A stretch of DNA of 63,989 nucleotides, filler included, from Kipferlia bialata (Eukaryota): the NCBI GenBank assembly GCA_003568945.1. It is 5 parts of 5 records of this genome, joined end to end, with 100 filler letters (N's around TTAATTAATTAA, not from the genome) between each part and the next. Parts side by side here need not be neighbours in the genome. Positions count along the whole stretch, not along the records: positions 51,312 to 63,989 come from BDIP01001048.1; 4 more parts are not named here. One strand, 5' to 3'. Numbering within the stretch: position 1 is the stretch's first letter; each line of letters opens with the position of its first letter. Shown piece by piece: positions 1-63,989 of the stretch. Position numbers and translations under genes: made by a program. Below the pieces are notes generated by a model that saw nothing but the letters and a program-made list of their open reading frames with translations, did no database searches and was not told the DNA's origin.

Positions 1-13449: not shown

Positions 13450-16400
13450 ATGGGCCATCACGCTGCCTTTCTGGGAGTGGTACTCCTATGTATGTCTCTG
13501 TGCAGAGCATATGCTGACCCCATTGGTGGTGGGTCTCCGTTTGTCTGTCCAGCCCCAGAGCACCCAGACTTCTATGGGGACCCCTCCCAGTATGTGTGCC
13601 CCCCTGGAGTAGAGGGGGGGTTCCCACTCGAGTGGCTCTCAGCAGTCAACAGTGCGTAGACTTACACTCTCTCAACGTATATTGCCCCCTCGTTTCTCCC
13701 TGTTCTCACTCCAGATGCGACTGTTCCAGTCTCCTTCCAGAACAACCCCAAGATGGCCATCCTCAGGAGTTTCTTCCCCACCAAGACTAATCGCCTATCA
13801 TACTACTTGGACTACACGGATAGCCAGAATCCCTCTCAGGAGCAGATACTGCACAAAGAGGGGGCATTCTTCTATTGGGTGAGTGATCTCTTGATTCCTT
13901 CATTCAATTCCAATGTGGTATACCTGTTTGATACGATAGATAGTTGAGTCAGTAGGGTGTATGTCATATATACCTATAGTATAGGTAGCCTATACTCACT
14001 GACTCCCTCACCCAGGCATCCTGGATCTCCCCTGTGCTCGTGTGTCTAGTCACCATTGGGTTCATCCTCAGACTGTGTCAGTACACTATGTCAAGTGATG
14101 TGGGGGAGATGCACTGGCCGCTATGCATTCGCTGTCCCTGTTGCGACCTGACTGGTAGGTATACATACCTATTTCCTGTACATAATCCATATATAGGATT
14201 CCATTTGCAGGGGCAAAGATTCGATTAGCTTCTTATCCTAGGTATGGCATTGACGTGACGGACCTCAGAGCTCTGGACCAAGAGCAGTCCCATAATCAGT
14301 GTGACACCTTCACAAACAAGGACCACACCTACGTCGGTGTGTACAACCGGCAAACATACGTGGGAGGCTTCGTCACGTGCTGTTTCGTGACCGTCTTTGT
14401 CTGTTCTCTCTTTAGCCTGGCCATCCTCGTCGTTTCTATTCCCCCTGTCAACCTTCCGAGTGACATCTCTGGAGAGCTATATCCTGACGGCCTGGTAGAG
14501 AGAACTGTACGGCATATGACACCCACACATACATATACTATACTCTAGTGCACTACACTTTGCTACCCCAGGTGTCGAGTGTACCCTATACCAGCCTCTT
14601 TGATGCTGAGATACTCAGAGACTGGTTGCTGCAGAGAGACAACATGTATGTCACAGAGGTACGTGGGAAAGAGAATATGTGTCATTACTTCACTAGACAT
14701 GCATGCCTCGGATATTTTCCCTCAATTCACTAAACCGTTGGTGTGTCTCCCTCATCTTTCCTTCTTCCAGATCATTGGCGGTGATTGGGGTACCACGTGT
14801 ATAGACGCTTCACTGTTAGAGGGCTTGTCCTTCTGGGATAAAGTACAGGTGAGTGGTACTTATCTTGGGACAACCTTTGTCATGCTACTCAGTTAGAATA
14901 GCCAGATCAACTGCATATATATCGACTTATCTGTATCAAGTAGCAGCTCACACAAAGCATTCACTATATATAAACAATATTCACCTCCAGATGGTTCCGT
15001 CAGCTGCTTCCGGAGCCATCCCACCGCAAGTCCAGCCTGACAGTCCAACAACCACAACGGTTCTTCAGGAGTCCGGTGCTATCCAGTTTGAGACAGAAAA
15101 CTGCTTCCTGATGGGTGGAACCGCACCCTGTTCTGAGACATTCTCCAATCCAGACATCTTTGACCCCATCAGTAACCCAGTGGTTCAGTACGGGTGCTTC
15201 ATCGATGAACAGGGCATGTACCACCATCTGACCCTCGTCACAATGCTGCTAGTAAGCCAAGTCCCCCAGGTACGATATCCATTATGCCATTGACGCACTA
15301 TTTATGGTAACATGTATTCTTTATACACTCGTCAGGATGGGCTGGAATTTCGTATAATTTTCACAGTCTTCTATTTGCTGATGCTTGGCTGAGAACACGA
15401 GGTCCTAGTATTATACTATAACTCATCTTGGCAGCTTTACCTGTCTGTTTTACCACTACTCTTCGATATATGCGCCAATTGTCGCTATGTCTCCTCACTG
15501 TGATATATACATATATATGACTGATATATATACATTGTTCTGCCACTCCTGCCTTGCCTCAGCCTCTGACCCTCACTCCACAGGGAATGGACCCAGTGTA
15601 CACAGTGAAGTACACACCAACCAGAGAATTCCCACAGTTCGGCACAAACGTTGCAGGTAGGTGATACATATACAGTGTATGCACCCAACATTCAATATCG
15701 ATATGGTTGTTGCCCCACGTGTCTCACACCCTATTGTGGCATTACTGGGAATCCCTCACACTCCCAGCAGTCAAGGAGTACGTACTTCCATCCATGTTCA
15801 ATGTGTATGCAATGGGCACACGGGACCAGATTCAGTGGGTAGATAGGTACAAGCTACATGTGGTATATGTATACATACATAGGATTAGATAACCCCAGGT
15901 CCATGGCCTCTGATGAGACATACCCCTACATAGTATGCTCCTGGATAGAAGTGCTCGGCTACCAGGACAAGGGAGACGAGTTTGTTGACTGGGAGTGGTA
16001 CGATAAGTGCTTCCTAGGCTTCGAAGCACATCCGGGCATGGTGCGTGCGTGGTACCTGCTTATGGGGGAGCCAGTCGATGACATGAACGATTTGATTCCC
16101 TTTGACGTCACTAGGTGAGTAAAAGACTACCGTATAGCTGTATATGTATATATATGAGAGACATTGACTTAGTCTCTTCAGACTTTGTAATTTACAGACT
16201 ACTTGTTTGGCTCATGCTGTAACCATAGATAGCCTTAGTTAGTTATAGCTCCATTGGTAGTTCTAGACTTAGTAGGGAGCTGCAACCCTAAATTTACTCA
16301 TATGTTTCAGTATTTCTGTATATATTGGCTTCATACGTACTCAATCCGTGTGCAAGGTTGGTCATAACCTGTAGTGGTTGGAACGGATTCATACTTATTG

Positions 16401-17845
16401 TCATACAATACTGTCAATATGTCTGTTATTTAGAGTCTGGTTTGCGTAGTATCATCACTACGTTGTCACATTATCTCGCGCTACTACGATTGACGCCAGG
16501 GTTGCAAGTGTCGGTGTGGGACCACTGCCACATATCAGTGCATTTGACAACCCAGGAAAGCAGTGCAGGCTCGTGTGTACTCGTGTCGGGACTAAGTGCT
16601 TCTACGAGGGTCAGGTAAGTGGTAGTAGATCGTAGCAAGTACCGAGACAGTGTGTGAGAGTGCAGAACACATCTGACCGACTATTAATAGTACTGTTACC
16701 TCCAGATGTGTGCTGCCCTTGCTACTGGTGTCCCAAACGTTGGTGACTACTACCATGATGAGCCCTGGGTCCCCTATTCGAGTCATGTATGGCAAAGTAC
16801 CTTGTGTATTCGTCAAAGTCTGACTAGGTGCATGGGTATGAGGATTCCAACATCTCACACTAGGTGTCTCAGCCCACTGGGGTGCTGTGTCCTGACGTCC
16901 AGCCCTTTAGAGTCCGCTCTCAGATAGGTTTGTAAGCATGCAGGGGTATAATGCTATGATCGCTGCCCTGTGATATTCTAAATCCTCCGGACACATAATG
17001 GTGTTAAGACTCAATTTCAAGGGCTGACTGCTATAGATCTATACTCCAGTGCTGGCACACTTTCTGAATCTAGGTTACTCCATGGGATGGGATCTCACTA
17101 ACGTGTCGGCAAATGAGGACGCTGACCATGCCATTACCCACTACGCCACGGTTTATGACACCATCTCCAGTCAAGGGTTCAGTGTGTGTCCAGAGGGGAC
17201 CCAGGTAGAAGACAGTCTCTCCACATACACTTATTCTCTTCTACTTACTATTACTATTAGTTCTTTATGTATTTCAACGTACTCAAATGTGCCTCCCAGA
17301 CCCTATCTTCTTCTGACTTCTTCTTGTATTTGTTCTTCTTTGTTCTTCTTCTGACTCAGGCCACCAGACAGGACCCCCTCTCAGTCAGTGTTGTGAGAGA
17401 GTTTGCTGCCGAGGTCGTTATGATTGACTTCTCCGTCCCATCTATCCTAGACATTGCCGAGGTGTACCTCTTGCTCCTGGTATCTCTGCTGATGTGTCAC
17501 TGGATGGTCATGTGGGTGGTGAGCGTGGTCCACTTCCAGGTACGATTTGTTTTTACCGAGGCTCTCTATACGAATCTCAGAACCATACAGGTCACTAAGC
17601 TAATGAATCAGAAGAAGCATTCCCGAGTCCCTGCTGTAGATACAGTGACAGCCCCTGAGGGGTCTGAGTCGGGTGACGATTCAGACACTCATGCAGAGGA
17701 ATCCAGTGTCGATGCATCATTCTCTCTTGTCTCTTCAGACTGTGGCTCTATGGACAGGCAGGAAGTGTGTGTGGTGGATGTGCACACGGAGGAGGCTGAG
17801 GTTGAGTCTTCGGATGCTGACGAGAGGCAGCCTCTGCTGGGATGA
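13450..17845 (+). CDS. Hypothetical membrane protein with signal peptide and several TM segments, multi-exon
   Basis: N-terminus MGHHAAFLGVVLLCMSLCRAYADP is signal-like; hydrophobic segments near 14020-14070, 14370-14440 and 17460-17530; acidic C-terminal tail ending QPLLG*. Confidence 0.7.
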
Positions 17846-18123
17846 GGCAGGGATATATATGTGGTAGACTGGCACTGTCAAGCAGTACACTTTCTTCTCC
17901 AGTTCTTTGACAATAGAATCGTTAATCACTGTTTGACCCAAAGGTTCTTCACTCAGTACTTCGCGATTCCGCTCTTTCACTGCTGGTTATGGCCAATACA
18001 TACCACAGCAGTTGTGATGCAATACCATGCTGAGTCTGATAGGTACAATGCCTCCTCTCAGAGGATGACACCTAGCAAGCTAGGATACCCACAAAGGTTG
18101 TTGAAAGAATGTATCAATTTGTC

Positions 18124-21075
18124 TTACTCAGACAGTCTATTGCCGTTCTCCTGCTGTATCATATTCGACTGGTGAATGGTGACAACCACAGAGCCATCTG
18201 GCTTAGTACCTGTTACACCATCGGTCTCCTTCGTCACCTCCAGCCTAGATCCTCTGCACTTTCTGATACCTCTTACAATGAAGATAACCAAGAGAGTCAG
18301 CAGAGCCACGGACAGGGGGTAGTAGATAGTAGCCTCTGGGGTCAGTGGTAGTGGGAGCAGAGGTACAAAACTATTTAGAAGGGTATGTACAACTGCACAC
18401 TATCTACCCACCAATGTAACCAAAGTTCTTAGATGCCTGATAGCCTGGGTCGGCCACTCTATGCAGGAGTAAGGAGGTCCCCTGAGATCAGTATGCAATT
18501 GACAAGTTCAAACATCACCCAGCGTCACTCGAGTTGTACCTTGTGATGAAGCAGGCGCCCGTCAAGGTCGTTGATACCGTCTGCCCCAGGGCCACTGGCT
18601 GCTAGCATAACGGGTCTAAGAGTGAGGGTTTGGAGACGTAGAGTGTGGTGGTATATACAACAAACTACGCACGAACGGTGGGAAACCTCACCTGTAGGTG
18701 TGATGGGTGCTTCCCCAGGAGTATGCATCGTCAAGTAGCGCTATCCTGAAGGTCAATCCTCTATGGATCATAACACTGGGTATCTATGGTATCACTCGTG
18801 GGAAATGAGACAACAACTGGGAGCCTCCAGGTCTCATCACACTGTTTACTTACCTCTCTGTTCTTTGGAGTGTGACAGCGTCGTAATCTGTTCCGGCAAG
18901 TGTCTCGAGGGATGTCAGACTGGCGTCTGGGTTAGTGACAGTAGACATGTATCCATATGGTTTGGGTACTCTACTAGGTGTCTCGTATAGACCGACCACT
19001 ATGGTACCTGCCAGTGTATCCCTGGCCAGATCAGTATCGAATTCAAGGGCACCTGGTGTCAATCAACAACACATTGAGACAGTGTGCCTCACACTCAATG
19101 AGTAGATATAAGACGTACCGCACTCGTGGTCTGCTGTCACCACCAGCAGTGTCTCAGACAGATCAATCAGAGATAGCACTTCACGCACAGCCTCATGGAG
19201 CTCAATGACCTACGGGTGAGATAGAGACGCACCATATACTATGTATTCATATGTTTCTGTAAGAGTATGGTTTTACACACCTCTGTGATAGCAATATCTG
19301 CATCGTTTGAGTGGGACCCCTTGTCGGGGAAGGAGGCCTCAACCACTAGCACATAGGGTCTGGCCTGTTCTGGAGTTACTATTATAGTAACTTACAATAT
19401 CAAAGATAATAAATTCAGTGGGGTAGAGTACGTGTTGGTTGGCACAGTACCTGCACTAGCTGCCTCAAGGACACCCACCGCTGCCACCACCATCTCTGTG
19501 AGTGTGGGCTCGGTCTCATCAGAGTCAGGGTCACGGTGAACAACCTTCTTCATGTCATCTGGATAGTGAGTAAGCATGAGGTCATGTGAGACATACAGAA
19601 CACTCGATGCTGCTCACTAACCTTCTGCGAATAGACCCACCACTGGAAGGTCTGATGTCAAGTCTCTGAGATGGGACCTGCAGAGTGAGAAGGGTGACTA
19701 CTATTGGAGGCGTCCCCTCTGAATGTACCAGACTGACACCATATACAGTGTGATATACCTATCCGTAGCATACTGGGCCGCACTGTCCAGCAGACTGCTC
19801 AGGTGTGTGCCACCCCCACCCATCAGAAGGTCGGGCTGGTCGGCAATGATGCAGGCAGCTGGAGGGTCAGGATGAAGTGGGAGTTTACATGTATGTATAT
19901 CGCGGGATCTTGTGTGTCACACCATCTCACCTATCTCCTCCGAGTGTCCCCTGGATGTAGAGTGGGCCATGAAACCAGCTGAGGTCAGTATGCATGGTGT
20001 TGGGGGAATAGTTTTACCAATTAGTGTGTAGGTAGATGGTACTACACCATCCACTCGTAATGTACCTGGTGTAGCGTGGTACAGGGTGGTCTTGGCAATA
20101 ACTCCAGTCAGGTAGTCCCTGGAATTGTAAGGAAGGAGGGTGGGAGTGTAGCCAATGGTATGTGTGTCAGTATACAAGCACATCACAGTACCTCCCCTCC
20201 TCGGTGTCTGTGAGGTACTCCAACAGTGTCTCATAGTGCTTGTGGAACAGTCGAGAGACGTTTAACCTGGGGTGAGAGTCTTACAGGTAGGAGACAGATT
20301 TCATGTGATATAGAGAGTGTGCGATATGAAGCCGCATATGGTGATAATGACACTGGGTACCTTCCCCTCGCCACCTTCTGGCCACTAGATATACACGTGG
20401 CAGCAGCGGCGCTATCAGTGAACAGGAGGGATAGGGCATTGGTGCCTATGGTGAGAGGCAGAGAAAGTGGGAGATGGTGTGTCATTATTATTGGTTTTAC
20501 TACAATATAGAGAGACACAATTAGTAGCCACCTATGGTTGTACTGTACTCCAGGTCCTCGAAGGACAGGACACCCTCTGTGTCGCCCATCTCTACCAGTC
20601 TAGGGGGTCAGAGTTGAGTAGGGTATAGAGCGACTAACAGTCACTGACTATATATATGAGAAAAGGCCTAAAACACAGTTAAGAGAGGGGGGACTATTGT
20701 CACAGACCAGTGGCGAGAAACTGCATGGTAAACAGACGTTGGATGAACTCATATTGTATATGAATCACAATTACTCTGCAGTTACATCTGCAGGGAAGTT
20801 TCAAACCAAACCTGCAGCAGTGATGACACCATATTGGGGAGGGGGTGGACTATGCGTACAGTATATGTGTTGTATTGTGTTACATAGTGGTAATCAGCAT
20901 CCAGTACTGTCGTTATATAGACCAATGAATCCATAATAATAGTGACATAGAGGTACCTACTCATTTCGATGTGGTTGTATCCCATCCCATCCCCTATGAA
21001 CAGTATCAGGTTGTCTTGGGCAGAGACATAGACCACCACACACAGTGTGCATAGGAGCACAAGTGGTTTTAGCAT
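18124..21075 (-). CDS. Alkaline phosphatase (PhoA family) with signal peptide and C-terminal TM anchor
   Basis: Signal peptide then NLILFIGDGMG; catalytic TDSAAAAT; HATPA; PTLTEM; VEASFPDKGSHSND; VTADHECG; WGSTHHT..PVMLAASGPGA; hydrophobic LLTLLVIFIVRG near the C-terminus. Confidence 0.93.
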
Positions 21076-21376
21076 TGGCAGAGAGAGGGGACAAAGAGAG
21101 AGAGGTTGGAAGGCATGAAGATACCCGACGACTAAAACGCTCAGACGCTGATGAAGATGGCTTTTGGACCTTCATTGAAGATGAGTATTAATGAATTACA
21201 TATTATTATGTTATGGTCTGGTGAACAATTCATATTTTGTTCTCTTAGAGAGCTTCTCTGATTCAATTTACAGTCATTCATCATTGACAACAGTTTGTTG
21301 TGTTGTCTCTCCCTGTGAGCGGCAGCATACAACAGAATGGTTCTTTCCCGGGTCGCAGTCTGTACTTTGCAGACCT

Positions 21377-24300
21377 TCACACACCCACCCCTGCCGCTAT
21401 CTTCCTCATCAGGTGAGCGGCAGTCTCTCTAAGATAACCAAGGCGAGGCGCCACTTCCTGAGGGTGAGACTCAAAGGGTGTCATCATGACATCGTGTCAT
21501 GGTATAGTGGATACACTGCGTATATGTTGTGTGCATAGAAGTGGCGTTGGTACCTTGGCCGTCTGCACTGTATTGTGTGTACACTGTGTATACGTAATAT
21601 GTAATATATTGTGTAGAGTCTACACCATATACAGGACAGTGCCCCTAATACCTTGGCCGTCTGCACTGTTACAGTGTCCAGGAGGGCAGGCCGACTCTTG
21701 AGTACAACCACTCCAACTAGGGTAATGCAGGCGGAGCAGCCAAGAACTTCCTTCCAGTGGCCATTCTGAAGTTGGTATGATACGCACATCTAGATTGTTG
21801 AAACAACATGAGACTGTTAAACAGTATGTTGCAAAGTTGCAAATATATATATCATACTGACCTCAACTTGGTCAGCCAGCTTGTCCCAGCCAAAGTAGCA
21901 TACAGACAGGATAATCACCGCCCCAAGGAACACTTTGGTGTTGACAGTACTACGCTGGCTACGGATGTCGTCGTCAAGAGCGATTACCTAGTGTAAGTTC
22001 ACCTATATTTCCATGCTTTCTCTCTGGATCAGCAAAAGGATGTTCTCAGTCTGCATAACGGCACTCACCTCTGCTACCGCTACATCAACTCTCTCCACCA
22101 ATGCCTTGAATGAATGGGCAGCGTCCTGGGCACGGCGACTGAGGGCCTGATGTCAGGTATGACACACACACACACATATATATATATAATTATTCCATAT
22201 GATGATCAATATGTTATTAGTAAGAACTCATTACCTGCCACAGAGAGCACTAATTCACTTCTTCACACATATATACACTGAATATATACTGTATATATGT
22301 CCAAACCTGGATCAACATTCCGTGGATCTCATCGAGAGCGTTGAGCTCTCTCAGTACCTGGGGTGGGAGTAGACACACGTGTATTTGGTTCTCGAGATTG
22401 ACATCTGGGCCCCAGATACTGGGGTGTCTATATTCTGAAGAAATATAGTATGTATATACACACCTCTGCATTATGGGGGTCACTGGCCTCAATGTACTCA
22501 GGTAGCACCATGGGGTGGATCTGGGGTGAGGTACAGATTCTGAGTGTATTGATACATTCACAGGAGAGTATGGAGATGAGTAATTTTGATTGTAACAGAG
22601 ACCCTGACATATGATTGGTACCTTGAACCCCTTCTGGGTGAGTGCATTGTATATCAGGGGACTGTGTAGATGAATATGACTGAGTATGAATGCAAGAGGG
22701 ATCTGGTCAAATCAGACTGATTTAATCAGTAGTACGGTACTACCAAAGTACCTTGAATCCCTTCTGGGGCACCACAAATGCGAGGTTCTGTGTGATCTGC
22801 ACCATCAGGTTGAGCTTGTCAAAGCCATCGGTCAGGAGATCAACCTGTAGTTGAGAGCATACATACTCAGAGTATAGTGTGTATTGTGTCAAGGCTATTG
22901 GCCCTATTACAGCATACACATATGATACTCTATATACATGTTGCTGACCTTACTCAGCACAAACACCATCCTCTCGTAGATCTGGGGATCACTAGCCAGA
23001 GTCCTGATAACATCCAGGGTTCTCTGGCACAAAGACTGGCCTGATATAAGTAGAAAGTTTAGTGGAAGAAGGTGACTCAGAAATCGAGAGAGAGCTTAAG
23101 ACTAGGGGTAGGGAGAGAGAGAGACACTGACCATGGGGGTCGAGGAACACTAGAATCAGGTCTGATGTCTTTGCCAGATCGTTGATGACTGCATTGATGT
23201 CAAAGCCGTAGGAGACCTGAGGGTGTGATACACTTTGGATACACTTAGGAAGCAGGAGACATATATGAGAACACATATTAGGAGACACTAGGCTTAGTAC
23301 ACACACTCTGACTACGCCACACGTGCTCTACCTGTGCCTGCATTCACATACACACTGACGAGTGTGTAATACACACTGTGTATATATATGTAATAACTCT
23401 GGGTCCACTGTGCCTGGTGTGTCGTAGAACAGTCACTACATACACATATAATATCTACACATATGCAACCTAATATATATATACATATATATATATATGT
23501 ATAGATAGTACCTGTGTGTCCACCGTGCCAGGGGTGTCGATAAATAGGATAGGGGAGTGCTTGTCCGACTCATAGACCCTGTCGTGAGTGAGACGAGAGA
23601 GTCCAAAAGAGGACACCATATTTGACTCTATCATCAATAAGGTTGTCATGAACACATACATATCGTGTAGCATACCTTGTGCTGAAGTGGTTTGGCAGGG
23701 TAGGGTACCGCTGGAACAGACTGTCTAGCTCGGGGAAGAGACCAACACTACAAGTGAGTCACACTGTATACTTCATCACGAATGGAGTGTCTGTGCATAG
23801 ATAAGGACTCAATTGATGTGGAGTGACCCACCTGCTTCTGCTGTCTAACATACTGTCTGACCCACCCCCTGTGACATAGGTGATCTTATCAGTGGTCATG
23901 GCTATGCCAGTGGGCCTGAGGGGAGAAAGAGAGAGAGACTGATAGAGGGAGAGAGAGAGGTCACGGCTACACCAGTGGGCCTGAGTGGAGGGAGAGAGAC
24001 TGATAGAGGTCTTGCCAGATGTCATTGCCATGCCAGTAAATCAAAGAGTCAAGGTAGGAGAGAGATTGGCATGTCACTATCTATGATAGATAGTATCTAT
24101 CTCTATACGCCTACGTACAGCAGCCCAGGCCTCTCCACGGTGTGTGTCACAAAGCTGCTCTTACCGGCACCGTGGTTACCAAAGAGCAGGACTCTGACTA
24201 TGCGTCAGAGGAGGGGGAGAGAAGGGGGGAGAGAGTGGTAGTATGATAATACTGTATTACCCGACTTGGGACCAGCGACGAGTGAGAGAGCAAGGGAGAG

Positions 24301-24638
24301 ATACCTTGGGCAGGTGGCTTTGTGAAGTGTGTCTCCCCCATTGGGAGGTGGTGCAGAGCATCCTCGAAGTATATCTCATAGAGACTGGTCACTCTCTCGG
24401 GGACACTGCTGTTAGGGGGGGGGGGATGGACGCATACGTTACAAAGTGTACATGGGGGGTAGAAGTGTCGCTGTCAGAATTGGTAGAAGTAGCTGTATCC
24501 AGCGCTACTTTATCTGCAGAGGGTATTGGTGTGTATATAGGTAGGGTGGACTCACACGAATACATCACTGTCGGGGTCTGGGTATGTGAGGCAGGAGGCA
24601 AGTGTCACCAGGACTAGGACCAACAGGGAACGCAGCAT
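21377..24638 (-). CDS. Dynamin-superfamily (Dynamin_N, EHD/sarcalumenin-like) GTPase with two C-terminal TM segments
   Basis: G1 VLLFGNHGAGKSSF, G2 PTGIAMTTDK, G3 FIDTPG, DLILVFLDP, G4 FVLSKVD; hydrophobic VFLGAVIILSVCYFGW and VLGCSACITLVGVVVL; putative start MLRSLLVLVLVTLASC (5' exons uncertain). Confidence 0.8.
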
Positions 24639-24799
24639 CCTACCGTGAGAAAGACAGACTATATACACATAGCGTGTAGACCTACATACTGCAGCATACG
24701 ACCCATAGAGTCTGAATGGACAACAACGCTTCTGTTTTCACGAATGCTAGTCTAATACACACTCTTACATAGCTGATATGGCCAAACCTCGTATCTTGT

Positions 24800-25376
24800 A
24801 GTGTGGAAGGGATGTGAAGAGGATGTCAGTATCCACCCGATCATCCGTTGACTATGACATGGTCAACGTGACATGCAGCTGTAGATAGACAGCATTGTGA
24901 TTCATACCATAAACCCTTTCTTCTTGAGACTCAAAGTAGTGTCTTCCACCTTGATTCTACACGATGTCAGAGACACCTGGGACAATGTCAACCTTTACTC
25001 CCCGTGGGGTCAAGTGCACCAGGAGGAGTGCGCTCTGCAATACGATGAGATCTAGAATATCACCACGTATTATGCTTCGTATTCAGCGACAGAAGCAATA
25101 CAAATCCAACAGAACAAACAGAGAGAGCAGAGAAGGGATACAAACGGTACTCTCTTGATGCTCATGAAGTCTGTCACGGTCAAGTCACCGACGATACTAC
25201 GCATGCGCACCAGGTCATTGGAATTGTAATACACGCTTTCACTCTCTTCACATCGTTGCATATCACACACGTCACACTGTAGCATACCCAACTGACTGGT
25301 ACTTGAACCCTCTTCTCACAGTGGCTGCCTGGGCCTGTCTCCTCTCCACCCTGCTGAAGTACACACGCGGGACTGG
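24800..25376 (-). CDS. Partial hypothetical gene, exon structure unresolved
   Basis: Exon-like segments VPRVYFSRVERRQAQ.. and ESESVYYNSNDLVRMRSIVGDLTVTDFMSIKR; phases could not be fully reconciled. Confidence 0.35.
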
Positions 25377-25570
25377 GGTGGGGGGATAATCCGTATGTAG
25401 ATTACATTGTCAATAAATACATAAGCTATCACATGACATTACTATAGAGCATCTTGATACCTATGTAGGCTATGACTGTGACCAGCACAGAGAATAGAAT
25501 ATGTGGTCATTGGGCACTAGGCTTTCAAAAATATAGAATAATGCCGTATTCTATATAGAATAACGATTAT

Positions 25571-25670
25571 NNNNNNNNNNNNNNNNNNNNNNNNNNNNNN
25601 NNNNNNNNNNNNNNTTAATTAATTAANNNNNNNNNNNNNNNNNNNNNNNNNNNNNNNNNNNNNNNNNNNN
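25571..25670. other. Artificial contig-joining spacer
   Basis: N44-TTAATTAATTAA-N44. Confidence 0.98.
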
Positions 25671-25712
25671 CCCCTCCGGCCCCCCCCCCCCCCCCGTACC
25701 CCCCACCCCCAG

Positions 25713-28700
25713 GCTGTGACTGAGGAGCGCGATGCCCTGCTAGTAGAGGTGGACACCCTGCGTACACAGCAACGAGAGGCCGAGACTGCCCTGATGGAGA
25801 CCAAGGCAGGGGGGCCAGACCCAGACGGGATAGTGTCAGCTGCTGCGGCAGTGGCAGTGACCCAGGACACAATCATATCTCTCAGGACAAGGTACGGTGG
25901 CTAGACTATTCCCCTCTAATCACTGGTACTGACTAGACACTCTCTCTATATACATGAGTGCTCACCCCCCAGACTGGCCGATGAGAACACTGCCGTGGAG
26001 CAGCTGCAGCAGTGCCTGTCTGAGCAGAGGGACAAGGCGGTGGAGAGAGAGGCAGAGCTGGAGGCCGAGTGCACCAGACTCAGGGGTAGGCTGGCAGAGG
26101 TCACGGAGCAGGTGGGGATCTATATACACTGATGTTGTCAGTCAATATGCCCCGTAGCCACACTCACCCCAGGTTGTGACTTCTCTGAGTGACACCTATA
26201 CCGGTCTGTGTGAGGAGACAGAGAGGCCCAGCAGGGAGCTGCAGGTAGGGTATTCCACACCGTATACATGTACTGATCCGTTTACACCCCCTCCCCCTCA
26301 CCCCAGACCCGTATGAACAGTGCCGTGGCAGAGAGAGACATGGCCATGATAGAGTGCCGCAAACAGGCACAGGAGATGGCTAGGTGGGGGTGCAGTGACT
26401 CTAGTCGTAATATCTTCGCACATCTCGTTGTATTCTATGCCGCCACTACGTCTTCATGTCTGACTGTCAGGCGCTGTGAGAGGCTTGGTGTCATCCTGGA
26501 TGGAAAGAGTGCCAGACTCAAGTGGGCAAGGCTCAGCATATCAAGGTGGGGCACTGCATGAGGGTATATATGTGTGTTAGATGGATTGGCGCTGTTGCAT
26601 ATATCGACTCAATCCCAGGCTGCGTTCTGCTCTCATGAGAATTGGGGCACTATTTGGTGTTGAGATCCCCAAGGCTCTGAGTGAGGATAGCGAAAGGAAG
26701 AGAGAGGGAGACGAGTCTGACAGTGAGGGAGAGGAGGTCCACAACACTGAAGGTATCACTGCTGTGTATTTAGCTCGTTCTATAGGAGTCTATCAGTTGC
26801 CTTCATACGCTCACACCCAAGGCGATGCCCTGGAGGCTGTGGTCCAGGCTGTGTGTGACACATACAGCAGTCTACAAACGACAAGGGCAGACCTCGACAC
26901 AGCCAATGTGAGTTAGTGTATTCCTCATACATTAACGACATTGTTTGTATTACCCCCCGTTTCTGACCCCCAGGCTCTGTCCATGTCCCTTAGAGAGGAT
27001 GCCACAGATGTCCCGTCTATGAAGGCACAGGTGCGGATAGATGCTGATATATATACACTGTCTCAATAGTATTTCCATTTCCTCTTGAGATATTATCACT
27101 AACCCCCCAGATATCCTCCCTTGAGACCGACCTCAAGAAGGCCAGAGGCATGGCCACCAGGGCAAGGAGAGAGCTCAAGGCGGCATCGGAGGAGACAGGT
27201 GGGATAGATATCCCAAGTCATCTCGTTGTGATATACTATATGTATACTCTACACCCATCTCACCCCCAGCCTCCCTTAGGACTGAGCTGGAGACTGCGAA
27301 GAAGGAGGCCATAGCCCATGCACTCAACGTGGCCACCCTGGAGACACGGCTCAGGAACAGCCGCAGACCACCCTCAGCCACTGCCAAGAAGAGGGAGAGA
27401 CCCCAGAGTGCAGCAGGGTGAGGATGTGTCATATGTGTGTATTTGTATGTACGTGTCGAGTGGGTTTTCATCTCTATATCTTACCCCCAGGTCCGACTCC
27501 AAGCAGGCAGAGATGCAGGCGAGGAGAGAGCTGGTTGACCTGCAGAGGCAGTTTGACAGAAGGGGGAGAGAGGTATGGGTACAGTCTCTTGGTATATGTG
27601 TCAATTATGGATTCCCTACTACCTCCACCCCCAGCTGGACAGTGCCACCAAGGCCCAGCGTGCTGCCCAGGCGTCTGTCTCCCAGCTGGAGGCCAGGCTG
27701 AGGAAGGCTAACACTGCAGCCAAGCAGGCCAAGGGGAAGACACAGGGACAGGGAGGGAAGGCCGCCAAGGTATGAGGATACTCACTATACCATAATAGTA
27801 TATATTGTATATTGATGGATCCCCCACCCCCAGGCCCCGACCCCCGATGCCGCTCTGACCAGACGCATCACCTCTCTGGAGGCCGATGTCAAGCGGGAGA
27901 GTGCCATGGTGGCCAAGTACAAGAGAGAGGCAGCCCTCATCAAGGGCAAGTACACAGCTCAGGAGACGGCACTGGCAGAGGCCAAGAAGAAGGCATCGCT
28001 GGCGGCACTCAGGTGAGGGAGTTACGCTAGACTACCCTCCATGCATACACTCATTCCCTCTCTCTCTCTCATGGCAGGGTGTCCCAGCTGGAGGAGAGGG
28101 TGAGGCTGTCCTCGGTCAGACCCAAGACAGCCAGGGCATCGGAGAGGGAGAGAGAGGAGAGGGAGAGGGAGAGAGCCAAGCCCTCCAAGGCCCCGGAGGA
28201 CAGCAACGCCTTTGACAAGTGGGCTGCTAACAAGGTATGGAAGTGAGGTCTACAGTGTCATACAGTCATAGTTATCGAGCTGTAACGGATTGTTCTGCTA
28301 GTCTCTGTCTAGATATGTGTCTGACGCTTACCCTGTAGGACATGAAGGATAGGCTGAGGGACATGGACGGACAGGTCTCAGAGCTCAGGGCCACAATAGC
28401 ACGCAAGGTACATGCACTCACTTCCACAGTATATACCATTGATCCCTCACCCCTAGGACCGAGCCCTTGTCTTACGTATACTTACCGTTATTAATTTGTG
28501 TGTCACTCCTTCCTCACCCCTAGGACCGCGCCCTTGTGGTGCTTAGGAATGAGCTGCATGCCAGAGCCACCAACAGCCAGACTGTGTTTGGGACAGGTGG
28601 GTGGTGGTCTATAATAGTGCACTCTCTCCCCTACATAACCCTAACCCCCAGATACTGTGATGCACTCAGACATGGGCATGGACATGGACATGGGCATGGG

Positions 28701-28764
28701 AGACACACTGGGGGACACCCAGGACGACCTATCCTTCACAGTCCATGGGGGGACGGTGCAGTAG
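25713..28764 (+). CDS. Coiled-coil protein, 5' partial, multi-exon
   Basis: Short-intron exons encoding heptad-like E/A/R/K/L-rich sequence (AVTEERDALLVEVDTLRTQQREAE..ISSLETDLKKARG..VSQLEARLRKAN); stop TAG at 28762-28764. Confidence 0.75.
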
Positions 28765-29593
28765 GGACAGAGAATAGAGTTAACTTAACATCTGTGTTAG
28801 GAGGTGTGTCACGTAATATGGGTAGTGAATAACACTGCGAAAGTGCCACATATTGTAGGTGAGGATTCCTCTCGGGAGGCTGGTTCCGAAGAGACCTACC
28901 TAATACAACTAGTGTCAAAGAGTAACATTTCTGCACAAGGATCTCACTTCTGCCCTTGTACTGGCAAAGAGTCAAAGCGACCATCAGGACTCACAAATGA
29001 AAAGTGACCCTCAGCGTTTTTGTGCAAGGGGTTTAGTATCAATTCTCACACTGATTGGCTGTTGATTGGATTCCCACACGCCAGAAGTGTTGGTTCAGTC
29101 TTTCTGAATGCATAGGAGCCCCACTCTTCTTTGATTCCATCATGAGAGGTTAGTGGTGTTGTGATAGGTGCCTTGTAGAGTGTACATGGAGCATGGCATT
29201 GTGTGTGGGTGCATGTATAGCGTCTATGCCCTTTATTGCACTTGGATTGATTGTCTTTCTATTTGCCGCGTCTTCTATGAGCAGTCCGGCTAAATCCCAT
29301 CCTGACTTCCAGCTACCTTTGTTCTTCTGTGCCTTGCACTGCTGGGGACTGCCCTCTGCACCGACCCCACTGTGTATCACTACACCACACCCACAGGCTC
29401 ATTCAGGTCAGTATGTATATTCCACTAGGACTCTGATGATACCGTCTGCATATAGAGGGCGGTACCTCATGCATATTGTATATTAGAGGTCCCTTCTCTC
29501 TCTCTGCTACATATTTGAGGACTATAGTATCACATATCTATTCAGTATAGTTTAGAGGGAGAGGGTTCCCAAACCCTTGCTCCACCCTCACAG

Positions 29594-29852
29594 CCAGGAA
29601 TCAACGCTACGAGAACTCCCTGAACGATGTGTACATGATCCAGGTGGGGGCTTCTATGATACGTATTACTATATTGTAATATGACCTTATATTCATTGCC
29701 GTGTCGTTTGTACGGCATGACAATATACGTACGTTTCTTTCATTGCAGTTGTGTCTGCTCTCTCTACTCTCTCCTCTGTTTGACCCCAGGTGCCTGGTGT
29801 CACCTCCATCCACATTGACATCACTGGTGTCACAGAGAACGGCTACGACAGG
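29594..29852 (+). CDS. Exons of a CUB-like extracellular domain fragment
   Basis: RYENSLNDVYMIQVPGVTSIHIDITGVTENGYDR resembles the CUB pattern Y-x-N..I-x-x-PG..I..TE-x-x-YD; continuation not found. Confidence 0.45.
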
Positions 29853-29991
29853 GTATGGGAACAGTATATACATTGTAAACAGTGTCAATAATCTATTCAT
29901 ACTTGGGCTAGTAGCCTGCATCATTTGATAACCATCCACGATAACCCCGATTTCAACCCCGCCAGCCCCCCCCCCTTTCTTCAAAAAGGAT

Positions 29992-30028
<37 letters not shown>

Positions 30029-30041
30029 TTAGTAACCCTAG

Positions 30042-30117
30042 GAAGAAGGAGAACAGGCACTTTGGTAAGCTGTCCGACGAAGATAAGGCCACTCTCAAGC
30101 ATGCCAGGTATCATATT

Positions 30118-30150
<33 letters not shown>

Positions 30151-30500
30151 AATACAATATATACATACACATACAAACTGATACCAGGGCACTGCTCCGC
30201 ATGGCACACAGCATCAATGCTGCTGCTCGCCACAAGCGAGTGCGTATCGGACAGCTACTTGGCAAGGCCAAGGCAGATAGGGAGGAGGAGATAGATGCCC
30301 TAGTCAGGGAGGGCATGGAGGAGGAGGAGAGGGAGAGGGAGGAGGAGGACTACTACGTCGACCTCGTCTTCAACAACGACGTCATTGACCTCACCCCCGA
30401 CGTCACCGTTGACCTCACCCCCGACGTCACCGTTGACTTCACCAACGACCTCGCCGTTGACAATGGTGAGACCGAGATCGAGGCACTCTTTATCAGTTGA
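30042..30500 (+). CDS. 3' exons of an acidic protein with tandem VIDLT/VDLT (SIM-like) motifs
   Basis: Two exons in phase, ending EEEDYYVDLVFNNDVIDLTPDVTVDLTPDVTVDFTNDLAVD..FIS*; 24-bp tandem unit. Confidence 0.55.
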
Positions 30501-30840
30501 TAAATAAAGAGAATTATAAAATAAAATATCAAATAAATTACCATAAAATAAAATGACTTTTTAGGTCAGGTCCCATGCCTGGAAAAAAACACTACGTAGT
30601 GTTCCCAAACTATGTTACTGGACCCCTACCTATGAGAATTAATTATGAGAATTAATTATGGGAAGTGTCGGTCATATTCATTCGAAGGCATTGACGGATG
30701 CACTACAGCTATGGGACTGACATTGATCCGTCTATTCACAACATCGACCTAAGACTCAGAAATGAACACAAAACACAAAGAAACACAAGCTAGTACAAGA
30801 CTACACACATGAAAACACCTTGTCACAACAGCCGCGACAA

Positions 30841-33800
30841 TCACCGCAGGGCGGCATAACAGCCGTTGAGAGCATACTTGGCCTGCGGGATAGAGAGACC
30901 ACCAACGTTCTCTCTCCCCCTGTCCCTCTCTCTGTCTGTGAGGGGCAAGGCCACTGCCTCTAGCCCACCTACCAGTACAGTCCTCTCCCTATCAACATAC
31001 AGAGGCACAGAGACTGACTGCACAGTGCCGCGTCTCTCTCTCTCTCTCTCTCTATCCCTCTCCTCCTCTCTCTTATACACTAGAGACATGGCGGGAAGAG
31101 CACCCTGGGTACCAGCACCGAGAGCCACTCCTGATGACCCGTACCTACACCCAAAGAGTGACACCTGCCTAGCAGGCACAGTGATACCCACTGCATCTGA
31201 CCTAAGTACACCCATATGCACTTCACACACTAGGGTAGTGAATGGGACACCCATCCTCTGTGCGGCATGTCTCTTCGCAGCTGCTAGCACCGTGGCGGGT
31301 CTGGGGGTAAGGGCTATGGGCAGGGTGTCACCCTGGGTCACAGCCTTGCACACCGCCTCTACACTATCCAGCAACCACCCCATGTACCCCTCAGGTGTAC
31401 CATCACACTCAGTAGGGGGCATGGTTGGGTCAGAGATGGGTATAGAGGGACAGGGCGGGCATATGATGCCCCTGGTCCAGTGGTCTGGGACGCACCCCCT
31501 GGCGATGTAGCTACAGAGGGTCTTGTCGACAACAGGCATGGAGTCAATCTCTCCGGCAGTCAGGGCTGTCACGCTCTGGACAGCGGAGGAGAGGTCACTA
31601 GCCACTGTGGAACAGAGAGAGAGGCAGAGGGAGAGGTCAGCCAGAAGTGCCTCTGCTAGGGGTGACTGGGCCTTCCCAGACATCGACTGTAGCATGGCCC
31701 TCGCCTTGGTATATGCTCCCTCGTGTCTGGTGTGGAGGGCACTTAGTTTATGTACAGCCTCGTACCGCTGTGTACCTAGTGCTGCACCATGGCTAAGGGC
31801 AGCCACTAGACCCCTCCTAAGTGTGGAGTAGAGTCTGACACCCGGTGCCTTGAATGCGTCTGCATCTAGCCCTAGCATAGCAGGTGACACACTCAGGGGG
31901 AGTGTCCTGTCACAGTGTGTCTGGGCCCTATCGATAGAGACAGGGGAGGTAGCGGGAGGCGTCAGGTGCTGGATGATGGGGAAGTGCGTGGGCAGCGAGG
32001 ACGCGGCGTGTAGGGATATCGACTGGAAGGCCAGAGAGACCAGCACGTGTAGCAGCTGTCTGTCAGCACTATCCATCACTGGTCCACCGTATATGGCCTC
32101 CTCCACTATGCCTCGCACTGCCCATAGGTCTTGTGAGGAACCACCAGTCTTGGCCAGCCTTGTCTGTAGGGCACTTAGTAGGGTCTCCATATCAGCCTGG
32201 CCCCACCTGGGGACCCTAGACACACCCCTGCATATCAGTGACAGAATACATGAAGAGAGAGTATTATACTTATATATGTGTATATGTATATACACCCACC
32301 TAGGTTGATACTCCTTTCTGGCCAGCAGGACAGAGTGCAGCACAGCGAGGCTGTATGTGGCTGGGGACACGTCCCTAGAGGCAAGGCTGGAGAGGATGGA
32401 GGAGACGTTGCTCTGGACAGAGACAGTGCTATCCACACACACGCGCACACACATGCGCATGAGAGAGGAGGGGAGTCCATGCCTCAGCTGCGTGGTCACT
32501 GCAACCTTGAACCCACCCTCAGATGCTCTCTCTCTCTCCCTCTGCCTCTGTGCTGTCCCAGCCCTGAGGTCTCTGAGTAGACCAGGCAGCATATCAAGCA
32601 GAGAGGGGTTGAGGTGGGCGTTCTTGACCAGCACCCACGTGTTGCCAGAGGCGTACGCCTTCTTCAATGTGTCTACCACCTTCTGTACATCACCCCCTCC
32701 CACTGCAACCTCAAGCAGGGTGACACCCGCCCTGGCACTCGCCTAGGGGTAAGAAAGAAAGGTGTAAAAGAGACAGGATAGCGAATGGAAGAATATAAAC
32801 CATCTAACCCCCCACCTGCTGTATGTCTGAGGTAGGGTCTGCCCCTGCCACGCATAGTGCAACGAGGGGGGCAGAGACAGAGGACCTCTCAAGTGCAGCA
32901 TCCCAGTCAGCTGTGTAGGTGCCCTCCCTCTCAAAGACTGCCCTGGCCGCACTCAGTACGGCAGCAGAGGTCCTCTCGGGCCACAAGGCACACACAACAG
33001 CTGCTCTCTCGAGGGGAGAGAGGTGGGCAGCCTGACGTAAGTGAAGATAGGTTAATACACACTACATAGTTCATGGGTACGTACCATCTTGGGCCACGTT
33101 GATGCCTTCAGGGCCTCTGGGGCTGGGCCTGGGTCCTTGGCAAAGAGAGACCACTCCGAGGAGGATATCAGCCCAGTTCTGCTGAGTAAGCCTGGCCTCA
33201 GCGCCTGGCCGAGCAGCTCCAGCCTCTGTCTGCTGGTGCCAGATGCCTCAGTGAAGAAGGACAGCAGCTGAGCAGAGCACATGGCGGGTTGGAAGGCCTG
33301 CAGAAGGAGCACTGCTACAGTGGCCCTGTCAGCAGCAAACACTGAGGGCAGGAGCCTCAGGGCCAGCTCCTGGAAGAGCACGATACCGGCCCTATCGACT
33401 GGGTACCTGCCTCTCTTTGGCACCATCTCCTTCCCCCCTTGGCCTATGAGACTGGTGTCTAGTGCGGTGGACAGACACTCTGTCAGTAGGGCGGCAGGGT
33501 CAGCAGCATAGGCAGGGTGGATCCTGCCCATGGCCTCTACGACACCATGTGCTCTAGCGGCTGCTTCGGCTAGGGGCTCCACCTCCCCCATGGCCTCTAG
33601 AATGGCCTGTCTCGCAGTGTCGGCCTGGGCCCTGGACTCCTTGATAGAAGAGGTCTGGGCCTTGGCCTGTGGGTTAGAGAGAGAGAAAGAGAGAGAGAGA
33701 GAGAAAGGGCGAAAGAGAGGTTATATTCAAGTAATGGATGCCTGAGAGAGTGCCTCAAACAAGGGTGCGTTCTCGAGTAGAGGCACGTCACTCTCGCTTG

Positions 33801-36800
33801 CTTTAGTCATCACAGCCAGTAGATCCTCCTCAGCAGCGTTGAGTGAGGAGTTCAGCTGTCTGATGCTGAGTCTGAGCTCAGAGTCCAGCGCCTGCAGGTC
33901 TGGGGCGTATCTAGCCAAGATGGCCCTGGTGAAGGTGTCTGTGATGGATGCAACGGTGGCCATGAAGTTGAGCTGGAGGGCAGGGATGGAGGGGGGTACA
34001 GCAAGGGGTGCCGGGGAGACCAGGACCACTCTGAAAGCAGGGTCCACATCCACCACTCTCCCTGGGCCCAGTCTGACAGAGTACGCACCACTCTCAGACC
34101 TCACCTCCCTAGAGCCACTGAAGAAGGGCACTATACAGGGAGGCACAGCGTCAGCGACATCGGTCACAATGAGAGACTGGCCAAACCTAGTGTCAGTATC
34201 AGTCTATCTATATATTATATATACTGATACCTTGCAGCTACGGCAGCGGCAGAGGCAAGGGTCTCCCCAGGCTGCACCACAGTAGGCTTGTCCAGCCACT
34301 GCTTGAGGTATGCGGTGACATCGTCTCCTCCCACGCACACAATGAGGGAGGGTACATAGTCGAGGGCGCGTCTCTGCTCCCTCTCCTTGTCAGTCTCTCC
34401 CTCTCCCTCTGCCTCAGCGCTGTCTCTCGCTAGACAGAGAGAGAGAATGCCAGCGTTCTCAGCAGCAGGGACTGTATCTGGCAGACCCTTCTCCCTGTAC
34501 ACATCGAGAGCAGCATCACTGACTAGCAGTCCCCTGATGAGGCCTCTGTCCACACCCATGGCCCCAGCCACACCCACCCTGGACCGCACACCCCTCGCGT
34601 CATCGGGTAGGGGACCCGCAACGACAGCGTACACAGCTGCCTCAGCTGCAGTCTTGGCCACGCGTGACATGCTCTCTCTGATGGTGCTCAGACCCTGCTC
34701 CCACCTCTCTCCCTCACTAGAGAGGGAGGAGAGTAGCGCAGTACCCCTCTCCAGGGTAGCAGTGGTCTCGGACAGAGACTGCTTCAGGGCCAGGGCAGTG
34801 GAGGTCTTCTCCTACTGGTGAGCATGGTGTCGTAAAGTACAGATATTGTACCTGCATGGTATAGAAGTACAAGGGTCTGTGTATGTATAGGACGGCAATT
34901 CTACGCGATATCTCACACCTGGAACTCCTTCCTGAGCCTGTCTGTGTCCACATCAATCTGTGCAATCTCTGCCTCGATGTCTGTCAACTTGTTGGCTGCT
35001 GCAACGAGTCTCCCCTCTGCCTCCCTCACAGCCTTCTCCAGGGGGGCAACCTGAGGGTAGAAGATGAGTGTTACATAACTATGATACTAAGTATGGTCTT
35101 CTCAAGGTGGGTAACCTGAAGGTGTAAGACATAGGGGGACAGAGCCTAGGTGGGTATAGTCTGACAACATACCAAGATCCGTTCTTTGTCACTGACCCTT
35201 CTACAACGATACTATATTTAACATGAGTAAGTATAGTGCATGTACCTTCTTCGTGACTGTGACACTGGTGACAGTGGCCTTGACCCACCCAGCGAGGGGG
35301 GCAGCGGCCTTACTCACACGGGATATCCTAAAGGTAAGGGCAATCGTGTAGCTAAGAGACGGTAATGTAGTGAAATGCAGTTTACCTGGCTGGGTCGAAG
35401 CAGTCACTGTTCGACGTGAGGATACCGTCCACCTTGTTGATCACCCTAGAAGACACAGAACGGGGATCAAAGGTACCTACTCTGTTCTTAAAGTCCTGTG
35501 CATCAGACAAATTTAACATTTACGTTCTCAGGTCAATTCCAATGAGCATCTATATGAAACAAGTACCCTTCTCACCTTGTTCATGAGGATCTTCTTGATG
35601 GTCTTCCACTCACACTCTCCCTCTCCTAGCAGGAGACATACTGCCTGGGGTAAGTGAATGCTCTTAACCATATATCCACCCCAATAACTAGACAATACAT
35701 ATATACAACAATTACAGTTATACCTCCATGACTCTAGCGACAGGGGGAGGTGGCTTTGAGTAAGCCTTGAGCTCAGCCAGTTTGTCCTGGGGGATACCCT
35801 GCACGGCCTTCTCAGCAGCCTCCAGCATGGGTCTCACCTGGAGGTTAGTATGTTGACATGTATATGTGCGCCTATATCAATCAGAACTCTATGAAAATAT
35901 CGCACATACCTCCAGCAGGTCTCTGTCTGCATCTGCCTTCCTCCTCTGGATGTCCTCTCTCTCAACGGCCAGGTCAGACCGGATCTGGGCGGCCTCCTCC
36001 TTCCTAGCAGCTGCCCTCTGCATAGATAGAGAGATGGTCTCCATGGCGGTGGAGGCGTTGCTCTGGGCAGTCATCAGCTCGGCATGCCTGCCCTGCAGCT
36101 GGACCTTCAAAGAATCGATGGCCTTGCCTGGAAGGGTGAGGACTATGTATGTTACGCGATAGTGTGATGCGGTACTTGAACCCACCTGCTGCCTTGAGCT
36201 GTGCTGTTCCAGCCAGGAGCATCTGCAGTCTGCCACTGAGAGCCCTGGTACACTGGTCGGTGCACCTGCCTGCATGTCAGTACAATAGTCTATGTAATAG
36301 TATAGTGTAGTATATATAATAGTCTAATTTGAGTATAAAGTCGAAACCTGCCAGGGCACCCATTGCCAATACATCACCACTGGTAGGTGCGCATAGAGTG
36401 CGAGACTCGACCAGTGGGTGCAGGGACGGCAGGAGAGACACCATGGCGTTAGCTGTGCTCTGTGTATCGTGCTGTCCCTCTCTACCATGTCTGATCTGAC
36501 TGGCTATGGTGGAGTTGATGGTACCGACGAGAGAGGGCACAGGGGTGTCAATGGGGGGTGCTATGATGCGGCAGTGCTTGGTAAGGGGAGGGTGACTCTC
36601 CAGAATACTGCTTGTGTCAGGATGGGAGGAAGGCAGCACCAGGATAATACTGACTCTGTCGCCAAAGCCCCTCCCCAGCTTAGCCTCCACGTCCACCTCT
36701 CTCTCCGGCACCTCTGTCCATGTATCCCTGGCTGATGACCGAAGCTGGTTCCTCTGGGTTGATGATAGGACATCGAGGAGAGAGGCTGGCCTAGAAAATG

Positions 36801-38395
36801 CGTCACATACAACGTCCAGCCACCTAGGCACTGCCTCGAGGACAGACATCCTCAGGAGCAGTACACATCTCTCCCCAGTGACGCCACCTCTCTGCATCAC
36901 ATCACATACAGTGACACCCACATCAGCAGCCTCACAGCTGGGCTCTACGACACTGGCCAGCAGCATAGCACTCGATAGAAGGACGGCGCTCTCTACCAGG
37001 CCCTCCTCCCCACCCACCACAACTGCGCTGCCTGCATCGTAGAGACCAGTCTCGAGGTGTGATGTAAGTAGGGCAAGACCCGGGGTGTCTGGTTGGGCAC
37101 ACCTAGGTGTGTGTCTGAGGATGCACTCACGCACATCCCCCAGACGCTGCATGTATGCCTCCGTGGATATGGGTCTGGGTGCACGGGGTGTGGCATTGAC
37201 CTGCACAGCCTGTACGGCCAGTGTCTGCAGGGTGTCACTGGACATACAGGACAGCACACGGTCAAAGGTGGTGGTAGCAGCAGGGGCGGCACTCCTCTTG
37301 CCATTGCTACCTCTCTCTCTCTCCCTCTGCTCTCTCTCTAGCACAGACGTGTGGAACTTGTGGGTGCGTAGTGTGTCTGACAGTGCCTTGACGACACCTG
37401 CAGAGAGTGCCTTGGACTGACAGGGGGCACCTAGCACTAGGACACCAGAGAGTGCCAGACAGTCGGCCTGGGAGAGTGCCGGGGAGGGGGGCAGGGCGAG
37501 GAGAGAGGCCGCGACCTCGGCCCATCTGATCAGCACCTGCAGAGTAGGGAGCACAGCCTGAACCACCACAGGCTGCACAGGTGACACCTGTCTAGTATAT
37601 GGTGGGAGCAGCCCACTCTCCAGGGCCCTGATGCTGGAGGTGGCTGCCTCCTCTGCCTTGTCTCTCTCTCTCCCTACCACTGATGCCACAGGCCTAGCAG
37701 TCTCAGCCATGCACATAGACATCCTCCTAAGCAGGGCAGTGTCTGTGGCAAGCACAGCAGCAGAGGGGCATAGGGAGAGGGCGTGACTGAGGTGGCTGGA
37801 CACTATACCGGCAATGTCACTCTTGACCATGGCAGGTAGGTGCACAGTCTCACACCGACTGGCCAGTCTGGAGCTGATGCTCTCCCTGCCACTGTCTCTC
37901 ACAGTCAGCACCACGTGCACACCCCTCACCCCACACACCTTGGGGCCGTCGGAGTGGTCAACCACAATGTTGCCGTGTGCTATCAGACCCCACAGACATG
38001 CCAGGAGAGGCACAGTACCGTACTCATCGGCAGGCACAACGTCTGCATCCCTCAGCACCACACAGAGTGGGGGAGAGGCAGATAGGACAGGAGAGCCATC
38101 GGGAAGGGTGGAGGGCATGGTGTGGGCAACAACCGCAGCCACAAAGTCCTTGGCAGAGGTGCCCACACTGCAGGGGATCTCCACGGCTCTGTACTTGTCT
38201 GCCACTGCTAGCCTCACGGCTGTACCCTTGCCACAGACACCAGGTCCAGACACTATGGCGCATGACCCCATATCCAGACAGGTCCTGACACTAACTGCTG
38301 CACTGTGTAGGGGGGCAGTCACAAGGGTGGGGGTGGGGGTGGGGGAGCCGGGCAGCCTGACGTTAACCACAGACCCTATCCTGCCAATCTCCCTA
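30841..38395 (-). CDS. DYNC2H1: Cytoplasmic dynein-2 (IFT retrograde) heavy chain, 3' part (AAA3 to C-terminus)
   Basis: AAA3 P-loop GPGVCGKG, DEYGT; stalk ..METISLSMQRAA..VRPMLEAAEKAV..ELKAYSKPP..SKAAAPLAGWVKA (dynein-2-like); AAA6 GADPTSDI, GNTWVLVKNAHL; IYGG; C-terminal VPLY. Confidence 0.88.
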
Positions 38396-38495
38396 NNNNN
38401 NNNNNNNNNNNNNNNNNNNNNNNNNNNNNNNNNNNNNNNTTAATTAATTAANNNNNNNNNNNNNNNNNNNNNNNNNNNNNNNNNNNNNNNNNNNN
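38396..38495. other. Artificial contig-joining spacer
   Basis: N44-TTAATTAATTAA-N44. Confidence 0.98.
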
Positions 38496-38496
38496 C

Positions 38497-41474
38497 ACCT
38501 GGGAGTATGACACCCAGTGCAACACGTGGCACCGACTGGGTGATCTGCCTGCATACCCAGACGGAGAATCACTTGACGTGGATAGTGACTCCCCATGTGT
38601 CTGGTATGCAGGATGTCTCCATGTGTTTGGATACCACTTCCACGTCTCTCTGGCACCGGACGGCCACTGGGTTACACACACACCTCCCCCAACATCTGGG
38701 ATCTATATGGCATTTCTGGTGGGAGATTGGGTGTATACACTGACCTACACTGACTTGTCAGCCGGGTATATCATTACTAGGCTTGATATGCGCCATGGTG
38801 TTACTAGTGAGGTACCTAGCGTAGCTAGCTTTGGCCACCCATCTGGTGACTTTCTGATAGGCTGTCAGACAGCTCCAACCTCCGCTCTTATCCTCCAGAG
38901 GCAGGCACACCGAAGCTACGACGACTGGGATATTCGTTGCTCTACAACCACTAGTCTAGGTGTAGTGTCAACCCTGGAGTCACTAGAGAACACCGCCCGC
39001 AACTGTCACATTCCAATTACAAGTGTAGTCTCCAATATCGCAGACCAGCTGCTTGCCACTCCCATTGACAGCGTGGCATTATGCGTGTTGCCAGCTGGTG
39101 TGGCAAGATTGGGAATCCAGGGTGGTCTCTCCGATATGCTACTGGCTAAGCTGGATTGTGACGATGATAACCCTGTTCTTGCCATTGTGTGGTCAGTGTT
39201 GGACACCCTTTGTGTAGCTCGTGACAGCGATGACTCCAACGGGGTCCTGGTTGCAACTACGAGGAACTGCGGTGTCCTGCAAGGCTTCATTCATCTCGTC
39301 ACCGACTGCCCACTGATTCACACACTAGTAGGTGGGGTTGTGCTATCAACCATAGACTCCATTATCAGCCGGCTACACATATGTCGTCACTACACTGTGC
39401 AGCTACTACAACTCTACACCGGTCTACCTGAGACACGTGGGTACCTCCAACACCGACTCAAGCGCCACATTCTGAGGAATGCTCAGACCTTGGACGCCCT
39501 GAAGAATCGGTATCCAGTCTCACTCTTCTTGCTGGAGAGAGAGTTTGCAGGACTCCCACCAGTCACACACATACAGAGTGCCCTGGACCAGTATAGGGAG
39601 GCAGTCCCGTGGGTCCACTTCATATCCATGGCAGTGGCTGAGAGCCTGGAACATAGACCAGACACATATCCCATCCCATCTCGTATGTACATGTTGGATG
39701 GTGCGAACCCCCTTACCGTCCTGCAGCGATACGGGTCGCCTCCTGTGGTCTGTGGGGAGAGTCAGACTTCATCTGCACAGGTCTCTCATCCCCAGTGCAC
39801 AGGTCTCAATCTGCTCGCCGCAGTATGTACAATATCCACAGGGTATACCAACTTGGACGAAGAATCCATGTTTATACTGAAGTCCATGGTATCACTCTGT
39901 CCTGGTCTAACCTCTTGTCACAATTGGAGTGACACTCTGGACCTGCAAGATACTCGCCTGACACCACGGAATGTGAGACATGTACTCTCTCTGCTTCACA
40001 TGGTAGGGTCGGTGGGTGGTGTTGCATTCCACAGCAGTGTGTCGGCAGGTATCCAAGCTGTGGTCTCGCAAGCTGCAATGGCGCCCAAACACTCACCTAT
40101 CACCAAATTGGTTAGTCAGTCACGAGTGCTCTATCGTGCGTCAGTGCAGGGTCCTCGTCTGCATTCTAGGATGCACTGCACACTAGTCAGCAACCTGCCC
40201 CAAGGTCCAGATGGATGGTTATCACTCTCTATCCAGACATCCCCAACATCATCCTTCCATTGCATAAAGGGAGAGTGGTGGACTTGCAACATAGCGCAGG
40301 GGTCTCTTGACAACTGCATCGAGTGGGTTCAAGTGCCACCGTGTACCTTCAATTGTCATGAGAACCTCACTCTTGAGGAGATCAGAAATATCACATACGG
40401 GCTGAGCAGCGCAGTATCCTATGGGATCATCTACATACAGCACGAAAGGTCCATATACACCTTTGACTTAGCCACGTCGGCTTGGGGCACCACATTGACT
40501 GTCCCAGAGGTCTTGGGGCAACCATTGAGTCAGACGCTTTGTGCACTGCCAGCGTACCTGGTTTCTTGCGTTTCCCAGAGAGACTTGACAAGTTGTTGGG
40601 CTTTTGATACGGTTAACAAGGTAGGGTTTATCATGAGCTCTGTAATCTCATGATTTGATTGACATCATGTCGAGTAATGTAGCCTGTACCCTACTAATTC
40701 CCTCTATAGTTTCTTTAGAGTATATTAGAGAACACTGTGTTGTGTATTCTTCTGCTACCAAGGGAGGCAGTGTGACTCTGACCCCAGGAGTGGATGCAGT
40801 GGGGGTCGCCACCCTGGAACCACCACCACAAGGTACTCAACACTACTCTCACAGGGGAGACGCTGCACGTCTTGTACGAAGGAGAGGGCTGTTTCTGCCA
40901 CGCCACTCTATCTTCCACTGGAGAGTGGTGCGAGGATCCCATTCTTCACGGGTATCCTGCAACACCTCTTGGACCTGATACACACGCCCTGGTTCCCACC
41001 CCAAGGGGGGCTAGAGGCACTCCACTTGTGGTAGAAGGTGCTGTTGTGATAGCTCCAGAGCGTATGCCATTTGATGCTAGAAACGCGCCTGTACAAGACG
41101 TGACCCTCCCCTACTCCTGTTTCGACTCTGTTTCAGGGGAGTTCTCCGATAACGTTCAGGTAAAGTCGCAAAGACAAAGTACATGGTACCATATCAGATT
41201 TTTGACCCTCTGAACGCTTGAACTTCATCTAATCTCTCCAAATCACACTCAATGGAAGATTCAGTCATCTTGAAGAGTCACTCTTCGGAATATGCTGATT
41301 CTCATACCTTTATGATCCATTGACCATATCTCCTCGATGACAATGTCAACTTGACATCAGGATGTGAGAGGCGGGAAGCTGGTTCTGCTTGGTGCCTACC
41401 AAGACGGGTGGGTGTTTACATTCACCAGTAGCCATGAGGGGAAAAGGGCAATCTACTATTGCTCAAGAGAGTGA
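38497..41474 (+). CDS. Kelch/beta-propeller-like hypothetical protein, 5' partial, intron-poor
   Basis: Frame open from the contig edge (TWEYDTQCNTWHRLGDLP), IYTFDLATSAW, CWAFDTVNK|EWMQW; about 2.1 kb first exon, two introns, stop TGA at 41472-41474. Confidence 0.6.
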
Positions 41475-41874
41475 ACAGAAGGCTTTGAGCTGAGCTTATG
41501 TGTTAAAATATGGTCAGGTCATTTGCATAATAGGGTATAATAACACAGCCACGACGCTCCTGTGACGGCTATCTAACATGAACAGTGTTCATTGAACACT
41601 GGAATCGCACAGACTCAATTGTTTAGTAATAGAGTGTTAGAACAGCTGTTAGGACTAAATGTAAGGGTAAGGGTAAGGGCGTATCAGCAGTCTGATCCTA
41701 GTCCCTTCTTGCTGTTAATGACTGTGTGTAGTGTGTGCTGGGCACTGGCGTCCAGCTGAAGTAGGCTGTGGGACTGAATGAGAGCCAAATGACTATAATC
41801 GCTTTGAGAAAACAAAATTCAGCTCGTAGTGTGTTATTGATTGGCTATTCACGCTGTCACACAAGGTACAGCTA

Positions 41875-42029
41875 GTGATACATGTATATTGGAATGTACA
41901 ACCGCATTAGGAAGCTGGCACAAGAACTATCATTGGCACGTCAATGCTCAGAGGTCTTAGCCTCTCTCTCTCTCCCTCCCCCCTGTCTCTCTCCCTCCTA
42001 GCACTCAGAAGAACTCGTCGTCTGCGGCA
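41875..42029. repeat. Orphan duplicate of the stop/3'UTR region of the 43960-46696 gene
   Basis: ctcagaagaactcgtcgtctgcggca at 42004-42029 and 43959-43984; gtgatacatgtatattgg at 41875-41892 and 43923-43940. Confidence 0.85.
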
Positions 42030-42262
42030 CGAAATCGGGTTTCACCCACACTTCCTTGTTCTTGTCGTTCAGAATACCGGAGTTCACGGTGAGCCTTGCC
42101 ACCGTGGCCTAACCGAGGCCCTTGGTTGTGTCGGGATGGATGTCTCTCCAGTAATGTGTCGGCTGTTCAGATGTCCGTTGTATCCAATTCTGCATTCTCA
42201 AAAATACACCTTATTCTTTGTGAATTGCTGTCACTTTCAAAGTGTCAGCAGTCACGTTGCCA

Positions 42263-43640
42263 ATGACTGATGCTCTTAGACCAAAATGTTTTCCATCCAC
42301 ACCAATTGAGAGGGCGGTGTATTGCCTTCGATTCTCCTTCTTAGGGGATGCCCTCTCTATGCCTGTCCATTGGTACTACAATGTGACAGACATAGACAGG
42401 CCATTTGAGGTGGGATTACTTGAACAGTTCACTGCAGTACACATTTATCAATTCAACACATATTTGCCACCTCATTCTCTGATTAGTCTTATGGTCCAGG
42501 GCGGTGTGACTCAGTTGGAGTCCCCCCCCACCTTCCACCCCTCCTCCATCATGTGTCTGCACTCCACCTCACACGGGGGCAGGGAGGGGACAGCAGGTGG
42601 TACCACGGAGATAGTGGGTGATGTGATACTCAAGGGCAAGAGACAGTACTGGGGTGTACCCAACATGCACTACCACCAAGGAATGCAGGTGGGGGGTGTA
42701 TGTATACAGTGCTGCATCATTCACTGTCGAGTTATCTCTGTTAGACTGACACATAGGCAGGGGAGAACACGCTCAACCTGCAATGTGCCAGGCTGGTACT
42801 CAGGGAGATGGCACAGGTACAAACATCAGTAATACCGTTAGAGGTTCATATGGCTCAGAGTACATTTATACGTCCTTTAGTGCTCTCGGTGTGTACCTTA
42901 TACCAGGGTCCATACAACCCAGACACCTTCCTCTCAGACTACGTTGCCTACATGACTGCCGACCCACCTGCATACAACGACACCTATGCAGAGTCATACC
43001 ACAGAGGGTTCTTCGACAACATGCAGGGCGGGAAGTGGGTCACAAGTATTCCTAGTATTACCAATTGTTAACCAACCGTGTGGTTTACACACTGTCTCTC
43101 AGTGTGTGTTGGGTACTTCAACACTATTGCCTTGTATGCGTGTCTCTGTGTCAGTATCTGTATGTCTGACTCCAGGGACCTCCACGAGTGTGGTGCCTCC
43201 ACACACGACACTGCATCCATAGGGGGTGAGTACCATGCTCAGTATGGACTAAGCCAAGACAGAGACATTGTGGGTGGCGTATACAGCCCTGCCTGCTACA
43301 TATCTGACTCCTGGCCATCCACCTTGTACCTTGCATACAAGTACCTACACTGCAGACTGCAGTGGTATAGGATCGGTTCGGAAGGCCCTCCTGGCGAATG
43401 CCAATCTAGGTAGGGTAGCAGTGTATTCAGGGATAACATAGCAAAGAGGTCAGAGCAGCCACACTCCATTTAACGGCAGGTATACTATATATATATATGT
43501 GTGTGTGTATGTGTGTAGTACATACCTGTGTCCTTACCACAGGGGGCGACAACTGCCACAGAGGCGCAGTCCTCGGTGTGATACTGGGTCTATGTGCTGC
43601 AGATAGAGAGGCGGATGCTCTGAGCATGAATCCATTCTGA
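42263..43640 (+). pseudogene. ADP-ribosylglycohydrolase (DraG/ARH/crystallin J1 family), apparently disrupted
   Basis: LGDALSMPVHWYY, HYHQGMQAGENTLN, NDTYAESYHRGFF, HDTASIGG, YSPACYI, ALLANANLGGDNCHRGAVLG; 7-bp tandem duplication at 43349-43362 shifts the frame; the central segment appears to be missing. Confidence 0.75.
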
Positions 43641-43959
43641 GGGAGACACTTGCAGCCCTTGTTAGGCACAAATGAGTAGTCTATTCAGTGTAGAGTCTAC
43701 ACTGTAGACGGAAGCCAAAGTAGGCAGTCCAAAGGTACTTGTACACTTCAACCACTTCAACTGGCATTGTGGGTTCTAGCGCGGTGGAGCAAGGACTTGG
43801 CTGAAATCGTTAGTAGAGAGGGTCTTCTCTGGCCACGTAATCAAAAGCATTGGAATCCCATTCAGATTGAAATACTATACAAGGGAGTGATTTGTATTCC
43901 ACTCCACTGCCCAATAGTGCTGGTGATACATGTATATTGGTATTCTCTTTCTCTGTTCC

Positions 43960-46696
43960 TCAGAAGAACTCGTCGTCTGCGGCATTTGCGTTGTACGTGT
44001 AGACGGGCGCCTGGTTGGCATAGGGGTCGGTGGGGGCAGGGGCATCCATGCCACCCTCATCAGCTGCTGGTACCTCAGGCACTGGGGGTGCAGTGTTGAC
44101 AACGGAGGCGACACCGGTGTAGGGGTTGTAGGCACCTGGCGGTTAAGTAGCGTCCCAAAACGATGCAAACAGCAGCCATAACATATATAACGTATATGTT
44201 GGAAGACAAGCGGGGCTGATTCTATAGAGTATGTGGGCACCTGCTGGCTGCCGTGTCTAAACATATATAATATATAATAATAATAATAATAATACAATAA
44301 TAATAATAATATGAGTACCTGGTGGCTGCACCATGCCCTGTGTCTTCTGTGCCTCACTGGCCATGGGCACTGCACCGAATGATGCATCGGCCCCATCAGG
44401 GGAGGGGGGGACAGCGTTGCCAGCTGGAGGGGGCGAGAGCTCCATCTCGTCATTGTCGTTGTAGTTGTCGAAACCAATCTCTGCCCTGGGGGGTAAGAGG
44501 GGGGAGGGGGGAGAGAGAGAGAGGAGAGAGAGTAACTAACACCCCACCTAGGCCCCCCCATCTGGTGGTCCTGGTCGCCGTGTCTAGCTGCGTATCTGTG
44601 GATGGCACCGCCTATGCCAGAGAATATGTCCTTGCCCGCCACTAAGAGGAATATCAGCACTGCCAGTGCGGGCCAGAAGAGAAGGGCAAACCAGCCCCAG
44701 AAGCGCCACTTGCTCTCCCAGTCGCAGGCAAACTCAACCTGATCCTGGGGTGAGGCCATGAGTAAATATATGTGAATATACACTGATAAATACATTCCAT
44801 ATCAATAATCATATACATATGACCACTCGCAGGCAGAGTCGACCTGGTCCTGGGGTTAGACAGATAGAGTGATTATACATATAGAGAGATAGAGAGCTGG
44901 ATAAACAGGGTTCGAAGACACAAACTACCACTCGGATTAGGCACTATATAGAGGAATATATATATAGAGAGAGGTCGATACACATTCATAAGCGAAAAGA
45001 GAGAGAGAGAGGGGGGGGATAGAAGAAGAGACCACATGCATCTAGTGGTGAAGAGGGAAGAGAACCGAGAGAGAGAATGATGGAATAACTAGCAGTGTAT
45101 ACACTATATGCATTGACACACTCACTGAATGAAGAATAGAATAACAAGCCCTACCTCTGTGAATGCACATGCCTCCTCGTCTGCCGCAGCCTCTGCACAG
45201 GTGGACTGGTCCCATACCTAGGGGGAGAGAGAGGGAGAGAGAGGGAGAGAGAGAGAGAGACATATACTAACAGAGAGAAAGCGAGAGAGAGAGACAGACA
45301 GTATTTGCACAGGTGGACTGGTCCCACACCTAGGGGAAGGAGAAGGAGAGAGAGGAAGAGAGATGCACACACACAAACATATCATGAGTATTTGCATACT
45401 CAGTATAGCCACAAAGTACTGATGCAGGGGGGGGGGGGTCAAACACATATGAAGGTATATATGTAGCACCCACCTTGCAGTAGACCGATGTGCCAACTAG
45501 ATATATATATTGGTCACAGAAGTCATACACATATGTGAATATATATGTGTGTATGTATATGTATACATCACACACCTTGCAGTAGACGGATGTGCCCACT
45601 GGATATTGGTCACAGAAGTCATACACCTCACCGGAATCAGAGTCATAGGTGCCTGGAGATCAGTGGAGGTGAATAAATGAAACATGATGCCAGTATAGGA
45701 CAGTACCAGTGCATACCTAGCGGGTGGTCCCTCATGTAGTAGAGGGTGGATGTGTCCCCACTGGGGTTGAGCACAATGTCACAGGAGTAGGTGGTGCTGT
45801 CATCCCCCTCATATATGTCAACCTCATTCGACTGCACCTGCAGGGTCATCCTGGGGTTAGGTGACATGGGGATTCAAATAGACACATGAATGCATATGTA
45901 TCAGCGAATACTCTGCGAGACAGCACTGGACTGCACATAGGGCCATACAAGGGCTATATGATCACATACACGGCACATATATGTCATATATGGAGTGAAG
46001 CAGACATATACACGCGTATGGGAGAGAGAGCACTGATCTATAGATCCACTCCGGCGCCATACATAGGGGGATCGATAACATAGAGCAATAGGGGGGGGGA
46101 AGATAGATGCAGAGGATGGGAGGGGGGTCTAAGCGGAGCCTAAGAGAGGGAGTGAGAAAGGTAGTAGTAAAGCCACACACATTCAAATACTTCCAAAGAG
46201 AGTACAACAGATCAAAAAAATCAAAGTAAATATATATAGGTAGGCCATATGACATGACACATATGCACTCACCCCAACGGCAGCACATCATCACACACCC
46301 CACTGTACTTGTTGGCCCTGATCACCATAAGTACACCGCCAATAATGGTGCCTAGCACCACGGCTGGGGGTCAGGGGAGAGACAGAGAGACAGAGAGATA
46401 GAGAGAGAGAGACTTGTTAATATATAGATGTCAAAGTGGCACCGATTATCGTATGATTCACACTCATGGTCAGCGGCATCACTGCATCATATCCTATTCA
46501 GATGCCACTACATCAAGGTGACAATAAAGGATGGACTCAAATCACAGAGAAGTGAATTGCTGGATCATTCAGTATTGAAATCCGAAATGGTACAGATCCA
46601 GGTCCAATGTAGAGTCCCACTTGCAGGAATCACATCTCTAGCATATCTGTATCTACCTATGCCGAACGACAGGGGATCCCCCGAGCTCTTGGCCAT
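43960..46696 (-). CDS. Two-TM membrane protein with Cys-containing loop and Pro-rich tail
   Basis: MAKSSGDPLSFGIAVVLGTIIGGVLMVIRA..YSCDIV..FCDQYPVGTSVYCKVW..FWGWFALLFWPALAVLIFLLV..NAADDEFF*. Confidence 0.7.
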
Positions 46697-46835
46697 CTTG
46701 GGTGTGGTAGAGAGACTCTAGATGGTGACCCTATTCATTCTCAGACCTATGAGCGTCTCGGTGGTTGGATGCAAAAACAATTAGGGGGTTAGGCAAGGTG
46801 CATCTCTGTTTACGAGTCCTCTTGCCTAGTGCTAG
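46697..46835. promoter_or_regulatory. Probable bidirectional promoter
   Basis: 139 bp between divergent putative start codons at 46696(-) and 46836(+). Confidence 0.5.
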
Positions 46836-49800
46836 ATGGCCCGGAAGTCCCGCTCCAAGGCGTCTAAGAAGAAGAAGAAGGGGGTAGTACAGCCGGGTAA
46901 CCGCGATGTGTTTGCCTGGATGAACCTAGAGGAGCTCCGCTATGACAACCGGGAGTATCAGAAGCAGGTGGGGCAGTATCAAAAACAAAACACAAGGGTG
47001 CGGTGTTTCCCCCCGTCTCCCTGGAGACTGACTATCCACTTGTATATGTATATATATGTATATGTATATATTATAGTATGATACCCACCCGGCATGGATA
47101 GTGCATTTGGCAAGTGGTGAGTGCACTCTATGCACCTGTATACTCATTGTAATTATAGCAGTATCTTCTCCTTTGTCTCTACTCCCCCCCCCCCCTTACT
47201 CTCAGGATGCTTGACATCGCACACGAGGACTGTCGGTACCTGCCTGACAAGATAGAGACCTACGAGAAGGAGGACCCCCACAACCCAGACCCAGGTATAT
47301 ACATAAGCTTATATATACATACATACATATATACATATATATCTTATATATACAGATATACATAGTTACAAGCCTTATAAATTGTGTAATGAGTAGACTC
47401 TCTCTCCCATCTCTCCAGAATCCCCATATTTTCGTGTTTGAGTGACCCATACAACCCAGACCCAGGTAGACTATTCATAATAGTGGACATACAATCATAG
47501 AGATATATACGTCTCACGTATATATGAGTGAGGGTCTGTGTGTGTGATGTTAGTCTATTATGTAACAAAGGAGCTTTCTCCCCACCCCCACAAGTTCATT
47601 CCTTCTAGCATTGACTGGTCACAGATATGTGACATGCAATCACTCCTTCTTAACTCAGGGCTGCTGAGGCTCCGCACCCGGGGTGCCTTTCTGTTCAACT
47701 GGTGGGTGGGCGCCAAGCCTGGGGACGTGTGCACCAAGTCCGTACCCACCATCAAGTACAACGCACCACACCGCTACCACTGGAGGTACTACCACACACC
47801 AAATATACATCCCACACCAGGTCTACTATATCAAGTACATACACTACCCACTCATCACCCTGCCTCCCCTCTCACCCCAGCAACCAGGTGTATCAGACCA
47901 TCCCCATGTACCTGGGTACCACCCACGTGGCTGTGGGGTTTGTGGACCTGGGGACTCTCCTCTGTGCAGACATAAGGGGAGTGGAGGGCGAGGGGGAGGG
48001 TGCTGGCCCTCTCTCCTATGTTGGGTATGAGATGGTGGCCCATAACGTCGCCAAGTCCCTGATCCTGTGGCACATGATGCAGGGAGAGGGTGACATCAGG
48101 GATGTAGGGGACATGGTGCTGCAGGTATATATACTGTATATATATATATACATTCTATACTGGTACTGACACTGATACTGGACATGGTGGCTGCAGGTGG
48201 GGATATATACATATAGCTCTATACCCACTGTAAACGATACACCATTCTCGTTCTCTCATAGCATTCTTCCATATGCTGGGTACCCCGACTTGGAAGCTTC
48301 TCGTTCTCTCTCTCTTCTCATGTTCTATTATTGTATCTTGCTGTGTGTTACTTGTGCCTCTCTAATTATAGGTCTGGTTCTCCTCCAGCTGGGAGCCCCG
48401 CACCGAGGCTGCCTTCCGTGCTGCTGCCGTGGCTGCCCTCTCCGCCCTGTCCCCAGGTACACACACACACACACATGTATATATATATATACGTATGTCT
48501 ATAGATCTCTCTCTCTCTATGTATTTACATTCATCCACCCCTGTCCCTGATACCAGACACTAAGGGCTGGCTTGATATTGTTGCTGTGCTCAGACACTGG
48601 ATAGAGCCTGCCAATGCCGCTCCTCCTCTGGCTAGGTACAAGCCTATAGTAATATACTACAATATATACAGTACTATATACACATACTAACCCCCCAGGT
48701 GCAGAGAGCTGTGGCAGGCCCAGCACGAGCTGTGCCTCTGTCACTGCCTCAAGAGACCATGTGACAGAAGGGCAGTGGCGGCATATGAGCTGGCTGGTGA
48801 CTTTGCAGTGCCCCCCACCCCTGCTGGGACTGAGTGTGACCTGGTTGGTAGCATGGTCCTATACTGCTCGCCAGATGGCACACCACCCGGTGTCAAGGTT
48901 AGTATATATCAATATACATATACACTAAGTACTGTGTGCTAGTGGATAACACATATGTATACTCACATCAGGACGAGAAGGTGTTCTCCTGTGCCCCCTT
49001 TGATGAGGTGTGCCGTGAGTGCAGGCAGGCTGAGGAGGCAGAGGGTGCAGAGGTGTCTGTAGTAACAGGGGTGGAGAGGTGGCTGAGGGGCAAGGTCCAC
49101 AACCTGATCCCGAGGGCCAGGGACGGCAGTGTGACTGTCTCCCTGCACCTTGGTGACATCACGGACAAGGCAGTGGTTAAGAGTGTGGCTGCCATGGCAC
49201 CACGCACCATGTCCTGGTCCAATGTGCTAGACTACATACCTGCCAAGGCCTTCCACACCCTGGCTAAGCAGTGTGGAGGGAAGACGTGCACACACAACGG
49301 GTATAGCATGAACTGGGGCATATATATATATATATACCTATATATATATATATATATATATATATACGTGGCTGGGTGCAGCCTGCTAGACATCCACCAC
49401 ACCCCGATGCGCCTCAAGGTGCTGACCCTGTACAGACAGTTCCAGGTCAAGGTACGACAGGAGACTGGTATGCATAAGTATATAGTATATACATGATGTA
49501 GTCGATAACTGATACTGATACTGACCCTGTACAGACAGTTCCAGGTCAAGGTGTGTAGTGTGTGTGTAGCATAGCATATATAGCAATTATCCGTCAACTA
49601 TTATTATTTGTTGGCAGTTCCAGATCAAGGTGTGTAGTGTGTATATACTATATGTGTATATACATAGGCTAGTCTCTTACTACTCCAAGGTGGCACAGGA
49701 GACTGGTATCCATAATATGTGGTATTCATATACAAAATATATATATATACATGATGAATCTCTTACTCCCAGGTGGCCCAGGAGACTGGGGTGCTGCCCT

Positions 49801-50250
49801 ACCTGAGGCTCCCTATACCTGAGATGCCTGTCAACGGGGCATCATACTTCCTGCAGCACATGCTGTTCCACAGGGATGTAATACTAATGTAATGTGATAA
49901 GTATATACTATAGGTGTATCGATTAGCACATGCTGTTCCACAGGTATGTAAGATATTGTGATATATAATCATATACTATGTGTAAGTGTTACATATGTGC
50001 TATTAAACCAAGGTGGGTGGACTCCTACAGGAAGAGAGCCCCCAGGGGCACCTGGATCCACGCCCACAAGGGAGGTCTGTGCCCCTTAGCCCACTCTGGG
50101 TGCCATGGGCTGTACCTCACATGGGGCTATGGGGAGGAGCCTACAGACAGGGAGGAGGGGCAGCTGGAGACAATCTGCAAGGGTCTTAGGCCCCACATCT
50201 ATGCAGCGTGGCACCTGTCCCAGACTGGGGGTGGGTTCTGGGACCGATAG
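46836..50250 (+). CDS. Hypothetical protein, possibly SAM-dependent-fold (DUF4470/DUF3419-like motifs)
   Basis: GTTHVAVGFVDLGTLL, VGYEMVAHNVAKSLILW, VLQVWFSSSW, MSWSNVLDY, HNGYSMNW, LYLTWGY; basic N-terminus; 5' exons partly ambiguous. Confidence 0.6.
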
Positions 50251-50785
50251 AACACGCATTCTTCGTTAGTATTGGTAGTAGTACATTATCGTGGTGGGTA
50301 TATTGAGACTGAGGCTGGCCGAAGCCAGGGCTTTAGGCATTTGGTAAGCTGTCATGACACAGGATACTCTGCGGGTTCTTTAGCGCAACCGCGAAGAGCA
50401 TGGCCCTGCCTCGCCGCAAAATCTATGTGGCGGCTAAATTAGTGAAGCACAGTTCACGAGGACTGTTGCTCTAGTTTCTGAATAGGAATAGACAACGTTG
50501 CCAGCATTCGTGATGTATTGTGGTATTGCTATGATACATACGAGCATCCGCATAGTAGACAACCTCACAGGACAGTTTCATCCGGCCACTCAATATATAA
50601 TAACCGCTTGTATGATGTTGTGCATGTCCAAGATTCTTGGCTACATATGTCACTATTTACGCGTCTGGGAGCCACTCCGAATCTATGGGTCCAGAGTGAT
50701 GCAAAAATTACTCAGAGTGAGGGTGCAAGTCTTGACCACTGTTGATGCGTGCTCGAAGTCCTGCTCTACTTACAGGCCTTGCATC

Positions 50786-51037
50786 ATGGTGGATAGTGAG
50801 AAGGTCAATGTGGAGATGAGCCTGCGGGTGCTGTCCCAGGCACAGCTACAGGAGGAGAGGAGCGAGAGAAATGTGCGTGTGTTTGGACAATGTGTGGTAT
50901 CTATCTGTCTACACACTATATTTGATACGTCTCTCTCTCTCTCTCTCTCCCGCCTCCCCCCCTCACCCAGGTCCGTTCCTCCAAGCAGCGTGTGTATGTG
51001 AACCGGTCTGTGGACTTGAGCAGGATGGAGGCTGTAG
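50786..51037 (+). CDS. HAD-IG cytosolic 5'-nucleotidase (cN-II/NT5DC family), first two exons
   Basis: QRVYVNRSVDLSRMEAVG matches the RVFVNR..L....GFDMDYT lead-in of this family; contig ends in poly-C before the catalytic motif. Confidence 0.65.
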
Positions 51038-51161
51038 GTGGGGTGTATGCCTCACACGATTCGGTCACACACTATATTTGTCACTGCACCTAGCTCTCAT
51101 CATTCTTACTAGCCTTGTGTGGTTTCTTTCCATGAGTGTGGATGTTTGGTGTGATGGTCAG

Positions 51162-51211
<50 letters not shown>

Positions 51212-51311
51212 NNNNNNNNNNNNNNNNNNNNNNNNNNNNNNNNNNNNNNNNNNNNTTAATTAATTAANNNNNNNNNNNNNNNNNNNNNNNNNNNNNNNNN
51301 NNNNNNNNNNN
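51212..51311. other. Artificial contig-joining spacer
   Basis: N44-TTAATTAATTAA-N44. Confidence 0.98.
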
Positions 51312-51331
51312 GGGGGGGGGGGGGGGGGGGT

Positions 51332-51367
<36 letters not shown>

Positions 51368-51440
51368 TAAGAGAGATTGGGGCAAAACAATCAATGGCCA
51401 TGGGTCAAGACTGACTCGAGTATGAGTGTAACTAAGTGTA

Positions 51441-51474
<34 letters not shown>

Positions 51475-51613
51475 CTGTTCCACCCTGGTTAATCTGCAGC
51501 ACCGACCCATCCCCTATCCCCACCAACTGCCCAGGTGATGTGTCTAGGCAGAAGTCTACCAAGGGGTCTGCCACACACTTACACCACTCAACACTATAGG
51601 GAGGCTCACTCAT
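51475..51613 (-). CDS. First exon of a hypothetical gene running off the contig
   Basis: ATG..MSEPPYSVEWCKCVADPLVDFCLDTSPGQLVGIGDGSVLQINQGGT followed by a GT donor. Confidence 0.5.
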
Positions 51614-51767
51614 TGTATTGTACGGAGAGAGGACAACATAAATAAGCTTAGTAATCACATAGTGACAGACATTGAACCCTTTTGTGTTTTTGTATCCATT
51701 GCGTGTAGGGGCGACACACTGATTGTTTGCTTCCTTCCCCTTCTCTAACGAGTATATACATACACAT

Positions 51768-52978
51768 ATGACTGAGTCTGTTAACAACACCACCAGCACT
51801 GCCAGCCTCGTGATGCTAGAGACTGGTACAGTGGCTGAGAAGACAGCTGTGATCAAGAGAATCACAGCTCAGATTGAAGGTATATTTATATGCATTATTG
51901 TGCTACCGTCTGCTACATTGTCTTCTAGGGGACTACTACACACTATTGTCTGACTACTAGGCTCTGAGGAGAAGACTGCCGAGGCCGCTTCCCTGTGTGA
52001 TGCTGGTATGCCATGTAGCTTGAAGTCTAATACACATCACCCCTACACGCTTCCTCTACACGCTTCCTCTACACGCAAAACTGCTAAATCATATGTATAC
52101 CACCCACATATATATAGATATATATGTATATATATATATATGTATGTATATGAGAATACAGATCTCACCATAGGTCTCTTCAGCACTGTGACCTCCCTCC
52201 TCAAGGCTGAGTGGGAGAGAGACACTGCCGACGAGACAGACACTGAACACGTGGTTGCTGTGCTGGACATGCTGCTCAATGCACTCTGGGTGTCAAGTAC
52301 GTACATATATATACTTATTATGCATCGCACAGTGTGTATATATAGTCATTAGTGTTAGTGAGTGCATATTGTATATATATGGGTATATACATATATATAT
52401 ATATATGAATATATGATAGTGGCTGTACTGGACATGCTGCTCAATGGACTCTGGGTGTCAAGTACGTGGCACATATATATACTTGAAGTATGATACTTCA
52501 GAGACCCGGCACATACATACACCAGTCCATGATAGATATATCACTGTGTAGGTGTCAATCTCGTCTCTAACCCCAGGCAGAGTCAGAGCCCTACTCCCCA
52601 GTGAGGTAAGATAGCCTATACAGTACTATCCATGTACTTCACATTGTAACTTTCTGTGAATGGAAGTAAGAGATTCTCACATCACACTGAGCTGATATGC
52701 CTGCTCCTCATCCATGTATATAGCTTAGCAATAACTGAAGCTGTACAGAGTATTATACAATTATAACGTGGCTGATACTTTCTACTAACGTTAGACCGAG
52801 CTGATGTGCCTGCTCCTCCTCCTCCTGTGCAGGACAGGCCCAGAGGACAGGTATACATAGAATATACATGTATATATGGGTATATATAGATTGTATAGTA
52901 TATTTGGTATTGCACTACTGCTCCTGTGCAGGACAAGCCCAGAGGACAGGTATGCATAGAATATATTATATATATATT

Positions 52979-53013
<35 letters not shown>

Positions 53014-53117
53014 ATATATATATATTGTATGGTATCTTTGGTATTGCACTTCTGCTTCTGTGCAGGACAGGCCCAGAGGACAGGTATACATAGAATATAG
53101 TATATATGTATTTAGAA

Positions 53118-53149
<32 letters not shown>

Positions 53150-56100
53150 ATATATATAGATTGTATGGTATCTTTGGTATAGTACTACTGCTGCGTTGCA
53201 GGACAGGCCCAGAGGACAGGTATAGTGTATAGCATCTCTAGTATTGTGTATTCAATGTATATAAACTTTACATATATATATATATATATATATATGAACA
53301 TCGCCTCCTCTCACACCAGCCGTCCCACTGTCTCTGTGGAGTCACTGGAGTACGTCAACACTGGTCGCAAGGTGTGTGGTTACACTCTTACAATTGTGAC
53401 ACACATAGAAATTTATACAACCGTATGTAATGTGTATATATACTAATGTTTCACGTAGACCCCTCACCCCAGTCAGACTACAGCACCATCAACGATGTGG
53501 GTCAGAAGGTCGGGGACGTCATCAGATGGTGAGACGACTAGCAGACATCTGATTGCTTCCAAACTATGTATCTATCAATCTCTCACCCCAGCACCTCCAT
53601 GGACGGAGACGGTATCCGTGCATGGGCCGGCATAGGTATGTCTTGCTAGATACCATTCATACATATATGTATACATTAGATATGATATGATATGGTATCC
53701 GTGCATGGGCTGGCATAGGTATGACACACATACGTCTGTCACAATTATAGACTGTGCTATTATATATCTGCATTATACTATATCAGGGACACACCGGTGA
53801 CCGGTCCATGGCCTGGTATGTAAAACTGATATATCAATGATATCATATCATTCACAGTATTTAGATATGGTATGATATGGTATGATATACAGTTCATGGG
53901 CCGGTATAGGTGTAACTGATATCATTCACAGGATATACAGATATACATTATATAGATATCCACTCAAGCTGCAATTCTCTCCCACACCCAGATGCACACA
54001 AGGTCTTGGTCGCTGCTCTTGAGGCACAGGCACAGAACCCAGCGGCACGGTGTATCATACTATATACTGTATGTTATGTGTATCTGGGCTGACACAACGG
54101 TGTATGTGTGTTTCATTATGTAATATGCCTGACCCTAGGTCACTTAGCTATTGATGGGCCTCACTCTGTACTCACCAGTACCTATATACTACCTATATAT
54201 ATAATATTGATGTATATGTCTAGTTATCCATATTGATCTCAGTCTAGGCCCACCAGCTCCTCCTGGCCTCTCTGTGGAGTCTGTGCAGTACTATAACTGT
54301 ATATACTATTCTACGTATGTACTATTCTAGTTGATCTAATCATTAGGCCATCCAGCTTCTCATAGCATCTCTCTGGTGTATATATATCTAGCATATGTAT
54401 ATATATCAAGCATATATATATAGTACGTATATACATTCTATTATATGCCTAACTCCAGGCCACCCAGCTCCTCATGGCCTCTCTCTGGTCTCTCTGTAGA
54501 CTCCCCTCTGCATGCAGATCCATAGCAAGGGAGGTCGTGGTACCTGTGACCAAGGTATATATATATATATAGGTTTATATATATATATATATAGGTATAT
54601 ATATATATATATATAGGTATATATATACATTGACAGCGTGTTGGTATTTACGATGAATTTCCCAATCGTCTGTATGCCCTAACACGGCCAAATGGTAATT
54701 ACCAGTAGCATCCAGTAGTTTCTGTTTCCATGGCATCCTAGTCAAGTATGCAGTATATTCAGTAATACTAAAAACTAACTTAGTATACTATCCATGTACT
54801 TCAAGACTACCACAATTTGACATCCAGGTCATGACGGCCAACCCAGTGTTTCAGTGCTATAACAATTAGCACCATATACTGAGTATATTATACTCTGCTA
54901 TACATTGTAACAGTAGTATACACTATACATACTGTGTATACCAACCCCAGGTCATGAGGGCCAATCCAGAGGACGACTCCCTGCTCACAGGTATATATAT
55001 ATATGTGATTTATATTATATACATTGTATATATATATGCTATGTCCCCCTCCTCACTGGTATTGATATCTGTGTGTGAGTATATACTATTTTGCTCCCAG
55101 GTAATTGTGAGAAGTAGACGTTGAATCAGTGTATCTAAGCTCCCTCTAATATTATGTACTCATGCTCACCCCCAGTCTGCTGTGGAGTGCTCAAGTGCGT
55201 GTCCCTGCTAGGTAGGACCCAACTTTCACATTACACACAGAATACTCCATAGTCTGCTGTGATCAGTTATCACATGGTGTGTTAGAGTAGTATCCAATAC
55301 ACATATCCCCACCCCAGATGGCTATGAGCAGGGCATGTGCGACCAAGTAGCAGCCACACATATGAAGTGTTAGTATAGCATACAATATATACTGTATATG
55401 TATGTATGTATACTCACTCCAGATGGTTATGAGCAGGGCATGTTCGACCAGGGTGCAGTGGGGGCAGTCATGGAGGTACAGTATAATACAGAGTGGAGTA
55501 TATATATGTATACACATTAGTACATAGTATAGTGTAGTAGAGCACAGTATATCCGACAGGGTGCAGTGGGGGCAGTCATGGAGGTATAGTATATATACAT
55601 GTATATAACTATGTTTCTTTCATTTCCTACTCGCTTGACCCCAGGTCCTCAAGACCCGTGAAAATAATACTCTTCCAAGACCTACAAGAGACCCTCAATT
55701 ATTAATAGACTAGTATTAATTGACATATTATATTGCTGACCGCAGGTTCTCAACACCCGTGGAGACTCCTCCAAGGCCCTAGCAGCACAGGGACTGGAGG
55801 TGCTGCAGAATGTGGCTGGGGAAGGTATATTGCATATATACTAAATACAATATAGTCTATATTATATAGACACAGTCTGCAAGTATATGTATGTATATAC
55901 CTTATCTGCTGGTGCTGCAGAACGTGGCTGGGGAAGGTAGGTTCTCAATATACCTCTTAGAGTACTACAAATACTATTAGATATATCATATTTATCTAAT
56001 GTATCTAATATGTATTTTATCTTTGTCTTAGGTGCTGCAGAACGTGGCTGGGGAAGGTATGTAAACACAGCGTATCTCACTAAACAGATATATGATCATA

Positions 56101-57527
56101 CTCTGAGAACATTATTCTCGTCGTCACTGAGTACTGCATATAGTGGGGTGTATCCATTCTGACCACAGACAATGTGGAGCTGGCCATGGTCCAGATGAAT
56201 GTATATTGTATATACATATATCACTATGTCTAATATGTATTATATCTTTGTCTTATACATCTTCTTATACCAGACAACGTGCAGCTGGCCATGGTCCAGA
56301 TGGGCTGTGCCAGAGAGGCATGCCGTCTGTGCAAGGTATAATGTTAGAGTACTGATGCAAAACTTGAAACTTCTTCTGTTAACAACTAATAACTATAATA
56401 CACCTAACAATAGGTCCACCCCTCTGACCCCGCTGTGTGTGACCATGCCATGGCAGCCATCATGAACATGGCATACCAGGGTATATAGTGAATAGTATAA
56501 CCTGTAAATTGTGTATGCATAGATACAATTGGCGGAGTCACCTTTTCTTACTCCCAGACTCCACCAAGCAGGTCCTGATTGATGACAACAAGTGCGGTCT
56601 CATGGGTGAGTACAAAGTATATATCTATACATCTATCTATATATGTATCTGGATTGGTAATTAGATAGAAAGGTTATACAAGTGTTTTCTCATGGGTGAG
56701 TAACCAATTCTGTATGTATCATAGCGTATACCAACCATGGATGTACATATATAATCCCTGTGATTCACTTTCTAATCTTGTAGTTCTTGTACTTTGATAG
56801 TAGTTAATAGTATTTGTATGTTATGTTATGTCTATATATATGAAATCTACCCAGACTGTCTGTTTAAGGTCCTTGTCGACATGCATATGAATGTGATTCA
56901 CTTAGTAATCCTCTAATTACTGGACAGTGCTATATTGTCGTATGTATGAGCATATAATATAGAATTGCCGTTACCCCAGACTGTGTGTTCAAGGTCCTTG
57001 TGGACATGCATGGATACGCCCAGATCGCTGGACACACCATACAGCTCATATGTGAGTAAGACTGCAGAGTAATATGTACTGCGTTGTTGCCTTTCTGAAA
57101 TCTTCACTCGTATGTAATCATATTCCTGTTCACTCAGTCAAAGAGTCTGGTAATATTGTTGCTCCTCCACTTTGACCTCTCAGTACTCAGTCTAACTCTC
57201 TAGGTGCCCTTGAGAACGTGACCTGGGACCTCACCATTGGCAGACTCAGAAAGAACCAGGAGGAGAAGAAGGCTCTCCTTAGGGTATGGTCTTTCCAATG
57301 ATATTCACTGTATGATAGAGCAAATAGTGTCTGTATCCTAGTGTATACCTCTAGTACCTCTAGTTCTGACTGTCAGGCCTTCCAGCTCCATGACACTCAG
57401 ATGGTGCAGAGGAACAGGTACAACATATATAAATGAATATATCTATATATATATGTGTGTGTGAAATGTGATATATAAATATACTTATATATTACACGGT
57501 GTTGATGGTGCAGAGGAACAGGTATAA

Positions 57528-57564
<37 letters not shown>

Positions 57565-58390
57565 TATATCTTTATATGTGTGGTATATGTGATATATGTA
57601 TATACTAATATATTATATGCTGTTGATGGTGCAGAGGAACAGGTACTTGATACCACTGTGTAGCATTGACCCCTGATGTATTCATATATGTATGTATATA
57701 TGAATGCATGGTGTTATGTAATCATGAAATGAACTGTATGGTGCAGAGGAACAGGTATGCAACAATATACATTATTTCGGGTAACTATACCTCAGCCGAT
57801 TACTCTCTTGCCAACGATAGCGGGGAACAGCTATATTACTATAGTGTAGAACTACATTACTATAGTGTACAGCCGTGCTTATCCATGATTGATATTCAAG
57901 TGATTGACAATCTATCTCTCACTCCAGGGGTTGGTTCCTGCGTGAGATGAGGACACCCAGAGACATGAAGGTATCTATATACAATAGATTAGTGAAAATG
58001 CGTTCTATTCAAGGTTGAGTATAGTATATTTGTATAGGGAGATGAGGACACCCAGAGACATGAAGGTATCAATACTATAACAAGAGATGAATATAGTTTC
58101 AATATATAGTCAGTATAGGGTCATGTCTATTTGTATAGGGATATGAGGACACCCAGAGACATGAAGGTAATAAGATATATATATATGATACATACGGCAA
58201 AGTATACGTAGGAATTGAAATGTAACATTTCTGGTGTATTCGGGACACTTCTATGAGAGTTCTCTCATATACAATACTCTACATTGTGCAGTATACTATA
58301 CATATACCCCTGCCTCACCTCCAGGACCTCCAGCCCGGGGACATTGTCGATGGGATGGAGGTGATGTTCATTGGACAGCAGAGGGAGTAA
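51768..58390 (+). CDS. Armadillo/HEAT-like helical repeat protein, many short exons
   Basis: ATQLLMASLWSLC..VMRANPEDDSLLTVCCGVLKCVS..QGAVGAVMEVL..GLEVLQNVA..DHAMAAIMNMA..IGALENVT; stop TAA at 58388-58390. Confidence 0.75.
52823..53219 (+). repeat. Tandem array of exon-end + donor + intron-start units
   Basis: gcaggaca(g/a)gcccagaggacag|gta ends at 52850 (live), 52949, 53083 and 53219, with the following intron sequence co-duplicated. Confidence 0.93.
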
Positions 58391-59091
58391 AGAGGTGAAG
58401 AGAGGTGAAGAGAATGTCTGACGGAAATAGATATGAGGGTACATACCTATCATATGAACCTGGTGTTCATGGGGTTCATTGGACAGCAGAGGGGGGAGTA
58501 AACTCTACTCAGTAGAGAGGAGTATATTAGCAGGGAAGGTGCTTGGATGTAAATAGACGGAAGGTTCAAGTGTTGTATTCATATAAACAGAGATGTCTGA
58601 TGTGTATTATGTTCATTGGACATCAGAGGGGGGAGTAGAGAGGGGTAGAGAGGTGTAGAGAGGGGTAGAGAGGTGTAGAGAGGGGTAGAATAATGTCACT
58701 GTCACGAAGATAGGGAGGGGTTGTATCTAGTTGATAATATCAACCATGGACACTGGTACCAACTTGATTTGGTGTGAATAGACGGAAGATGATATTGTTG
58801 TATTGACACATATGCGAAACTCCGCCTTCAGAAGATCACAATTGGGTCTATCAGGAACACCCCACCAATCTATGTTGTCATCAACATGTAGTATCATAAT
58901 CAGTAGTGGCTGATTATGGCACGCGGTCCTCTGGAGACAGCCACGTAGTAGCACTATCCGTTACGACCCTTACTCCCCTTCCCACTGACATTCTCTTCCT
59001 CAATATTCCAAGGATGCCAATAGATAAATCGACCAAAATGGCAACAAGTTGGTCCCTCTCCATGTGAATTCCACCCTAGGACTCTGGGACA

Positions 59092-61982
59092 TCAAGAATC
59101 AAAAAGGACTCTAGACGTCACTGCCTCTCTCTGTGTGTTGACACCAAGCGGCGCGCTGCAAAAGTCTCCCCATCATGACTCAAACCGAGCTCTCTCTCTC
59201 TCTCTCTCTCTCTGAGAGAGTCTCTCTCCTATATCTCATGCCCAGTTCTCTGTGTCTGCATATGGCACACTCTGGTACCTAAACCTCTCCTTCCTCGGTG
59301 CCGGTCTCTCTTTGTGGGCGAAGTACCAGTGTGGAACTAAGGTAAGACATGGAGGTAACGGTAAGATCTAATAAGCAACGAATGCTCTATCGCTTCTGTC
59401 CACAGGTCGTACCTTACTATTCGAATATTTCGTTGGAGAGTACATAGAAACTCTTTAACAATTCTTCCAATCAAAACAATGTGAAGTTACCTGCGTATGC
59501 TAGCACTGTCAGCAGAGCCGGTGTTGTTGACAGCATGAATAGGACCCTGGACCACTGGGACTCATAGTCTGTGGAGCCAGTCTCGACCATGAGGATGTCC
59601 AGGGCTGATGTTGAAGAAGAGAAGAAAGGATAGCGATACTTCGACACGTAACAGGTACTCTATACCTGCATTTGCGGCAGTTGGTATGATCCTGACCAAG
59701 GGTGTGGGGAAGGAGTACAGGACATAGCGCCATATATAGGCGTTGGTCTGCTTTCCCCCTGTCACACCTCTCTGCTTCATGATCAACCTGGTGTTACTAT
59801 ACTCATATATATAGTATGTATAACGTTTCATGATCCATTGGGGTCATAAGTGATACTACAAGTACACAGCTGTATAAGATGCAGACAGCCGTATAAGATG
59901 CAGACAGCCGTATAAGATGCAGACAGGTATAAGATGCAGACAGCCGTATAAGATGCAGACAGCCGTATAAGATGCAGACAGGATAGCCACACAGGAAGAG
60001 AAGAATAGAAATTGGAAGACATAGTACCTGAACCCCAGGCTCAGGTACACAAGAGTCACTATTGACAGCAGGATCCTAGGTAGCTCAAACCACCAGATGG
60101 CTGGGGGTTGGGTATGGAGAGACAGAGAGGAGAAACAAACACATGGCGAGTCATACTCGTGAAAACCAAATATTTGTTGATCTTCTGTAAATAGTGGGAG
60201 TCTATACAATTACCTTATCAACTAACACAGTCCCCCCACTTACCGTAGTTGTGTGCGTCCACTATGAACCAACACATGTCCTGGGAGTCCCCTGAGGGTG
60301 AGTGTCGTGCTTGATGCATTCCACATGGCATATATACATTTACTCTCTGTAGATATATATATTCCCCTCAGTAACATGGTGTAAATATACCTGTGAAGTC
60401 CCCCATATCACCCATGAGCACACATAGAGTGAGACCCACAAGACAGGTCAGGCATATGACGACATAGACCGCATAGCTGGAGGGGGAGAGAGAGGGAGAG
60501 AGAGAGAGAAGAGAGAAAGAGAGAGAGAGAGAGAGATGGGGAGGGAAAGGTCAGGGAGAAAGGGATATCGCATCTGAGCTGGGAATACTGAGGTTATATA
60601 TTAGTATGGAAGAGAGAGAGAGGGGGGTGGGGAGAAGATAAGAGTGCATGTACCTTGGGTTGAGTATGGTCCCTGCTCTTCTGTGCCTGTCACATGTACT
60701 GAAAGTCAGACAGAGAGAGAAACACAGACATCGATATCCACTGATACGAAGACACACGTATATACTACTGTGTGCGCCTGTCGCATGTACCAGGAAGTAA
60801 GATACAATGAGATGACATATGGATAACAACAGCACTCATATATAGAAATACACTCTTCTGTGTCTGTCCCATGTACTAGAGGGTGAGGTATGAGAGATTG
60901 AAGGGTACATTGGCCGACCAAGCATCACCGAAGAGCCTACATAAGTTAAAGATCCTGCAGATACTCGGTTTGTATAGTGAATGACCATATGGTACATAGA
61001 ACTCTATGTGACATACCTTGCAGCAATTATCAGGTGGCTGAAGTGTGCAAAGCAGCACATGACCAGCTCTCCCCCTATGCCACCCACATAGGTGAACACA
61101 AAGTCAACCTGATGTCAATTGGTGGAAAGAATAGTTCATGAGGGTCAAAGCGGGTGACAATTGTACAGACGGCGTTGAGAGAGGGGTGGGGGGGGAAAGG
61201 GTGGAGGAGGGCAGTACCATTTTCGACCATCAATTCTTTCAATACGATGCACTTGCCACTGGATACTTACATAAGGTGCTATACAAATACACATCCTCAC
61301 TTCCGTACATTACTATATATAGTTGTTCATACCTCACATTCCAAGGCATTTACCACCAGGTAGTTTGAGCACCACCAAGATACGAGCATCATCAGGTCAA
61401 AGACTACTGTGGCCCCTATCAGTCAGAGACACACGCTGTAGAGTGGAGAGTAAGAGAGAGAAGTACGGAAGAATCAGCAAGTCAAAGACTACTGTAGCAC
61501 CTTAGAGTAAGGAAACTATGACTATAACAGTGACAAGAAGAGAGAGAGAGACTGTCAGACATAACGGTGGCACCTCAGGGTAGAATGTATATAGAGAGAG
61601 AAAGAGAGAGGGGGAGAGAGAGAGAGATAGAAACTATGTATGTGAGGGGGAGAGAGAGAGAGATAGAAACTATGTATGTGAGGGGGAGAGAGAGAGATAG
61701 ACCTACCCACAAACACATCGATTGTGGCCACGTTCCCTGATGAACGCTTGTGTCTAACTGCCTATTATGAGAATGAGAGGTGGGGGGGAGGGGGGTGATA
61801 GAAAGAGAGAGAGGGAGAGTGTTCTAATACATCTATGGAATCACATATATAAGTACATATATAAGTACACATATATATACCTTGGCACCAAGATACACCA
61901 GTGTCCCCACAGCCACCCCCATCATAATCAGTTGGGTGGCTAGCAATACTGGGTCAAGGGTGGCCCCAACATTTTGCATCAT
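59092..61982 (-). CDS. Putative 7-TM receptor (Dictyostelium CAR/GCR1-like GPCR fold)
   Basis: About seven hydrophobic segments across the exons; MCWF after TM4; RYVLYSFPTPLVRIIPTAAN in the TM6 region; some exon joins uncertain. Confidence 0.55.
59872..59981. repeat. Intronic minisatellite, 17-19 bp unit, six copies
   Basis: gtataagatgcagacag(cc) repeated in tandem. Confidence 0.95.
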
Positions 61983-62228
61983 CTCTCTCTGAAGGTACTC
62001 AACCTACCCAACTTTCTTGCTCGGTTAACCTTGCGTACTCTCCCTCACTCTCTCCAGATGTCAGTACTCCCCGTCACCTAGTGACGAGCGTCACAACCTC
62101 TATATATATCTCTCTCAATACAGGAACAGGTGTCAGTTAAGCTTAAGCTTAGGTAATTGACAGAGGGTTTGGATAAATGTTCCAGCAGCAACAAAGGTGT
62201 GAAATTGATACAAACCACACACATCTCT

Positions 62229-62403
62229 ATGACCCCACCAATGACACCTTCCGACGAGTACATCCTGTGTCCTGTCAAGTCCCTGGCTGTGGTTACCCTG
62301 GTGACCAGTGTATGGATCCATATTGGCGAGGTGGCCCGTGCTCTCTTTGTGATATTCCCCAGAATGATGTCCTTCTTTGCTGGGTGTGACACACTCGACA
62401 TAG
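62229..62403 (+). CDS. Exon of a small membrane protein; downstream exons not found
   Basis: LAVVTLVTSVWIHIGEVARALFVIFPRMMSFF followed by a GTATG donor; divergent from the 7TM gene. Confidence 0.4.
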
Positions 62404-62897
62404 GTATGCGTATATGTGCATATGTATATATATATAGTTGTAAACAAAGCAGATCTATGTGTATTACGTGGACAGCACTCTGTTGCGGTTTCCAACATTC
62501 TCACTCGTGCATCACACAATATCCACACAATTCAACACACGTGCATATCTCTCTCTACTCCACCGGCTTGTACCCTGCAGTTCCCACACCCACACCCCAA
62601 GGGTCCAAACACTTCCATGTATGTCTCTCTCTCTCTCTCTCTCCAAGACATCATAGGTCTCTCCTACGTACTTGATTGTCTCTCTACCGCCCCCCCCCCC
62701 CCCCCCCCCCCCCCCTTTTCTCTCACCCATTCTCTGTCTCTCTTCTAATCTCATATCAGAGAGTTCATGGCAATTATATTCTCTCTCCCTCATTCTCTAT
62801 CTAATGTCAGATCCCTCAACCATATAACCGCTATTTTGCGTATTGTTATATTGTTGCAGCATCATGGACATCTACTCTGTCTCTCTCTCTCTCCATA

Positions 62898-62932
<35 letters not shown>

Positions 62933-63717
62933 ATAGCATTACTACTGCACTATATAGTGTTACTAATACAGCATCATGGAACTCTATCTAACTATCTTAT
63001 CTCTCTCTCTCTATATATATACCTATCATATGTATATGTATATACCTAATGAATCTATATATGTATATACCTGATCTTATCTATATATACATATATGTAT
63101 ATACCTATCGTATCTCTCACCACTGCTGATCGACTGTACACCGTACAGAGTTAGGTCTATATATAGCATGTATACTATATACATATACTATATAGTATTA
63201 TTCTACATATACTATATAGTATTATTCTATATACATTATACTATTATACTTATACACTATATACTCTATGCTATATAGTATACATGGATATGGATGTACA
63301 TACTATGTATATATGTACTATTATATACTGACCACAGTCACATGTACTGTGTATAAACCATATATGATATATATACTACATATATACTGTGTATTATACT
63401 ATATATAGTATATACATACATACTATATGTATACTATATATATACTGACCACAATCACAGTCACTGTGTATATACGATATATGCTATATACTATATATGC
63501 TATATACTATATATGTACTATATATGCTGTGTATACTATATATATACCATATATATACTGTATTATTCTATATATATACTATATAAATACTGACCACAGT
63601 CAAAGGCACTGTGTTATTTCTGTATATACTATATACTACATATATACTGTGTTCTCTACTATATAATACTATACATTTTACTATATATATATACTATATA
63701 GATACTGACCACAGTCA

Positions 63718-63790
63718 CTAGCCCTGAATCGTCTCTCGTGGCTCTTCTGTCTGAATCTTCATGCGCCCCAGAGTCCCTGGCTCATATGAA
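63718..63790 (-). CDS. Probable terminal coding segment of a gene extending beyond the window
   Basis: GC-richer island YEPGTLGRMKIQTEEPRETIQG* within TA-rich DNA. Confidence 0.35.
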
Positions 63791-63935
63791 GTGAGTGTAT
63801 ATGAAACACTATATAGTAATATCATGAGCATAGTGTAACACATACACTTGCTGTTGACACATACAGATATGGACATACAAGTGTATACATATACATCTAC
63901 ATATGTTGACATTTGCTACTCACAACCAGGTATGC

Positions 63936-63989
<54 letters not shown>

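What the first reader, a model, noticed from the sequence alone, without database searches (positions are those of the whole stretch)
54139..54554. Graded series of variant exon starts in the ARM-like gene
Seen: AG-preceded copies encode AHQLLLASLWSLC (54248-54286; tct>agt, ctc>ctg, tgt>tgc) and AIQLLIASLW (54347-54376), with a decayed copy at 54139, before the live ATQLLMASLWSLC (54459). The most distal copy is the most decayed. Inference: a stratified record of successive exon versions, or a variant-cassette array.
Basis: partly seen in the sequence, partly recalled or inferred. Interest (0 to 1): 0.75.

Follow-up and report, generated by a model that had tools for sequence, protein, structure and literature searches.

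The report
Old exon versions stacked in introns
In the protist Kipferlia bialata, most introns of the three genes examined hold short, likely dead copies of the neighbouring exon's edge that differ from the working exon mainly at silent letters, which likely means they are leftovers of older working versions replaced by DNA copied from diverged relatives.

Summary
Intron 9 of an ARM-like K. bialata gene (KIPB_004752) holds three AG-preceded copies of the first 31-41 nt of exon 10, spaced 99-112 nt apart. They are not a cassette array: each covers under half of the 96-nt exon, and one has a stop and a 1-nt insertion. The gradient is weak: the near and middle copies are equally diverged (26 of 30 each), and window-wide the far copy is worse in 9 series, better in 3 and tied in 3. 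The case is one instance of a window-wide pattern: 66 copies in 34 of 55 introns, 64 of them anchored at the adjacent splice junction. The surprise is the divergence: 5.6% at 0-fold sites against 25% at 4-fold sites (ratio 0.22, repeated in 11 further pairs). Copies dead from birth give about 0.5 (0 of 400 simulations reached 0.225 in each of two settings). Dead acceptors keep their branch-like motif while their flanks differ strongly from the live flank. Best reading: break repair copied about 110 nt across the junction, often from a diverged homolog, and left the old junction behind. No second strain or informative RNA was available.

The parts
51768..58390 (+). Host gene KIPB_004752 (P0002), 450 aa, 22 exons, weakly ARM-repeat-like
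   Evidence: Pfam ARM_ARMC5 E 0.0011, below the curated cut-off; 28 distant hits at 20-34% identity
53992..54044 (+). Exon 9, upstream of the intron
   Evidence: exact spliced mapping of P0002
54045..54458 (+). Intron 9 (414 nt); the annotated protein maps only with a GC donor
   Evidence: single best path; not spanned by the RNA-like contig
54139..54173 (+). Distal copy of the exon-10 start, 320 nt upstream of the live start; AG at 54137-54138, branch-like CTGAC before it, stop codon and 1-nt insertion
   Evidence: (24 of 32, score 12)
54248..54288 (+). Middle copy, 211 nt upstream; 33 of 41 nt, 11 of 13 residues kept, Ser tct/agt switch; AG at 54246-54247
54347..54377 (+). Near copy, 112 nt upstream; 26 of the first 30 nt, all four changes G/C to A/T; AG at 54345-54346
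54459..54554 (+). Live exon 10 (96 nt, ATQLLMASLWSLC...)
   Evidence: in P0002; its 3' part (54518-54551) is joined to exon 11 in the RNA-like contig

Best explanation
The three copies are partial duplicates of the intron-exon junction, likely dead, that were likely left behind when DNA repair laid a new junction piece of about 110 nt next to the old one, in many cases likely copied from a diverged working version of the same gene. Shown: copies cover only the exon edge plus its splice signal; start copies lie upstream and end copies downstream; the outermost sites are the ones joined in five introns of this gene; differences are biased to silent sites; dead acceptors keep their branch-like motif. 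Inferred steps: (1) a break falls inside an exon; (2) one end invades a homologous exon, the only well-matching DNA, and is extended across the splice site into that template's intron; (3) it is end-joined to the other end without annealing, so the new piece becomes live and the resident piece becomes the copy; (4) events that stay inside an exon or make an included exon are purged; (5) the direct repeat then seeds ordinary tandem amplification. The template is sometimes the sister or nearby DNA (identical copies) and often an allele about 0.15-0.2 silent changes per site away, met during unobserved sex or cell fusion.
For: 64 of 66 copies are anchored at the adjacent junction with fixed polarity (12.4 expected); spacing median 108 nt, quartiles 99-125; GT kept in 36 of 38 and AG in 21 of 26. 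Nearest copy of 41 series: 44 of 792 0-fold sites differ against 47 of 190 4-fold sites. The composition-aware dead-from-birth expectation is 24.8 4-fold changes (P 0.0007). In simulation through the same detection steps the ratio is 0.51 (0.32-0.80), 0 of 400 replicates reach 0.225 in each of two settings, and a diverged-donor setting reproduces both rates. In 11 further pairs from other genes: 11 of 185 against 14 of 50 (p 0.026 against 0.5). A branch-like motif precedes 15 of 26 dead acceptors, 37 of 55 real ones and 62 of 802 background windows, so the copies have decayed little. Yet their flanks match the live flank at only 221 of 410 positions against a 0.385 baseline: related, but much further apart than 5% decay allows. 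The RNA-like contig joins first donor to last acceptor in introns 10-14 with no other letters. K. bialata is listed with Dmc1 and PolQ and without Rad51A and Ku70 (PMC8516963, supplement rows).
Against: No donor allele or paralog was seen, so the diverged template is inferred only. If every 4-fold site mutated at the fast G/C rate, the excess weakens to P 0.033. Changes private to inner copies (13 of 328 against 5 of 55) separate neither neutral nor constrained history. Flanks are less alignable than silent divergence predicts (13 of 60 spacer pairs detected, simulated power 0.92 at 25%), and some identical copies have unrelated spacers. One spacer was copied from nearby DNA in the same intron, so the origins are mixed. 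Within the finding itself the near copy looks like plain A/T-biased decay. The sample is three annotated genes and 11 hand-picked pairs in one window.
Confidence: 0.55

Rival explanations
1. Plain tandem duplication from the sister chromatid, dead from birth. The silent bias would come only from later silent change in the live exon, with faster mutation at 4-fold sites, or with the live exon later swapped in register for other alleles.
For: Polarity, spacing and kept splice signals fit. Neighbouring units are clearly homologous head to tail in several series, 9-14% apart. Seven live-only changes in triplets are all silent.
Against: The basic form predicts a ratio of about 0.5 against 0.22 observed twice. 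Copies 92% or more identical in the exon part have a detectably homologous flank in only 4 of 27 cases. In the finding the live flank resembles the distal copy, not the adjacent one. The in-register-swap form still needs diverged alleles.
Confidence: 0.28
2. The copies are or long were translated, through minor splice isoforms or non-canonical junctions, which keeps their coding sense.
For: Low 0-fold divergence and conservative changes such as M>L and the Ser tct/agt switch. YAG lies at the far edge of 18 of 35 end copies (9.9 expected).
Against: In-register GT/AG switch sites occur in 3 of 61, against 0-10 in shifted registers. None of those 18 YAG sites has a branch-like motif. Two stop codons. 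The one RNA-like contig skips the copies in five introns, although contigs drop rare forms.
Confidence: 0.1
3. A variant-cassette array of mutually exclusive exons, or decayed remnants of one.
For: Several protein-like versions lie in a row, each behind an AG.
Against: No whole-exon copy among 66 (largest share 0.85, median 0.44). Spacing leaves no room for an intron beside a 96-nt exon. Decay of whole duplicates would leave four kinds of remnant, but only two are seen (64 of 66).
Confidence: 0.04
4. Assembly artefact from mixed haplotypes.
For: The copies look like allelic versions.
Against: One unbranched DNA contig spans the whole region with no differences, at depth 384 against 379-439 for neighbours.
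Confidence: 0.03

Closest known systems
Junction-spanning minisatellites: human F7 IVS7 (37 bp), LMNB2 (100 bp), PDGF intron 4 (81 bp), CBS IVS13 (PMC1557585, passages read)
   Same: The first unit spans an exon-intron border, so the splice site is repeated in the intron, and the most upstream donor is the one used.
   Different: Those are single loci with many near-identical units at donors. Here 34 of 55 introns are affected, at donors and acceptors, with 1-4 heterogeneous units, poorly matching intron parts and coding-type divergence.
Intron gain by tandem duplication across an intron-exon border: potato RdRp (PMC4974935, passages read); Rogers model; internal gene duplication of Gao and Lynch 2009 (not held; known only as cited in PMC4974935)
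   Same: A duplicated piece holds the intron 3' end plus the exon start, like the start copies here.
   Different: There a cryptic donor creates a new intron. Here no in-register donor is enriched, and the copy is absorbed into the old intron, which grows.
Mutually exclusive exon arrays of the Dscam type (recalled)
   Same: Related exon versions lie in tandem inside one gene.
   Different: The copies are partial, lack a second splice site in frame, and some carry stops.
Aborted strand-invasion repair finished by end joining, giving templated tandem duplications (recalled; one search gave only three review listings, not read)
   Same: One-ended copying would give exactly the two polarities seen.
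   Different: Usually described with the sister as template. Use of a diverged homolog at most splice junctions is inferred here and was not found in my searches.

Membership tests
Mutually exclusive exon array | Whole-exon copies | tested here: not met
   0 of 66 whole; these three cover 31-41 of 96 nt
Mutually exclusive exon array | Each copy has an acceptor and an in-frame donor | tested here: not met
   GT near the far edge in 7 of 26 start copies against 41% background; in-register sites in 3 of 61
Mutually exclusive exon array | Alternative copies appear in transcripts | tested here: inconclusive
   the only RNA-like contig begins at 54518, past the copied part; it skips copies in introns 10-14
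Junction-spanning minisatellite (F7 IVS7 class) | Unit spans the exon-intron border and repeats the splice site | tested here: met
   64 of 66 anchored; AG in 21 of 26, GT in 36 of 38
Junction-spanning minisatellite (F7 IVS7 class) | Homogeneous head-to-tail units, intron part included | tested here: not met
   only 1 of 6 flank pairs among the four versions ranks at p 0.05 or better, and it is live against distal; met in some other series
Junction-spanning minisatellite (F7 IVS7 class) | Outermost splice site is the one used | tested here: inconclusive
   met for introns 10-14 in one contig; for intron 9 only the annotation says so
Junction-spanning minisatellite (F7 IVS7 class) | Copy number varies between individuals | not testable with these tools
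   one DNA holder only; no relative in two metagenome scans
Intron gain by tandem duplication | A new in-register GT...AG intron removes the duplicated piece | tested here: not met
   3 of 61, against 0-10 in shifted registers
Silent-cassette variation (VSG, vls, pilS type; recalled) | Copies supply amino-acid variation to one surface gene | tested here: not met
   differences are mostly silent (dN/dS 0.17) and occur in unrelated genes
Recursive splicing points | AG|GT sites used stepwise | not tested
   the distal copy reads AG|GT; raw RNA reads would be needed

The most novel reading that the evidence does not exclude
K. bialata introns grow mainly by junction replacement from diverged alleles, so a single genome keeps, junction by junction, a stack of former working exon versions. 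That would be an archive of population diversity and direct evidence of repeated cryptic sex or hybridisation in a free-living fornicate whose recombinase is Dmc1 only.
Probability: 0.4. Interest if true: 0.8.

Novelty: new variant of a known kind. Interest (0 to 1): 0.6.

Why it matters
About half of the intron DNA in the three genes (7,182 of 14,310 bases) lies in these units, so the process may explain intron size in the fornicate that the genome paper calls the only intron-rich one of its clade (124,912 introns; PMC5874029). If the silent excess reflects diverged donors, it gives a test for sex from one genome, in a group where sex has not been observed (PMC8516963). It also gives many natural tests of how a reduced spliceosome (87 of 174 proteins found; PMC6679479) picks the outermost sites, and it warns that such copies can mislead gene prediction.

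Tried and rejected
No whole genome is held for this window, so no genome-wide count was possible. Run search: no RNA holder listed; the added same-sample run, RNA by guess only, gave one contig that does not reach intron 9. A second read-laying, on the transporter gene, was not obtained, so splicing there rests on annotation alone. Paralog or ortholog as donor: single-exon searches returned only the Kipferlia protein, plus one distant transporter; the profile-free scan of representatives gave 28 hits at 20-34% identity, too far to polarise codons; two metagenome scans found no relative; no solved structure matched. Distance gradient: not significant. Spacers as whole new introns: YAG is enriched before end copies, but 0 of 18 have a branch-like motif. 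The search for spacer sources across the window was swamped by simple repeats and its output was cut. Selection to differ from the copy, and conversion between copy and live exon on the same DNA, were rejected by argument: neither takes the ratio below 0.5. Earlier notes on this genome: none.

Full report
Setting. The window is five joined contigs (N runs). Three exon searches returned proteins named Kipferlia bialata. The finding lies in KIPB_004752 (P0002, 450 aa), which maps exactly to 22 exons at 51768-58387. ARM likeness is weak: Pfam ARM_ARMC5 at E 0.0011, below cut-off, and 28 distant hits at 20-34%. The copies lie in intron 9 (54045-54458), and the live exon is exon 10 (54459-54554).

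Observation. The translations, substitutions and AG sites are as stated. Scores are 25, 24 and 12; controls reach 16 in 1 of 1,988 pairs and 12 in 30 of 1,988. One DNA contig spans 53306-54551 without differences at normal depth (possibly the assembly's own source). The series is not cleanly graded. The near and middle copies both match 26 of 30 nt, the three copies share no change with each other over the first ten codons, and the live flank is closest to the distal copy's flank. The 18 mismatches for the distal copy are inflated by its 1-nt insertion; the gapped figure is 24 of 32.

The wider pattern. With three annotated genes mapped (55 introns), 66 exon copies scored 12 or more, in 34 introns; about 2 false hits are expected. 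Of these, 64 touch the adjacent junction (12.4 expected), always exon-start copies upstream and exon-end copies downstream, and none is a whole exon. Spacing is 108 nt at the median (quartiles 99-125). GT is kept in 36 of 38 and AG in 21 of 26. One contig from a run guessed to be RNA joins the first donor to the last acceptor in introns 10-14 with no other letters; it starts past the copied part of exon 10, so it does not test this intron. The farthest copy is more diverged than the nearest in 9 of 15 series, less in 3 and tied in 3 (p 0.15); overall rho is 0.04.

Not a cassette array. Beside a 96-nt exon, 99-112 nt of spacing leaves 3-16 nt. In-register switch sites occur in 3 of 61 copies against 0-10 in shifted registers (three weak anchored copies of score 12 were dropped from the 64). 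YAG sits at the far edge of 18 of 35 end copies (9.9 expected), but none of the 18 has a branch-like motif.

The silent excess. Over 61 copies, differences fall at codon positions 1, 2 and 3 as 35, 24 and 111 of 534 codons; dN/dS is 0.17. A copy dead from birth decays at all sites while the live exon changes only silently, which bounds the 0-fold/4-fold ratio near 0.5. Taking only the nearest copy of each of 41 series, the rates are 44 of 792 and 47 of 190, ratio 0.22 (p 1e-4 against 0.5). Allowing for faster G/C mutation, 24.8 4-fold changes are expected (P 0.0007); under the most generous assumption 32.1 (P 0.033). Simulation through the same detection steps gave 0.51 (0.32-0.80), with 0 of 400 at or below 0.225 in each of two settings, while a diverged donor reproduced both rates. 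I hand-picked 14 further exon-copy pairs by similarity, with frames from a codon model; 2 gave no alignment and 1 was left out as part of P0002. The other 11 gave 11 of 185 against 14 of 50 (p 0.026). Against this, changes private to inner copies (13 of 328 against 5 of 55) are inconclusive, and within the finding only the middle copy looks clearly like a former working version.

Flanks. Dead acceptors keep a branch-like motif in 15 of 26 cases, like real ones (37 of 55) and unlike background (62 of 802), so they have decayed little. Yet flank positions +3 to +12 match the adjacent junction at only 221 of 410 against a baseline of 0.385, and whole spacers were detectably homologous in 13 of 60 pairs where simulated power was 0.92. 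That test misses some visible cases: neighbouring units align at 9-14% difference in several series, which shows secondary tandem amplification. One spacer in P0001 was copied from nearby DNA through a shared six-base word.

Mechanism. Low 0-fold change, high silent change, kept splice signals and related but distant flanks all say that the live piece and the copy parted long before the copy died. The simplest route is one-ended repair: a break in an exon, invasion of a homologous exon, about 110 nt of synthesis across the splice site, then end joining. This is inferred. It fits the published repair set: metamonads lack Ku and DNA-PKcs, fornicates lack Rad51A and use Dmc1 (PMC8516963, section 8 read), and the supplement lists Dmc1 and PolQ for K. 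bialata (rows seen; one supplementary file could not be read). Dmc1 may tolerate mismatched templates better (PMC6719624, abstract and one section). Sex has not been observed in metamonads though the genes are kept. No donor was found.

Known comparisons. The closest class is the junction-spanning minisatellite (PMC1557585, passages), then duplication across an intron-exon border (PMC4974935, passages). Passages of PMC3488318 and PMC2891723 gave background only. The genome paper has no occurrence of 'duplicat' in its main text and does not mention such copies in the passages and section read (PMC5874029; its supplements were not read). Ten literature searches (mostly listings only) showed no report of this pattern in Kipferlia, nor of junction copies with coding-type divergence; subscription journals are largely not covered. 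Earlier notes of this scan describe similar junction copies in single animal genes; they are unchecked leads.

Verdict. The feature is real and the cassette reading fails. The record-of-versions reading holds as a statistical result for the window. New variant of a known kind; interest 0.6; confidence in the diverged-template mechanism 0.55.

Noticed in passing
window 54045-54050: Intron 9 fits the annotated protein only with a GC donor, with a GT five bases on that gives no open frame; the genome paper counts GU-AG introns.
   Followed up: partly
window 49452-49500 and 49690-49758: In P0001 intron 9 the first spacer is a copy of the downstream exon-start copy plus its spacer, joined through a shared CAAGGT; the copied GT now serves as the annotated donor. 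It looks like a local template switch.
   Followed up: partly
whole window: Copy density is uneven: 35, 3, 7, 5 and 25 local repeat pairs in the five contigs. The gene at about 12840-17850 has none and has short introns. Unexplained.
   Followed up: partly
window 5571-6113: Four exon-end copies in transporter intron 18 arose partly by duplication of a two-unit block (units 1~3 and 2~4 align).
   Followed up: yes
window 3335-3385: A 51-nt exon-start copy differs from the live exon by five silent changes and no amino-acid change, with a 70% matching flank: the cleanest single case of a former working version.
   Followed up: yes
window 58460-58640: The last exon's end, stop region included, is copied twice downstream of the P0002 stop codon, so the process is not limited to introns.
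   Followed up: partly
window 2425-2491: A further exon-start copy, missed by the census threshold, matches its neighbour copy at 79% with flank: a copy of a copy.
   Followed up: partly
window 30355-30460: Short tandem coding repeat (DVTVDLTP-like units) in a small gene on the + strand.
   Followed up: no
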